Below are positions 1 to 64,000 of a stretch of DNA of 64,000 nucleotides, piece after piece. The notes beneath the pieces were generated by a model. That model was not told where the DNA came from. It worked only from the letters and a program-made list of their open reading frames with translations, and searched no databases. The stretch covers positions 32,001-96,000 of the forward strand of contig JAHQWL010000052.1 in the NCBI GenBank assembly GCA_029856155.1, given 5' to 3'. The position numbers were made by a program, and so were the translations under genes. The stretch comes from Promethearchaeia archaeon. Its GTDB lineage: Archaea > Asgardarchaeota > Lokiarchaeia > Sigyniarchaeales > SOKP01. Within the stretch, counting starts at the first letter, position 1. Each line of letters begins with the position of its first letter.

Positions 1-1200
1 TTTATTAGTTTGAAAGAGTTCATATATATCATTGAAATATTTGTCAGACATTCCCGCGATATAATCCCTCGCTATTAGAGTTAACTGTTTACTCTTTTTG
101 AGAGTTTTAAAATAAGTACTGTAATTATGATTATCTATATATTCAATGTGATCTTTAAAAATAGGAGAACTATAATTATCTGTCTCTAAATCTTTTAAAC
201 ATTTTTCAAAAATCAGTTCGAATTTTGCTTTTAACTTGTCTAAGAATGTTTTATCTGAAGAATTCTTCTTAAGTAAATCTCTTCTAACATAAATCATTTC
301 ATAATTAAATGCCTTTAATTCCTTTAAGGCTTCAAAGATTTCACTGCTATAGCCAATCTCATCGGTATCTAAGCTATAATTTAATAAATCAGTAATTAGG
401 GTGTTAATTATCTTAGGATTTGTATCCCCTAGAACTTTCTTACAATTTTCCGGAATATCTTCTCTCTTAATAAATTTCAATAGTATCGCATCTTCAATAT
501 CTCTACCAATATAGCTGATAGTATCAGCAAATCTAGTGACAATAGCTTCATACGACATCGGTATTCTCTTAATTTTATTCTCATTAAAACAATCTTCATA
601 TTCTCTAAAATGATCTTCCCACGTTTTTCCGTTTCTTTTGATTGGTCTCAAATTTTGTTCATTTACTTCTCCATCATGGCAAAGTATTCCATCAAGAACT
701 TGTAAGCTCAAATTAAGTCCTTTCGCCGGTTTCTCTGGAAATCTTCTTTCAAGGTAAGAAAGCCATCTTATCCCTTGACCATTATGACTAAAACTTCCCA
801 TATTATAATTACTGCTGATATTATTAAGTATTTCTTCACCTAAATGCCCAAATGGAGAATGACCAATATCGTGCCCTAAAGCAATTGCTTCAATTAGATC
901 CGTATTAAGTCTTAACACTCGCCCAATTTGGCGAGCCATTCTTGAAACTATATGAACATGAAGCGAACGATGAGTGATATTAGCATTATTTACATTGAAA
1001 AAAACCTGAGATTTATCAATATAGCGGGCATACGCTTTTGAATGAACAATACGATCTACATCTCTAAAAAAGGGAGGTCGTATATCTACACTTGTCTCTT
1101 TATAGAATCTAATTGATTCTGAATCAAATATACCGTGAATTCCGACATTAACATCTCTTTTCATCCGTGTTTGTAACAAATCTATCATTTTATTGTCCAT
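1..1200 (-). CDS. HD-domain dGTP triphosphohydrolase-like protein (3' end runs off the window; not in ORF track)
   Basis: Manual translation from ATG at 1200 gives ...FFRDVDRIVHSKAYARYIDKSQVF...THRSLH...IEAIALGHDIGHSPFGHLGE, the dGTPase-family motifs; frame is open to position 1. Confidence 0.85.
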   Translation of the reverse strand, partial: MDNKMIDLLQTRMKRDVNVGIHGIFDSESIRFYKETSVDIRPPFFRDVDRIVHSKAYARYIDKSQVFFNVNNANITHRSLHVHIVSRMARQIGRVLRLNTDLIEAIALGHDIGHSPFGHLGEEILNNISSNYNMGSFSHNGQGIRWLSYLERRFPEKPAKGLNLSLQVLDGILCHDGEVNEQNLRPIKRNGKTWEDHFREYEDCFNENKIKRIPMSYEAIVTRFADTISYIGRDIEDAILLKFIKREDIPENCKKVLGDTNPKIINTLITDLLNYSLDTDEIGYSSEIFEALKELKAFNYEMIYVRRDLLKKNSSDKTFLDKLKAKFELIFEKCLKDLETDNYSSPIFKDHIEYIDNHNYSTYFKTLKKSKQLTLIARDYIAGMSDKYFNDIYELFQTNK

Positions 1201-1360
1201 TGTTTTAAAACCCAATATTCAATGTTAATATCTTCTATGCTATTGATATAAGATTAGATAGGCTATTATAAAGATTTTGCTTATATTATGAATTAGAAGT
1301 TAAAATTTTAATTTAATTTTAGGAGTTCTACCTTTAGAAATTAGAAATATATATAAAAAT

Positions 1361-2302
1361 TCAACCAAATTTTATATCAATTGCAGAATAGGGGCATTTT
1401 TCTTTACATTTCAGGCAGTAATTGCATTCTCCTTTACCAGTAAAAAATTCAAATGGTTCATCTAATATTCTTATTTGTTTTGGGCATACCTTTTCGCATA
1501 TTCCACATTCAGTTCGTCCAACACATCTTACAGGGCTTCGAGATAACTTTAAAAACGAATATTCACTAATTGCAGAAGAGACTGCGGCAAATGGGCAAAT
1601 ATATCTACAATAAACTCGAGGATACCATATCGATGCAATTATAATGATCAAATAGAAGATTGAGATGAAAAAAACTAAAAGATTGGAAAAAATCGGCCCT
1701 AAACTACTAGTTTGAAAAATTTCACGAATCATATTTGGAAAGAAGACAAAAATATATTCCGCTAAAGAAAAATAAGAGAGGGGTTTATCTCCTAAATCAC
1801 CTAGATTCGCTCTATAATCAATATAAAATGATACACTTGTAGTTGCTGTAATTCCTAGAGGGATAAGTATAATAACTAAAAAAATCACTAATGCATACTT
1901 AATCTTCAATAATGATTTATGTGTGCTTGGTTTTATAGTCTTCTTTTTTGTTGGAATTGCAGCACAGGCATCTTGAATTGTCCCAATAGGGCATATCCAT
2001 CCGCAAAAAAATCTACTTGTCAATATTATTATTACAATTAAAATTCCTATTAGAAAAATTGGAATTATTCCTTCTGTTATAGAAAAGAAAATATATTCTA
2101 ACATTCCTGCACCATTTGAAAGCGGATTTCTGGGAGAATTCAAAATTGGAAGTACCTTTAGTAGCCCCTCTAATCCAATCAAATTAATAGAAAAGATTAA
2201 TTCCAAGATAACATAATTAATAAGGATAAATGCGAAAATCTGAACTATTCTTCTAAATATAGTTATCAAATGATTTCTTAACTTAAAGTTTTTTAAATCC
2301 AA
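1361..2302 (-). CDS. Membrane 4Fe-4S binding protein (NapH/MauN/YccM-like polyferredoxin)
   Basis: TM helices, RFFCGWICPIG and YCRYICP motifs, two C-terminal ferredoxin Cys clusters. Confidence 0.85.
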   Translation of the reverse strand: MDLKNFKLRNHLITIFRRIVQIFAFILINYVILELIFSINLIGLEGLLKVLPILNSPRNPLSNGAGMLEYIFFSITEGIIPIFLIGILIVIIILTSRFFCGWICPIGTIQDACAAIPTKKKTIKPSTHKSLLKIKYALVIFLVIILIPLGITATTSVSFYIDYRANLGDLGDKPLSYFSLAEYIFVFFPNMIREIFQTSSLGPIFSNLLVFFISIFYLIIIIASIWYPRVYCRYICPFAAVSSAISEYSFLKLSRSPVRCVGRTECGICEKVCPKQIRILDEPFEFFTGKGECNYCLKCKEKCPYSAIDIKFG

Positions 2303-2528
2303 AAAATACCACTGAGCACTCTTTTTCTTAAAAAGATTAATTAATACTGTTTAAAAAAATTAATTTTTCTCAGAAAAAACAAAAAAAAGAAATTGCAGTT
2401 CAGTGAAATATACTCATTAATTTGGATTTCATATATAATCCAATATTGGATATTATTTCTCGAAGAATAAAAGGGATTTTAGATATTTAAATCATATCTC
2501 CTAGTAAGTTTACTATTTTGTTGAACTA

Positions 2529-4439
2529 TTACTTAAGAAAGAGAGTTTCCAGATTTTTAGGACTTTTTGTTGACTTTCTAAGCTTTTTATGTATCATAGT
2601 TGAAAGACTTATACATTTACTTTCTTCTCCGTGATTCACTATAACTGTTTTTGGGCGTGGTTGGATTCTCCTCAAGAATTGGGAAATTTGGCTTCGGGAC
2701 GAATGACCCGAAAAACCTTCTAATGTGAATACCTTTAAATTCAATTTTACTAGCTGTGTTCTCCCTTTCGCATCTACATATTGGAATTCTCGGAATCCAC
2801 GTTGAACACGGGAACCCAATGTACCATAAACTTGATAAGATACGAAGATCAGCGAATTATTAGCATCATTTGCTAGAGATCGTAAATACTGAACAGAAGG
2901 ACCACCAATGAGCATACCACTAGTAGCTAATATAATGCAAGGTCCTCCTTTAATAATGTCTAATCTTTCTTCTTGAGCAGAAACGGTCTCGAAATAATCA
3001 CTTAAAAATGGATTCTTCCCTTGATGTAAGATCTTTTCTCTTAGATCACTACTCAAGAAATCGGGATTAGCAGTATGGATAGCAGTAGCTTCACTAATCA
3101 GTCCATCAATAAAAATAGGTACTTTATCGATAAAACCTTTTGAAATATATTCTTCTAAGACTATTAATAATTCTTGAGCTCTCCCAACTGCTAAAACGGG
3201 AATTAAAACTTTTCCTCCTCTTTTCAGAGTTGCATTTAAAATCTGTTTAAGTTCTCTTTCAGATTCTTGCCTACTAGGAATACGATCTTGTGGTCCTCCA
3301 TATGTAGATTCAATTAATAGACTTTCTACTCTTGGAAATTTAACAGCAGCTTTTTCTAATAGCCGGGTTTTTTGATATTTAAAATCGCCTGTATACACAA
3401 AATTATAATCTCCCTTTCCAAAGTGAAGGTGAACCATTGATGATCCTAAAATATGACCCGAATTATGAAGTGTTAACTTAATATCTGGTGCAATATCGGT
3501 TACCTTTCCCCAAGAAAGAGGAATTGTATGAAGTACAGTTGATTTGACATCTCTTTTTGAATATGGTGATGGGATTCCTTCTTTTTCGCAAATTTGAATA
3601 AAATCTAATTGTAGCATTGTTGATAGATTACGTGTGGGTAATGTGCAATAAACTGGACCACGGTATCCATATTTATATAGAAATGGTACAAGTCCACAAT
3701 GATCTAAATGTGCATGTGAAATTATTACAGCATCGAGATCTCTTACTGAAAATTCAGGTACGTCGAAGTATGGAAATTTATCATTTGGATTCCCTACATT
3801 TAATCCACAATCTAATAATACATTACTATCCCTAGTTTGTATTAATATACACGATCTTCCTACTTCCCTAAAACCACCTAAGGCATGCATCCTAATATTC
3901 AAATCTCTAAAGAGAGCAGGTCTGTGAATTCTTTTCCCAATTTCTAATAAAATATCTTTTTGAGTTTGGCGTTCTTTTGTAAGCATTCCCCTAATTAATT
4001 GTATAGTTCTTGAAGTTAATGGAGGAGTTCGTATAGTTTTAGGTTGCCAAAAGGTATTGGTTCTTATCTCCTTTAGATTAGCGCCTTTTTTGCCAATAAC
4101 AAGCCCTGGTTTCCCAGATTCTATTATTACTTCGCCTCTTGTATGATCAAATTCAATAGCGGAAATCTCAGCATCTTCATTAATTAAATTTCTAATGTAA
4201 GCCTCGGTTTCGGCGGGATCCTTACGTTTTTCTACATTCCATCGAAAAACAACACGTTTTCGCATGGTTTTTGCTAAATCTTTTAATACTGTTGAACTTT
4301 CAGTAGCTTCTACATCTGAATTTTCTGAATATACAGCAATTTCAGGACCTTCAAATTCAATCTTTTTGACATTAATATCTGGTGGTAGATTTTGGATAAT
4401 TTCCTCTTTAATTCGCTCCAATTCACTTTCAAAACTCAT
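2529..4439 (-). CDS. fttA: Archaeal beta-CASP ribonuclease aCPSF1 (transcription termination factor FttA) with N-terminal KH domains
   Basis: KH motif KPGLVIGKKG, LGGFREVGRS, SHAHLDH, GHILGS, FSGHS; 636 aa. Confidence 0.95.
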   Translation of the reverse strand: MSFESELERIKEEIIQNLPPDINVKKIEFEGPEIAVYSENSDVEATESSTVLKDLAKTMRKRVVFRWNVEKRKDPAETEAYIRNLINEDAEISAIEFDHTRGEVIIESGKPGLVIGKKGANLKEIRTNTFWQPKTIRTPPLTSRTIQLIRGMLTKERQTQKDILLEIGKRIHRPALFRDLNIRMHALGGFREVGRSCILIQTRDSNVLLDCGLNVGNPNDKFPYFDVPEFSVRDLDAVIISHAHLDHCGLVPFLYKYGYRGPVYCTLPTRNLSTMLQLDFIQICEKEGIPSPYSKRDVKSTVLHTIPLSWGKVTDIAPDIKLTLHNSGHILGSSMVHLHFGKGDYNFVYTGDFKYQKTRLLEKAAVKFPRVESLLIESTYGGPQDRIPSRQESERELKQILNATLKRGGKVLIPVLAVGRAQELLIVLEEYISKGFIDKVPIFIDGLISEATAIHTANPDFLSSDLREKILHQGKNPFLSDYFETVSAQEERLDIIKGGPCIILATSGMLIGGPSVQYLRSLANDANNSLIFVSYQVYGTLGSRVQRGFREFQYVDAKGRTQLVKLNLKVFTLEGFSGHSSRSQISQFLRRIQPRPKTVIVNHGEESKCISLSTMIHKKLRKSTKSPKNLETLFLK

Positions 4440-4869
4440 AAATCTTCATTATTGTAGTTAATTAATTTTTCTATTTGATAATTTAATTTTACAGTTAAAT
4501 TGTGAAATTTAGATTCTATCTTCTTGGTTTTATAATTTGTCTCTCCTATTAATATGGCTCTATATTCGCGTATTTATTAATAACACTTGAAATTTCATAT
4601 ATACGTAAATACCGTTTTTTAATTTGTAAATGCTAATTTTTAATAAATAGTATTACATTCTCTTACAATATAGTTTACTTACAGAAGAGAATAATTTTTA
4701 GAATGAAATATTACTAAATTTCTAAGATAAATATGAATTAATAAAATAAAAACATTTTCATTATAGTTTATCTAAAAAATTATTATATTTTCTTTTTCTA
4801 ACTCTTTCCCCTTTGATAATTCTTCATTAATAAGTTATATTTTTTTGATAGAAAATTATAGATTATATT

Positions 4870-5502
4870 ATGGGAAAACTAAAAATAGGAGCAATTGCAT
4901 CTGGTTCGGGCTCGAATTTTGAAGCAATAGTTAACGCATGTGAAACGGGGATTTTAAAAGATAAAGCAACTGTAAAAGTATTAATTTGTAATAAAGTTGG
5001 AGCTTATTGTATGGAAAGAGCTAAAAATCATAATATACCTTATGTTTTAATTGAATCAGACAAGCATAGAGGAACAAGAGAGGAATTTGACCAGAAAATG
5101 ATAGAGGTGCTAAAAAAATACGGAGGTGAACTTATTGTGCTTGTTGGTTACATGCGTTATATCAGTGAAATGTTCTTAGACCATTTTAAAGGGAATATTA
5201 TGAATATTCACCCGGCTCTTCTTCCGAGTTTTAAAGGTATGCATGCCCATGAAGACACATTAGCCTATGGCGTTAAGGTCTCGGGAGTAACTGTTCATTT
5301 TGTGGATATTCATGAAGATCATGGACCCATAATCATCCAAAAATGTGTGCCTGTTTATGATACAGATACTAAAGAGACTTTAGGCCCTCGAGTTTTAAAA
5401 TGGGAACATAAGGTTTTTCCAAAAGCCATAGAACTTTTCTGTGATGGGAGATTGCATATTGATGGAAGAATAGTACGTATTGATGGTGAAGTTAAATTAT
5501 AA
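4870..5502 (+). CDS. purN: Phosphoribosylglycinamide formyltransferase
   Basis: ASGSGSNFEAI, NIHPALLPSFKG, GVTVHFV, DHGPII. Confidence 0.95.
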   Translation: MGKLKIGAIASGSGSNFEAIVNACETGILKDKATVKVLICNKVGAYCMERAKNHNIPYVLIESDKHRGTREEFDQKMIEVLKKYGGELIVLVGYMRYISEMFLDHFKGNIMNIHPALLPSFKGMHAHEDTLAYGVKVSGVTVHFVDIHEDHGPIIIQKCVPVYDTDTKETLGPRVLKWEHKVFPKAIELFCDGRLHIDGRIVRIDGEVKL

Positions 5503-5521
5503 ATTCCTCTTACTAATAATA

Positions 5522-5622
5522 GGGAAATGATTTTTTAATGTGCTATCTGACCCAACTGAAATTGATAATATTATTATCAATTAAATGAAGAAGATCTTGA
5601 GTAGCGAGAAAAATCATTTCCC
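5522..5622. repeat. Nested inverted-repeat element between purN and the EF-2 paralog
   Basis: Perfect 14-bp arms gggaaatgattttt (5522-5535) / aaaaatcatttccc (5609-5622); inner gctat/gtagc; inner palindrome aattgataata-t-tattatcaatt (5560-5582). Confidence 0.75.
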
Positions 5623-5710
5623 GCTTATTTTCATTAAACATAAATCCTAAGATTTTAATCAAAGTATTTATAATCTTAAATAATATCGTAGAAATGTTAA
5701 TCATTGAAAA

Positions 5711-7900
5711 ATGCCGCATCGAAAGGAAATATCCGAAATACTGAATTTAATGGAGAAAACTGAGAATATTAGAAATTTTGGCCTTGTAGGTCATATAGAT
5801 CACGGAAAGACTACGCTTTCTGATTCTTTATTAAGTGAAGCGGGATTTTTATCACCGGATTTAGCAGGTGAAGCACGAGCTTTAGACTTTCTTGAAGAGG
5901 AACAAAGAAGAGGCATTACTATGAAATCTGCAAACATTTCTTTATATTATGAGAAATCTCTTGAAGGACATGATCCATTTCTTATTAATTTAGTTGATAC
6001 ACCAGGTCATTTGGATTTTAGCGGAAAAGTAACTCGTGCCTTAAGGCTAGTTGATGGTGTTGTTGTAGTAGTAGATGCCGTTGAGGAAGTAATTACACAA
6101 TCTGAAACGGTAATTAAGCAAGCTCTCCAAGAAGGAGTTAAACCAGTATTATTCATTAATAAAATAGATCGTTTAATAAGAGAATTGAAGCTTTCTGATG
6201 AAGAGATTAAAAAGAAATATATAAGGATAATTAAATCATTTAACATCCTAATAGAAAGATATGCCGAACATCCATTCAATAAACGATGGAAGGTATCTCC
6301 ACTAGCGGGAAATGTGGCATTTGGTTCAGCACTTCATAAATGGGGGTTTAATTTAAATATTTTAGAAAAAAGTGCTATAAAATTTAAAGATATTAGGGAA
6401 AGATATAATAAAGACACGTATACAAAAGAAACTTATGCTGACTTACCTATGTATCTTCCAATTCATAGAGCAATATTGGAAATGGTTGTCGATCATTTAC
6501 CAAATCCAAAAGAAGCGCAAAAATATAGAATTGAAAAGATATGGGATGGGGATATTAATTCTGAATTGGGAAAAGCTATGGTTAACTGTGATCCTAATGG
6601 TCCTTTTATAGTATGTTTAAGTAAAGTACAAGTAGATAAACATGGTTTAATCTCAACAGGAAGGATCTTTTCGGGGAGCTGTACAAATAAAAAGGAGATC
6701 TTTCTTTTAAATGAAAATAGTTATGATAGAATTCAAAGAATTGCTATCTTTATGGGACAGAGAAGGGAACAAGTTGAAAAAATACCTGTTGGGAATATAG
6801 TAGCGATAGAAGGGCTCAAAAGGATAAAAAGTGGGGAGACAATAATAGATAGTAATAGTATTGATGGAATGGTACCATTCGAAAGTGTGAAATATATCAC
6901 AACGCCCGTTGTGACTGTCTCCATTGAACCAGAATATCTAAGAGACCTTGAGAAAATGAAAGAATTAATTGAGAAGGTATTAATTGAAGATCCAAATTTA
7001 AGATTCGAAATTAATGAAGAAAATGGAGAATTCTTATTATCTGGGATGGGTCCATTACATCTTGAAGTTACAGCTAATGAAATTGGGAAAAGAGGAGTAA
7101 ATATATCCACTTCAGAACCTAGAGCCGTTTTTAAAGAATCTTGTCGTAAACATTCTTCTTTAATTTCAGTAAACTCTCCCAATGGTCAAGGATCTCTTAA
7201 ATTGAAAATTGAAAGATTAGATGATAAAACTATACGATTTTTTCGAAATATTGATTACAAAACAATAAAACCTTTTAGCAAATTAATAGAAATCTTGAAT
7301 GAAAAAACCTCTCTAGGTAAAGAAGAAGTCGAAAATTTCTTGATGTGTGATTATGATCAAAACATATTAATTTACAAGGGAGATTTTGAACTAACTGACT
7401 TTTATAAAGATATAATTTTTGAAATTGTTGAAAAAATTCATCTAAACGGTCCACTAAGTTCTGAAAAACTTACAGAAATTAAGATAGTTGTTGAGTCTTT
7501 AGATATTGAAAAGATCTCTCAAGAAAATATATTTAATGAATTATCAGTAATGTTCTATGAAGCAATAAAAGCAGGATTAATTGAAGCAGAATTAATTCTA
7601 TTGGAACCAATTTATCATACAATCATCCAACTCCCTCCGGATTACATTAAAAATACGATTACTTTACTTTCAAAATATTCTGCAAAGATTAAAAGTATAG
7701 ACCAAGATAAAGAATACCAAGCAGTTATTGAGATCTTAATGCCGGTAAGGCATTCAATCAAATTTGCTGAAGAAGTTCGATCAACTACATCTGGTAGAGC
7801 TTTTTGGCAGAATGAATTTTTTGCATTTATGGAGGTTCCAAAACACGAATATCAAAGACTTATTAAAGACATTAATTTTTTTAAAGGAATTTCCTGGTAA
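5711..7900 (+). CDS. Elongation factor 2 paralog (aEF-2p type translational GTPase) lacking the diphthamide loop
   Basis: GHIDHGKTT, RGIT, DTPGH, NKID and full EF-2 length; the region expected to carry HxDxxHRG reads IEKISQENIFNELS. Confidence 0.85.
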   Translation: MPHRKEISEILNLMEKTENIRNFGLVGHIDHGKTTLSDSLLSEAGFLSPDLAGEARALDFLEEEQRRGITMKSANISLYYEKSLEGHDPFLINLVDTPGHLDFSGKVTRALRLVDGVVVVVDAVEEVITQSETVIKQALQEGVKPVLFINKIDRLIRELKLSDEEIKKKYIRIIKSFNILIERYAEHPFNKRWKVSPLAGNVAFGSALHKWGFNLNILEKSAIKFKDIRERYNKDTYTKETYADLPMYLPIHRAILEMVVDHLPNPKEAQKYRIEKIWDGDINSELGKAMVNCDPNGPFIVCLSKVQVDKHGLISTGRIFSGSCTNKKEIFLLNENSYDRIQRIAIFMGQRREQVEKIPVGNIVAIEGLKRIKSGETIIDSNSIDGMVPFESVKYITTPVVTVSIEPEYLRDLEKMKELIEKVLIEDPNLRFEINEENGEFLLSGMGPLHLEVTANEIGKRGVNISTSEPRAVFKESCRKHSSLISVNSPNGQGSLKLKIERLDDKTIRFFRNIDYKTIKPFSKLIEILNEKTSLGKEEVENFLMCDYDQNILIYKGDFELTDFYKDIIFEIVEKIHLNGPLSSEKLTEIKIVVESLDIEKISQENIFNELSVMFYEAIKAGLIEAELILLEPIYHTIIQLPPDYIKNTITLLSKYSAKIKSIDQDKEYQAVIEILMPVRHSIKFAEEVRSTTSGRAFWQNEFFAFMEVPKHEYQRLIKDINFFKGISW

Positions 7901-7960
7901 AAATTTGATCTTTTCCTTCATATTCTTGCTTCTGAGACATTTTTTACGTACCTCTCTTTT

Positions 7961-8773
7961 TTAAATTATAAAATATTGGTTAATGTTATTTTCAAATTCG
8001 TTAAATGGAGTAACATCTCCATTAAACTCTTTTATATAATCTCGGAACTGATAAAGAAATTCATCTGCAATGAGACACATATACCTTTGAAGTAGAGAAT
8101 TCATGTTTTCTACTAAAAAGGCAAAAATAACCTTACTTTTTGATATAACGTGGAACTGCTGATTCCCAAAATTTATTTCTTTTAATTTCGCACCTGTTTC
8201 TTTTCCAATTATAGTATTTGAAAACGATAGCAGAGCTGAAATAAATCCCCCAATATGGACTTCGTGATCTGCTATATTTGAACGATTTTTATTAATTTTT
8301 GAAATAAAGGGACTTCCTGTGGAACCTAAGATAAAAATCGCAATAATCCCATCAGTTTTTGGGATTTCAATTTCGGATTCGAAGATCTTAGTTATTTCTA
8401 AGATTGATGCATTTGCAAGAATTTTCTTATTAATTTTTTTTGATAAAAAATACAGCTCTGGGAATTTAACTGAACGTTCTTTTTCTTCCATATATATTAT
8501 TACAGAAATATTATTTTCCTTTTTCTTAAAATACTGAATAAAAATTGTAAAATTATCTAAAGAGATAATTGAATTTCCTTGTTTTTTAGTAATAATTTCA
8601 TTTTTATATAATTCAAGAATGTTTTGTATTAGGGGCATTCCTATTCCTTTTTGAAAGATTATATTAAATTTTCCTCCAGCATCAATTTCTGAGATTGTTA
8701 ATAAACCATAACCCAGCATTTGCAGTTTTTCTGAATTATTATTACTGTTTTGAGCCTTATTCATAGGTATCAT
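7961..8773 (-). CDS. Hypothetical protein with C-terminal longin/roadblock-like domain
   Basis: IGGFISALLSFSNTI...LKEINFGNQQFHVI...IADEFLYQF...FNGDVTPF resembles Asgard longin-like domains. Confidence 0.55.
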   Translation of the reverse strand: MIPMNKAQNSNNNSEKLQMLGYGLLTISEIDAGGKFNIIFQKGIGMPLIQNILELYKNEIITKKQGNSIISLDNFTIFIQYFKKKENNISVIIYMEEKERSVKFPELYFLSKKINKKILANASILEITKIFESEIEIPKTDGIIAIFILGSTGSPFISKINKNRSNIADHEVHIGGFISALLSFSNTIIGKETGAKLKEINFGNQQFHVISKSKVIFAFLVENMNSLLQRYMCLIADEFLYQFRDYIKEFNGDVTPFNEFENNINQYFII

Positions 8774-9265
8774 ATTTTCTTCATACGGGTTTTTTATAGA
8801 TTCTGTGTTTATGAATAATGACCATGATTTTTCGATAATATTACAATTCTCTAATATAAAATAGTTAACACCAAACCAAATTTTTGTTGTAAAATATTAG
8901 TCGTTCTTTTAGTTTTTTAGTATTTTTCTTAATTATGAACTAAAAGATTTATATCGGAAAATATATATAAAGTTATTGTTATAAAAAAATGTTATCCAAA
9001 TGTAAAACACATTTTTTTTTTACATTTAATAAAATCAAATTGAGATTTGTCATCAGGGATATATACGCCTTTTTTTTAAATATAACCCTGTATTTTGAAT
9101 AAGTATATAGATGTTGACTATGACAATGATTTAAATATCTCAAAAAAAATTACATAATTAATAGATCTTTGAATGTCAAATTTCATTTAAAAATATATGA
9201 TTACATACAAATAATAGATTTGAACACAAAAACATTATTACAAATACTGAAGATAAGACATTATC

Positions 9266-9908
9266 ATGACTATTCAAGATAGAATAAAACCAGGAGGCGA
9301 TGAGTTTTTAGAAGAAATTCTAATTAGGTGTCCAAAATATTCGAACAATAAAAAGATAAAGATTCTCATAAAAGTAATTAACAGAGTAAACAATTGACTA
9401 CAATCTCAATTCCCTCAAATTAATGTTGCGACCATAGTTTTCAAGCTTTCGTTGACAAAAACTTCATTGTTAGAGGTTATCAGACTGTTGATTTTGAATT
9501 CACTCACATGGAGTTTTATGAAAGTAGTGATAACAAAGATGATACAAAAGACTTTACACTTTTACCAATCTTCCAAAAAATAATCCAATGTTAAGAGATT
9601 GTATAGAAGATAAAGAAGTAATCGGTTCAGCTATTTTCACCCTAATATGGAAAGTTATATATTCCTCATTACTTCAAACAACATTATTTAATATAATTCG
9701 AGAATTTGAAGTTAGAAATGAAAAAAATTTAATTGTTTTGAAGAAGATGTACCTTGAGCTTGAAAATAGTGAAAAATTTATTTCCAAATTCATGGAAATT
9801 AATGGAATGAAATTTAACCTAGTTTTGATGTTTTCTTTTCGCGTCAAATTTGGTATGGGTAATCTTTATCTGCGCGATGTATTAAGAAAAATAGAGAGAT
9901 TAATTTAA
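9266..9908 (+). pseudogene. Degraded gene (Zn-binding-like N-terminus plus roadblock-like C-terminus) spread over three frames
   Basis: ATG 9266 MTIQD...IRCPKY; frame change near 9391 to QLTTISIPSN*CCDHSFQAFVDKNFIVRGYQTVDFEF (TAA 9421-9423); second frame change into track ORF 9588-9908. Confidence 0.6.
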
Positions 9909-10291
9909 TTTATATGTTAATCAATCTTTTATTTATCATTTTTAGTTAAACTGATTAAAGAAATTAACAAAAATGTGGTAATTCTTCAATAAATTAAGAA
10001 ACATCCATTATTTAAACAATATTTATTTTTTTTACCCACAAAACCAAATATAAATGATTTATTGATAAAAATTAGAGTATAAATGGAACAACTTTTTATT
10101 TAAAACTCTAAAATTTAATATCAAAAAACAACTATCATTTACAATTTTGCCACAAAAATTATTTTAAATTATTTACCAACCTATTTTTGTATGTAAATAT
10201 CAATTTTTAAATATAAAACCGAAAGCATTTATAAATTAAAATATACTTTTAATTTAAATAAATAAATTTTAATTTAATTGAGAGATCAGAT

Positions 10292-10546
10292 ATGTTTACA
10301 AAAGAAGATGATATTGATAAAAAAATGGTACTATGTAAAAATATTTTAGATGATACGTATGAGATCTTGGAGTTATTGAAACCATTGATTCCACTCTTAC
10401 TGAAAATGGAAGAAGCTAAAAAATATAGAGAGAACGGGACTTTTGAAAGAGTTGCATCTTTATTTGGTGAAATCTCTGATTTATGTAAAGAAATTGAATG
10501 TAGTTCTTCAGCTTCAAGTATAAATTTTGAAAATTTAGGGAATTAA
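10292..10546 (+). CDS. Small helical hypothetical protein
   Basis: 84-aa ORF with ATG, normal codon usage and AT-rich promoter-like upstream region. Confidence 0.6.
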   Translation: MFTKEDDIDKKMVLCKNILDDTYEILELLKPLIPLLLKMEEAKKYRENGTFERVASLFGEISDLCKEIECSSSASSINFENLGN

Positions 10547-10647
10547 ATTATCAATTGAGTCAATTTATCATTTTTCAAAAATTAATTTACTGTAAAGAGA
10601 GATTTAAAGCGATTTAACTTTTTATTGATTTAATAAGTCTATTAAAG

Positions 10648-10731
10648 TGCGCCCGCCGGGAATTGAACCCGGGACACTGACTTGGGAAGCCAGTATATTG
10701 CGTCTGCACATTACGCCTATACGACGAGCGC
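10648..10731 (-). tRNA. tRNA-Gly(CCC) with a ~13-nt D-arm insertion (putative intron 10698-10710, position 22/23)
   Basis: Acceptor GCGCUCG/CGGGCGC, anticodon arm CUGGC-UUCCCAA-GUCAG, T arm CCGGG-UUCAAUU-CCCGG; 84 nt, 71 nt after removing the insertion. Confidence 0.9.
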
Positions 10732-10774
10732 AAAATTTTATAAACGTTCTACTAATTAAGTTTTACCACAGAAA

Positions 10775-10786
10775 TATATATAAAAA
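10775..10786 (-). promoter_or_regulatory. TATA-box candidate for tRNA-Gly
   Basis: TTTTTATATATA on the minus strand about 45-55 nt upstream of the tRNA 5' end; weak in an AT-rich genome. Confidence 0.35.
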
Positions 10787-11047
10787 TAATTTGGGTTAAT
10801 AATTAAAACTTTATGTTACACAAGCTATAACTTTATTTCGTACCAGTATATAGTACAAATAGACAATATACTTAGAAATATAACTGCATATTTTTGTTTC
10901 TATTATATAGTTTGTATTTAAAGATGGCAAATTTTTAGAGATCTATAATAATTTTAGCTTAAAGGAAAATTGATCGACAGGGCTTGAAAAGTATACAAAT
11001 TTATGAAAAATCAATAACCTAATAATGAAAATATTGAGGAACTTAGT

Positions 11048-12565
11048 GTGCCGGAGGAATCTAAACGTAATGAGAAACAATTGAGTAAATCTGAAGAAAC
11101 TTATAAATTAATTTTGGATAATGCCAATGATTTAATTACAATTATTAATGAAAATTTAATATATGAATACATCAATGAGAAAGCTTATTTTGATTTATTA
11201 GGGTATAATAAAGAAGATATAATTGGAAAAACTCCACTCACTCCATTACATCCAGATGATGTGAAGAAAGCGACTAAAGTACTGAGAGATGGATTTAAAT
11301 ATGGTGAAGGAAGGGATGAAATGAGGTTAAGACATAAAGATGGTCATTACGTCTGGTTTGAACATAAAGGGAAATCGTTTATTGATACTAATGGAAAGAG
11401 GAAATCAATAATAATTTCAAGAGATATTACAGAACGAAAGAAAGCAGAACAAAAATCTAGGGAATCAGAAGAAAAATATCGCTTAATTTCTGAAAATGCT
11501 AATGATTTAATTTTTATTCTCGATCAAAATTTAAAAATTAAATATGTGAACGAAAAACCATTATTAAATCTGACAGGTTATTCAGTTGATGAAATTATTG
11601 GAAAAAGGGCATTGAATTATATACATTTAGATGATGTTGAAATGGCTTTAAAAATATTTACGGAAGCATTTAATAAAGAGGGTCATGGAACCATAGATGC
11701 AAGGGTAAAGCATAAAAAGGGACACTTTATACATGTAGAAATAAATGGAAGTTTATTTCATAACGAAAAGGGTCAGCCACGAGCTCTTTTAATTACTAGA
11801 GATATTACAGAACGTAAAAAAGCTGAAAATGTTAAAAACGAAGAATATAAGAAATTAGAAGAATTAAGCGAAATAAAAAGTGAATCATTATTGAGAGCCT
11901 CTCATGAACTCAAAACTCCTTTAAGCTCTGTTTATGCCGCATCCCAACTTCTCTTGAAGAATTTCAATCAACAATTAGGAGAGGACGGACTAAAACTCAT
12001 TGAAATCATATATAGAGGTAGTCAAAAATTAAGACATTTAATTGCAAATATGCTGGATGTATCAAGGCTAAAATCAAACGAATTGAATTTGAATTTGAAT
12101 GAAGAAAATCTTGTTGAAATCATAAATAACTGTATTAACGATTTAAAACTCTGGGCTGATAAGAGAAATCTTATTTTAAAAGCTGATTTACCTGAAAAGT
12201 CTATTTTAAGGGTTGATAAAATTAAAGTCGAACAGGTACTAATTAATCTATTATCTAATGCAATAAAATATACACCCCCAAATGGAAAAATTCTAATAAA
12301 TTTAAATGTTAGTGAAAATTACATAGAAATTTCGATTAAAGATACTGGTATTGGTTTAACTAAGAAAGAAAAGGAATTATTATTTCAAAAATTTGGGAAG
12401 AGTATAAGAGTATATAACGGTTCAGATATTGAAACTGGAGGTTCAGGTTTAGGTTTATATATATCAAAAGAAATCGTAGAACTTCACAATGGGAAGATTT
12501 TAGTGGAATCTAAAGGAAGAAATATGGGCTCAACTTTTATAGTAAAATTACCTAGATCTATATAA
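11048..12565 (+). CDS. Soluble PAS-PAS sensor histidine kinase
   Basis: Two PAS/PAC repeats ending RDITERKKAE, H-box SHELKTPL, NLLSNAIKY, DTGIG, GSGLGL. Confidence 0.95.
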   Translation: MPEESKRNEKQLSKSEETYKLILDNANDLITIINENLIYEYINEKAYFDLLGYNKEDIIGKTPLTPLHPDDVKKATKVLRDGFKYGEGRDEMRLRHKDGHYVWFEHKGKSFIDTNGKRKSIIISRDITERKKAEQKSRESEEKYRLISENANDLIFILDQNLKIKYVNEKPLLNLTGYSVDEIIGKRALNYIHLDDVEMALKIFTEAFNKEGHGTIDARVKHKKGHFIHVEINGSLFHNEKGQPRALLITRDITERKKAENVKNEEYKKLEELSEIKSESLLRASHELKTPLSSVYAASQLLLKNFNQQLGEDGLKLIEIIYRGSQKLRHLIANMLDVSRLKSNELNLNLNEENLVEIINNCINDLKLWADKRNLILKADLPEKSILRVDKIKVEQVLINLLSNAIKYTPPNGKILINLNVSENYIEISIKDTGIGLTKKEKELLFQKFGKSIRVYNGSDIETGGSGLGLYISKEIVELHNGKILVESKGRNMGSTFIVKLPRSI

Positions 12566-13002
12566 TTCCTTTATTTTTCGAAATCCTTATTATTTTTTTC
12601 ATTTTATTTTTAATATTAAAGATTGCTTCAGCAATTATGTAGCATAAATCCCTTAATTTGAATTATTGATTTCGTTAAAATGGCGAAAGAATGGGAGATA
12701 AAGGAGGATTTAATATGATAATAACATCACTAACCAAGAAATAAAATAAAATAGCTTTATAGATTTAATGAGTTCTGAGTTAAACTCAAAACTTAAATCA
12801 TATATAATTTTTTTTAGTTAACCAATTTCATTTTATGTTCAAAATTTCTTAATATTTGCGAACTCTTAAAGTCTTTCCATCAAAAACAACAAATTTCAAG
12901 ACTTTTTTTATTGTTTATTTTTGGACAGAATTATTAAATATAAAAATATCATATTTAATCATAGTCTATAAAATTCTTACAAGATAATTAAAATTTTAAT
13001 TT

Positions 13003-13500
13003 TTGATTTATATGAAGTTAAAATATCTATTATTCTCAAGTCTGACATTTTTAATTTTAATTACAATTTCATTCCAAAATTCAGTGGCAATTTTTAAAAA
13101 TGATGGACCTTTACATATTAACGGAGAACCTGATACTACCTATTTAAAGCCTGGAGAAACAATCACAATTAGTTGGTCAATAACAGTTGATGAGTCTCAT
13201 TCTGCATCTGAGATTTCATGGTCAGTATCGGGACCAGGTGTGAATCAACAAGGAACAGGTCATTCCTTCTCATGTACGGCAAGTGCTCCTAATCAAGAAG
13301 GAGAGACTAATCATTATTTAGGTACCGCAAGTTATAAAGATTATGATGTGGGAGATTTATGTGGAGTAACCGCTACAAATGATGAGTCCCTCTTAGATAA
13401 CATTGAAGTTCCGGGTTTTGAAATATACACGTTTCTAAGCATATTCATGTTTTTAGCAGGAATTGTAATTGTAGTTTATAAGCGCAAATTTACTCAATAA
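13003..13500 (+). CDS. Secreted beta-rich surface protein with PGF-CTERM/Loki-CTERM-type sorting tail
   Basis: N-terminal signal peptide; C-terminal VPGFE + hydrophobic helix + KRK. Confidence 0.7.
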   Translation: MIYMKLKYLLFSSLTFLILITISFQNSVAIFKNDGPLHINGEPDTTYLKPGETITISWSITVDESHSASEISWSVSGPGVNQQGTGHSFSCTASAPNQEGETNHYLGTASYKDYDVGDLCGVTATNDESLLDNIEVPGFEIYTFLSIFMFLAGIVIVVYKRKFTQ

Positions 13501-13665
13501 AATATCATATGTTTTGGATATCTTTCTTTTCCAATTAAATATTTAAAGTATTCTTTTTTATTTCTTTTTTGTTTTATTATCAATTTAATATCTACTGAAT
13601 GAGTTAAATTCAAATTTTATAAATTACCCATCCCGAATTTGACGCGAAATGAATTTGTAAATCAT

Positions 13666-14491
13666 AAAGAAAATTTTAATTAAGTAAAACATGTAGGAAA
13701 AATAATATGAATTTAGTTTAAATTCATAATAAAATATAAAATATCATTCTAATGACGAAAGTTGATTCAGTTATCGAAAAGTTGAACAATATTATTCCAG
13801 GAAGCTTATTTGGGTTGTTTTCAATTATTTCGGGAATATTAGGGGATATTATTTCACGTATAATGTATCCCGGATATAATTTCATGAGGATGGCTGTAAG
13901 CGATTTATGTTTAGGACCAGGGGGATTGTTTTTTAAACTTGGAAACATATTTTCAGGTATTTTCGCTTTAGTTTTTGTCAATTATCTTGGAAGAACTTTC
14001 ACTGAGGGCAACATTAATCCGAAACTAAGAAAAACTGCGATAATTTGCGCAGATATTTCATGTATAGGTTTTATTTTTTTAGGAATTTTTTGTGGTTCGA
14101 ATTTGATAATAGCCTATATTCATGGTATTTCTGCTATAACCAGTATGGGATTTGGATTTTGCTACATTACTTTTTATAACATATTCATGATAAAAGACTC
14201 TAAATATTCAAATTCGCTAGGTTATTTTGGGTTTAGCGTTTCTTTTATTTTTGGTTTATTAATTACCCTCTTTCTCCTACACATTCTGCCAGTTTTAAGG
14301 TTTATAATGGTTGTATTACCCTTGATTGAGTGGGTGAATACCATTGCTTTGATTATCTGGTATCTAATCATCCCATTTTACATGATTCATAAGAAGATTT
14401 AATCTTGAAAAAGACACGCTCCTTTATAATATAATATTTTAAGTTAAAAAGAAAATTTTTATAAAGTAAAACATGTAGGGAAAATAATATG
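13666..14491 (+). repeat. Two ~44-bp direct repeats (13666-13709 and 14448-14491): duplicated promoter/leader of the two DUF998-like genes
   Basis: aaagaaaattttaattaagtaaaacatgtaggaaaaataatatg vs aaagaaaatttttataaagtaaaacatgtagggaaaataatatg. Confidence 0.8.
13752..14402 (+). CDS. DUF998-like membrane protein (paralog 1)
   Basis: Five TM helices; YNFMRMAVSDL, conserved His (YIHG) and IEW motifs. Confidence 0.7.
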   Translation: MTKVDSVIEKLNNIIPGSLFGLFSIISGILGDIISRIMYPGYNFMRMAVSDLCLGPGGLFFKLGNIFSGIFALVFVNYLGRTFTEGNINPKLRKTAIICADISCIGFIFLGIFCGSNLIIAYIHGISAITSMGFGFCYITFYNIFMIKDSKYSNSLGYFGFSVSFIFGLLITLFLLHILPVLRFIMVVLPLIEWVNTIALIIWYLIIPFYMIHKKI

Positions 14492-15166
14492 GAGAAAGTA
14501 AATGAATTCTTTGACAAACTTTTCAATTTTATACCTGGGTATATTTTTGGATTGATTGGATTTACCGCGGGGTTTCTAGGTAATACTTTAGCATTAATTT
14601 TTACCCCAGAATATAAAATGTGGAAATATTCTATAAGCGTTTTAGGGGATTTAACGGGTGGAATATATTTAAGAACAGGATTAATAATCTCCGGGTTATT
14701 GGCTATCCCATTTTACATTTACTTAGGAAAAACTTTAAAGGATGATAATGTTAATGAAATTCTAAGAAAGGGTGCTATCATCGCTGGGATTTTCTCCTCT
14801 ATTTGTGTCGCACTTACTGGTACTTTTTCTGGTGTTAATGATTTTATTAAGTTTTTACATGGGAACTTTGCAACATTTAGTTGGTTTGGACATACAGCAG
14901 TATTTATACTTTTTAGTTTGGCTATGGTAAAAAATCCTAAGTTCTCTAAAGCTCCTGTATATGTTAGTTATATAATTGCGGGAATTTTAATTGTATATCT
15001 GATTCCATTTTTTATAACAAATTTCTGCAATTATTTCAGAGAGATCTGTTATTCATTTGGGCAAATAATATTTACGATTATGCCTGTATTTGAGTGGGTT
15101 GTGTACTTTTCTATCTTATCTTGGATTCTTTTTATCTCCAGTTATATTTTATACAATAAGATTTAA
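14489..15166 (+). CDS. DUF998-like membrane protein (paralog 2)
   Basis: Collinear with paralog 1 (IPG.IFGL, YSISVLG, FLHG, FEW). Confidence 0.7.
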   Translation: MEKVNEFFDKLFNFIPGYIFGLIGFTAGFLGNTLALIFTPEYKMWKYSISVLGDLTGGIYLRTGLIISGLLAIPFYIYLGKTLKDDNVNEILRKGAIIAGIFSSICVALTGTFSGVNDFIKFLHGNFATFSWFGHTAVFILFSLAMVKNPKFSKAPVYVSYIIAGILIVYLIPFFITNFCNYFREICYSFGQIIFTIMPVFEWVVYFSILSWILFISSYILYNKI

Positions 15167-15216
15167 TTAGTACTATTGTGTATTGTATTCAATGAAATTG
15201 TACTTGTGAATATATT

Positions 15217-15891
15217 ATGGAACAGGTTGAGTTTGAAAAAAATATTAAAATTGATAAGAAAGATGCCTTAATTATTGTAGATATGCAATACGATTTCATC
15301 CCCGGAGGATCATTACCAGTAAAGGAAGGAGATCTTATTATAGAGGGGATTAATGAAATTACTAAATTATTTAAAAAAAAGACAGCACAGGTGGTGTTAA
15401 CTCAAGACTGGCATCCACATAATCATTTATCTTTTGCTAGTAGGCATCCTGGGAAATCTCCAGGGGATGAATATAAGTCTAAGGATGGATCTATAGGCCC
15501 AGTATTATGGCCGGATCATTGTGTACAAGGCACTAAAGGAGCAAAATTTCATAAAGATTTAAAGGTTGATTTGGCTGATAAAATATTTAAAAAAGGGATG
15601 AATCCAAGTGTTGATAGTTATTCTGGATTCCAAGATAATGACAAGAAATCTGAAACAGGTCTAAGAGAATATTTAAATTCAAAAAAAATCAAACAAATTT
15701 TTGTATGTGGTTTAGCTTTAGATTATTGTTGCTATTATACAGCTTTGGATGGTTTTAACTTTGGTTATAAAGTTTATTTTTTAGTAGATCTGACTAGAGG
15801 AGTTGATTTACCAGAAGGAAATATAAAAACAGCTCTAGAAACTATGAAAAAGACGGGAATTAAATTCGTAAACAATGAGAGTTTTAAGTAA
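15217..15891 (+). CDS. pncA: Nicotinamidase/pyrazinamidase
   Basis: IVDMQYDFIPGGSL, TQDWHP, LWPDHCVQ, DSYSGF, GLALDYC. Confidence 0.92.
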   Translation: MEQVEFEKNIKIDKKDALIIVDMQYDFIPGGSLPVKEGDLIIEGINEITKLFKKKTAQVVLTQDWHPHNHLSFASRHPGKSPGDEYKSKDGSIGPVLWPDHCVQGTKGAKFHKDLKVDLADKIFKKGMNPSVDSYSGFQDNDKKSETGLREYLNSKKIKQIFVCGLALDYCCYYTALDGFNFGYKVYFLVDLTRGVDLPEGNIKTALETMKKTGIKFVNNESFK

Positions 15892-15930
15892 TAAAAATAG
15901 TTATTTTACATCTATCTTTTCATCCATGTA

Positions 15931-16410
15931 ATGAAAAATAAATTTCATTATAAATCAATATTAATAGTTTGTAGTGTAAACACGGCTAGAAGTTGTATGG
16001 CTGAGGGATTTTTAAAAGATTTTTTCTTAAAATGTAACTTAAATATTAAAGTAAAGTCATGTGGTATATCATCTCATGCTAGAGATGGTATGTTGATATC
16101 AATGGATGCAAGAATGGCAATGGAAGAGGTAGGAATTAAATTATCAGAAAATTCTTTCTCAATCGATTTGAAGAAGCATCCTGAAATTCTTGAAGATGTT
16201 GATTTGATTCTGACATTGACGGGTAAACATAAAGAAGAAATCATTGAATTTTTTAATATAGATAGCAAAGGAATATTAACAATCAAGGAATTTGCGGGAG
16301 AAAATGGTGATATTGAAGATCCGTCAATGAAAGAACTTGAGGGATTTCGAGAAGCTCGTAATGAGATTATTGAATATTTAATGAAAGGATTAAATAGATT
16401 TAAGTTTTGA
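15931..16410 (+). CDS. Low-molecular-weight protein phosphatase family (LMWPTP/ArsC/YwlE-like)
   Basis: P-loop VCSVNTARS (CX5R) and DIEDP. Confidence 0.85.
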   Translation: MKNKFHYKSILIVCSVNTARSCMAEGFLKDFFLKCNLNIKVKSCGISSHARDGMLISMDARMAMEEVGIKLSENSFSIDLKKHPEILEDVDLILTLTGKHKEEIIEFFNIDSKGILTIKEFAGENGDIEDPSMKELEGFREARNEIIEYLMKGLNRFKF

Positions 16411-16413
16411 AAA

Positions 16414-17259
16414 ATGATTGAATATATAATTATTGCACTATTACAAGGCATTTTTGAATGGCTCCCTATATCATCAAGTGGTCAAACATTTGTTATAGCC
16501 ATGAATTTATTTGGTATTTCTGCCGAAGAGGCATACAGCCTTGCAATTTGGTTACATTTAGGCACAACTTTAGCTGTACTCTTAAAATTTAGAACTGATT
16601 TTATTAAAATTTTTAAAAGTTTTTTACCAAAAACATATACCGTGGAAGAAATCGACATTAAAAAAAGAAATTGGTTAGTTTATGCTACGATAGGAACAGC
16701 AATTACAGCTTTACCACTCTATTTTATATTCAGAATAATTATTTCAGGAGCATTTAGCGCTTTCCAAGGAGATTTAATAACACTAGTTATTTCAGGTTTA
16801 TTAATTATTACTGGTATTATTTTACTTAAAACACGAAAAATCTATGGAAAAAGTACTCTTGAAGATGCTCCCCAAAATGAGATCACTAAAGATAGTTTTT
16901 TAGCAGGCCTAGTTCAGGGAGTCTCAATTTTACCGGGAATTTCCCGCTCAGGAGTTACTGTATCATCAATCTTATTAGAAAATTACAATCAAGGCAATGC
17001 ATTAAGTTTAAGCTTCTTAATGTCCGTACCAGTTGCTATTGCATCAATAATAGTTGATATTATTTTTGGAGAAGGTTTAGTTTTCGGATTAATAGATCCA
17101 TTTTTAATCATTTTACTGACTATTATAAGTTTTTTGATAGGTTATTTAACTATTGAAATTTTACTCCGTGTAGCTCAGAAAATTAGTTTTGGGTATTTTT
17201 GTATTGCTTATGGAGTTATCGCGTATTTAATAATAATTCCCTTTTTAGTAAATCCTTAA
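16414..17259 (+). CDS. uppP: Undecaprenyl-diphosphate phosphatase family (BacA)
   Basis: QGIFEWLPISSSG, LHLGT, LPGISRSGVT, SFLMSVP. Confidence 0.92.
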   Translation: MIEYIIIALLQGIFEWLPISSSGQTFVIAMNLFGISAEEAYSLAIWLHLGTTLAVLLKFRTDFIKIFKSFLPKTYTVEEIDIKKRNWLVYATIGTAITALPLYFIFRIIISGAFSAFQGDLITLVISGLLIITGIILLKTRKIYGKSTLEDAPQNEITKDSFLAGLVQGVSILPGISRSGVTVSSILLENYNQGNALSLSFLMSVPVAIASIIVDIIFGEGLVFGLIDPFLIILLTIISFLIGYLTIEILLRVAQKISFGYFCIAYGVIAYLIIIPFLVNP

Positions 17260-18161
17260 GGATTTAAAGCATAGTTTTTAAGATAATTTATTAACTCGTT
17301 TTCAATATTCGGAATTCCTCTAAAACTTGGGAAGTCATTTAAATCAATAAGGTAAAATTTATCTTTGTCTATAGGTCTTACTAAATCAAAACCAAAAATC
17401 TTAAGATTCAACTCATTAGATAAAATCCTTGATAAATTATAGATTTCTTTTGTAATTTTAAATTCTTCTCGTTCAATCAAGCTGACATCAATATTTTCGG
17501 GTTTTTCTCTTAAATATTTATAAATTGGGTTTTCTCTTTTAATACCAAAAACTTTATCTCCAATTACATATATTTTTCGCTCAATTCCATCACATTCTAT
17601 AAATTCTTGGACATATAAGTCGTAAAATAAAAACTCTTTATACTTTTCACAGAATTTATCAACTTCATTGATTTCTTGAACAAGGAAATTAAATCTATTA
17701 TATTTATCATGTTGATAATGACTTTTGATAACGATTGGTAATTTTTTTAAAGCCCATTCTTTAAACTTATTTACATCAGATAAAGATTGGTTCCATGAAT
17801 TAGGAATTAAAAATTTTTCTAAATTTTCTTCATGATTTTTAAACGCTTTTCTTAAAGCATAATCGAGAGCAATCTTATTCTTGCACGTTAAAATAGCATC
17901 GATATCATGCAATGTCTGGATTTTATAAATTTTGGCGAAGTGTAATAAATCAATAGAACACTCATTTCTTACTTTTACAATTATTTTATCTGCATTCTTA
18001 ATGAATTGAGGCATTTCTGAAAGGCAAAAATAGTCTTTTGTTGGATCATGAAGCTTTAAATTAAACTCCTTCATACTTTTTAGTTTATTAATAACTTTTT
18101 TTATAACATCATGGTTTTTCACTGCTGAAAAGACTACTACTTTTTTGACCATATTAATCAA
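17256..18161 (-). CDS. ATP-grasp protein, ITPK1-like inositol phosphate kinase candidate 1
   Basis: LPIVIK, VQEFI, KIYVIG, FGFDLV, LIDLNDFPSF; next to MIPS. Confidence 0.7.
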   Translation of the reverse strand: MINMVKKVVVFSAVKNHDVIKKVINKLKSMKEFNLKLHDPTKDYFCLSEMPQFIKNADKIIVKVRNECSIDLLHFAKIYKIQTLHDIDAILTCKNKIALDYALRKAFKNHEENLEKFLIPNSWNQSLSDVNKFKEWALKKLPIVIKSHYQHDKYNRFNFLVQEINEVDKFCEKYKEFLFYDLYVQEFIECDGIERKIYVIGDKVFGIKRENPIYKYLREKPENIDVSLIEREEFKITKEIYNLSRILSNELNLKIFGFDLVRPIDKDKFYLIDLNDFPSFRGIPNIENELINYLKNYALNP

Positions 18162-18251
18162 TAAAAAGGAGATATCTATTCTTAAATTTATTTAGTTTAA
18201 GATCTTCTTCTATAAATAATACTTTATCCAAATTCTCATATACCATTTATA

Positions 18252-20687
18252 TTAATTAGAGATTAAAACTTCTCTTCTACTAACTTTATCAAACTTTAAA
18301 TTTACTTCTATTTTATTAACTTCCTTAATATAATTCCATGAACTTATTAACTTATTATCAACTTGAATTGAAGTTGGTCTTTTTTCTGAATAAATTAATA
18401 ATTTAATGTCTGTATCTTCTATATTCTCTGCTATAAAATTTAAAGAATTCTTAGTGCCATCAACATGTATTATTAATTTTCCTGAGCAAGTTATAAATTT
18501 ATCAGGACACCCAATTAAAGCCATTTTATTTACTGTAATAGGGCAAATTACATAATATTTGTAATCATATCTTCTTAGTCGCCCTATTTCGATACAATCG
18601 TCAAATTTAATTCGATTTAAATTACCAGAATGATAATCGTATATAATATAATCATTTTTCTCATATCCAAGGTCTTCCAATGTAAAAAAAGTTTCTTTAA
18701 CTCTTCTTGGCCAGATATTGGAAACTAATATATATCTCCATGTTAAATTATTTATTTTAGTGTAACTATCACAAATATAGTACTTTTTATGTTTCTTAAA
18801 CATTAAATCATTTGCAGTTAAGGGTTTTTCAGGTTTCAGTAATAACCCATCATCCCTGCATGTTTTGTTTAGAAGCGGCCAATTGACATTTTCTTTTTTA
18901 TCTCCCGGAGCAACAATTCCTGCATTTAAGATTTGATAAAGACATTTAAAATTAGGATATCTTTCTCCAAATGGTCTTATTTTTACATTTTCCATTGATC
19001 TTGAACGAAATATGTCTGGATGTGAGTTAATACCTATAGCATTAAAAAGTATATTTGTTTGAGTAGAGTGAATATATCTATAAGTTAAAGGCCATCTTTG
19101 ATTATAATCTCCTGAACACCGAGAGATATTAATGTTTGAATGTTTTATACTATATAATAAGATTCCAGGAGTCTGCATACAATAGAAAATATCAACTCCA
19201 TTTTCCTTGGCAGCAGTAGCCATATTGTTTAACCAATCTTCCTGACTATTAAATTCTTCAGTTAAAATAGGCATACTAGCAATTTGATTTTTCATCCAAT
19301 CTTGTTCATAAACTAAAATCCCGCTTTCTTTAGCATGTTTCATCAACCATTGCCAGAATTCTTTTTTAAGGGGAATTGCGTGATTTTTATACGTTTCAAA
19401 CTCAAATTCTTCAATATATGGGGATCTTGCATCCCAACGACGACTATGAGCAGTAATAGGTTTTTGAAATTTATCACGATAAAATGTTTTTAAGCTTGTA
19501 GTAAAATTTTTAGGATCAACCTCCCACCGAAACGTATTACCATATAACCCACCTCCCATTAGTCGAACTAATGGTCTAAATATTGTTGTAAAAGTTTTGT
19601 TTGTATGTTTTAGGTACCACCAACTATCAAAATTATAATATCTTATTGGAATGTTATACTTATCAAAATATTCCTTGATTTCCACCATTGTATCCTCATA
19701 ATTCATTCCCTTTTCTGTTCTATAATAGTAATAACCACCATTATTTGTCCAGAAACCCAAATAGGATGTTACAATATTCGCATAAAGACTTTTACGCTTA
19801 GAATCGTGATATTTTAATAATATATCACCTAAACGTTCTATAGATTGGTTAATCCCTACTCCAAAAAGTAGAATAAATTTCTGTGAAAAATTTTTTGGTA
19901 TTTCTTTAATTTTCCCTTGAATACCACAGCTTATTCTATTATTTTTATCCTTTGAGATTACTGTATTTAAAAAACCATCTAATGGCGATAATACAAAACA
20001 GTTCAAATCATCATCATAAAAAACTACAGGTGCAGAGGTTGTGCTAATCTTTTTTGAGGGAGGACAAAATATTTTATTTCTATAGGTAAATATTTTAGTA
20101 TTAGGGCTCATATTCATCAATGAAGGAAAGGAAGTAATAATTTTCGAATACTCATCTGAAAATGTGTTATTTAATCCATCTGGGATTGAAAGCTCAAAAA
20201 TAATAAAACCTTTTGTGTTATAGTGTTTAATTAAGGCATCTACGATTCTACCTTCATTTTCTAATTGATATTCAATGTCAATAGATATATACTTCCCTAA
20301 TTTATCAGATCCATCATTTTTATCGACAGAAATTAACTTAAGTGTTTTTGATTGACTTTTGGAAGAAATATAATTGGAGTATTCGTTAAAGTTGTGTCTA
20401 ATTTTTATAATTCCATTTACTAGTTGTCTATTATCACCAAATGAAATTGAATAAGTGCCTCGATTCTTATCAAAATCCAATTGACCTATGTTATTTTGAA
20501 TTGGAAGTTGTATTGGCTTGGTTTTTTTCTTGAAATCTTTCGGATTATATATATATGTAGCGTTAAATTTTGGAGAAACAAAGAGATTAAAAAACCAAGG
20601 TAAGAGTAAATATACTAATGTGAAAAATAATATTAAGGTAAAAAGAATAAGAAGAATTAAGTTCAAGAGATACATATTAATTTCCAA
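18252..20687 (-). CDS. Membrane-anchored glycoside hydrolase, clan GH-D (GH36/raffinose synthase-like)
   Basis: N-terminal TM helix; NFDSWWY, YEQDW, SRCSGDY and PDIFRS in the order of clan GH-D barrel motifs. Confidence 0.6.
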   Translation of the reverse strand: MEINMYLLNLILLILFTLILFFTLVYLLLPWFFNLFVSPKFNATYIYNPKDFKKKTKPIQLPIQNNIGQLDFDKNRGTYSISFGDNRQLVNGIIKIRHNFNEYSNYISSKSQSKTLKLISVDKNDGSDKLGKYISIDIEYQLENEGRIVDALIKHYNTKGFIIFELSIPDGLNNTFSDEYSKIITSFPSLMNMSPNTKIFTYRNKIFCPPSKKISTTSAPVVFYDDDLNCFVLSPLDGFLNTVISKDKNNRISCGIQGKIKEIPKNFSQKFILLFGVGINQSIERLGDILLKYHDSKRKSLYANIVTSYLGFWTNNGGYYYYRTEKGMNYEDTMVEIKEYFDKYNIPIRYYNFDSWWYLKHTNKTFTTIFRPLVRLMGGGLYGNTFRWEVDPKNFTTSLKTFYRDKFQKPITAHSRRWDARSPYIEEFEFETYKNHAIPLKKEFWQWLMKHAKESGILVYEQDWMKNQIASMPILTEEFNSQEDWLNNMATAAKENGVDIFYCMQTPGILLYSIKHSNINISRCSGDYNQRWPLTYRYIHSTQTNILFNAIGINSHPDIFRSRSMENVKIRPFGERYPNFKCLYQILNAGIVAPGDKKENVNWPLLNKTCRDDGLLLKPEKPLTANDLMFKKHKKYYICDSYTKINNLTWRYILVSNIWPRRVKETFFTLEDLGYEKNDYIIYDYHSGNLNRIKFDDCIEIGRLRRYDYKYYVICPITVNKMALIGCPDKFITCSGKLIIHVDGTKNSLNFIAENIEDTDIKLLIYSEKRPTSIQVDNKLISSWNYIKEVNKIEVNLKFDKVSRREVLISN

Positions 20688-20826
20688 ACAACACTTTATT
20701 ATTTATAATTTTTCGCCTCCTCATAGCCATTAAAGTAAGAAATTTCTAATTTCACATAAATAGCTATCAAATCTTAATGGTTTTTTAAAATCATTTAAAT
20801 ATAATCATTTTATTATACAAAATATC

Positions 20827-21921
20827 ATGGCGAAAAATTTTATTAATGTTGCTATAGTTGGAGTCGGTGACGTGGCATCCGCTCTTGTACAGGGTGTTGA
20901 AAACTACAAGAAAAATCCAGAAAGAACAATAGGGATACTTCCAGAAATTACTCAATATAGTATAAATGATATTAATTTCATTTTAGGAATTGATGTTAAT
21001 TCAAATAAAGTCGGAAAAGATTTGAGTGAAGCGATTTTTGCAGAACCAAATTGTAATATGAGACTTTTTGAGCCTAGTTATTTAAATGCTCCTGTAATAA
21101 AAGGTCCAATAATGGATGGATTAGACAGCAATATTAAAAACATAATACCCGTAGATCTTAATCAAAACCCTGTTGATGTTACTAATGAAATAAAAAATAG
21201 AAATACAGATGTTACTATAATCCTGCTTCCAACAGGATCGCATGAAGCTGTAAAATTTTATGCTATGAGTGCGCTTGAAGCAGGATCATGTGTTATAAAT
21301 GGAATGCCTTCACACGTGGTTAAAGATTCCGAAATTGTTAAAAAAGCTGAAGAAAAAGGTCTCTCATTAATGGGAGACGATGTAAAATCCCAGATTGGAG
21401 CTACAATCATCCATAGAGCCTTAGCTAATCTCTTTCCAATGCGAGGTGCTATATTAGATAAAACAATTCAACTAGATTGGGGGGGTTCCAGCGATTTTTG
21501 TAATTTATTAACATCTATGCAAGACGGAAGATTAAGATATGAGCAAGGAAAACGACAATCAAAAACTGAGTCTGTAATTGCCAATCTCCAAAATAGAGAT
21601 ACAGTTAATTGCCAAATTTCTGCTGTAGATTATATCCCCTTCCTAAGAAATCAAAAAGAAGCGTATATGAGATTGGAAGGAAGAGTCTTTGGAGGTGCAC
21701 CCGTTAGAGTCGATATTACTATGTTTGTAGAAGATGGCAATAATTCAGCGGGTGTTATAGTAGATTGCATTAGAATTAGTAAAATTGCGAAGGATAGAAA
21801 AATTAAAGGTATTCTGCAATCGGCGTGTTCTTTTTTTGCGAAACATCCTCCAGAACAATTAGATGATTATATTGCCAAAAAGAGACTTATAGAGTTTATA
21901 GAAAATAAACGAGAGCGATAA
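20827..21921 (+). CDS. ino1: myo-Inositol-1-phosphate synthase (MIPS)
   Basis: VAIVGVGDVASALVQG, KVGKDLSEAIF, GDDVKSQIGATIIHR, DYIPFL, NSAGVIVD, KHPPEQ. Confidence 0.93.
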   Translation: MAKNFINVAIVGVGDVASALVQGVENYKKNPERTIGILPEITQYSINDINFILGIDVNSNKVGKDLSEAIFAEPNCNMRLFEPSYLNAPVIKGPIMDGLDSNIKNIIPVDLNQNPVDVTNEIKNRNTDVTIILLPTGSHEAVKFYAMSALEAGSCVINGMPSHVVKDSEIVKKAEEKGLSLMGDDVKSQIGATIIHRALANLFPMRGAILDKTIQLDWGGSSDFCNLLTSMQDGRLRYEQGKRQSKTESVIANLQNRDTVNCQISAVDYIPFLRNQKEAYMRLEGRVFGGAPVRVDITMFVEDGNNSAGVIVDCIRISKIAKDRKIKGILQSACSFFAKHPPEQLDDYIAKKRLIEFIENKRER

Positions 21922-21959
21922 GTAGTTTATATGCTATGAATAAACTACTATCTCAAGTT

Positions 21960-22874
21960 TTAACCTCTAACTGAAGCACGTGTTTTATAGATTTGTTGTC
22001 GTAATAGTAAAGTATTGTATATATAATCTGATATTAGACTCACTGCTTCAGGAATGCTTTTAAAACTTGGAAAATCATTAATATCTATAATATATGGATT
22101 TCCTTCATTTGTTAATATGTAATCAATACCAAAAATTGAGAGTCCCATTTTTCTACCCAATCGTAATATTCGTCTCTTTAATTGTTTGTCAATTGGTACA
22201 CGAATATGAATTAGTTCTAAGGGAGATAGATTTTCTTTTTGTCGCAATCGATTATGGGAAGTTATTGAAACTGTCCATCGACCAATAATGTATATTTTGT
22301 AGATAATATCGAATTTGCCTAAATATTCTTGAAAAAATAACTCATTTTCCTTAAATCCTTTCGTTAATTCTTTAAAATCATATGAATTTTTAGCTATACC
22401 GATAATTCTATCATCTCTTGGCAAGTTTGGAATATTATGCCTATCCAATTTAATCACTATTTTAGTACCATTAGAACAAGCTTCAAAGGCTTCATTAAAA
22501 GAGTAAAAATTACGAGGAAAATATATTTTCTTACATTTTTGTTCAACATTTCTAAAGGTATCTCTTCTACTTTCACATGTCTGAACTGCATCTAAACTAT
22601 TTAAAAGAGGGATATGAGGCGTTATTTCTCTAACTGTTTTGTAAATTTCTTGATTATCTTTTTCAGATAACAATTTGACAATTATAAATGAAATAGGGTA
22701 TTTTTTAATTTGTTTCTTAAAATGTTTAACACTAAATATATTAGAATCTTTTTTTAAAAGATTAATTATCGAGATATTATAGTTCTTATTAAAGAACTTT
22801 TTGATCTCTTCAAAAATTTCGAGATCGCGATTACAAATAGAGCCTATATAGATTCTACTAAACTTATTTGACAC
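21960..22874 (-). CDS. ATP-grasp protein, ITPK1-like inositol phosphate kinase candidate 2
   Basis: FQEYL, YKIYIIG, IFGIDYI, IIDINDFPSF. Confidence 0.72.
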   Translation of the reverse strand: MSNKFSRIYIGSICNRDLEIFEEIKKFFNKNYNISIINLLKKDSNIFSVKHFKKQIKKYPISFIIVKLLSEKDNQEIYKTVREITPHIPLLNSLDAVQTCESRRDTFRNVEQKCKKIYFPRNFYSFNEAFEACSNGTKIVIKLDRHNIPNLPRDDRIIGIAKNSYDFKELTKGFKENELFFQEYLGKFDIIYKIYIIGRWTVSITSHNRLRQKENLSPLELIHIRVPIDKQLKRRILRLGRKMGLSIFGIDYILTNEGNPYIIDINDFPSFKSIPEAVSLISDYIYNTLLLRQQIYKTRASVRG

Positions 22875-23113
22875 GTATAAAACCCTATTAATTTGATAAA
22901 TTATGAGTTAATTATGGTATATAAATATATTTATTATTTAGTATTTTAAGGGGTGACTATAGAAAAAAGTCTCGAAGTTTTAAAGATCCCATTTTCTGGA
23001 CTCTATGCTAAAAGGTTTAAAATTTAATTTTAATTGTATTTATATTATATATTTTTTTTATTTAATATTAAAGAGAAAAACCATTTTCTTTAAAAAAGGC
23101 TCTTAAGGTAAAT

Positions 23114-23932
23114 TTGTTGAAAAAAATAGGAATAATTATTGATAAATATCATTTAAAGTATAAAGTGACAGATTTCCTAAAATATCTAAAGTCTAAAGCA
23201 GATGTAATAATATATATTGAAGAAAATTTTCTTTTAAATAGTGAGAATATAAACTTCGATGAAGATTTATTCTTTCTTAAGGCGAAAGGAGATTTAGTAT
23301 TAACTTTTGCTAAATCTCTTGAAGATTGTACTTCGATTCCAGTAATAAACTCTTATAAAGGCACTTGGTTAGCAATTAATAGGTTTTTAAATAGCGTTTA
23401 TTTAAAAAAGGCAGGTATCCCTATTCCTGATTTTTCTTTAAATCCTAAAGGAATTATTCCACCTTTCAGGGATTATATTATAAAAAATATTATAGATCAA
23501 AAAAATTATAAATTTAAACCAGTAGTTCATAAAGAAAATGGACAATTAAGAGTAGCTGATGAGAGAGCCTTAAATGAAGTTGATAAGACTGATCCAAAAT
23601 ATAATTATCTATATTATCAGAAATTTATCAAAAGTAAATGGGAATATAAGATCTACGGGATTGGGGATGAAATATACTTTTTTAAACAATTACCTATACT
23701 TGTTAATCCCAATAAGATGGAATCGAGAAGAGAAATTGATGAAATTTCTGAATTAAAAGAATATTGTTATAAAGCAATGGAAGTAATGGATTTAAAATTA
23801 ACTTCATTAGATTTTTTAAAATCAAAAGAGCAATTCTTTCTAACTGATATAAATTGTACTCCAAATTTTAATTACATTAAAGATGGTCATAAAATTGTGG
23901 CTGATTTTTTATTAAAACAAGCAAAAAAATGA
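23114..23932 (+). CDS. ATP-grasp protein, ITPK1-like candidate 3
   Basis: YQKFI, YKIYGIG, SLDFL, LTDINCTPNF. Confidence 0.68.
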   Translation: MLKKIGIIIDKYHLKYKVTDFLKYLKSKADVIIYIEENFLLNSENINFDEDLFFLKAKGDLVLTFAKSLEDCTSIPVINSYKGTWLAINRFLNSVYLKKAGIPIPDFSLNPKGIIPPFRDYIIKNIIDQKNYKFKPVVHKENGQLRVADERALNEVDKTDPKYNYLYYQKFIKSKWEYKIYGIGDEIYFFKQLPILVNPNKMESRREIDEISELKEYCYKAMEVMDLKLTSLDFLKSKEQFFLTDINCTPNFNYIKDGHKIVADFLLKQAKK

Positions 23933-23946
23933 TGGATTAAAGGAAA

Positions 23947-24750
23947 ATGAATATTGGAATTTTATCAAAAAGGAAAACTATGATGGCAAAAAAGTTAAAA
24001 GATTGCTTACAAAATAAAGGATATACGGTTTCTATTTACACATTAGAGAATTTGATTATTAATGAAACTCTTCTAAATAATGATTTATTCATATTAAAAT
24101 CAAAAAGTCTTATTTTTTTATATGCAGGTTTTTTTTTGGAAGCAAATAACATTCCAGTAATACCAAAACCTCAATTATCATTTTTACAGAAAAATCGAAT
24201 ACAATCACATTTCTTAATGAAAAGGATAGGTTTAATAACTCCAGACATATTTTTAGGTACTGCTGATACATTTAAGAATCAATTAGATTTAAAGGATTTT
24301 CCGTTTATTTTAAAGCCAATCATGGGTTCAGGCAGTAAAGGAATCAGAATTATTAGATCATACAAAGATTTAACATCAGAAAATAATTCAATATTATACT
24401 TAGAAAGGTATATTGAAGGTATTCATTATAATGTATATTTTATTGATAATGAAATCTGTACTTTAATTAAACCTCCATTATCAGATGAACATGTTGATAT
24501 GAAAAAAATTGAAACTCCAGATGATATAAGAGATGTAATTAAAAAATGGAAGGATTATTTTAACGGAGATCTATTATTCGGACATTTAGATATTGTTCGA
24601 GAAGAAGCTAGCAATAAATTATATGTTGTAGATCCAGGAAGTTTTCCTGAGTTCACCAATTGGAAGTGTAAAATTTCACCCGTCGAAAGTATATGCAATC
24701 TAATAATAAATAAGTATGAGAAATTACACAAAAATCAAAATAATATTTAA
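23947..24750 (+). CDS. ATP-grasp protein (RimK/ITPK1-like) candidate 4
   Basis: PFILKPIMGSGSKGI, LERYI, GHLDIV, VVDPGSFPEF. Confidence 0.65.
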   Translation: MNIGILSKRKTMMAKKLKDCLQNKGYTVSIYTLENLIINETLLNNDLFILKSKSLIFLYAGFFLEANNIPVIPKPQLSFLQKNRIQSHFLMKRIGLITPDIFLGTADTFKNQLDLKDFPFILKPIMGSGSKGIRIIRSYKDLTSENNSILYLERYIEGIHYNVYFIDNEICTLIKPPLSDEHVDMKKIETPDDIRDVIKKWKDYFNGDLLFGHLDIVREEASNKLYVVDPGSFPEFTNWKCKISPVESICNLIINKYEKLHKNQNNI

Positions 24751-24776
24751 TTTTTTTACATTATTATACATTTAAA

Positions 24777-25745
24777 ATGAGTACGCAAGAACAATTAGAA
24801 AAATCCAAGATTTATGGAAAAAAACAAAAAGTACGATTATACAAGATAAAACACTTCATTTTTGATTTTGGGGGCGTTTTGATTGAAAAGACCTTTGTTT
24901 TAAAGAATTTACTTGATATGATCGAATCAGATTTAAAGATTTCAATTCCCCGTGACGAAAACTCATATAGTAGAAAAATTAAAAGACATCTAAGCTCTGG
25001 AATAATTTCTACTCAGGAATTTTTACAGAAAATTTTTGAAAAATACTATTATCCTTTTCAAAAAAGTGATGGAGCATCATCCCCCAACAAAGTGGATGTA
25101 GAATATTATACTGAGCTTTGGTTAGATTTATATTCCCAAGTAACAAATATATCATCAGAAATGGCAGAAATAATAGAACGCTTACATCAAGCAGATTACA
25201 CGGTAAGTTTAATGTCAAATACCCATGATGTCCATGCAAAATCGAACTATTTAAAAGGATTCTATGATATTTTCGATAATATTTTCCTATCAAATGAAAT
25301 CGGTTATATTAAACCCGATATGGACAAATATAAATATGTTTTATCAAAATTAGATACAAGTCCAAAAAAATGTGTCTTTATCGATGATAAAATTCAGAAT
25401 TTAGTTCCAGCTCGAGATCTAGGAATTATAGTAATTAGATTTGAGTCATTTGAGAAATTTAAAAAGCAATTGCGCGAATTAGGAGTAGGTAATATTAGTA
25501 AGAATCTTCGCCATAAAATAAAAAAGAAATATACGCAATATAAAAAGACTAAAAAGGAGTATAAAAAAGCTAAAATGGAATACAAAAAAGCAAAAAATGA
25601 GTATCTTAAAAAGAAAGGGAAATCCTTAAAACGGAAAATGGAATACCAACAAAAACATGCTAAATATCATAAGAAAAAAGCTGAATATAAGAAAGAGAAG
25701 GAGAAAAAAAAACAAGACCTAATAACTAAAATCCGAGTTACATAA
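24777..25745 (+). CDS. HAD-superfamily phosphatase (YihX-like) with Lys-rich C-terminal coiled coil
   Basis: FDFGGV, LMSNT, KPD, FIDD; tail KKEYKKAKMEYKKAKNEYLKKK... Confidence 0.85.
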   Translation: MSTQEQLEKSKIYGKKQKVRLYKIKHFIFDFGGVLIEKTFVLKNLLDMIESDLKISIPRDENSYSRKIKRHLSSGIISTQEFLQKIFEKYYYPFQKSDGASSPNKVDVEYYTELWLDLYSQVTNISSEMAEIIERLHQADYTVSLMSNTHDVHAKSNYLKGFYDIFDNIFLSNEIGYIKPDMDKYKYVLSKLDTSPKKCVFIDDKIQNLVPARDLGIIVIRFESFEKFKKQLRELGVGNISKNLRHKIKKKYTQYKKTKKEYKKAKMEYKKAKNEYLKKKGKSLKRKMEYQQKHAKYHKKKAEYKKEKEKKKQDLITKIRVT

Positions 25746-25765
25746 AAATTTCTAATAGAATAAAT

Positions 25766-26872
25766 CTATTCTATACTTTCTTCTTTATTTTCTTGTTCTT
25801 TATTAAATTCTTCAACCTTTTTCATAACAGACTCTGATGGTGTTGTTGGTATGGGTATTTTTTCATAGATTTCTATGAATTTTATATCATCAATTTCTTC
25901 CCCCATATGAGTCTGAAGATCCATTGCAAGACCAAACTTAACATACGTTAAATTCTGAAAAATAAACATTTTAGGAATAGTTATCTCAAGAGTCTTACTC
26001 TTAGGAATATAACTTACATGAAAATCTGAAATATTATCTTTTGGAATTCCTTTGTTTATCATAAAATATTCTATCTTTTCATTAAAATCTTCAATTTTAT
26101 CTATAATTTCTAAATTATAATCTATATTTTGTCCCGCTAAAGGGTGATTATAATCAATAATAACTCTTCCTTGTACAACATTGGTTACTGTGCCCCTCTG
26201 TGTTTGCCCTTGAGTTTGCTTAATAAATTCTTTACCAATTTCAGGATTTTTTCCTTCGTTTAATTTTCTGAATTTTGCTATGCCTATTCTTTCAATCTTT
26301 TGGGGATCCCGTTTTCCAAAAGCTTTGGTAGGGGGGATCCTAACAGATTTTTTCTCAAAAAAGTTCATATCTTTAATAACTTCAGTAAGACCTTCATTCA
26401 CGAATCCTGATTTTTTTACGATCACGAATTCTGGAGTATAATATCCCTGTTTAGCCTTATTCTCATCATATATACCTGCTTTTTTTGCATCCTCTTCAGT
26501 TGAGACTCTAAAGATTTGACCTTTTTGGGTTCGTGCGGTTATTTTTACAAGAACAAAATCTCCCTCTTGTACTTTTTTCCCATGTAATTTTGCTTTTTTT
26601 TCTTCTAATTTTTTAGTTTCTTCTAAGATTTTCTCCTCATCTTCATCTTTTCCGCTTTCAATAGGTTCTTTTCCTTCCTCTTTAGTTTCTTGTTGGATTA
26701 ATTCTTTTGCATTATCAATCATTTTTTCAGCTGTAGCCTTCCCAATCCCTTTCAATTCAGTTAAATCTTCTAATTTAGAGTTTGCTAATTTTTCAACAGT
26801 ATCTATTCCCGCTTCTTTTAATGTGTCAGCTTTTTTGCCAAGTCCTTTAATATCTTCTAATTTAAGAGACAT
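25766..26872 (-). CDS. Long-type archaeal FKBP/SlyD peptidyl-prolyl isomerase with N-terminal helix-hairpin-helix domain
   Basis: IKGLGK and LKGIGKATA HhH motifs; IPPTKAFGKRDP, IDYNHPLAGQ. Confidence 0.88.
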   Translation of the reverse strand: MSLKLEDIKGLGKKADTLKEAGIDTVEKLANSKLEDLTELKGIGKATAEKMIDNAKELIQQETKEEGKEPIESGKDEDEEKILEETKKLEEKKAKLHGKKVQEGDFVLVKITARTQKGQIFRVSTEEDAKKAGIYDENKAKQGYYTPEFVIVKKSGFVNEGLTEVIKDMNFFEKKSVRIPPTKAFGKRDPQKIERIGIAKFRKLNEGKNPEIGKEFIKQTQGQTQRGTVTNVVQGRVIIDYNHPLAGQNIDYNLEIIDKIEDFNEKIEYFMINKGIPKDNISDFHVSYIPKSKTLEITIPKMFIFQNLTYVKFGLAMDLQTHMGEEIDDIKFIEIYEKIPIPTTPSESVMKKVEEFNKEQENKEESIE

Positions 26873-26969
26873 TTCAACTCATTTATATTTATTTTTAAAA
26901 GTAGAGTCGTAAAAAGTTAAATCTTACAATATTTGATTATTTATAGATTTTTCTAAAATGTAGAATTCC

Positions 26970-28082
26970 TTATGATACGGGCTCAAATATTATTCCTAAC
27001 TTTTGAGCATACATTTTTACTTCACGCATTTCATCAGACGTAGGTCTTCTATTTATTTCTTCATAATTAAACGCCTTATATTGAGGTCTATATTGCCCCA
27101 TGATGTTCATTACAGCCTTGGGGAGTTCTTTAGCAACATAATCTAAAATTGGTTTAGTACAGCATTCAATATGGTTTGGCATGACTAAATGTCTAATACA
27201 GATTTCTCCACTGCCCTCATCATGGATTCTTTTATGATTTCTGGTGATTATATCGAAGTAATTATCAATACCAGAATATTTTTTACCACATTCATTATTG
27301 CCATATTTAAAGTCAGGTAGCCAGAAATCCATAAAATCTATTATTAATGAAAGAGATTTATCAGTTAAGAAGAAATTTGAATTCCATAGCTGACATATAT
27401 TAGATTTTTGAAATTTTAAGCTCCCCACAATAGTGTGAATGTTTGGAATGGGATCGCCTCCTACATAATTTATGTTTATTGCACCTTTATCAACAAGTTT
27501 TTCAGCAATAGCTGCTAATTGGATAGTATCAACTTTCTGAGAAATATCTTCAATGTTTTTTTTCCCTTTCCATGCTTGAGAAATGTCATAATTTTGACAA
27601 AAAACACATCCAAAATTACACCCTTGAAAAAAAATAGTACCACTTGGGATTAATACGGGTTCTTCACCCATATGAAGGAAAGCAGAAGATACATAAGAAT
27701 CCTTAGAAATCAAACAAAAGCCTTTTTCACCACCTATACGATTTGCTTCACATTGTCTCTCACAGAAAATACACTTGACTAAATATTTAATTGCTATCGT
27801 TTCGGCGAGTGTTATGTAGTTAATTTCTTGAACAACATGATTTTTCAAATTATTTGAATCTTTATTAAGGAGTTCATTAAACTCTAGAGATTTTTCTTTC
27901 AATAAGCCCTCAAGCTTTTCTACGGGATCGCTTAGATCAAAATCGCAATTTACACTCTTAGCAACCAAATATCTTGCTAACCGTTTCCCATCAATTATCC
28001 CTCTATATTTTGAAAAGCGTTTAAGTATTTCTTCATTTTGCCATACAGATACAGAATCCGGCCGAAGAACTCTAAAAACCAT
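26970..28082 (-). CDS. Radical SAM protein, PflX-like
   Basis: CNFGCVFC, CIFCERQC, GEEPVL, DFKYGN, RHLVMPNH, MGQYRP. Confidence 0.9.
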   Translation of the reverse strand: MVFRVLRPDSVSVWQNEEILKRFSKYRGIIDGKRLARYLVAKSVNCDFDLSDPVEKLEGLLKEKSLEFNELLNKDSNNLKNHVVQEINYITLAETIAIKYLVKCIFCERQCEANRIGGEKGFCLISKDSYVSSAFLHMGEEPVLIPSGTIFFQGCNFGCVFCQNYDISQAWKGKKNIEDISQKVDTIQLAAIAEKLVDKGAININYVGGDPIPNIHTIVGSLKFQKSNICQLWNSNFFLTDKSLSLIIDFMDFWLPDFKYGNNECGKKYSGIDNYFDIITRNHKRIHDEGSGEICIRHLVMPNHIECCTKPILDYVAKELPKAVMNIMGQYRPQYKAFNYEEINRRPTSDEMREVKMYAQKLGIIFEPVS

Positions 28083-28106
28083 AATAAAATGATTAAGGTT
28101 AATTAA

Positions 28107-28841
28107 CTAAATCTCAAAAGAGAGCCATTCGATAATATTCGACAGAAATTTAAGATTATCTCCCGCATCTAATCCAAAATCATCTTCTAAAAGCCAATCT
28201 GATGAACCAATGGTAACACACCTCCCATTATAGAATTCCGAGACAACACATATGGGTACAGGTCCAAGCGCACCAATATCATCATCAGCATAATATTTAA
28301 ATTCGGCTTTTTCAGATGTTATAATTAAATCTTCAACCTCCTCTTCTGTAAGGGTAAAAAAGGTGCAATTGGGTAAAACTAATTCAGTAATCCCTTCAGT
28401 AATAGGATGATTAAATAAATCTGTGATTAAAACATTCTTTTTTTTAATAAGATAATTTGAGGGTGCTTCTTGAATAACTCCATTCCAAAATCTTCGAACC
28501 CCCGTCATTTTATATAAGACTCTAATAGACCCTTGTTTCATTGGAATATCTTGATCCCCCCCCTCTCCACTAGTTAATAGGAGTCCTCCACCTTCCCCGA
28601 TATATTTTTTAATTGCTTTTAATTCGTCTTGTGTAAATTTATCTTTTTTCCCATCTTTCGTGTGTTGAATATTTCCTATGAATAGTATATCAAAATCTTC
28701 AAGCATATCAAATTCAATTGGTCCTTCAGTTTTATCAATATAACTAATTTCAAAATCATCTTCACCAAGAGCGAACTCTGGAAACTCTTCTAATTTTTCT
28801 TTATGAGACAAGTCTACGATAATTTCATAAGGTATTTTAAT
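28107..28841 (-). CDS. GIFT/IFT52-N/DUF4350-like (class I GATase-fold) protein; probably starts at ATT 28841 or ATA 28835 rather than TTG 28811
   Basis: In-frame extension IKIPYEIIVDLSHKE restores the first strand; FTQDELKAIKKYIGEGGGLLL, GRCVTIGSS, DNLKFLSNIIEWL. Confidence 0.6.
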   Translation of the reverse strand: MKIPYEIIVDLSHKEKLEEFPEFALGEDDFEISYIDKTEGPIEFDMLEDFDILFIGNIQHTKDGKKDKFTQDELKAIKKYIGEGGGLLLTSGEGGDQDIPMKQGSIRVLYKMTGVRRFWNGVIQEAPSNYLIKKKNVLITDLFNHPITEGITELVLPNCTFFTLTEEEVEDLIITSEKAEFKYYADDDIGALGPVPICVVSEFYNGRCVTIGSSDWLLEDDFGLDAGDNLKFLSNIIEWLSFEI

Positions 28842-29072
28842 ACACCACTATTTTTTTGTTTTCTATTGACTAGTACCAGTTTTATTTAATAATTCCAAGT
28901 TCTATTAAGAGACAATCCTTCTAGCTTAAGAATATATAATATATTTTTATAAAGTTATGCTATCACTATTATTAAATATTTTCTTTTAAATTTTTTTAAA
29001 TCAAAATTATAATAAGTAAAACTTAAATAATAAGAGAAAAAATTAGATAGTTCCAACTTTTTAAATGTAGTT

Positions 29073-29765
29073 TCATATAGGTATAAATTCTCGCTCGGCA
29101 GGTTCAGAAGCTTTAATAACGGCAATGTCTATACCATTACCAGATGCCATATCTCGAATAATTGAAGCTGTAATCGCTTTTTTTATAATTTTCTTACCCT
29201 CTTCAACAGTTAAATTATCTTTATACCTGGCTTCTAACACACCATAAGAGAAATTTTGGCCACTACCTATTGCACAGTATTTTTCTGGTAAGATGGATCC
29301 ATACGCACCTATATCTAAAATAGTTGGTCCTTCCTCTTCTGTAACTCCACCTAATATTAGACCTACTTCATAGGGAAACATTTTATTTTGGTATAAAATA
29401 TTTGATAACATTTTTCCAGCAGATTTTATTAACATAGGTTTGCCATCATGTCCTAATTGATAAATTGTAGTTTCAGCTCTTAAAATATCTACTAAGTACT
29501 GGCAGTCTGCCACAGCCCCAGCAGTGCAAAGCCAAGTGTGCTCCTGTATCCTATAGAGTTTTTCAGCAGTTTTACTAGCAATAAAGTACCCCATCGTCGC
29601 TCTTTTATCTGTTCCCATTATAACAGCATCTTTAACTGTTATACCTACGGTGGTTGTGCCAGTCTTAAAGTTTTGAGCTTTCTTTATTTCAGAATTTAGT
29701 ACATTGACTCCTGCACTTCGTAAGAGTTCTGATTTGGTCGGTTTCAATATTTCTTCTTTTCTCAT
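29073..29765 (-). CDS. psmB: Proteasome beta subunit
   Basis: Propeptide followed by KTG/TTTVG, DKRAT, AGAVAD, GSG, RDMASG. Confidence 0.95.
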   Translation of the reverse strand: MRKEEILKPTKSELLRSAGVNVLNSEIKKAQNFKTGTTTVGITVKDAVIMGTDKRATMGYFIASKTAEKLYRIQEHTWLCTAGAVADCQYLVDILRAETTIYQLGHDGKPMLIKSAGKMLSNILYQNKMFPYEVGLILGGVTEEEGPTILDIGAYGSILPEKYCAIGSGQNFSYGVLEARYKDNLTVEEGKKIIKKAITASIIRDMASGNGIDIAVIKASEPAEREFIPI

Positions 29766-29896
29766 AATTTCATTAAAGAACTCTCGTTTTTATAATTTTT
29801 TTTAATTTTTTATTAATTTTTAATCATTTTAGCATTAAGTTTTTTATTATCAAATCAATTAATTAGTATACAAAATCTATATTTTAAAGATTTAAG

Positions 29897-31075
29897 ATGT
29901 ATGATGTAATAATTTCTGGAGCAGGGCCAGCTGGTTCAAAATGTGCTGAAGTTTTAGCAAAAAGTGGATTTAAAGTCGCTTTAATTGAAAAAGATACCAC
30001 TTGGCGTAAGCCATGCGGAGGAGGAGTAAGTTCAAGAGTTTTTAAGTATTACCCTCAATTACGAAAATTAGATTTGATGCCTATTACCGGAATAACAATT
30101 TATTCTGGAGATTATCATAAGTTAGAGTATTCCTGGAAGGATATAACAGAGCCTTCATTGACTGTAGATAGATTAGAATTCGATAATTTCATAAGAAATA
30201 TAGCTATAGACGCTGGGGCTGAACTCTTTGATAAAAATCTCTCTATTGATTTTGTATATAAAAACCATCATAAAATTGGAGTAAAAACTAAAAGTCCGAA
30301 TGGAACTAAAGAATATTTAGGAAAAATTACAGTTATTGCTGATGGGATGAGTTCAAAATTAGCACCTTTGACTGGATTGAGAAACAAGTGGAAAATTGAT
30401 GAAATAGGTTTATGTAAGTGCGCAATAATGGAAGGAAAAAATTTACTTGATAAATCAGCAATTTCATTATTTTTTAGAAGATATAAAGGATATGGTTGGA
30501 TATTTCCGTTAGATGAAAGACGTTTTAATATTGGGTGTGGTACTTGGCTAGAAGCAAATATTAGTTATAATCTAAATCAACTTTATCAAGAATTTATTAA
30601 TGATCCCAATTTAAAAAAATTCTTTCCAGATAAAAAGTATAAAAAGATTTGGGCAGGAGCTTATCCAATACCCGCTTTAGGAGTCAAGGAAAAAAGTTTA
30701 TTCAATGATAATATCATGATCATCGGGGATGCTGCTGGTTTTGTATCTCCTATTAGTGGTGAAGGATTACATGCTTGTATAGTCTCTGGACAGGCTGCTG
30801 GGGATACAGCAATCAATGCATTAGAAAAGAATGATATTTCTAATCAAACTCTACGAGGTTATAAATCCAATCCAAATATTAAGAAAATAATTAGAAATTA
30901 TAAAATGAAAGTCTCTATAGTTGATTTCTTTTATGAAAACAATGGAGTAAATCTGAATAATATGTTTCGTCTGGCTGAAACAGACGATCAAATCAGAGAT
31001 GTTGTAGTTAACATGTTCCTATTTAATCAAGCCCCCACAAGAGATTTTTTATCCAAATTGAAATCAATGAAATAA
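29897..31075 (+). CDS. Geranylgeranyl reductase family flavoprotein
   Basis: GAGPAG, KPCGGG, YGWIFP, GDAAGFVSPISGEG. Confidence 0.9.
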   Translation: MYDVIISGAGPAGSKCAEVLAKSGFKVALIEKDTTWRKPCGGGVSSRVFKYYPQLRKLDLMPITGITIYSGDYHKLEYSWKDITEPSLTVDRLEFDNFIRNIAIDAGAELFDKNLSIDFVYKNHHKIGVKTKSPNGTKEYLGKITVIADGMSSKLAPLTGLRNKWKIDEIGLCKCAIMEGKNLLDKSAISLFFRRYKGYGWIFPLDERRFNIGCGTWLEANISYNLNQLYQEFINDPNLKKFFPDKKYKKIWAGAYPIPALGVKEKSLFNDNIMIIGDAAGFVSPISGEGLHACIVSGQAAGDTAINALEKNDISNQTLRGYKSNPNIKKIIRNYKMKVSIVDFFYENNGVNLNNMFRLAETDDQIRDVVVNMFLFNQAPTRDFLSKLKSMK

Positions 31076-31115
31076 AAACAATAATTTTAAAATTACTTTT
31101 AATAATATTTTTTAA

Positions 31116-32051
31116 ATGGTTGAATTAATAGGGTATATTTTCACCCTTGATGCGATAATTACATGGGCTTTAGCTTCACTCGTCTATAAAAAAGGTTTGG
31201 AAAAAACGCAGCCAAAGGCTAATTTATTTTTTAGATTATGTTGTACTACCCTTGGAACCTTTATATTCTCTTTGATATTTGGCAATTATATTATTCTAAG
31301 AAATCTAAATAATACAGAATTAATTTCTTATTTAATTGCATGTTTGATTTCAGGAATTAGTGTGACAATTGGAGATTTAATGTATTACATGTCATTAAAA
31401 AAAATAGATGCTTCACGTACTTATCCACTCGTGCAAATCTCACTAATATTTGTAATATTCTTTTCTTTTTCCCTTTTTGGTGAAGAAATCACATTTTCAA
31501 TTATACTGGGTGGTGCTTTAATACTCTCAAGTGTTTTTATTCTAAGTACAAAAGATAAGTCTGAAAAAACGGATTTAAAGAAGAGTATGAGAGAAAGAAT
31601 TTCGGAAGATTTAATTATAGGCGTTTTGTTAGCAATTGGTACCGCATTTTTCTGGGCGCTTGCTTATGTGTCATTTAACCAAGCTAGAATTTTAACGGGA
31701 GATGTTTTCATTTCTAATTTTTTGAGAGTAGGTTTTGGAATGATCATGATAGCGATATTAGGTCTATTTCAACGCGAATACTATGCTGGATTTAAAAAAG
31801 AAAACAGGAATAATTTGAAATATTTTATATACATCGGAATAGCTGGGATACTATCTTTAGGTTTCGCAGATGCAATATATATTAAAGCAGCAGAGATTAA
31901 TGGATTAATATTAACATCCACATTTACAGTAAATACACCTATGGTCCAACAAATTTTTTCAATTTTAATTTTGAAAGAAAAGTTTCGTAAAAGGTTTATA
32001 ATTGCTGTGATTTTAATTATTATCGGAAATTATATTATTTTATTCTTGTAA
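31116..32051 (+). CDS. EamA/DMT family transporter
   Basis: Ten TM helices in two repeats, FGEEI / ILKEK. Confidence 0.85.
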   Translation: MVELIGYIFTLDAIITWALASLVYKKGLEKTQPKANLFFRLCCTTLGTFIFSLIFGNYIILRNLNNTELISYLIACLISGISVTIGDLMYYMSLKKIDASRTYPLVQISLIFVIFFSFSLFGEEITFSIILGGALILSSVFILSTKDKSEKTDLKKSMRERISEDLIIGVLLAIGTAFFWALAYVSFNQARILTGDVFISNFLRVGFGMIMIAILGLFQREYYAGFKKENRNNLKYFIYIGIAGILSLGFADAIYIKAAEINGLILTSTFTVNTPMVQQIFSILILKEKFRKRFIIAVILIIIGNYIILFL

Positions 32052-32193
32052 AAAGAGAAGTTAATTTCATATTCAAAACAAATTAATCTGTTTTAATATT
32101 TTGAATGTTCAGAATGATTAATACCGATAATTAAAAACAAGAGAAACTATTATATAATTTATAAGAAATAGTAATGAGAGAGATAATTAAATT

Positions 32194-32853
32194 ATGGATT
32201 TGGATTTGATAAACAAAAATAAAATTCGTGCTGATGACTATATTACTTTTTTGTTAGTTATTTGTTTTCTACTTTTTGCCTGCTTTTCCCCTTTAGAGGC
32301 ACTTTTATCCGTTATAGTTTATCCATTTGCGTCTTTGACTTGTTTGGGTATTTTAAATATTATCAGCGTTATTAAAAAAAGGAATTATGAAAATTATGGA
32401 AAATTTAATAAGATTTTATCGGGAATTATTTATGTAAACTTTTCAGTATTATTCTTATGGTTTATATTAACACAACCTAATGTTACCACTCATAGAATAG
32501 TTGCATTAATTGCATTTCCGATGTTGATTGTAGCATTTGCAGGTATTATAAAAGGAAAAATAATTGATATTTACTCATTAAAATACCGAAGAGTGAATAT
32601 ATATATTGGTATAACTACGTTTATAATTAGCATGTTAGTTTTACTAAATATAATGAATAATTTCTTATTTAATATTATTGCACTTTCTTTCACACTTTTA
32701 GTTAATATTTTAAGCAGAGCAGCTTTATATTTAAGTGAATTTGGATTATCTATTGTGCATATTAAGAATTTAAAACTTTTCTTATATATTATTTCTGATT
32801 ATTTAATACATATAGATAGAAATGGGAATCTAATATTAAGTAAGATTGAATAA
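32194..32853 (+). CDS. Uncharacterised six-TM membrane protein (tandem paralog A)
   Basis: Shares NKIRAD, LIAFPM, YSLKYR, RAALYLSEFGLS and YIISDYL with the next gene. Confidence 0.75.
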   Translation: MDLDLINKNKIRADDYITFLLVICFLLFACFSPLEALLSVIVYPFASLTCLGILNIISVIKKRNYENYGKFNKILSGIIYVNFSVLFLWFILTQPNVTTHRIVALIAFPMLIVAFAGIIKGKIIDIYSLKYRRVNIYIGITTFIISMLVLLNIMNNFLFNIIALSFTLLVNILSRAALYLSEFGLSIVHIKNLKLFLYIISDYLIHIDRNGNLILSKIE

Positions 32854-32988
32854 GTTAAGTTTTTAGAAAGAATTCTTTTTATATGAAGATTTTTAAATCA
32901 CATTTTCTTAACTAAAAATTGATACATTTTTCAGTAATGAAATCAATTTATAAATTAAGTATTTTAATTCAAATTAGGATAATCAGGA

Positions 32989-33666
32989 ATGGTCCCTTAT
33001 CATCTCGTAAATAAAGATAAAATTCGTGCTGATACTTATATATTAGGCATTCTCGTTATATTTTATTTGATTTTTGTTTTAACATTTAAGATCGAAGCTA
33101 TATTCAATATTATTGTTTATCCTCTTGTAGCTCTATCGATTCAGGGGTTTCTGAAGATTATCAGTAGTTTAAATAAGAGAAATAGGGAAAGAGGAAATAA
33201 ATTTAATCAAATTTTATTAGGGATAATATACATATTTTTCTCATTATGGTTTTTAGGATATTTGATTTCATTCCCTAATATTACTTCAAAAACTCTCATC
33301 AATTTAATTGCATTTCCGATGGTGATTGTTGGGATTGCGGGGATTATTAAAAGCATAATCATTAAGATTTATTCATTGAAATATCGAATTATAAATAGTA
33401 TAATTGGGGGCATAACTATAGGAATATGTATGATGGCTTTTACTTCCCCAATAATTCTTCCTACAAGTATTTTTCTATTTCACATTATTGCTTTTTCAAT
33501 TGTATTAATAATTAATGTTTTAGGGAGAGCTGCTCTTTATTTAAGTGAATTTGGATTATCGTTAGTATCTATTAGAAATTTTAAAGTCTTTTTCTATATA
33601 ATATCTGATTATTTACTTCAAGTTGATAGTAATGGAAATCTTATTTTAGACAAAATAAAATATTAA
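32989..33666 (+). CDS. Uncharacterised six-TM membrane protein (tandem paralog B)
   Basis: Collinear paralog of 32194-32853. Confidence 0.75.
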   Translation: MVPYHLVNKDKIRADTYILGILVIFYLIFVLTFKIEAIFNIIVYPLVALSIQGFLKIISSLNKRNRERGNKFNQILLGIIYIFFSLWFLGYLISFPNITSKTLINLIAFPMVIVGIAGIIKSIIIKIYSLKYRIINSIIGGITIGICMMAFTSPIILPTSIFLFHIIAFSIVLIINVLGRAALYLSEFGLSLVSIRNFKVFFYIISDYLLQVDSNGNLILDKIKY

Positions 33667-33874
33667 ATTTGATAAGTTATTATATAGATGGTAAGTAGAA
33701 TCTCATGGTTACTGTTCCTAAGTCAATTAATCACTTAAAAACAACCACGTAATGACTATGAGATAATTCTATTTATATATTCAAAAAATATAAATAAAAA
33801 ATAATAAAAATGATATTAGACCTTAATATTTAATTCCATGTATCATACAAAAAAATTTACGTAATCTGAAAAAT

Positions 33875-34996
33875 GTGTTAACTATGAAGGAGGTTCATTT
33901 TAATAAAGAAAAAGGGTCTGAATTAAAGTTATTTACTCCCGGACCAGTATATGTTCCAGAGAGAGTTTTGAAAGAATTAGCAAAACCAAATGATACTCAT
34001 AGATCGAAACCTTACTCAGAAATGCATCAAAAAGCAACTGAAGGCCTTCAAAAGTTATTATATACTAATAATGAGTGTTTAATTTTTACTTCAAGTGCAA
34101 CAGGGATAATGGAAGCTTGTGTTAGAAATCTAGTTAGAAATGATGAAAAAGCATTATTTTTTTCAATTGGAGCTTTTGGAGATCGATGGTATGCTATTGG
34201 TATATCAAATGGAAAGATCTCTGTTAAAGAAGGTGTTGAATGGGGTAAAGCGATAACTCCCGAGATTGCTCAAGAAGCTTTAAGTAAAGATAAATATTCG
34301 GTCGTTTTTATTCAAGCAAATGAGACATCCACTGGTGTTTATAATCCCATTGATAAAGTAGCTCCAATAATCAAAGATTCGGGGGCGCTATTATGTGTAG
34401 ATGCAACTTCTTCAATGGCAGGAATTAAAGTGGAAGTTGATAAATTGAATATTGATGTTTGCTTAGCTTCTGTTCAAAAATGTTTTGCTTTACCTCCTGG
34501 ACTTGCTGTTTGTTCGGTATCAGATGCTGCATTCGATAAAACAGAAAATGTAAAAAATAGGGGTTTATACTTCGATTTTATTGAATTAAAAAAGAGAAAT
34601 GCAAAACATCAAACTCCAACTACTCCTCCTATACCACAAATAAGAGGCTTAACCGCTCAATTAGATTTTATATTGAATGAAGAAGGTTTGGAGAAGAGAT
34701 TTGAAAGACATGAACAATTAGGAAAACAAACACGTAAGTGGGCAAATGATCTTAATCTTGAGATGTTTCCTGAAAAAGGATATGAATCTAATACGGTTTC
34801 TACAATAAAAAATTCATTAAATCTTGATATTCCAGAAGTGGTTTCTATGCTTCTAGACGAGGGATATCGAATTGTTAATGGATATGGAAATTTAGTAAAT
34901 AAAACATTTCGTATTGGGCATATGGGAGAGATTCAACTTAAAGATCTTGAAGAGATGTTGGAAATTCTTACAGAAATTATAAACAAATTAAAATAA
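33875..34996 (+). CDS. Class V PLP aminotransferase (probable archaeal phosphoserine aminotransferase)
   Basis: FTPGP, NETSTG, VDATSS, SVQKCFALPPG, FRIGHMG; directly upstream of serA. Confidence 0.85.
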   Translation: MLTMKEVHFNKEKGSELKLFTPGPVYVPERVLKELAKPNDTHRSKPYSEMHQKATEGLQKLLYTNNECLIFTSSATGIMEACVRNLVRNDEKALFFSIGAFGDRWYAIGISNGKISVKEGVEWGKAITPEIAQEALSKDKYSVVFIQANETSTGVYNPIDKVAPIIKDSGALLCVDATSSMAGIKVEVDKLNIDVCLASVQKCFALPPGLAVCSVSDAAFDKTENVKNRGLYFDFIELKKRNAKHQTPTTPPIPQIRGLTAQLDFILNEEGLEKRFERHEQLGKQTRKWANDLNLEMFPEKGYESNTVSTIKNSLNLDIPEVVSMLLDEGYRIVNGYGNLVNKTFRIGHMGEIQLKDLEEMLEILTEIINKLK

Positions 34997-35145
34997 AAAC
35001 GATTTAATTTATTAAATAAATGATTTTTCATTTTTTTATCATTCTTCTTTTATATAGAATTCTGTATAATTAAACAAAAACTCTTTAAAGATTTGTAAAC
35101 TAAATGAAGTATTCAATCTAATTAAATTCAATCCGAGTGATTTAA

Positions 35146-36078
35146 ATGAAAATATTAGTTAGCGATAAACTTCAAGATGAAGGGATTAAGATATTTGAAG
35201 AAAATGGATTTGAAGTCGTAAAGAAATTTACAATTACTAAGGAAGAACTTAAACATGAAATTGGAGATTATGATGGTATTGTAATTCGTTCAAGAACAAA
35301 GTTAACCGCTGATGTATTAGAAAATGCTAAGAATTTAAAAGCAATTGGGAGAGCTGGAGTTGGTTTAGATAATATTGATATAAACAAAGCAGCTGAGATG
35401 AATATAAAGGTTTTAAATACTCCTGAAGCTCCTGCTGTTTCCGTAGCAGAATTTGCACTAGGTTTGATGTTAACTTTAGCAAGAAAAATTTCATATGCAG
35501 ATCGTACAACCCATGAAGCACAATGGAAGAAAAATGAATGTTTAGGATATACCTTAAATGGGAGAAAACTTGGATTAGTAGGTTTTGGAAATATAGCAAA
35601 GCATTTAGCAAAAATTGCAATTGCTATGGGGATGGAAGTTGGTGTTTATTCTAGATTTAGTAAAGGTCAAGTAGCTGTTGATGAGGCTAAAGAAATTGGA
35701 TGTTCAATTTATCCTTCAGTTGAAGGTCTATTAAGAGAAGCACAGGTTGTTTCATTACATCTTCCTTCTTCACCTCAAACTGAAAATATAATCAATGAAG
35801 AACGAATTAAATTAATGAGGAAAGATTCTATACTTATTAACACAGCAAGAGGTAATCTAATTGAGGACAAAGCTTTATTGAATGCATTAAAAAACCAAGA
35901 TATCGCAGGTGCGGCTCTTGATGTATATCGTAATGAACCATTAAAAGATCAAGAATTAATTAAATATAATGAGAATTTAGTGTTAACTCCACATATAGCA
36001 TCCCAAAGCATTGAAAATCAAACTGCTGCAGCTATTATGGTTGCTGAAAAAATGTCAAATTTCTTAAAAAGTAAATAA
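35146..36078 (+). CDS. serA: D-3-phosphoglycerate dehydrogenase (short type, no ACT domain)
   Basis: GRAGVGLDNID, GFGNI, INTARG, LDVYRNEP, TPHI. Confidence 0.8.
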   Translation: MKILVSDKLQDEGIKIFEENGFEVVKKFTITKEELKHEIGDYDGIVIRSRTKLTADVLENAKNLKAIGRAGVGLDNIDINKAAEMNIKVLNTPEAPAVSVAEFALGLMLTLARKISYADRTTHEAQWKKNECLGYTLNGRKLGLVGFGNIAKHLAKIAIAMGMEVGVYSRFSKGQVAVDEAKEIGCSIYPSVEGLLREAQVVSLHLPSSPQTENIINEERIKLMRKDSILINTARGNLIEDKALLNALKNQDIAGAALDVYRNEPLKDQELIKYNENLVLTPHIASQSIENQTAAAIMVAEKMSNFLKSK

Positions 36079-36091
36079 TTAATTATAATTT

Positions 36092-37315
36092 TTAATTTTC
36101 TCCTAAATCGTGTAAAATTAATCCCGAAAGAACTTTTGGATCAAACCAAGTGGATTTTGGTGGCATTACTCCTCCTTCATCTGCGATTATTTCCAAATCT
36201 CTGATGTCCACGGGATATAAATTAACAAATAAATCATTTGCATCATCTGTGACATATTTTTCCATTTCTTTTGGATCTTGTGTACCACCTATAAAGAAGA
36301 TATTCTCATCGGAACGAGGGTCTTTAATATTTAAAAGAGGATCCAAGACCCTATCTTGGAGAATTGCAACATCTAAGCTATCGTGTTTGTCTTTGAACTT
36401 TTTATTTTTAACTAATAGTTTATACCATTTACCTCTCAAGCAAATCGCTATTTCATTTTTTTTCTCTGGATTAAACTCATTATTCACAGATATGATCTCA
36501 AAATTACTTTCTAATCTTTTTAAAAAATCTTTCTCTGATATTGGTAATTTTCTAATAACACGATTATATGGTAAAATCCGGATTTGATCGTCCGATGCTA
36601 CATATGATAGTAGATTCTGCCAAGGAGCTTTTATGTTTTTATCTGCACCAGCTTGCTTAAGCTTTATTTTACGGTATTCTGATGCACTAGCAGCTCTGTG
36701 ATGTCCGTCCGCAATGTATATCTTTTCATTTCTAAATAAGTCTTCTAACTTTTGAATTATTTTATGATCAGTTTCTTGCCATAGAAGATGGCGATATCCA
36801 TACTTTTCAAAGTTAAATCTAGGTTCTTTCTTCTTAATTTTTTCAATTAATGCTTTAATCTTTTTATTAGCTTTAAAAAAAGTCCAAACCAAACCTGCAG
36901 CGACATTTGATGACACAATATGATTTGTTCGGTCTTTAAGTGGCTTTTCTCGAGTATTTTCATGCTTAACTATGTTTCCATCTTCATAATCCTGAAGAGA
37001 AACCCCTAATATTAAACCTTGATGACAGAAATTTGTGGATTCTTGTCGATATACAAATATGCTTGGCGTATCTTCTTTCTTAATAATTTTTTTCTCTTTA
37101 AAATTATTATATGATTTAGCAGCATTACGGTAAATTTCATCACCATCTCCATCTGGTAATATAAGATGTACTAATGAATTAGGGTTTTTCTTTAACTCTT
37201 GTTCTTCTTCTTTACTAATAATATCATATGGATTAGTACAGAATTCTTCTGGATTAATAGGAATATAAGGCTTTAAGGGTGTTATCAGTACCATAATATT
37301 AATTAAAAGCTTCAA
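36092..37315 (-). CDS. DUF1015 family protein (likely start ATG 37294)
   Basis: PYDII, KHENT, YIADGHHR, MPPKSTWFDPK; family commonly found beside serC/serA. Confidence 0.9.
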   Translation of the reverse strand: MKLLINIMVLITPLKPYIPINPEEFCTNPYDIISKEEEQELKKNPNSLVHLILPDGDGDEIYRNAAKSYNNFKEKKIIKKEDTPSIFVYRQESTNFCHQGLILGVSLQDYEDGNIVKHENTREKPLKDRTNHIVSSNVAAGLVWTFFKANKKIKALIEKIKKKEPRFNFEKYGYRHLLWQETDHKIIQKLEDLFRNEKIYIADGHHRAASASEYRKIKLKQAGADKNIKAPWQNLLSYVASDDQIRILPYNRVIRKLPISEKDFLKRLESNFEIISVNNEFNPEKKNEIAICLRGKWYKLLVKNKKFKDKHDSLDVAILQDRVLDPLLNIKDPRSDENIFFIGGTQDPKEMEKYVTDDANDLFVNLYPVDIRDLEIIADEGGVMPPKSTWFDPKVLSGLILHDLGEN

Positions 37316-37513
37316 GAATATATATTAATTTCCAAATTTCTATACCTTAAAAATAGCCCTCAATAAATAAATTACACTATTTATTTCCAAAATTATTTAA
37401 TACTAATCTCTCTTAATTATGATAAGTTTTGTTTAAAAAAATTAATAAATATTTTATCTATATAAATATCATAAAAATATCTATTTTAAATTAAATTTTA
37501 AAGAGAATAAACT

Positions 37514-38518
37514 ATGCCTAAAGATTTAAGAAAAACCTTAGACAGTATTGAATCCAGTGAAAAAGAGATCGCTGCTATTAAAGCAAAAACTGATAAATTA
37601 GCTGCTTTAGCAGACCGCCAAAAACGTATTATAAGTGAACAAGAGGGAATAATTGAAGAACAAAAAGTTAAAATTTCGAAAATGTCGGATATTCCAGAAG
37701 ATATACTTGAACTTAAAGAATTAATTGGTGCACAACGACAATATATTAATGAAAAAGACCTTGAATTAGAATATGCGAAAGGTGAAGTTGCCCAATCTTT
37801 AAAAGAATTAGAATTAATCAAAAAACAAATTATTACAACTCAAAAAAAATTAGAAGAAGCTTATGAAACGATGGGCAATTTAAGAACCGAATTGGCTGAA
37901 AAAAACTCAGAATTAATCTTAAAAAAGGAAGCAATGAAAAATCAAGAAACAAAAATAAAAGAATTAGAAGCATTTACTGATAAATTCAAAGAAGAACAAG
38001 TTAAAATGATGGAAGAAATGGAACAAAAACATAGAAATGAGACACAAGAATTAAAATCTAAAATTAATACACTTGATTCCTTTTTAATGGACAGCAAGTT
38101 AACATCTACAGAAAAGACTTCTGAAGCAAAAGATTTTGCTTCCCGATTCGAAAGTATGAGATCAAAATATGATGAGCTAATTGCCAAGGTAGGAGAATTA
38201 GGTGATAAAAATAGAGATGCAAATGAGGAAATTGAGAATTTAACTAAAAAGCTTAATGAATTAAAGACTCTCCAAAAAGATAATATAGATAAAATCAATT
38301 ACTATGACAAGTTAAAACCCATTATGGAAAAGGAACCTCTTTTTAAAACTTTTTTAATAGTTGAAGAAGTTGGAGGAATTACCTTGGAAGATCTTAAAAA
38401 TGCCCTTGGTATTCCTATTGTTACTGTAAAAAAGAATATTCAAACACTTGAAGGGATAGGTCTCATCGAAACGGATGATAGAGATAAAATTGTAGTAAAG
38501 AAGCAGGAAAAGTTTTAA
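37514..38518 (+). CDS. Long coiled-coil protein with C-terminal winged HTH
   Basis: About 265 aa of heptad-rich E/K sequence, then ITLEDLKNALGIPIVTVKKNIQTLEGIGLIE. Confidence 0.75.
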   Translation: MPKDLRKTLDSIESSEKEIAAIKAKTDKLAALADRQKRIISEQEGIIEEQKVKISKMSDIPEDILELKELIGAQRQYINEKDLELEYAKGEVAQSLKELELIKKQIITTQKKLEEAYETMGNLRTELAEKNSELILKKEAMKNQETKIKELEAFTDKFKEEQVKMMEEMEQKHRNETQELKSKINTLDSFLMDSKLTSTEKTSEAKDFASRFESMRSKYDELIAKVGELGDKNRDANEEIENLTKKLNELKTLQKDNIDKINYYDKLKPIMEKEPLFKTFLIVEEVGGITLEDLKNALGIPIVTVKKNIQTLEGIGLIETDDRDKIVVKKQEKF

Positions 38519-38611
38519 AATCCTTCCAATTTCAACAATAAAATTTAAGGTTTTAAATTATCCCTTTAAAAATTATTCCATTGATAAAATAAGGAGTTAA
38601 AATAAATTACG

Positions 38612-38989
38612 CTAAATTTTTGCTAACTGATCGTATAAACTTGGTAATACTTCTTTATACTTATCATCTGGAATTTTTTCAAGTATTTCGGCAGCAATTG
38701 TTTTTAATATCTCACGATATTTTCCAGGTTTCTCATCTCGCCGAAGTAAAAGTGCAACAACATAATTTTCCACGGAAATAAAGTCTTGTCCGACTCCAGA
38801 AAAGAAAGATACTACTTTATTATTTTTAAGAGCAATTGACGCAAATCCAGGTTTCAAAGATTGATATCGATGTGAACTGTAAACTTGTGTTAACAAGTTG
38901 TTTGTTATTTTTAGAGTATTCGGATAAAAACCTTCATTAATAGGACCAATCTCATTATCCCAGCGAATTACAAGAATACCTACAGGCAT
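38612..38989 (-). CDS. Stand-alone longin/uDENN-like domain protein
   Basis: VIRWDNEIGP...YP N-terminal hairpin motif, beta-beta-alpha-beta-beta-alpha pattern, 125 aa. Confidence 0.55.
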   Translation of the reverse strand: MPVGILVIRWDNEIGPINEGFYPNTLKITNNLLTQVYSSHRYQSLKPGFASIALKNNKVVSFFSGVGQDFISVENYVVALLLRRDEKPGKYREILKTIAAEILEKIPDDKYKEVLPSLYDQLAKI

Positions 38990-39263
38990 GATTTTATACC
39001 CTTTAATTTAAGTTATATAAGATAATTACGTAATTTTATTTGTAGACTTGAATCAATACTATTTATGTTATTATTTTAATATCTTACTTTTATTTATTTC
39101 TTTTTATTTTTATGAATATCTTATCTGACCATTAACACAATTCGAATCCCTAACATAAAATAAGCTAAGAAAAAATTTAAATTAAAATTATAACTTTGAT
39201 TTATTGTTACCCTTAAAAGCTAAGAATTACCGCTTTTAAAATAAATTTTCTTATTTTTGCAAT

Positions 39264-39381
39264 GGAGAGGTTACCGAGCATGGTCAAACGCCATTTTACA
39301 CCAAAATGGGTCAAGACTATAGGTGCTGGACTTAAGATCCAGTGGCGCAGGCCTTCGGGAGTTCAAATCTCCCCTTCTCCA
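39264..39381 (+). tRNA. tRNA-Leu(TAA) with a 33-nt intron at position 21/22 (39288-39320)
   Basis: Acceptor GGAGAGG/CUUCUCC, anticodon arm CUGGA-CUUAAGA-UCCAG, long variable arm; splicing restores ACCGAGCAUGGUCAA|AGGUG and an 85-nt tRNA. Confidence 0.93.
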
Positions 39382-39553
39382 CACTTTTTTCTTTATTCTG
39401 GATTAATGTATAAATTCAAATGTGTATTTTGAGGTCCCAAAACATGTAAGGGATTTCTGAAGATGAAGAACTTCCTAACTCAATATTTTTTGAATTCATT
39501 TCAATTTCAAAATCATTTTGGTTTAAAATAGAATAATTAAAAACTAAATTGAG

Positions 39554-40801
39554 TTGAAAGAAAATTATTTCAATACTATCGATACAATAGAAAAAGCGTA
39601 TTGGTTAGGAGTTCTCTATGCTGAGGCTACTATGGAAACTCGAAATCAGAAACCATATAGACTAGGGATTCAAATTGGAACAGATGATGAGATTCTCATA
39701 GATAGATTTATAAAGACATTAGATCTAAATCCAAAAATTAAGCATTATAGGGAAAAAGATAATACTGTTTATGTTAAATTTGTAAATAAAACAATTGTAA
39801 AAGATTTAGTAAAATGGGGTGTTGTACCTAGAAAATCTAAAATTATAGAATTACCAAAACTAAGTAAACGTGAGTTGTATTTAGCTTTTCTTCTTGGTTA
39901 TTATGATGGAGATGGGAAAACTGGTACTACTCGAATTATTACTGGAAGTAAAATCTTTTTAGATCAAATTAAGAAACATTTTGATTTACCATATAAAATT
40001 TATGAAAAAAATTCTTCTGGATTTTGGAGGGGCAGATTCATTGTTAGTCATGCATATTCTATGAGTTTAGGAGTAAATTTATATAACGAGATGTTAGCAA
40101 CTTATCAAAATAGCTTGCCAAGGAAAAGACATAATTTTACAACAGAATCCGAAAGAAAATCAAAAAGTAGAGAGAAGGCTTGGCGTTTAAGTAGAAATAA
40201 ATCAAAACTTTCAATGGAAGTCCTAAAAGAACTTGTGTGGAAATTACCATTATATAAAATTGGTAATATATTTGGAGTATCAGATAAAGTAATTAAGAAA
40301 TGGTGTATAAAATGGGGAATTGTTACCCCTCCTCGAGGATATTGGGTAAAAAAACGTGTTGCTCAAAAAAACAGAATTAATAAGAATAAAGAAAAAGGTA
40401 AATCAGAAGAAAATTCGGTTGAATCCAAAACAGAAAAAGAAGAACAAGAAGAGAAAATTAAAAATAAAAATAAAAATGCGGAACTCCAAGAGGAACACCA
40501 TGAAGAATCATATGAAGAAGTAAGTCAAAAGACTCTGGAAGGTGAAAAAGAGGAATCAGAAGAAGAGACCCAAAAAGAAGAAATTATAGAATCTTCTAAT
40601 AGAAAAGATTTTAATAGTCTTGTTAATGAGTCAAGAGAGCAGCATCCTTTTGATAGTCGATTTAATGAGCTTGAAGAAGATAATGTTTATAACAATCAAT
40701 TTGTTTGGTTTTCTCCACAAGTTAGAGAGAATATTGAGAAAAATAAGGAAAGGTTATTAGAAAAGGCAAAGGAACAGATAGTAAAAAAAATAGATTCATA
40801 A
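39554..40801 (+). CDS. Free-standing double-motif LAGLIDADG endonuclease-like protein with HTH and acidic tail
   Basis: AYWLGVLYAEA and AFLLGYYDGDG; ELVWKLPLYKIGNIFGVSDKVIKKWCIKWGIVTPPRGYW; E/K-rich C-terminus. Confidence 0.8.
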   Translation: MKENYFNTIDTIEKAYWLGVLYAEATMETRNQKPYRLGIQIGTDDEILIDRFIKTLDLNPKIKHYREKDNTVYVKFVNKTIVKDLVKWGVVPRKSKIIELPKLSKRELYLAFLLGYYDGDGKTGTTRIITGSKIFLDQIKKHFDLPYKIYEKNSSGFWRGRFIVSHAYSMSLGVNLYNEMLATYQNSLPRKRHNFTTESERKSKSREKAWRLSRNKSKLSMEVLKELVWKLPLYKIGNIFGVSDKVIKKWCIKWGIVTPPRGYWVKKRVAQKNRINKNKEKGKSEENSVESKTEKEEQEEKIKNKNKNAELQEEHHEESYEEVSQKTLEGEKEESEEETQKEEIIESSNRKDFNSLVNESREQHPFDSRFNELEEDNVYNNQFVWFSPQVRENIEKNKERLLEKAKEQIVKKIDS

Positions 40802-40930
40802 GTTGTACCAGAATCTGAAAAAAAAAAAAAATAATTATTCTTGAGTTTTGACACATTTAAATATTCTATTTTATAGAGATATATATTATAAGACAGAAAA
40901 GGATTATATAACAAAGGCTTAAAATCCTAA

Positions 40931-41200
40931 ATAAATTCAATTCAAAATGAGATTAAGGAAAAGCATTTCTCAAGGCCAAGTTGTAAAAACTGTGGAAAGC
41001 GAATCTATCTACCACGTGTCGGTTATATAAAGGGTGAACGGCTAAAAATTCCTTCCCATTGTCCAGTATGTGGTGAAAAGTACAGTGATGAAATAAAAAA
41101 GCAATTTGTAGCCAGGGAAAGGGTATTGCGTCTAGGACTTTGTGTTATATTAATTACGTACATAACAATTGGATTTATGATATTAATAAATTCCCTATAA
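40931..41200 (+). CDS. Small zinc-ribbon membrane protein with no ATG/GTG/TTG start (not in ORF track)
   Basis: 89-codon open frame INSIQNEIKEKHFSRPSCKNCGKRIYLPRVGYIKGERLKIPSHCPVCGEKY...LGLCVILITYITIGFMILINSL*. Confidence 0.6.
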   Translation: MNSIQNEIKEKHFSRPSCKNCGKRIYLPRVGYIKGERLKIPSHCPVCGEKYSDEIKKQFVARERVLRLGLCVILITYITIGFMILINSL

Positions 41201-41301
41201 CCATTCTAATACAATTTCTTTTTACCTCTAGAATAGACTAATTAATTTTAATTAGTAGAATCCATTTGAAATAAAAAAAAAGTTAGAAATTTTAATTAAT
41301 T

Positions 41302-41616
41302 TTATCCTTCAATTTCCTTTTTCAATTTCATTACTAAAGGGATTATTTTTGTAGCATCCATAGCTGGAGTTGTTTTCATAACCTTTATATAACCTGGTTT
41401 AGCAAGTCTCCAGATCATTGAACCTTTTGCCATCTGTTCCTCATTCTCAGCTTCTTCTATAGTAATTCCCCAATAATCTGATGTGCTAACGTAAAAGCCT
41501 ATTTGTTTAACTCCTGCAACTGGATAAAGTTTCTTACTCATGAGTGTTTGCGCAATTTCAGCCAATTCTGAGGGATCAAAATCAGGATTTAATTCCCAAT
41601 ACGATAAGAAAAGCAT
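41302..41616 (-). CDS. DUF3303-like small ferredoxin-fold protein
   Basis: MLFLSYWEL..., GVKQIGFY, GITIEEAENEE, KTTPAM. Confidence 0.55.
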   Translation of the reverse strand: MLFLSYWELNPDFDPSELAEIAQTLMSKKLYPVAGVKQIGFYVSTSDYWGITIEEAENEEQMAKGSMIWRLAKPGYIKVMKTTPAMDATKIIPLVMKLKKEIEG

Positions 41617-41799
41617 TTTTTAACCACTTTATTATTTATAATTTTGGAATCGCATCTGATTAGACTTTTTTGTCTATATAGTATTATTCATTAATTCTTT
41701 CTATATATTTAATATTTTCCAACTTCATGAAATTTATTGAGCAAAATTATAAATAAAAAAGGTACTATTCAATATACATAGAAATCACAGCGATGGGTA

Positions 41800-42480
41800 T
41801 TGATTCCAATTTCAGAGTATCTTTCTTTAGCATTATCAATCGAGTATATTGTTATAACTCATAAAGAATCAAAAGAGATTATTTACTATAAAACAGCTGG
41901 TGATTTTGATCCCGATTTTCTCGATATTTTTCGAAGCTCAATTCAATATGATATCTTGGATTTACCATTAGAAGAAGGAGCAATCGAACAAGCAACTTTA
42001 GAAGGCAAATATTTAATAACACGTGCGGGTAAACTGATTTGGACTACCATAATAACTAACCAAAAACCTATTATTATTGCAAGGGAAGCTTTAACTTCTT
42101 TTTGTTCTAGATTTGAAAAGTTATATAATCAAGAGCTTAGGGATTTATATACGGAATTCAATGGAGATATTTCGATTTTTCAACGTAAATCATTATACAA
42201 AGTAAGTGCAGATATGATTGTTGATGATGAGTTCAGTTTACGACTTACATTACCATATAAATTGGGATCTACTAAAGGAAAAGAAATATCTTTAAAAAAA
42301 AAAGAAATACTCCAAATTGCTAAAGATATTGCTCATAAAAACAAAGGGCGATTATTACTTGGAACTTTATTTACTAAAGCATGCCATGCTTTAAAATTGG
42401 ATAATGTGGAGATTGCGATGTTAATTTATAATTTAGTTGAAAATGAAATATTTATACGTATTCCTTTAGAAGATTTATAA
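41800..42480 (+). CDS. Hypothetical protein, longin-like N-terminus plus possible winged helix
   Basis: FCSRFEKLY...FNGDISIF motif shared with 7961-8773; C-terminal IYNLVENEIFI. Confidence 0.5.
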   Translation: MIPISEYLSLALSIEYIVITHKESKEIIYYKTAGDFDPDFLDIFRSSIQYDILDLPLEEGAIEQATLEGKYLITRAGKLIWTTIITNQKPIIIAREALTSFCSRFEKLYNQELRDLYTEFNGDISIFQRKSLYKVSADMIVDDEFSLRLTLPYKLGSTKGKEISLKKKEILQIAKDIAHKNKGRLLLGTLFTKACHALKLDNVEIAMLIYNLVENEIFIRIPLEDL

Positions 42481-42606
42481 AAGAAATTTGCTTTACATTT
42501 TAAGATTTAGTATTAATTATTTAATGCAGAGGAAATTGAATAAACATTAATAGTAGCAAATCAAATTATTATATATTTATTTTTAAAAAATTAGGGAGAT
42601 ATATAT

Positions 42607-43899
42607 ATGAAGTTAACAGAAATTATCGGTCTTACCGAAAACCATGCTAAAAAATTAGAAAAAGAAGGGATCTCTAAAATAGAAGATCTTCTTCAGCTTA
42701 CAAATAATGAAATTAGGAAGTTGGCTAGAAAGATAGGTGTAACAGTGAAGTTGGTGGATACATGGCAAGAGCATGCGGATTTGATGCGAATTCAAGGTGT
42801 TAATTCCGAAATAGCTAATGCATTAAATCTTATAGGTGTAGATTCTGTGAAGGAATTTGCAAATAGAAATGCTAAAAGTACATTTGAAAAATTAAAACAA
42901 TTTAAAAAAGATAATCCTAAAGCTCTCACAAAAATTCCATCTCAAAAAGAAATTGAAAGTTGGATTAAAGCAGCCAAGGATCTTTCAGGAACCCCTGAGA
43001 AACAACCTGCGAAGAAACCGGTGAAGAAACCCGTAAAAAAAGAAGAACCTGCTCCAAGTCCCATTCCTAAAATTGATTATGTACCCATCGAGGAATTTAA
43101 AGGAGATTATGGAAAATACGGTCCGGATTATTGGAATAATAAATGGGAAACGGCTCCAATCATATATACTGGTAGAGCATTAAGAGCAGAAGTGTACAAG
43201 AAACAAATAGATGTAGATGTTAAAGCTTTTATTAAAAAAAATGATGCGATTCTATGGCATGTTGTAACTCAAGTTGGTTTAAGAAAAGACACTCCTAATG
43301 AAACAGCATTAGCTATCCAAAATTTCGTGTGTAATTTTCTGAAGTATAAATATGATGATTTAACTGCTGAAGTGCCAGAATTTTGGCTGTTCCCCTTCGA
43401 GAGTATACAATCAGAGATTGGAGATTGTGAAGATGGAGCAATTCTGATTGCGGCTCTATTGATCAATGCAGGTATCCCTAGTTGGCGTGTAAAAGTATCG
43501 GCTGCTGAAGTTTTGGCTGATCCTGTTTTTGCCCCATCAGATTCTGAATTAGGAGGTCATGCTTATTGTCTTTATCTCGCTGATAGACCCGAATCCGAAA
43601 GGAAATTAGAATGGGTAATACTTGATTGGTGTTATTTGCAAGATCCAGAGATTCCTGTCGAAGAAAAACCACTTGCAGGAGATGGTGGAACAGAGGGTGC
43701 TTATAGGGATGTTCTCTTTACATTTAATGATGAGTATAGTTGGGCTCAAACAGCGTTAGAAGTGAAAGAAGGGAGGATAAGTCAGAACCGAACTACTAAA
43801 AAGGATGAAATTTTAGCCCCATTAGAGGATATTTTAAAACACCTTGCAGATGAAGAGCTTAAAAAAATATTCAGAAAATATGGTATTGAAATTGAATGA
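42607..43899 (+). CDS. DUF4332 (HhH) domain fused to a transglutaminase-like Cys-His-Asp domain
   Basis: WQEHADLMRIQGV...GVDSVKEFA; P/K linker; GDCEDGAIL, GHAY, ILDW. Confidence 0.8.
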   Translation: MKLTEIIGLTENHAKKLEKEGISKIEDLLQLTNNEIRKLARKIGVTVKLVDTWQEHADLMRIQGVNSEIANALNLIGVDSVKEFANRNAKSTFEKLKQFKKDNPKALTKIPSQKEIESWIKAAKDLSGTPEKQPAKKPVKKPVKKEEPAPSPIPKIDYVPIEEFKGDYGKYGPDYWNNKWETAPIIYTGRALRAEVYKKQIDVDVKAFIKKNDAILWHVVTQVGLRKDTPNETALAIQNFVCNFLKYKYDDLTAEVPEFWLFPFESIQSEIGDCEDGAILIAALLINAGIPSWRVKVSAAEVLADPVFAPSDSELGGHAYCLYLADRPESERKLEWVILDWCYLQDPEIPVEEKPLAGDGGTEGAYRDVLFTFNDEYSWAQTALEVKEGRISQNRTTKKDEILAPLEDILKHLADEELKKIFRKYGIEIE

Positions 43900-43939
43900 T
43901 TAACAAGCTTAAGTTATTCTTTTTCTAATTTTTTTTATA

Positions 43940-44557
43940 TTATTTTTCATTAAATAGAGATGTTCCACACTTAGGACAATATGCAACTTCTCGACCAATT
44001 TCAGCTCCACACTTATTACATATTATTTTAAATTCTAGAGTTGGTGGTATATTTTGCATAACATTTTTAAGAGTTTGATTTAGAGCATTTTGAATGTCGA
44101 TAATTTTTTGACTCTGTTCTTCACTAGGAAATGAATGAATAAAGATCGATGAGAGTTCTACTAAAAAATTCTCAACAAACTTTAGCTGATCGTAATAGTT
44201 TTTGTTCACCTTAAATTTTAATAGTTCTTCTCCTGCTTCAGTTAAAGAATAAACTTTTCTTAATGGTCCTATGGGGCTTTTTACTTTCTTAGCTTTTAAA
44301 AATCCATCTTTTTCTAATTTTCTTAATAGTGGATAAATAGTACCAGATTGCGCTTCCCAAGTACCTGCGAAATGTCTATTCAAATTTTTTATTAAATCAT
44401 AGCCAGAAAGCTGTTCACTATTGAAAATTGTCTCAATAATAGTAAATTCAAGTGGAGTGAGCTTGTTTTTTTGAAGATTTTCAAGAATTTCCTTTTTAAG
44501 TAGAGCACCCAATTCTTCAATATCATCTTCAAGATCTAAAAACTTACCTAACCACAT
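43940..44557 (-). CDS. PadR family transcriptional regulator with C-terminal zinc ribbon
   Basis: SGYDL, GTIYPLLRKLEKDGFL, RKVYSLTEAG; CNKC...CPKCG. Confidence 0.9.
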   Translation of the reverse strand: MWLGKFLDLEDDIEELGALLKKEILENLQKNKLTPLEFTIIETIFNSEQLSGYDLIKNLNRHFAGTWEAQSGTIYPLLRKLEKDGFLKAKKVKSPIGPLRKVYSLTEAGEELLKFKVNKNYYDQLKFVENFLVELSSIFIHSFPSEEQSQKIIDIQNALNQTLKNVMQNIPPTLEFKIICNKCGAEIGREVAYCPKCGTSLFNEK

Positions 44558-44570
44558 TTTGAAATTATCC

Positions 44571-45083
44571 TTATTGATTTCTTTCTTGTTTTTTCCTCAT
44601 TTTTTCTAATTCTTTTTCAATTGCATGTTCTTTTTTTGATCTAAGCTTCCCGCCTTCTTCAGCTTTTCCACTAAAATATTGTATGTAAATTATTAAATGT
44701 AAAATAACAGCTGTACCCCAAAATATAGCTGGAAAAATAACCCAGTAAAACATTGGAAATGTTAAAATGTTGATGATAAAAAGGAAAAGCATAACAAAAG
44801 TGAAAGAATTTATATGATAAATTACGCCTCGTTTAGCCATTGGATAAACACCCCTTGCGTATAAAATATATGCTAAAACATGCATATTAAATCCTATTAA
44901 CCATGAAAAAAAAGGATAAACAAACCAAGGGAACTCAGGGGTAAATATGAAATTTACTATGGAAAGCAATAGATTTACTAGAATAAAAACTGTTAAATGG
45001 ATCTTAACAGAAAATCGGAAATTTACTTTCTGTTCTGCAATTTTTCTTAAACTTTCTTCAGAAAATGCATTATTTTCATTCAT
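44571..45083 (-). CDS. Tandem 2TM-domain membrane protein
   Basis: Two repeats of H(L/I)xxF..V...L..(V/I)N......W..(Y/F)P...W......H; KELEKM tail. Confidence 0.75.
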   Translation of the reverse strand: MNENNAFSEESLRKIAEQKVNFRFSVKIHLTVFILVNLLLSIVNFIFTPEFPWFVYPFFSWLIGFNMHVLAYILYARGVYPMAKRGVIYHINSFTFVMLFLFIINILTFPMFYWVIFPAIFWGTAVILHLIIYIQYFSGKAEEGGKLRSKKEHAIEKELEKMRKKQERNQ

Positions 45084-45422
45084 ATTTCATCATTATATTT
45101 GGGAAATCTAAAGTGAATTATTTTAAATTACAAAAATAAATTCTAGTATATATACTTGTTGTATCTACATACCAATCAAGAAACCTTGAAAACATTAAAA
45201 TTAAGACGATTAAATAGTATTGATTTAAGATTTTCAATGTTAGATATAAATATGACTTCAAGTTTTATCAAGATCTTTAAATTCAGTCATATCATTGAAT
45301 GTAATACTAATTATACTCGGAATAATAAAATCAATCAAGATGATTAAGAGTAGCAAAAAGTATAAATATTAATTTTTGTATTTTATCTAAATCCTGCCCC
45401 ATATTAGACTTATAACTTAATC

Positions 45423-46076
45423 ATGTCAACGTTATCAGAATATCTTGAAAAATTAGAGGATTGGGACCACCGGGCATTTTTAAGTATTTATAAAAGTGAT
45501 TTTAGTAGAAGAACTAAAAAATTCGCAATTGTATATAGTTTTTTTGGGTCCATGTATTTTTGGGGGTTGGTTTGGTTAATATGGTTTTTCTATGGATATG
45601 TTACGAAAGATTACTCTCTCTTGGTGCTATTTACTGGCGGTTTCGAACAAAGTATCATTATTCATAGCATCATACGTTATAAAATAATTAGAAGAAATCG
45701 CCCTTTCATTACACTTCAAAAAGAAGGTGTAAAGAAACACGATGATTTTATTAGGATTCCATACCTCATGAAAGAATCAGAAAAACAATCATTCCCTTCA
45801 GGGCATGTAACCTTTATATTATTTTTTGGTTTTATCTTTGCTTATTATTTTACGCAATATTTTTGGATTATTTTATCTGTTTTTATCATATTAGATATTA
45901 TAATGGCAATTTCAAGATTAATACTAGGAGTACATTTCCCGATTGATGTAATTTTTGGATTTTTTTTCGCAATATTATATGCTCTTTTGTATCTTGGTAT
46001 TACTTATACATATTGGGTTACTTTCTATTATTGGCTTGGAGAAATTTTCTCACCAATAATTCATTTCTGGTTATAA
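45423..46076 (+). CDS. PAP2 family membrane phosphatase
   Basis: RRNRP, SFPSGH, SRLILGVHFPIDV. Confidence 0.9.
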   Translation: MSTLSEYLEKLEDWDHRAFLSIYKSDFSRRTKKFAIVYSFFGSMYFWGLVWLIWFFYGYVTKDYSLLVLFTGGFEQSIIIHSIIRYKIIRRNRPFITLQKEGVKKHDDFIRIPYLMKESEKQSFPSGHVTFILFFGFIFAYYFTQYFWIILSVFIILDIIMAISRLILGVHFPIDVIFGFFFAILYALLYLGITYTYWVTFYYWLGEIFSPIIHFWL

Positions 46077-46119
46077 GACAGAGTAACTTTTTTTTATATC
46101 ATAATTTTCTACTACTATA

Positions 46120-47571
46120 ATGACTATAAATGATAGTTCAGAAGATTTTGAAGAAAAAACAGGTTTTATAAGATTAATAAAAAGACTATGGCCCCATTTT
46201 CTTATTTATAATTCTTATGCTTTTACTGTTTCTGCATTATTTATCAATATTGTATATATTGCTAATATAATATGGGCCAGTGATGCACCTTTTGCTTTTG
46301 AGTTTCATGCTAGCGAGTTAGGGGTTTTAACGGGAACTTCAATTTACATAATGGCTTTTTCAGGCATTTTATTTGGTGCTTTAGCTGATAAATTTTCTCG
46401 AACTAAGTTAATGGCACTTGTTGAATTGATATATGGAATTGGTTTACTTTTTAACGGATTTGTCATAGAAGGTAAAGGTCAAACCACATATGTCTTATTT
46501 TTAACATTTAGTCTAGTTAGAGGTTTTTCAATTGGGGGTATCTGGCCTCTTATTACTTCCCATGTGAACGACTCAACAGAAGATAGAGAACGATCTCAAT
46601 TTTTTGGTGCTATACAAGGATTATATCAACTGTTTCAAATTGTTGGAATGATAATTTCAGCACTGTCATTTCAATATAATTACTGGAGACAATATTTCGT
46701 AATAATGGGATTTATAGCTTTTTTTTTTGGATTCATTATATTAGTAAGAGGAAAAGAGCCGAAACGGGGTGCAACTCGTAAAGAACTAAAAAATGTTCTT
46801 TCAAGTGAAGATGTTGTGTATGAATATAAATTAACTAAAGAAACAATAAAATCAACAATAATTAAACCTACAAATTTAATTGCATTTTTCGAAGGAATCT
46901 TTACGACAATATTATTAGCTGTTCCCGATTTTCTGCTTATTGCATATTTACAAAGTCCTCCCCATAATATCTCTCCACTTGCAGTTGCTATTTTTTTAAT
47001 AATCTTTGGAATGCCAGGGGGTTTACTTGGTTCTTTCGCGTTTGCTAAAGTTTCAGATAGGTTAGGCAAAAAAAATATTAAATACAGAATTTATATGATA
47101 GTTTTATCAATCATTACATTATTTGTAGGTTTTATATTTTTCTTTACTCTACCAATTCCAAACATGACGGTTGAACAAGGTAATAATATAATATTTATCT
47201 TCTCAATCCCAACTTTTTGGATACTGGGTGTGATAATATTTATAGGACGTTCTTTTGTTGGTCTCTGGAATATAAATCAACCTCCCATTCTTCAAGAGAT
47301 AAATTTACCTGAAGCTCAAGGGAAGATTAGCTCAGCAAACCAATTTTTAGAAGCGATGGGTAGCGGTACAGGTCCAATAATTGCGGGAGTTGTATTAACA
47401 ATTTTTAATCAAAATTTCCAAATAACAGTTTTCGTGACGTTACTTTTAGGTATTATGGGCGGTCTCTTATGGTTAATTGCTACTAAATGGATAAATAGTG
47501 ATGTAAATCGTGTTTCCGCTATTTTAAAACAACGGGAAAAAGAATTAAATAATATATCTAATTCAGATTAA
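46120..47571 (+). CDS. MFS transporter
   Basis: GALADKFSR, 12 TM helices, KEPKRG. Confidence 0.9.
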   Translation: MTINDSSEDFEEKTGFIRLIKRLWPHFLIYNSYAFTVSALFINIVYIANIIWASDAPFAFEFHASELGVLTGTSIYIMAFSGILFGALADKFSRTKLMALVELIYGIGLLFNGFVIEGKGQTTYVLFLTFSLVRGFSIGGIWPLITSHVNDSTEDRERSQFFGAIQGLYQLFQIVGMIISALSFQYNYWRQYFVIMGFIAFFFGFIILVRGKEPKRGATRKELKNVLSSEDVVYEYKLTKETIKSTIIKPTNLIAFFEGIFTTILLAVPDFLLIAYLQSPPHNISPLAVAIFLIIFGMPGGLLGSFAFAKVSDRLGKKNIKYRIYMIVLSIITLFVGFIFFFTLPIPNMTVEQGNNIIFIFSIPTFWILGVIIFIGRSFVGLWNINQPPILQEINLPEAQGKISSANQFLEAMGSGTGPIIAGVVLTIFNQNFQITVFVTLLLGIMGGLLWLIATKWINSDVNRVSAILKQREKELNNISNSD

Positions 47572-47637
47572 TAAATTGAAAAATTTTATAATAATCATAA
47601 ATCTTTTTTTCCTTGTTTTTTTTTCTTTATTGATACT

Positions 47638-48957
47638 ATGCGTCTAACTTTAAAGAATAGTAAAAAGCAGTTAGTACCTGACCATCATAAATTCACTTCG
47701 GACTTCAATTCAGTCATATTTATTGTTATTTGGAATTCACTCGGTTTCTTTTTTATAGAATTCATTATGGCTTACTTAATTAAACAAGTTTTAAATTATC
47801 CTGCTACTAATCTCGGTTTATTTTTTTCATTTATTACTCTTGGAGGTTTAATTAGCTCTTCATTCATTGGATATTTAACTGATCGTTTTTCTAAGCGAAT
47901 TTTAGTCATGATAGGTTCTTTTGGTAGAGGTATATCATATTTTGGGCTCTACATTTCAATAATACTGCATTCTTTAACAGGAATGTATATTAGCGCTTTT
48001 CTCTTAGGTCTGGGAGCATATATTTTCTGGAATCCATTGGATTCTATAATTTCTGAGAAATCTTCAAAATATCATCGATCTTCTGCCTTTGGAAAGAGAA
48101 GATTTGCTTTAGGCATTGGAATGGTACTTGGAACAATTATTGGATTTACTATCTTTAGTATCGCAAACATACTTACTCCACTTAATGATTTTATAATTTA
48201 TGGTGCAATACCAGTATATGGAATTGCTAATTTTTACGCGGGAATTCAATTCTCACGAAAAGTGGATGAACATAAAAAATTCATTTATCCAGAAGATTTA
48301 AACAATGGTTTAACAGAACAGGATTTGGAGTCTCCTATAAGAACCTCAGAAACTCCAGTAAAGCGATTTTTTCTACTTGGAATTATTCTGGTATTCACTG
48401 GACTTTTTTTAAGTTCAATAAATGTTGGATTCTATCGTCCTTATATTCAGCCTTACATCTTAGAAAATGTTAATAGTAATCCTTCTATAGTTTCTTGGTT
48501 TTACTTACCTACGGCATTGATAGGAGCTTTACTAGCACCTAAATTAGGTACAATGGCAGATAAAGTCAATCCTTACCTTGGAATTTCAATCGCTAGTTTC
48601 TTTGGAGGAATCATAACTTTTTTAATTATATACACTCAAAATTTATGGTTTTTTTCATTTTTACTTATTTTTGATAATACAATAATGTTAACTTCTGGAT
48701 TTATTTTTATTAATGTTCTTAGTCGAGTTTCTGTCAAACATCGTGGAAAGATCTTCAGTACAATTACTCTTTTTGAGTCAATTGGAATGATTATTGGCCC
48801 ATTATTAGGAGGAGTTGTGTGGGAGACTATTAGTCCTCAAGCTCCCTTTATGATTTCAATTATTGTTGAGTGGTCTTTAATATCATTTTTTGTTATTGGG
48901 ATCCATATTATCAATCCTTATTTAGTAGAATCTATAAAAAACCAGAAAAGAAAATAA
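47638..48957 (+). CDS. MFS transporter
   Basis: GYLTDRFSKR, GTMADK, IGPLLGG. Confidence 0.9.
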   Translation: MRLTLKNSKKQLVPDHHKFTSDFNSVIFIVIWNSLGFFFIEFIMAYLIKQVLNYPATNLGLFFSFITLGGLISSSFIGYLTDRFSKRILVMIGSFGRGISYFGLYISIILHSLTGMYISAFLLGLGAYIFWNPLDSIISEKSSKYHRSSAFGKRRFALGIGMVLGTIIGFTIFSIANILTPLNDFIIYGAIPVYGIANFYAGIQFSRKVDEHKKFIYPEDLNNGLTEQDLESPIRTSETPVKRFFLLGIILVFTGLFLSSINVGFYRPYIQPYILENVNSNPSIVSWFYLPTALIGALLAPKLGTMADKVNPYLGISIASFFGGIITFLIIYTQNLWFFSFLLIFDNTIMLTSGFIFINVLSRVSVKHRGKIFSTITLFESIGMIIGPLLGGVVWETISPQAPFMISIIVEWSLISFFVIGIHIINPYLVESIKNQKRK

Positions 48958-48992
48958 GGAAAAATAGAAATTGTTATAAATTAGAAAATTAT

Positions 48993-49571
48993 CTAATACC
49001 ATTCAACAAACTCGTCTAATGTACGTCTCTCTCTTTCTTTTGCATGTACTTTTTCTCGAGCTTCATCAATATGCCCAATAGCAATGATACCCATTAACTC
49101 AAACTTGTCTATTGGAAATTTAAAAATCTCATTAACTTCTTCTTTGCGATTTAAAATTTCTCCTATCCAAGCACCACCAATATCCTCTTGTGCATGAATC
49201 CCCAACAGAGCATTTTCCATGAATGCCCCAATAGCTTGAATATCCTTTACTCTGTTATAACCTCTTTCAAGATCTAAGAATATCACTAAATTAACATATG
49301 CATCTTCAATAATCCCGCCATATTTAGAGAGCTCCGATAGCATTCTTTTAACAGTGGGATGAATAACTATACAAACTCGCCAAGGTTGACTATTATTTCC
49401 AGAAGGTGCCCATCGAGCGCCTTCTAGTATATTTAAAATCGTTTCTTTATCAATTTTCTGATAGATGAAGCTCCTAGTGCTTTTTCTCTGTTTAATAAAC
49501 TCGATAAAATCATTTTTAATAAGATCCATATTTAAAAAATTGGTAAATATACTAATAAAAACTTTTCCCAA
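48993..49571 (-). CDS. Nitroreductase family protein (likely start ATG 49529)
   Basis: RKSTRSF, WAPSGNNSQPW. Confidence 0.9.
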   Translation of the reverse strand: MGKVFISIFTNFLNMDLIKNDFIEFIKQRKSTRSFIYQKIDKETILNILEGARWAPSGNNSQPWRVCIVIHPTVKRMLSELSKYGGIIEDAYVNLVIFLDLERGYNRVKDIQAIGAFMENALLGIHAQEDIGGAWIGEILNRKEEVNEIFKFPIDKFELMGIIAIGHIDEAREKVHAKERERRTLDEFVEWY

Positions 49572-49704
49572 TCTACAATATTTTCTACATATTATTTGGA
49601 TATTCTTCTGGATATTTCTTCTATTTATGTTTATTAGAGATTATTAATACACTGAATATAAGAATTTTAGACTCGTTCTAGAAAAAAATATTGAGGTTAC
49701 TTAT

Positions 49705-50049
49705 ATGGGTAAACTTTGGGGAAAAAAGGAAGATAATGAGCTATTAGGCTCTCCACAAGAAACAATGGGTTTTTCCAAGGAATATTCTTCATTGCTTCAA
49801 AATTTTATAATAAGGAAATATGATTTCACAAATCTTAACCAAGTTGAAGATATTAAGAACCAATTACTAAAAAGAAAAATATTAATCATTAATGCAAAAG
49901 AAGTCCTTGAAAATGTTGATATTTCAGAGCTTAAAAGACAAATAGAGGATCTAAAGTCTTTCCTACGAGAGAATGGTGGTAGTATGGGAAGACTTGGAGA
50001 TCATTATTTAATAATTACCCCCAATGCGCATGTTAAAATAGCAAATTGA
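49705..50049 (+). CDS. sepF: Archaeal SepF-like (DUF552) cell division protein
   Basis: ILIIN...LKRQIEDLK...GGSMGRLGDHYLIITPNAHVKI. Confidence 0.7.
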   Translation: MGKLWGKKEDNELLGSPQETMGFSKEYSSLLQNFIIRKYDFTNLNQVEDIKNQLLKRKILIINAKEVLENVDISELKRQIEDLKSFLRENGGSMGRLGDHYLIITPNAHVKIAN

Positions 50050-50117
50050 ACTGTTATCTCTTTTTTCGTCCACGTTAAAAATTGTATAAAGCTTTTATAT
50101 TGATTGAGAACTCTTAT

Positions 50118-50891
50118 TTAATCATTAAAGAACCTCTTTTTAATAGCATCTACAACTTCTTGGGTTCGTGTGACTATCGGAACGTGTCCTGCTCCCTTAA
50201 TTACAATCAGTTCTGCATCAGAGAGAGTTTTTTTTAGAAAATGAGAATTTTCTATTATATGTTCTCCATCTTTATCACCATACACTATAAGCGTTGGAAT
50301 CTGTATTTTATGTAACGGATAATCCGTTTCTCCTTCTGCAGTTAATTCAAGAATTCTGACAGCTACTTCAGGATTAGGCCGTAGACATATATAGACACCC
50401 ATTCGTTTCATATGTTCTATATTGGGTTCTGGCATGATAGATTCAATAAACGCTTCTATTGCTCCTTGATGATCAGATTTTATGAAATTGATGAACTGCT
50501 TTCTATTTTCATCTATAGGTTTGGCATTGGGTAAGTTTGTGTCAATTAGTATAAGCCCCTTAAATCGTTCAGGTTGTTGAAGTGCAGCTAGCAGAGCTAC
50601 AGCTCCACCAAAAGATTCTCCTCCTAAATAGCATTTCTCAATTCCTAGTTTATCCATAATGATAAACAAATCATTAACATATGATTGTTTTGAGATAGTC
50701 TCAGGAGGAGCAAGACTTTCCCCTGAACCGCGATGATCATAACCAACACATCGCATTTTTGTACTTAATTCTTCAAAAACAAACATCCAAACACGCCAAT
50801 CAGCAACAAAACCACTGATACCAAGAAAAGTTTCTTCTCCAGAACCAAAAGAAACAGTATTCATTTTAATTCCATTAATATCTATAAACAT
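50118..50891 (-). CDS. Alpha/beta hydrolase
   Basis: DHRGSGES, GESFGG, GDKD, AGH. Confidence 0.9.
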   Translation of the reverse strand: MFIDINGIKMNTVSFGSGEETFLGISGFVADWRVWMFVFEELSTKMRCVGYDHRGSGESLAPPETISKQSYVNDLFIIMDKLGIEKCYLGGESFGGAVALLAALQQPERFKGLILIDTNLPNAKPIDENRKQFINFIKSDHQGAIEAFIESIMPEPNIEHMKRMGVYICLRPNPEVAVRILELTAEGETDYPLHKIQIPTLIVYGDKDGEHIIENSHFLKKTLSDAELIVIKGAGHVPIVTRTQEVVDAIKKRFFND

Positions 50892-51152
50892 ATTACTTAA
50901 TCATCAATTTTTTACATAAATTCTTTTATACGGCTAATAAAGAATCTATTTTAAAATTATTTATGGATTTTGATGTCTGCAGAATAATTTATCAAATGTA
51001 AATTAAATTTTTAGTTTCAGTAGATTTTAGGGATTAATTTATACTTAACCCGCTCCCGATATTCTTTATAACCCTCAAGCCCTGTAAGAAGCATTTATTC
51101 TTCATACTTAATTCTGTCGCCAATTACTTTTAGCATAAATATATTAAAAACA

Positions 51153-52427
51153 TTACTTCTTCTTCCTTTTTTTTAAAATCTCAATAAAACTTTCAATCTG
51201 ATTGGACACTTGGACTTCATTGAATTTTCTAGGGTCATTCTGGTCAGAGTCTATTATTAGGGAAGGAATATCCTCCTCTTCACTTAATCGTCGTTTTAAA
51301 TCATAGAATGTAGTAGTATTTGGACGGCAGGATACATTATTATGCATTATTACGCCATCAATTTTCCAATCTTTTACCGTTTGCTTGAACCATTTTACTC
51401 TTGTTTCCAGATCAAAAATATACCAGAAGCTTAACATTAATGCACTCATACATTCGATAGGATCCTTTAATAATCTTTCTTTTGTAAATTCTTCAAATGG
51501 GTTAGAGAAAAACTTAGAGAATGCAAAAGTATAAGGTTCATAAACAATAATAGCATTGAACTTTTCTAACTTTGCGAAATATTTTAGCTGGTACCAGAAC
51601 GGTATTCCTTCAAACATAAGTCGAAACTCCTCATTCGGCAAAGCTCCTTCACCTGCATCCACCCTTTCTTTTGCCTCTCGGTACATTCTCTTGTATAGAT
51701 TAATTGGAGATTTAAGACCAGGCATTGTAAATAACGGAAAGAGTCCCCCAAAAGTGTCTTTTGTACTAATTGGAGAAGGTACAGTCTTTCTTAATTCATA
51801 AATTTCCTTCCATACCTTACTTAATTCATAAGAATTAGCAGCTACTTCTTTTGCCTTTTCCATATTGATTTCATTACCTGTATGCTCTTGGATAAACTCA
51901 AGAAGCTCCCACATCTGCTCTTCAACATATTTTTTAAAGTAATTTAGTTGTCGTTTACTTACATTACTTACGACATGAGGTACGTCGATAATGTAATGAG
52001 GAACTCCACCAAATCTTTCCGCTTGAACTTGGAACCAATGACTATGAGTATCACAAATAACATCACTTGATAACATAAATGTAGGTTTTCTAATACCACC
52101 TTTATAAACATCTACATCTTCCATTACTGCACCAACATTTGTTTTAAAGTAGCTACACATATCATATGAAAATCCTTCCTCTTCTGCTAATTCAATGAAT
52201 TTTTGAGAATACTTCTGAGCTGCTGAAATTGTTGCAGAATTCTCGGGGAGCATCGGTTGAACGTCCATAGCATAGAGTAATTCAACAGGACATCCAGACG
52301 TAGCCCATGCTGTTGGTTTTCCATCTCGATAGGCTTGTTCAATTGCTAAATAATGTCTTCCCATAGCATTTTTTAAACCCTGTGTAGCTTTTAACATTTT
52401 ACTTTTCTTTTCAGGCATTTTTTTCAC
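51153..52427 (-). CDS. 2-Hydroxyacyl-CoA dehydratase / benzoyl-CoA reductase-like subunit (HgdA/FldB type)
   Basis: PENSA, DMCSY, ICDTH, IDGVIMH...SCR, DSDQNDPR. Confidence 0.88.
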   Translation of the reverse strand: MKKMPEKKSKMLKATQGLKNAMGRHYLAIEQAYRDGKPTAWATSGCPVELLYAMDVQPMLPENSATISAAQKYSQKFIELAEEEGFSYDMCSYFKTNVGAVMEDVDVYKGGIRKPTFMLSSDVICDTHSHWFQVQAERFGGVPHYIIDVPHVVSNVSKRQLNYFKKYVEEQMWELLEFIQEHTGNEINMEKAKEVAANSYELSKVWKEIYELRKTVPSPISTKDTFGGLFPLFTMPGLKSPINLYKRMYREAKERVDAGEGALPNEEFRLMFEGIPFWYQLKYFAKLEKFNAIIVYEPYTFAFSKFFSNPFEEFTKERLLKDPIECMSALMLSFWYIFDLETRVKWFKQTVKDWKIDGVIMHNNVSCRPNTTTFYDLKRRLSEEEDIPSLIIDSDQNDPRKFNEVQVSNQIESFIEILKKRKKK

Positions 52428-52429
52428 CT

Positions 52430-53467
52430 TTAAATCATCTCAGCAAAAGCTTCGAATCTTGTAGAAAGTTGTTTATATTGTTCTCTATTGTATAACATTT
52501 CTATAAAAAGATATGGAATTTCCAATTCCTTAAACCTTTTATTCATATATGGATGATCGTAGAGCATAGGTTCACAGAATTTCATTGCTATGTTAATAAC
52601 GCCATCTACTTTATATTTCTCGGCTAAAAACTTTAAAAATTCAAATCGATCATAGGATGGCATTTTGGTAGAATATAACGGTTTACTTAGGTGATATTCA
52701 GCAATCGCCAAGATAGGATCTTTTTCTTCTTCAATAGTATTCCAAAAATATCTAGATCCAATGCATAAATCATCAGCTACAACTTGAAATCCTTTGTCTT
52801 CTAAAAATTTTAAAAAATCTGTATCATCGATAATAGACCCTGTAAGTAATATCCTTTTAATTTTTTTATCAGTAAAAGGAGTTTTAGTCTTTAATTCATT
52901 CATTTTTTTTTTTAAAATATCCAAAACTTTGTTTTTATCGTCAGTTTGAGATAGTTTGACTAATTCATGAAATTCTGATCCCTTTAAAATCATTTTACTT
53001 CTATATTCGGAGATTTTTTTTAATAATCTGCGTATTTGATTAGTTAATTTGATAGCTTCTTTAATTTTTTCAGATTGAATTTTAATTTTAAATTTAGATT
53101 CAATTTGGGAAATCAATTCTTTAAGATCATTTAAAAAAAAATTTAAAGCAATTTTGTCTCTCTTTAACGGCACATTTAGATAAAATAAGAAATCAATATC
53201 AACAGATTCAACCCAAATATCAAATTCTCGATTTGTACAATCGCAACCATGGCTAGTTACAACTCCATTTATCTCAGGATTGAGCCCTCTTATTGCTTGT
53301 TCAAGGATATTTTTTGCCCAAACACAGTGAGTAGGGGGTATATGCTCATTCACTTTATCATGTTCAATTGTAGGGTCTCCTAAAAGTCTCATAGGAGTGA
53401 ATCCCGCAGCCATAAAAATCTCTTCAGGAGTAACAACATCCGCATCAAAATAAGCGATTTTTATCAT
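52430..53467 (-). CDS. 2-Hydroxyacyl-CoA dehydratase subunit (HgdB/FldC type)
   Basis: PEEIFMAAG, HGCD, DDLCIGSR, KFCEP, TRFEAFAEMI. Confidence 0.88.
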   Translation of the reverse strand: MIKIAYFDADVVTPEEIFMAAGFTPMRLLGDPTIEHDKVNEHIPPTHCVWAKNILEQAIRGLNPEINGVVTSHGCDCTNREFDIWVESVDIDFLFYLNVPLKRDKIALNFFLNDLKELISQIESKFKIKIQSEKIKEAIKLTNQIRRLLKKISEYRSKMILKGSEFHELVKLSQTDDKNKVLDILKKKMNELKTKTPFTDKKIKRILLTGSIIDDTDFLKFLEDKGFQVVADDLCIGSRYFWNTIEEEKDPILAIAEYHLSKPLYSTKMPSYDRFEFLKFLAEKYKVDGVINIAMKFCEPMLYDHPYMNKRFKELEIPYLFIEMLYNREQYKQLSTRFEAFAEMI

Positions 53468-53598
53468 ATTTACACATCATAATTAATTTATTATCCTAAA
53501 ATCCTATAATTCTAAATCTTGAAATATTTAAAAAAATATTTATTTAACCCTTCTATTCAATAATTATCAAAGAATAATTTTGAGATGATTTTAAATTC

Positions 53599-53907
53599 AT
53601 GTCTCAACCCACCATATCACGTACTCTAAGTAAAGCTATTTTAAAACCAGAGGTTCGTATTAAATTAAAAATCTGGAATACCTACTTAACAGGGAAGCTT
53701 GTTAAATTTGATAATTACATGAATCTGATAGTTAAAGATGCCAAAGAAATATATTTTGGTCGAGGAGGGAAGAGAAGTAAAGATTTAGGAGAAGTTTTTA
53801 TACGAGGTGGGTCGATAATATTCATTGGCCAAGATCGAGAGAAGTTAATTTTTGCTCAAGACAATGAGGAAAAATTACTGCACAGAGAAGAGACTGAAGA
53901 TATATAA
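53599..53907 (+). CDS. Sm-like archaeal protein (SmAP/LSm)
   Basis: Sm1 GKLVKFDNYMNLIV and Sm2 VFIRG; directly upstream of rpl37e. Confidence 0.9.
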   Translation: MSQPTISRTLSKAILKPEVRIKLKIWNTYLTGKLVKFDNYMNLIVKDAKEIYFGRGGKRSKDLGEVFIRGGSIIFIGQDREKLIFAQDNEEKLLHREETEDI

Positions 53908-53924
53908 ATAAGAGATGATTGAAA

Positions 53925-54128
53925 ATGGGAAAAGGAACACCTAGTAAGGGAAAGAAAAACAAAGCAGCAAGTCATAAGACCTGCCGACGATGCGGTAAGC
54001 ACTCTTATCATCGCCGAAAGAAATTTTGTGCAAGTTGTGGTTTTGGACATACAGCTAAAATAAGGAAATATTCATGGGCTAACCGAACGCGTCCTTTTGA
54101 TGGAAAAAAATCTTTTTATAGAGGATAA
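53925..54128 (+). CDS. rpl37e: 50S ribosomal protein L37e
   Basis: MGKGTPS, CRRCG, CASCGFG, RKYSW. Confidence 0.95.
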
Positions 54129-54237
54129 ACCAATCCTAAAATTATAAATATAGTTGCCTAATTTTCTAAATTTAAGTCTTTTAATTTAAATTTCATTTAA
54201 ATCAAATTTATTCAATATATCTAATTTTATTCTAAAA

Positions 54238-54621
54238 ATGAGTTCAAGAAATGAATTAGTGTCTAAAAATCTCAAGGAAGAACTAGAGAGATTGGAAAGA
54301 TTTAGTGATATTATTGGCACTGCTATAGTTAATCGTAATGGTTTACTAATTTCTTCAAGATTACCAAGAGATATTGATGAAAGAAGATTTGGAGCACTTG
54401 CAGCAACTATGTTTGGGGCAATTGAAACCGCTACTTCAAGTTTAGAATCTAATCAAATAAAAAATTTAACTGTTGAATATCAAGATTATCAATTTGTTGT
54501 TGTAGAGGTAGATCCTAATACAATTTTAGTTTCATTATTTGATTTAAATGTAGATTTAGGTTTGATATTCATCGAGATTGAAGAATTTGTAACAAATATT
54601 AAAAAGATTAAACAAAAGTGA
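54238..54621 (+). CDS. Roadblock/LC7 domain protein
   Basis: AIVNRNGLLISS, FGALAATMFGA, DLGLIF. Confidence 0.88.
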   Translation: MSSRNELVSKNLKEELERLERFSDIIGTAIVNRNGLLISSRLPRDIDERRFGALAATMFGAIETATSSLESNQIKNLTVEYQDYQFVVVEVDPNTILVSLFDLNVDLGLIFIEIEEFVTNIKKIKQK

Positions 54622-54627
54622 TATGAT

Positions 54628-55368
54628 ATTTTAACTGAAAAACAAAAAGCAAGATACTCAAGGCAAATTATATCCCCCTTAATCGGAGAGGAAGGTCAAG
54701 AAAAATTATCAAAAATTAGAGTTCTACAAATTGGAGCGGGGGGCTTAGGTTCACCATTTGCTTTATACATTACTGCTGCGGGAATAAACGAGTTAACTAT
54801 AATTGATAATGATGCTTTAGATATCTCAAATTTGCAAAGGCAAATACTTTACAATGAAACCCAAATTGGAGAGGATAAGGTAAAATTAGCAAAAGAAGTA
54901 TTATCGAAACTTAATTCTGATGTTAAGATAAGTTCATATAAAGATTATGTCAATGAGGAGTCTATCAAGAAATATTTAAAGGAAGTTAGTTATGATTTCA
55001 TAGTAGATTGTAGTGACAATTTTAAAACCAAATTTTTAGTTAATAAGATTGCCATAGAAAATAATCTAAGATGTATAATTGCTGGAATAAAGGACTTTTA
55101 TGGTCAAATTATAACTATTAATCCAAAAGAAACGGCTTGTTATCAATGTGTTTTCTCTAAACCATTAGAAACTTCCCCAGATGAGGGACCTTTACCTGTT
55201 ATTGGCGTAACTCCCGGAATTCTAGGAACTCTAGAGGCTTTAGAGGTGATAAAAACAGCTTTAGGGCTTCCAAACTTAGAAAATAAAGTTCTAATGGTTA
55301 ATCTAATGGATTTAAGATTTAATATTATAGATATTGTAAAAAACGAAAAATGTATATGCTCAAAATGA
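54628..55368 (+). CDS. ThiF/MoeB/E1-like adenylyltransferase; the real N-terminus lies about 200 nt upstream of the track ORF
   Basis: In-frame extension ILTEKQKARYSRQII...GQEKL...GAGGLGS...SNLQRQ; DCSDN, CYQC. Confidence 0.85.
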   Translation: MLTEKQKARYSRQIISPLIGEEGQEKLSKIRVLQIGAGGLGSPFALYITAAGINELTIIDNDALDISNLQRQILYNETQIGEDKVKLAKEVLSKLNSDVKISSYKDYVNEESIKKYLKEVSYDFIVDCSDNFKTKFLVNKIAIENNLRCIIAGIKDFYGQIITINPKETACYQCVFSKPLETSPDEGPLPVIGVTPGILGTLEALEVIKTALGLPNLENKVLMVNLMDLRFNIIDIVKNEKCICSK

Positions 55369-55436
55369 GAAATTAAAGTGAAAAATCATAAATTATAATT
55401 GAGTAAACTTAGGATTTTTTTCAAAAAATTCTTTAA

Positions 55437-55769
55437 ATTTTTGCGGAAGGAAAAACTATACTTTATAATGTTTCTCATCTAAGATTAAAAGAAACTGATA
55501 GAATATCTGCTATGGCTCGAGAATTGCGTAAGATGGGTGTTAAAGTAATTGAAGAGGATGATAAATTAACAATATTTCATTGTGATAAACTAAATGGAAT
55601 AAAAATTGATCACAATGACGATCATAGGATCGCTATGGCCTGTAGCATTGCTGCTTTATATGCGGATTCAAGTTCTCATATTCTAAGTAGTGAAATTGTA
55701 AATGATTCTTATCCTTCTTTTTTCGAGGATTTAAAAGAATTAGGAGCCCAAATAGATTTTTTAGCATAA
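55437..55769 (+). pseudogene. aroA: C-terminal fragment of EPSP synthase
   Basis: AEGKT...HLRLKETDRI and DDHRIAM, SYPSFF motifs; in-frame TAA at 55434; only about 110 of about 430 aa present. Confidence 0.8.
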
Positions 55770-55810
55770 ATAATATTCTTTATATGGCTTTACATAACAT
55801 TAACAATATC

Positions 55811-56182
55811 CTAAGGAATCAATGTAATAGGGATACCGTAAATTAAACTCAAGAAATCTAAATTGCTTTGAGTTGCTAAAATTTTAGTATATGTAGGACC
55901 TACAACTTTTTTGTAATAAACTGAGTATGCATTATTGTAATCATCCTTCAGAAAATTTTTATAATCCCCACTAAATGTACGTAACCTTCTGTCATTGAAT
56001 CTATTGAGACTGAGTGTAAAATCTCTCTGTGATTTCCATTTTTTTAATACTTTTTTTCCTTCAATCTCTCCAAAGTCTTTATACAATACTTCTCTCATAT
56101 GATCTTCAATAAAGGGATTTACTAATACAAGGGATAAAAATTTAAAGTAAGAAGAAAGAAAAAAAAAAAGAAAGTTAATCAT
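55811..56182 (-). CDS. Hypothetical protein, possibly a fragment
   Basis: 123-aa ORF with no recognised motif; N-terminus encoded by a T-rich tract. Confidence 0.35.
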   Translation of the reverse strand: MINFLFFFLSSYFKFLSLVLVNPFIEDHMREVLYKDFGEIEGKKVLKKWKSQRDFTLSLNRFNDRRLRTFSGDYKNFLKDDYNNAYSVYYKKVVGPTYTKILATQSNLDFLSLIYGIPITLIP

Positions 56183-56195
56183 TAAAAATCTTACG

Positions 56196-56780
56196 CTATA
56201 TAGCTACATACTCAATAGTTAATTGATTATAATCATCGTTACTAGGTGTAGAATCATAAGTAGAAGAAGCTTCTATTTCTATATAATTTGTACCACCACT
56301 AAATACAAACGTATATGAATTGATATAATGCCACGAAGAATCAATAGTGGATGATGTCGCTAAAAAATCAAGATAACTTTCGATTGCACCATCTTTCAAA
56401 AGTCTTACCCTATAATAGCTAGAAGGACTAATACTACTCAATAACACAGAGAGGTGAATTCGATACCAACCAGATTTTAATAATGTAATACGAGTATTAG
56501 TGTTTGAAACAGAAATATAGTCAGTATTATTCAATTTATTATCTCCAAATTCAAAAAGCCAATCATTCTGTAAATTATAAGGTGCATAATCTAGATTGTC
56601 ATCAAGCGCATCCCATATACCTACAACTATAGTCTTTGTCAAATTATTAAGCTCGTCTGTTAAATCATCAAGATCTGAATTGGTGGTATTTTGACCATTC
56701 CACACTACAAATACAAATCCAATCGCTCCAGCGGCTAAGATTATCCCTATTATCCCTAAAGTTTTTCCGCCACTTCCCAT
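56196..56780 (-). CDS. Membrane-anchored protein: N-terminal TM, short coiled coil, C1q/BclA/TNF-like beta domain
   Basis: TLGIIGIILAAGAIGFVFVVW; DLDDLTDELNNL; ITLLKSGWYRIHLSV, NYIEIEA, QLTIEYV. Confidence 0.55.
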   Translation of the reverse strand: MGSGGKTLGIIGIILAAGAIGFVFVVWNGQNTTNSDLDDLTDELNNLTKTIVVGIWDALDDNLDYAPYNLQNDWLFEFGDNKLNNTDYISVSNTNTRITLLKSGWYRIHLSVLLSSISPSSYYRVRLLKDGAIESYLDFLATSSTIDSSWHYINSYTFVFSGGTNYIEIEASSTYDSTPSNDDYNQLTIEYVAI

Positions 56781-56903
56781 TATTTATCACTCTTAATTTT
56801 TTAAAATTTCATTTTTATTAGAATTGTTTTATATTCCTAAATATTTAAAGTTCTATTACTAATTTTTTAGAAAAAAGCTATGTTATAAATTTAAATTTAC
56901 TTT

Positions 56904-57449
56904 TTATGATATAACTTTAAATTTTTTTTCAAAAAATTCTCTAAATTTTTTACCATTCTCCACATATTCCCCAGCAGTTTTCTCACCTATCAATTCCTCC
57001 TCCTCTGGTAATTTTTTTAAGAGTTTAGCTGGAACTCCCGCCCATAATTCTCTCGAGGGTATTTCATTATTAGTAATTACAGCTCCTGCAGCGATCATTG
57101 AACCTTCATGCATCTTAGTATTATGAAGTACATTACTCCCAATGCCAACCAAACATCCATCACCTATTTCAACGGGTCCATGTATCATTGCATGATGCCC
57201 AATTATGCATTTTGAGCCAATAGAAACAGATGTTCCCTTTTCTATATGAATTGAAACATTTTCCTGAATACTCGTATTTTTTCCAATCTTAATTGGACCT
57301 CGATCCGCACGAATTACTGCCCCGAACCAGATGTTTGTATTTTTTTCAATAGTGACATCACCAATTATGACTGCTGTTGGAGCAATGTAAACGGAATCGT
57401 CAATTTTAGGCTTTTTTCCTGTTATTGGACTAGGAATTACAATTGGCAT
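56904..57449 (-). CDS. Gamma carbonic anhydrase family (YrdA/PaaY-like)
   Basis: Hexapeptide repeats, VIRAD, IQEN..IH, IGHHAMIHG, GVPAK. Confidence 0.92.
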   Translation of the reverse strand: MPIVIPSPITGKKPKIDDSVYIAPTAVIIGDVTIEKNTNIWFGAVIRADRGPIKIGKNTSIQENVSIHIEKGTSVSIGSKCIIGHHAMIHGPVEIGDGCLVGIGSNVLHNTKMHEGSMIAAGAVITNNEIPSRELWAGVPAKLLKKLPEEEELIGEKTAGEYVENGKKFREFFEKKFKVIS

Positions 57450-57588
57450 AATCTTTCATTTAGAGTTATTTTTAAATGTGAAGAATTAAGGTAGAAATAA
57501 TAACATTGCGATAAGGTTTTTTTAATAAAATAAAAAAAACTTTCAGAATTTAATAAAAAAAGAAAAAAATTAGGAACATATATTAATT

Positions 57589-59991
57589 TCAAATTTCACG
57601 CATCATTAACCACTGGGAATATAATTGAGAGACTTGCATCATGAAATATGCATCGTTTATAGAGCCATTTTTTAATTGTGATATAAGAGTTACAAGTTCA
57701 TTTTTTTTACTCTCATGAAATTGCCGTAATCTATCAGATTCTACTATTTCTTCTAATAATCCCATATATGTGTCCCAATTTATAGTTGTAGGAAGAGTAG
57801 TAGTTACCTCAGCATCTTCTACTTTTTTTATCTTATATAAAGAATGATCCATGTGAAATTGCTTTACGTATTCATAAATCTGTTCACAAACTTTTAGAAA
57901 TTCTTGTGGATTATAGTCAATACCAGGGTCTTGTTTAAGACCTATAGATGTTATATCTATCCATGAAACATCTGTTCCTTTCATAGAAAAGATGGGTATT
58001 TCATATTTACGAGAAAGCTCTAATTCATGAGCACAATCGACTGAATTGAATACAGATTTATTAGTGCCTAAGAAGAATATAACATCACTAATAGGAACAT
58101 TTTTATCCATAAAATCATCAATATTTCCAGCTAAATCTTGCTCACAGAGAAGTACATCATATACTTCAGGTTTAGCTTCTAGATATTCACCTAGTGCAGC
58201 TAATTGGTAAGGTTCATAATCAATAACTGCATGAGAAATAAAAATAGCCATACTAGCTCTTTGTTTGAGATAATCTCGTAAGGTGTCTAAATCACGTTTA
58301 ACTATCAGTTTTTCTTCATCTGATAACGGATTTTCTTCAAACTCAAATGTTTCAAGAGTCTTAAGCGGCCAAAGAACATATGGCAGTGCATCAAATTTAT
58401 TCTTATTTAAATATAGATATTTAATCTTAGAATTTCCCAGACTTTTTGGTAAACTCTCAAGATTGTTTTCATTTAAATCTATGGATTCTAGTTTTTCGCA
58501 TCTTCCAATTGATTCTGGTAAAGAAGTAAAACTATTTTTACGTGCACTAATACTCATAAGTGAAGCCATCTTATCAAGACAATCAGGCAATGAAACTAAA
58601 ACATTTTCATCAACGTTTAAAGTAGTTAAGGAAATTAAATTACAAATAGCAGGAGGTAGACTTATTAATTGATTCTTACTTAAAATTAATTTCTCCAATT
58701 TTTTTAAATCTCCAATTTCGGTTGGTAATCTTTCAATTTCATTACCCTCTAAATGTAATTCTTTTAATTTCTCTAACTTTCCAATACTTGAAGGTAATGT
58801 TTTCATTTTTCCATTCGATACGACCAAATACAACATATCTTTCAATGAACCAATTGATTCAGGAAGTGCTGTTAAGGGAGTATTTCTAATATCAAGAGAA
58901 GATAGTTTCTCTAGATCACCAAAGTTTTCCGGTAAATTAGTTATTTTACAATCTTGAATGCTAAGACGCTCTAATCCCTTCATACGAGCAAAAGAATTTG
59001 GTAAACTGCCTATATTATTTCCACTTAAATCTAGTCCAAACACATTATCTAGATTACCTATTGATTCAGGCAAAGTTTCAATTTGATTGTTTCCCAAATC
59101 TATAGAATTCAAGTTTTGTAAATTACCAATTGATTCTGGAATTTGTTTAATTTGATTATTCTCAAAACGAAAGATTTTCAATGATGTTAAATTGCCAATG
59201 CTTTGTGGTAAGGCTTCAAGTTTATTATCTTTCACAAGAAGGGTTTGTAGAGTTGATAATTTGCCTATTGTATCAGGTAAAATACTCAAACCCATTGAAC
59301 TAATCTCCAACTTCTCAAGCGATATAAGTTCTCCAATAGAGTTTGGTAATTGAGAAATTCGAGTTACTCCTAGATCAAGAGATGTAAGCGATTTAAGTTG
59401 TCCAATATTAGGTGGTATCTCTTCAATGTTATTATGTCTGAGTGAGAAGGTTTTTAAAGAACTCAGATTATACATATTTTCTGGAATTTTAGTAAGTCTA
59501 TTATCACTTAAATCAAGGTCAGTTAATGCTCTACAAGCTTCGATTTCCACGGGTATTTCCCTTAATTTATTAGTACGAAGATCCAATTTTTCTAAATTTT
59601 TAAGATTGGAAATCCAGCTTGGCAGTTCTTTTATTTCATTTACACCCAAATCAAGTTGTTTCAAAGCGGTACAGTTAGCTAAGCTAGAAGGGAGCTCGTA
59701 AAGATTATTTTGTTGTGCCGAAAGCCACTCCAAATTTGTTAAATCCCCTATAGAATCTGGTATAGTTTCAATTTTATTACCATAAAAGAGGAGTGCATTC
59801 AATTTTTTACAATTTCCGATATTTTCTGGTAAGTTTGTGAGCGTCCCTCGAGTTACTTGAATCCGGGTAACATGGTTGTCTTCAACTCGAAAATTATCAG
59901 AATTCCAACTTGAGCCTACTTTTTGTTCCAAATCCTTAAGAACGTCTATCTCTTCTGTAGGAAGGATAAAACCCATATATTCTTTGCTCAT
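57589..59991 (-). CDS. LRR-TIR protein with intact TIR catalytic Glu
   Basis: 22 LRRs of ~23 aa, then IFISHA...SDVIFFLGTNKSVFNSVDCAHELELS...IPIF; C-terminal helical domain; no TM or signal peptide. Confidence 0.85.
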   Translation of the reverse strand: MSKEYMGFILPTEEIDVLKDLEQKVGSSWNSDNFRVEDNHVTRIQVTRGTLTNLPENIGNCKKLNALLFYGNKIETIPDSIGDLTNLEWLSAQQNNLYELPSSLANCTALKQLDLGVNEIKELPSWISNLKNLEKLDLRTNKLREIPVEIEACRALTDLDLSDNRLTKIPENMYNLSSLKTFSLRHNNIEEIPPNIGQLKSLTSLDLGVTRISQLPNSIGELISLEKLEISSMGLSILPDTIGKLSTLQTLLVKDNKLEALPQSIGNLTSLKIFRFENNQIKQIPESIGNLQNLNSIDLGNNQIETLPESIGNLDNVFGLDLSGNNIGSLPNSFARMKGLERLSIQDCKITNLPENFGDLEKLSSLDIRNTPLTALPESIGSLKDMLYLVVSNGKMKTLPSSIGKLEKLKELHLEGNEIERLPTEIGDLKKLEKLILSKNQLISLPPAICNLISLTTLNVDENVLVSLPDCLDKMASLMSISARKNSFTSLPESIGRCEKLESIDLNENNLESLPKSLGNSKIKYLYLNKNKFDALPYVLWPLKTLETFEFEENPLSDEEKLIVKRDLDTLRDYLKQRASMAIFISHAVIDYEPYQLAALGEYLEAKPEVYDVLLCEQDLAGNIDDFMDKNVPISDVIFFLGTNKSVFNSVDCAHELELSRKYEIPIFSMKGTDVSWIDITSIGLKQDPGIDYNPQEFLKVCEQIYEYVKQFHMDHSLYKIKKVEDAEVTTTLPTTINWDTYMGLLEEIVESDRLRQFHESKKNELVTLISQLKNGSINDAYFMMQVSQLYSQWLMMREI

Positions 59992-62372
59992 TGTTGTCCA
60001 CCTCCAAGATATTGTTGCATAACCTTCTTTTGTTGCATAAAACCCATGAAAAAGCCAGAAAGTTGAGAAAGAAATAATCCTTCTCCTCCGACCTTAGCGG
60101 ATTGTAGGCTATTATATATTCCAGTTAAAGATTCCTTGTTCTTTTCAAAAAATTCTTTCATCTCTGGCAAATGAATAATGCGATCAAGTTCAGCTTTAAA
60201 AGTTCCAAAACCAGTAGGATCACCTACTTCAGCAGCCGCTTCTTTTAGAAGAATGGAGGTTTTATCTTTAAAGATATTGTGTGAACGTTTTAATTGTTGG
60301 ATATAACTATATACATTCTCACAAAAACCATCGAAATCAGCTGGTGTAAATTCATGTCCTAACTCACGGCTAAGATCGGCACTGGATAGGTCGCCCCAAC
60401 TAACATCCAAACCCTTTAAAGGCACTACTTGAATACCCTGATTCTTAGCATTTTTTAAGATTTTAATCATTTCCGGGGAATTAATAGAGCCGGCTGTGGC
60501 AAGAAAAAGAACTAAATCAGTAGCATTAAGGTTAGATTCAATTGGAGGAAGAATAGCAAATATTTCACTTTTAGCTTCTAAAAATTCAGATAATTCTGAT
60601 ATACGATGAGCCTCTGCATCTACTTCAGTATGAATTAACATAACTGCTATACTTGCTCGCTGACGACAATATTCTAAAATAGCATTAGTATCTCTTTCGG
60701 CAATAGCTTGTTCTTCCTCTGAGAAAGGATTACCAGCAATGTCTAGATCCTTTAAAGATTCCATTATATATATAAAATATGGAATATGTTTGAGTTGATT
60801 CTCACCTATACTTAAGTCTCTTAAATTCAATTTAGTTATATGCTCAGGAATTTCGCTTAACTCGTTATCAGCAATCCAAAAAGTATCCAATGATTCTAAA
60901 TTTGAGATAGAATCAGGTAACGATGTTATTTTATTACCACGTAAAAAAAGTCTGGTTAATAATTTTAACTGGTCAATGCATTCAGGAATTGACCCTATAT
61001 TATTGTATGAAAGAACCAAATCATCTAATTTTTCCAATTTACAAAGGGAGGGAGGAATATTTGAAATTCTATTACTTCCAAGATCTAAATTAGTTAAATT
61101 AGTTAATTCTCCTATTGATTCTGGGATTTCGGTTATACGATTTGTGCTTAAATTAACTTTTTTAAGGGAAGTTAACTCTCCAAAATTAGCAGGAAGGGAT
61201 CTTAAACCATTACTTTCACATGTAAATTTTCTAAGTTTTTTCAAATTACAAAAGGACTGAGGAAGTTCCATGATTGCATTATATACTGCTTTATCGTCAT
61301 TGGTTGACCAAGATCCATTTAAATTTAACTCTTCCAACTCTATTAGATTACCAAAACTTTCGGGTAATGAATCAATTTTATTCCATTGAAGATCTAAGAA
61401 TCTTAATTTGGTTAAATTTCCTATTGTATCAGGTAAAAGATCCAATTCTTTCATTACTAAATTTAGCCCAATTACGTGTTTATTGTCACAAGCGAAACCA
61501 AAATGGCTTACATCGACTGGTTTCTCAGAGGTTTCTCGCTTATATTGTTCGATTCTGCCTTCTTGCGACTCTTGTGGAGCTTGTGTTTGATCTCCATACT
61601 GAGCGAGAATATTTTGAATATTTTGATGGACTGCTTGAGCATGTTGTTTAGCGGCCTGGATAGCTGATTCTTCAGTCATGCCCAATAAAGGTTTCAAACC
61701 TGCTAAAGTTGGATCAGCAACACCCAATTGTTCAATTCCAACATCAAAAGTTTTTTTCAATTGCTCTTGATATTCTGGAGTAATCATTGAATCATAATAT
61801 TTGATACTTTCCTTTTCCAATTCTTCAAGGGTTATTTGAGTAAACATTAAATCCTGAATTCTTTGAGTTTCTTGTTTATTTATTTTTTGAAGTTTAAAGT
61901 TTTCCTGCATAAACAATGCCATTGCTTTTCCTTTTTGTTGCGCTTTCTCCTCGTCCATCTCTAGCATGGATTTTATTTGCTGAACAGATGGATGGTTTTC
62001 TCCATACATAGGTATGAGCATATTAAGCTGTGTTTGAAGATTTGCTTTCATTGCTGGGTTGACTTGCGCCATATATTGACTTATATAGGTATTTTCCAAC
62101 TGTTCCAACGATAATTGTGCCAATTGTTCCTGTGTTGCTGCTTGAGCTTTAAATGCTTGAGCTTGCTGATTTAGAATGGTCTCGACAGACATTTGAGTTG
62201 AAGCAGGTTGGTATGCCATCATCTGCTGTGCATATTGCTCTTTACTTTCATCCCTATTTTCACGACAAGGGATTTTCTCTGCTATTAATTTCTCAATTTC
62301 CTCAAGGAATTCTGCTTCTGATGCTACTAAAAAAACACCATTATATTCTTTTAATTCTTCAATAATTATCAC
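59988..62372 (-). CDS. LRR protein with inserted Q/M-rich repeat domain and degenerate TIR-like domain; paralog of the downstream gene
   Basis: 10 LRRs, then VMLIH...TDLVLFLATAGSINSPEMIKIL...VVPLKGLDVSW; 4-nt ATGA overlap with the next gene. Confidence 0.8.
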   Translation of the reverse strand: MIIIEELKEYNGVFLVASEAEFLEEIEKLIAEKIPCRENRDESKEQYAQQMMAYQPASTQMSVETILNQQAQAFKAQAATQEQLAQLSLEQLENTYISQYMAQVNPAMKANLQTQLNMLIPMYGENHPSVQQIKSMLEMDEEKAQQKGKAMALFMQENFKLQKINKQETQRIQDLMFTQITLEELEKESIKYYDSMITPEYQEQLKKTFDVGIEQLGVADPTLAGLKPLLGMTEESAIQAAKQHAQAVHQNIQNILAQYGDQTQAPQESQEGRIEQYKRETSEKPVDVSHFGFACDNKHVIGLNLVMKELDLLPDTIGNLTKLRFLDLQWNKIDSLPESFGNLIELEELNLNGSWSTNDDKAVYNAIMELPQSFCNLKKLRKFTCESNGLRSLPANFGELTSLKKVNLSTNRITEIPESIGELTNLTNLDLGSNRISNIPPSLCKLEKLDDLVLSYNNIGSIPECIDQLKLLTRLFLRGNKITSLPDSISNLESLDTFWIADNELSEIPEHITKLNLRDLSIGENQLKHIPYFIYIMESLKDLDIAGNPFSEEEQAIAERDTNAILEYCRQRASIAVMLIHTEVDAEAHRISELSEFLEAKSEIFAILPPIESNLNATDLVLFLATAGSINSPEMIKILKNAKNQGIQVVPLKGLDVSWGDLSSADLSRELGHEFTPADFDGFCENVYSYIQQLKRSHNIFKDKTSILLKEAAAEVGDPTGFGTFKAELDRIIHLPEMKEFFEKNKESLTGIYNSLQSAKVGGEGLFLSQLSGFFMGFMQQKKVMQQYLGGGQQ

Positions 62373-62516
62373 CTAATAGGAATTATGATTAAAATTTTGA
62401 TTGTGTATATTGATATGTACAATTAATGAAGCTTAAGAATTTTTATATGTTTGCTTTCATATATTAACAAATCAAATGAAAATTATTTGAAATTAATCTA
62501 ATAAACAGTGACAAAG

Positions 62517-64000
62517 ATGGAAATAAACTCTTTCAAAAGAGGCAATTCTAGAAAATCTAACTATGAGCAGACATCTAGTGAAGCAAAAATATCTAAAAAA
62601 GTAATAGATTCCGTATTATCGCAACATACACTTGAAGTAAGGGATATCGAAATTAGTCCTGATGGTAAATTCTTAATATCTTGCTCTGAATGTGAAGAAA
62701 ACGAAAATCCATATATAATAGTTTGGAATGTTGATGAGCTTCTAGAAGGAGACACTAAACCTGAAATTATACTCCACGCAGAGAAAAAAGATATTCAAAA
62801 TACCAAAATTACTAATTGGTTATTATGTGTTGATTCTGCAGTTATAGAATTAGGAAACATTAAATGGTGGGTCATATGTGCTGGAAGCATAATTGGAGAT
62901 ATCTACATTTGGTGTTTCAGGCGTACCCTTGATTCAAGGAAATGGGATTTTGAGAATTATAAATCTATTATCTTGTCTGGAAGTAATGGAACCTTTGGAA
63001 ATTATCCAAATGCCATTTTTGATATTAAGATTCAAAATAATATAAATCAAAATAACTTACTTGATTTATACTATGTTTTAAATAATATCCATACTACTTG
63101 GAAAGAAAAAACTTATGATAACACACTTAATAAGTTGACAATATCGATCGATGAATTAGGAATGATTAGAACAGTAGATAAACCTAAAATTATTGGTACA
63201 AATGATGTGTGGATAACAAAAATAATGGTCAATAGAGATCTTAAAGATGAATTAATAATTACAGGCTCTAAAGAAGGAAAAGTTAATTTATGGAATCTTA
63301 GCGCTGGAACTGATTCAACATTAATAGGTGAACATGATGGATCAATTACGGATATAAGCATAATTAGAAATGGTAAAATGATTGCGTCTTCTTCTAATGA
63401 TACGAAAATAACTATTTGGGAAAAAGATAATCAAAACAAATATCATAAGAAAAAAGATCTTATAGGGCATACAGAAGCTGTTTTAACAATTGATATTCAG
63501 ACTGATGACAATTATTTACTTTCTGCAGGTAAAGACAATACTATTAAAATCTGGGATTTAAATGAATTAACTTGGATAAGAAGTATAGATATGCATTATT
63601 ATGTAGATAAATATGAAAAAAATTTAAAAACTACTGTAAAAGGAGTTCAGATAAAGGGACTAAATTTTATTAGAAATATTAAAATAACTCCTGATAATCG
63701 ATATGTATTTATATCAAAATATGACAAAATAATTATTCTACGTAATTTTGGCTCTGTATGGCATTTCATCCAACAGTTAAAATTTATTAAAAATTATGAT
63801 CCCGAGTTATATCGAAAAATTTATGGAGATAATTTAAGGCAAATTGCTAAATATAGTCCAGAAAATCTAGAGTCCCTCAATAAAATGTATAATATCATAA
63901 AAAACCGTTTAATAAAAAACAGGAAACTTGAATTAGCAGGCAAAACAGAACAAAAAATAGACTATAATATGCGTGAATTAAGCCCCCTTTTTATACCTTC
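62517..64000 (+). CDS. WD40-repeat beta-propeller protein (runs off the window; not in ORF track)
   Basis: ATG 62517; HTLEVRDIEISPDGKFLISCS, GEHDGSITDISI...IASSSNDTKITIWE, GHTEAVLTIDI...LSAGKDNTIKIWD. Confidence 0.85.
   Translation, partial: MEINSFKRGNSRKSNYEQTSSEAKISKKVIDSVLSQHTLEVRDIEISPDGKFLISCSECEENENPYIIVWNVDELLEGDTKPEIILHAEKKDIQNTKITNWLLCVDSAVIELGNIKWWVICAGSIIGDIYIWCFRRTLDSRKWDFENYKSIILSGSNGTFGNYPNAIFDIKIQNNINQNNLLDLYYVLNNIHTTWKEKTYDNTLNKLTISIDELGMIRTVDKPKIIGTNDVWITKIMVNRDLKDELIITGSKEGKVNLWNLSAGTDSTLIGEHDGSITDISIIRNGKMIASSSNDTKITIWEKDNQNKYHKKKDLIGHTEAVLTIDIQTDDNYLLSAGKDNTIKIWDLNELTWIRSIDMHYYVDKYEKNLKTTVKGVQIKGLNFIRNIKITPDNRYVFISKYDKIIILRNFGSVWHFIQQLKFIKNYDPELYRKIYGDNLRQIAKYSPENLESLNKMYNIIKNRLIKNRKLELAGKTEQKIDYNMRELSPLFIP

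What the first reader, a model, noticed from the sequence alone, without database searches (positions are those of the whole stretch)
61502..62264. A ~250-aa Q/M-rich domain with two 93-aa-period repeats inserted inside the LRR N-cap of the pseudo-TIR protein
Seen: the cap is contiguous in the active paralog (KEYMGFILPTEEIDVLKDLEQKVG...FRVEDNHVTRIQV) but split in the partner (KEYNGVFLVASEAEFLEEIEKLIA...[insert]...FACDNKHVIGLNL). The insert holds an ungapped duplication: SLEQLENTYISQYMAQVNPAMKANLQTQLNMLIPMYGENHPSVQQIKSMLEMDEEKAQQKGK (from aa 88) vs TLEELEKESIKYYDSMITPEYQEQLKKTFDVGIEQLGVADPTLAGLKPLLGMTEESAIQAAK (from aa 181). LRR2 of the same protein also carries an 11-aa loop-out (GSWSTNDDKAVYN). 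Inference: an integrated sensor/decoy or oligomerisation module, comparable to integrated domains in plant sensor NLRs. Met/Gln-rich amphipathic helices might bind hydrophobic peptides or membranes.
Basis: partly seen in the sequence, partly recalled or inferred. Interest (0 to 1): 0.72.

Follow-up and report, generated by a model that had tools for sequence, protein, structure and literature searches.

The report
Helical repeat domain splitting LRR cap
In a Loki-type Asgard archaeon, the non-catalytic member of a conserved pair of leucine-rich-repeat/TIR-like proteins carries a conserved 254-residue all-helical tandem-repeat domain with no detectable relatives, nested inside the cap of its repeat domain; it is real and under selection, but its function is unknown and it does not look like a plant-style decoy.

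Summary
The 794-aa protein P1 (59988-62372, minus strand) has its LRR N-cap split by residues 37-290. The flanking pieces together superpose on solved N-cap+LRR1-2 structures (Z 7.8-7.9, rmsd 2.1-2.5 Å). The downstream paralog P2 and all other paralogs examined have a contiguous cap.

The insert is predicted with confidence (pLDDT 88.6) as 11 helices. It holds two 93-aa-period units (hhalign E 1.7e-14, ungapped).

It is not variable. All 15 genomes (of 400 in the phylum) that carry a P1 ortholog carry the insert, and P1 always sits immediately upstream of P2. It has two units in most, and one unit in one genus. The duplication happened once and is old. The units are under strong purifying selection (dN/dS 0.11-0.14, below the LRR at 0.19).

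No other copy was found in the own genome, in 1.8 billion representative proteins, or in Pfam, PADLOC, PDB or BFVD. The only resemblance is a short kinesin-light-chain-type TPR-like 'GENHP' turn.

This argues against an integrated decoy. I read it as a fixed protein-interaction head on the sensor/regulatory subunit, but the mechanism is inferred. First readers of this scan noted the same insert in three other genomes.

The parts
62265..62372 (-). P1 residues 1-36: first half of the LRR N-cap (beta-hairpin 7-16, helix 17-30, strand starting at the conserved IPCxE motif)
   Evidence: AF2 model. Aligns to the contiguous caps of P2 and other paralogs. Superposes with residues 291-345 on solved N-cap+LRR structures.
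61503..62264 (-). The insert, residues 37-290: an all-alpha domain of 11 helices, rich in Q, M and A, acidic
   Evidence: Conserved in all P1 orthologs.
62118..62264 (-). Q-rich leader, residues 37-85 (helices 40-53 and 63-85, low-confidence hinge at 54-62). Less conserved than the repeats.
   Evidence: pLDDT and secondary structure. Identity to genus-level orthologs 45-63%. dN/dS 0.34.
61878..62117 (-). Repeat unit 1, residues 86-165 (four helices; contains the GENHP turn)
   Evidence: The repeat-1 units form one clade, support 98/95. dN/dS 0.14.
61839..61877 (-). Connector helix between the units, residues 166-178
61599..61838 (-). Repeat unit 2, residues 179-258 (four helices; invariant Y201, Q202, L205, G212, G217, P228)
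   Evidence: The repeat-2 units form one clade, support 100/99. dN/dS 0.11.
61503..61598 (-). Q-rich variable linker and trailing helix, residues 259-290 (pLDDT below 50 at 261-267)
61458..61502 (-). Second half of the N-cap and first LRR strand, residues 291-305 (FGFACDNKHVIGLNL)
61278..61316 (-). Loop-out GSWSTNDDKAVYN between LRR2 and LRR3, residues 353-365
   Evidence: 11-residue gap against P2's LRRs. Conserved in most orthologs.
60708..61502 (-). P1 LRR solenoid with C-cap, residues 291-555 (about 11 repeats)
   Evidence: Pfam LRR families. Length table.
60273..60707 (-). P1 TIR-like flavodoxin-fold domain, residues 556-700. It lacks the Glu that is invariant in P2 and has an 11-residue deletion after the second strand.
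   Evidence: AF2 model. The ten best VIA-align hits are all TIR domains, best Z 13.2. Alignment with P2.
59988..60272 (-). P1 C-terminal helical tail (residues 701-794) and stop codon; 4-base overlap with the start of P2
57589..59991 (-). P2, the partner paralog (800 aa): contiguous N-cap, about 22 LRRs, highly conserved TIR-like domain with invariant Glu656, helical tail

Best explanation
Shown:
- Residues 37-290 of P1 form an autonomous, well-predicted all-helical domain.
- It is nested in the loop between the first strand (IPCxE) and the second strand (FGF/YxC) of the LRR N-terminal cap.
- It consists of a Q-rich leader, two four-helix units that arose by one ancient tandem duplication, and a variable Q-rich linker.
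- It defines one subfamily, the non-catalytic upstream member of a conserved, translationally coupled LRR/TIR-like gene pair in a few genera of Loki-type Asgard archaea.
- It is kept under strong purifying selection.
- No relatives were detected elsewhere.

Inferred:
- It is a fixed protein-binding head, tethered by two flexible hinges to the N-terminal end of P1's short (about 11-repeat) LRR arc.
- It gives the non-catalytic subunit a second, conserved recognition or docking surface beside the LRR. The target would be a conserved trigger or a component of the P1/P2 complex.
- In this way it would couple binding to the activity of P2's intact TIR-like domain.
- It is not a swappable decoy.
For: - Split cap. 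The pre- and post-insert segments align to the contiguous caps of P2 and of about 20 other LRR/TIR-like paralogs. Together they superpose on the N-cap+LRR1-2 of FLS2, SERK2, PGIP and the C. tepidum Roco LRR (Z 7.0-7.9, rmsd 2.1-2.5 Å, 73-79 residues, model range about 15..345).
- Fold. AF2 mean pLDDT 88.6, 11 helices, low confidence only at 57-59 and 261-267.
- Repeat..
- One old duplication. The repeat-1 and repeat-2 units each form one clade across three genera in two families (98/95 and 100/99).
- Distribution. 15 of 400 genomes of the phylum, 10 of 53 other genomes of the own genus.
- Pairing. In all 14 fetched loci P1 with the insert lies directly upstream of P2 without it.
- Link to the P1 subfamily. 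Full-length P1-type C-termini occur only in the insert-bearing genomes.
- Selection. dN/dS is 0.14 and 0.11 for the units, 0.19 for the LRR, 0.08 for the TIR-like domain, and 0.27-0.34 for the hinges.
- Composition. The Q/M bias is kept in divergent orthologs.
- Context. The P1 C-terminal domain has a TIR-type fold (Z 13.2; the ten best hits are all TIR domains). It has Ile or Val where P2 has an invariant Glu.
Against: - No binding partner or ligand is known, and no contact map was available to show where the domain sits relative to the LRR.
- pTM of the N-terminal model is only 0.54, so the arrangement of the parts is uncertain.
- No known protein-binding fold was matched. Helical hits stay at Z 6.2 or below with high rmsd.
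- The immune or signalling role of the gene pair is itself only inferred from domain types.
- Expression rests on two short contigs in RNA libraries, which could be DNA carry-over.
Confidence: 0.45

Rival explanations
1. Homotypic assembly module. The helical repeats dimerise or oligomerise P1 and so nucleate the higher-order assemblies that TIR domains need.
For: The domain has long amphipathic, Q-rich helices. The generic structural neighbours are elongated antiparallel helical bundles such as spectrin, BAR and ClyA, at Z 4-5.4. From established knowledge, TIR enzymes act as oligomers.
Against: Self-association was not tested. The helical matches are non-specific, with rmsd of 9-20 Å. The conserved Gly-x-x-His/Asp-Pro turns and short helices fit a globular or solenoid fold better than a coiled coil.
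Confidence: 0.2
2. Autoinhibitory lid. The tethered domain folds back on the concave face of P1's own LRR and is displaced by the trigger.
For: It is attached at the N-terminal edge of the LRR sheet through two low-confidence hinges. The nearby LRR2-3 loop-out is conserved in most two-unit orthologs. Island or loop insertions that fold onto LRR surfaces are known from BRI1 and TLR8/9 (established knowledge).
Against: No contact prediction was available. The loop-out is absent in P0026, P0031 and P0033, which keep the domain. LRR number varies from 11 to 18 with the same domain.
Confidence: 0.15
3. Integrated decoy or sensor domain of the plant NLR-ID type. It would be a copy of a host protein targeted by viruses, fused into the sensor of a receptor pair.
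For: It sits in the non-catalytic member of a strictly conserved head-to-tail pair. The pair is patchily distributed within the genus, 10 of 53 other genomes, like an accessory gene.
Against: - No other copy exists in the own genome at E up to 10.
- No free-standing or other-context homolog was found in 1.8 billion representatives, in a profile search of 400 genomes, or in the 5.8-billion-protein set.
- Every ortholog carries the same domain, with no alternative domains at the site.
- The units are under strong purifying selection.
- There is no NB-ARC domain.
Confidence: 0.07
4. Origin rather than function: a strongly diverged array of kinesin-light-chain-type TPR hairpins (TPR_10/12), as used by STAND/NLR-like sensors, captured into the cap loop. 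Each 93-aa unit would equal two hairpins.
For: - The 'L..l...lGENHPsV..lk..L' helix-turn-helix of unit 1 matches 42-aa TPR units of two STAND-type proteins (hhalign probability 88%, E 3e-6, 31 columns).
- It also matches KLC1/2 in the PDB (summed E 1.7e-4).
- KLC TPR domains top the Foldseek list (E 0.08).
Against: - Each single stretch is insignificant (i-E above 200).
- Unit 2 does not match.
- No Pfam TPR model hits the insert or any of the 18 units.
- The period is 93 aa, not 34 or 42.
- The model does not superpose on TPR domains (TM 0.12-0.15, rmsd about 20 Å), and they are not among the VIA rows at Z 4 or above.
Confidence: 0.2
5. A neutral low-complexity expansion with no function of its own.
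For: The composition is biased (Q 16%). The leader and linker are poorly conserved.
Against: The two units are 70-79% identical across the genus, more than the LRR. Their dN/dS is 0.11-0.14. They have been kept as separate clades since before the split of two families. The model is confident.
Confidence: 0.03

Closest known systems
Island domains of plant LRR receptor kinases (BRI1, PSKR1, RPK2)
   Same: A non-LRR segment is nested inside an LRR domain without breaking the solenoid. In those receptors it adds a recognition surface next to the repeats.
   Different: Those islands are about 36-70 residues, lie between internal repeats, and are extracellular. This one is 254 residues, all-helical, duplicated, lies inside the N-terminal cap, and is cytoplasmic. 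Docking on the LRR is not shown here.
Integrated domains of plant paired NLRs (RRS1-WRKY with RPS4; RGA5 or Pik-1 HMA)
   Same: An extra domain is carried by the signalling-incompetent member of a genetically linked receptor pair. The TIR-like domain of P1 superposes best on the RPS4/RRS1 TIR heterodimer entry (Z 13.2).
   Different: There is no NB-ARC. The domain is invariant across orthologs, has no free-standing homolog, and is under strong purifying selection. It sits in the LRR cap rather than at a terminus or between CC and NB-ARC.
Kinesin-light-chain-type TPR repeats (Pfam TPR_10/TPR_12) of STAND sensors
   Same: A local helix / Gly-x-x-His-Pro / helix turn with the same spacing of hydrophobic residues in unit 1.
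   Different: The period is 93 aa rather than 42. No Pfam TPR hit. Unit 2 lacks the motif. The predicted fold does not superpose on TPR solenoids.
Other LRR/TIR-like proteins of the same archaeal order (for example the 559-aa paralog at G000:C31, locus L072)
   Same: The same cap, LRR, C-cap and TIR-like layout. The TIR-like domain is 30-43% identical to P1's.
   Different: All have a contiguous cap, with at most about 20 residues between the cap helix and the strand. None has the helical units or the P1-type tail.

Membership tests
LRR N-terminal cap interrupted by a nested domain | Segments before and after the insert are homologous to the two halves of a contiguous cap in paralogs | tested here: met
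   Alignment with P2, with 14 P2 orthologs and with about 20 other paralogs.
LRR N-terminal cap interrupted by a nested domain | The two segments together adopt the cap+LRR1-2 structure | tested here: met
   VIA-align gives Z 7.0-7.9, rmsd 2.1-2.5 Å over 73-79 residues, with model range about 15..345 against contiguous target ranges of about 95 residues (FLS2, SERK2, PGIP, C. tepidum Roco). Z is middling, but the rmsd is low and the hits are consistent.
TPR (kinesin-light-chain type, Pfam TPR_10/TPR_12) | Match to a Pfam TPR model | tested here: not met
   No TPR family at E up to 10 for the insert, or at E up to 1 for any of the 18 units.
TPR (kinesin-light-chain type, Pfam TPR_10/TPR_12) | Tandem helix-hairpin units of 34 or 42 residues | tested here: not met
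   The period is 93 residues with four helices per unit.
TPR (kinesin-light-chain type, Pfam TPR_10/TPR_12) | Fold superposes on a TPR solenoid | tested here: inconclusive
   Foldseek ranks KLC TPR domains first, but at E 0.08, TM 0.12-0.15 and rmsd about 20 Å. The inter-unit geometry of the model is uncertain (pTM 0.54).
TPR (kinesin-light-chain type, Pfam TPR_10/TPR_12) | Conserved turn motif between helix B and the next helix A (G-x-x-H-P) | tested here: met
   Met for unit 1 only: hhalign probability 88%, E 3e-6, 31 columns; PDB profile search.
Integrated decoy domain of paired immune receptors (plant NLR-ID) | The domain also exists as, or derives from, an independent host protein | tested here: not met
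   Not found with these queries in the own genome, in 1.8 billion representatives, in 400 genomes with a profile, or in the 5.8-billion-protein set restricted to longer proteins.
Integrated decoy domain of paired immune receptors (plant NLR-ID) | Presence or identity of the domain varies among orthologous or paralogous receptors | tested here: not met
   All P1 orthologs carry the same unit, once or twice. Paralogs have nothing at the site.
Integrated decoy domain of paired immune receptors (plant NLR-ID) | Carried by one member of a genetically linked pair | tested here: met
   P1 and P2 are adjacent or overlapping in 14 of 14 loci.
Integrated decoy domain of paired immune receptors (plant NLR-ID) | NLR architecture (NB-ARC or NACHT) | tested here: not met
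   Pfam finds only LRR families in both proteins.
TIR domain (C-terminal domain of P1; context only) | TIR-type flavodoxin-like fold | tested here: met
   The ten best VIA-align hits are all TIR domains (RPS4/RRS1 Z 13.2, rmsd 2.6 Å, 124 residues; ThsB Z 11.1). Other flavodoxin-like folds follow at Z 11 or below, so the margin is small. Foldseek is weak.
TIR domain (C-terminal domain of P1; context only) | Sequence match to a TIR family model | tested here: not met
   No Pfam hit at E up to 10, no PADLOC hit, and no PDB sequence hit for P2's domain.
TIR domain (C-terminal domain of P1; context only) | Catalytic glutamate in the helix after the third strand | tested here: not met
   P2 has an invariant Glu656 in NSVDCAHELELS. 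The aligned P1 position is Ile, or Val/Ile in orthologs. The equivalence to the catalytic Glu of known TIRs rests on motif resemblance and was not checked by structural alignment here.
LRR island domain (BRI1 type) | The insert folds onto the LRR surface and forms a ligand pocket | not testable with these tools

The most novel reading that the evidence does not exclude
The nested helical domain is the trigger-recognition head of an Asgard archaeal sensor/executor TIR pair. That would be an independently evolved functional analogue of the extra sensor domains of plant paired immune receptors. [quoted passage not shown]
Probability: 0.15. Interest if true: 0.8.

Novelty: new variant of a known kind. 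Interest (0 to 1): 0.45.

Why it matters
LRR/TIR proteins are core parts of eukaryotic and bacterial immunity, and Asgard archaea are the nearest known relatives of eukaryotes. This gene pair has one conserved TIR-like domain and one degenerate one. A dedicated, conserved extra domain sits on the degenerate partner. That gives a concrete, testable model of how division of labour between a sensor and an executor can arise outside plants.

The domain is a new family with no detectable relatives, and its position inside an LRR cap is unusual. Its practical value is as a handle: delete it, or pull down with it, to find what the system senses. Without a function it remains an annotated curiosity restricted to four genera.

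Tried and rejected
- **Complex prediction** of the insert (aa 37-290, alignment A1) with the P2 LRR (aa 1-560, alignment A4) gave 'no answer', score 0.00. This is neither support nor evidence against binding.
- **The protein-atlas search** on the insert gave no usable hit and holds no model.
The context of the metagenomic homologs, such as the 907-aa P0031, could therefore not be read. I used the genome search and the fetch from genomes instead.
- **Sequence libraries.** Pfam on the insert and on the units, PADLOC and PDB sequence searches gave nothing beyond the weak KLC TPR motif.
- **Structure libraries.** Foldseek against the PDB and against viral BFVD gave no match at E 0.001 or better. 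VIA-align hits to the insert are only generic long-helix bundles at Z 6.2 or below. The insert was not folded on its own, so 'no known fold' holds only within these limits.
- **Insert as degenerate former LRRs.** I considered this because 254 aa is about 11 x 23 and P1 and P2 have nearly equal lengths. I rejected it for four reasons. The post-insert cap strand is homologous to P2's. The composition is not LRR-like (L 8%, N 4%, against 17% and 10% in the LRR). LRR number varies independently. P0031 has both a two-unit insert and about 18 LRRs.
- **Membrane-binding amphipathic helices.** Rejected on charge and hydropathy.
- **Transcription.** Only a 151-nt contig (62061-62211, identical) and a 198-nt contig (60043-60240, one mismatch) were found in two metatranscriptome libraries. 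That is too little to claim expression.
- **Contig joint.** One metagenome contig joins 59146 to 61413 with only 24 nt on one side. I take it as an assembly artefact between LRR repeats.
- **Literature.** Two searches, with term look-ups in two Asgard defence papers (PMC11291487, PMC13700489), found no description of this pair or domain.
Full report
**What is there.** The end of the window carries two overlapping genes on the minus strand. P1 is 59988-62372 (794 aa). P2 is 57589-59991 (800 aa). They share a 4-base overlap. Pfam sees only LRR families in both. The two proteins are paralogs that align from the LRRs to the C-terminus at 28% identity. Names that sources give to homologs place the genome among Loki-type Asgard archaea (Lokiarchaeota/Promethearchaeota).

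**Check of the observation.** All quoted sequences are present at the stated places. Residue 37 starts at 62264 and residue 290 ends at 61503, so the given start is one base off.
- The ungapped pair aa 88-149 / 181-242 has 19 of 62 identities.
- The best local alignment of the two halves of the insert scores 92, against 37 +/- 6.8 in 1000 shuffles, none reaching it.
- With ortholog profiles, the units match at hhalign probability 98.3%, E 1.7e-14, over 74 ungapped columns.
- Eighteen units from nine genomes align over 80 columns without a gap. Glu5, Pro21 and Pro43 are invariant, and Gly39 is nearly so.
- The 11-residue loop-out after LRR2 is real. It is conserved in most orthologs but not all.

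**Anatomy.** An AlphaFold2 model of residues 1-345, built with 23 aligned sequences, has mean pLDDT 88.6 and pTM 0.54.
- Residues 7-39 form a beta-hairpin, a helix and a strand.
- Residues 40-283 form eleven helices.
- Residues 292-304 form two strands that lead into the LRRs.
- Confidence drops only at 57-59 and 261-267. The two conserved units (helices 89-164 and 182-260) therefore hang between two hinges.

An all-against-all structural search put the N-cap plus first repeats of plant LRR ectodomains (FLS2, SERK2, PGIP) and of the C. tepidum Roco protein on top. These hits have Z 7.0-7.9 and rmsd 2.1-2.5 Å over 73-79 residues. The model range runs from about residue 15 to 345, against contiguous stretches of about 95 residues in the targets. 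The two cap halves therefore do form one cap around the insert.

The insert itself found only generic long-helix bundles (Z 6.2 or below, high rmsd). It found nothing in Foldseek against the PDB or the viral BFVD library at E 0.001 or better.

**Distribution and evolution.**
- A word-indexed search with residues 30-295 found 25 proteins, nearly all 774-794 aa with the same layout, at 39-68% identity over the insert.
- An exhaustive phmmer run over 1.8 billion representatives found only ten proteins. Six are longer relatives of the same family, including P0031 (907 aa, two units, about 18 LRRs) and P0033 (757 aa, one unit, about 15 LRRs). Two are truncated fragments. Two are STAND-type proteins whose 42-aa TPR units share a 'YGENHPSV' turn.
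- In 400 genomes of the phylum the insert occurs in 15 genomes of four genera. Within the own genus it occurs in 10 of 53 other genomes, and many near-complete genomes lack it.
- A profile of the unit adds only three marginal hits.
- A profile search of the 5.8-billion-protein set returns only the same family.
- The own genome has no second copy.
- In all 14 loci fetched, P1 with the insert lies directly upstream of a P2 ortholog whose cap is contiguous. The divergent WD40 neighbour is kept only within the genus.
- Searching the order with P1's C-terminal 239 residues gave full-length matches (46-100% identity) only in the insert-bearing genomes. The TIR-like part alone (30-43% identity) occurs in 64 of 154 genomes, in many LRR/TIR-like proteins of 400-1430 aa. 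All of those whose N-termini I could read have contiguous caps.
- In a tree of the units, the repeat-1 units form one clade (98/95) and the repeat-2 units another (100/99), across two families. The duplication therefore happened once and is old. The single units of one genus branch apart from both.
- Across ten genus-level orthologs, dN/dS is 0.14 and 0.11 for the two units, 0.19 for the LRR, 0.08 for the TIR-like domain, and 0.27-0.34 for the leader and linker. dS is near 1, so these values are rough.
- Q and M enrichment persists in divergent orthologs (Q 10-19%, M 3.5-9%). The domain is acidic and hydrophilic, without hydrophobic segments.

**Context.** A model of P1 residues 556-794 (pLDDT 83.6) has a five-stranded alpha/beta domain followed by a helical tail. 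Its ten best structural neighbours are all TIR domains (RPS4/RRS1 Z 13.2, SARM1, MyD88, ThsB). Other flavodoxin-like folds follow closely. No sequence model of TIR matches. P2 keeps an invariant NSVDCAHELELS motif. P1 has Ile or Val at the Glu position and lacks 11 residues after the second strand. I did not verify the catalytic equivalence structurally.

**What it is not.**
- An integrated decoy of the plant NLR-ID kind would be expected to have a source protein elsewhere, to vary between receptors and often to evolve fast. None of these holds here.
- A TPR array is not supported as membership. There is no Pfam hit, the period is 93 aa, unit 2 lacks the motif, and the model does not superpose on TPR solenoids. 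The local GENHP turn recurs in three independent searches, so a remote TPR-like origin cannot be excluded.
- Membrane binding is unlikely on charge and hydropathy.
- A neutral low-complexity expansion is contradicted by the conservation of the units.

**Most likely mechanism (inferred).** The domain is a fixed interaction head on the non-catalytic subunit. It is flexibly tethered at the N-terminal edge of a short LRR arc. It would provide a conserved second surface for a conserved trigger or for assembly with P2. I give this 0.45. Rivals are self-assembly (0.2), an autoinhibitory lid (0.15) and a decoy (0.07).

**Limits and novelty.** Two metatranscriptome libraries hold short identical or near-identical contigs of P1. 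One of them lies inside the insert. This is too little to claim expression. The two Asgard defence papers I checked by term look-up do not mention such a pair or domain. First readers of this scan noted the same insert in three other genomes.

**Verdict.** This is a real, conserved, new domain family in an unusual position. It is a new variant of known kinds (nested LRR domains and paired TIR receptors), of moderate interest, and its function is open.

Noticed in passing
L057-L079 (for example L072 = G000:C31:36000-41500, a 559-aa ORF at 2179-3858): The TIR-like domain of P1 belongs to a large expansion in this archaeal order. It occurs in 64 of 154 genomes, often several copies per genome. 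It is fused to LRR arrays of very different length, to 1300-1430-aa proteins with extra N-terminal regions, and in one case (L075) to beta-propeller-like repeats. Pfam and PADLOC do not recognise the domain.
   Followed up: partly
window 57589-58308 (C-terminal part of P2): P2's TIR-like domain is exceptionally conserved, with long runs of invariant residues across four genera (FISHAV.DYEPY, EVYDVLLCEQDL.GNID.FMD.NVPISD, FNS.DC.HE). It is much more conserved than its LRRs, as expected of an enzyme core.
   Followed up: partly
L027:3211-4623 (minus strand): In the most distant genome that carries the pair (G139), a third, shorter P2-like gene (470 aa: LRRs plus a P2-type C-terminus) lies divergently upstream of P1.
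   Followed up: no
window 62508-64000 and loci L016-L025: The divergently transcribed WD40 gene and the two genes after it are syntenic with the pair in all genus-level loci. They are absent next to the pair in the three other genera, so they are probably not obligatory partners.
   Followed up: partly
window 62061-62211 and 60043-60240: Short contigs in a salt-marsh and a sediment metatranscriptome library match P1 (0 and 1 mismatch). DNA runs holding the gene come from marine sediment, salt marsh, freshwater sediment and 'soil' metagenomes of 13 studies.
   Followed up: partly
window 59146 / 61413: One contig of a marine-sediment metagenome joins these two places, skipping 2266 bases from P2's LRR to P1's LRR, with only 24 bases on one side. 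It is probably an assembly chimera between LRR repeats, but it could be a recombinant single-gene form.
   Followed up: no
window 61500-62000: G+C rises to 0.36, against about 0.30 around it, and AT skew falls to -0.27 over the insert. This reflects its Gln/Ala/Met codon usage rather than foreign origin, since the orthologs share it.
   Followed up: no
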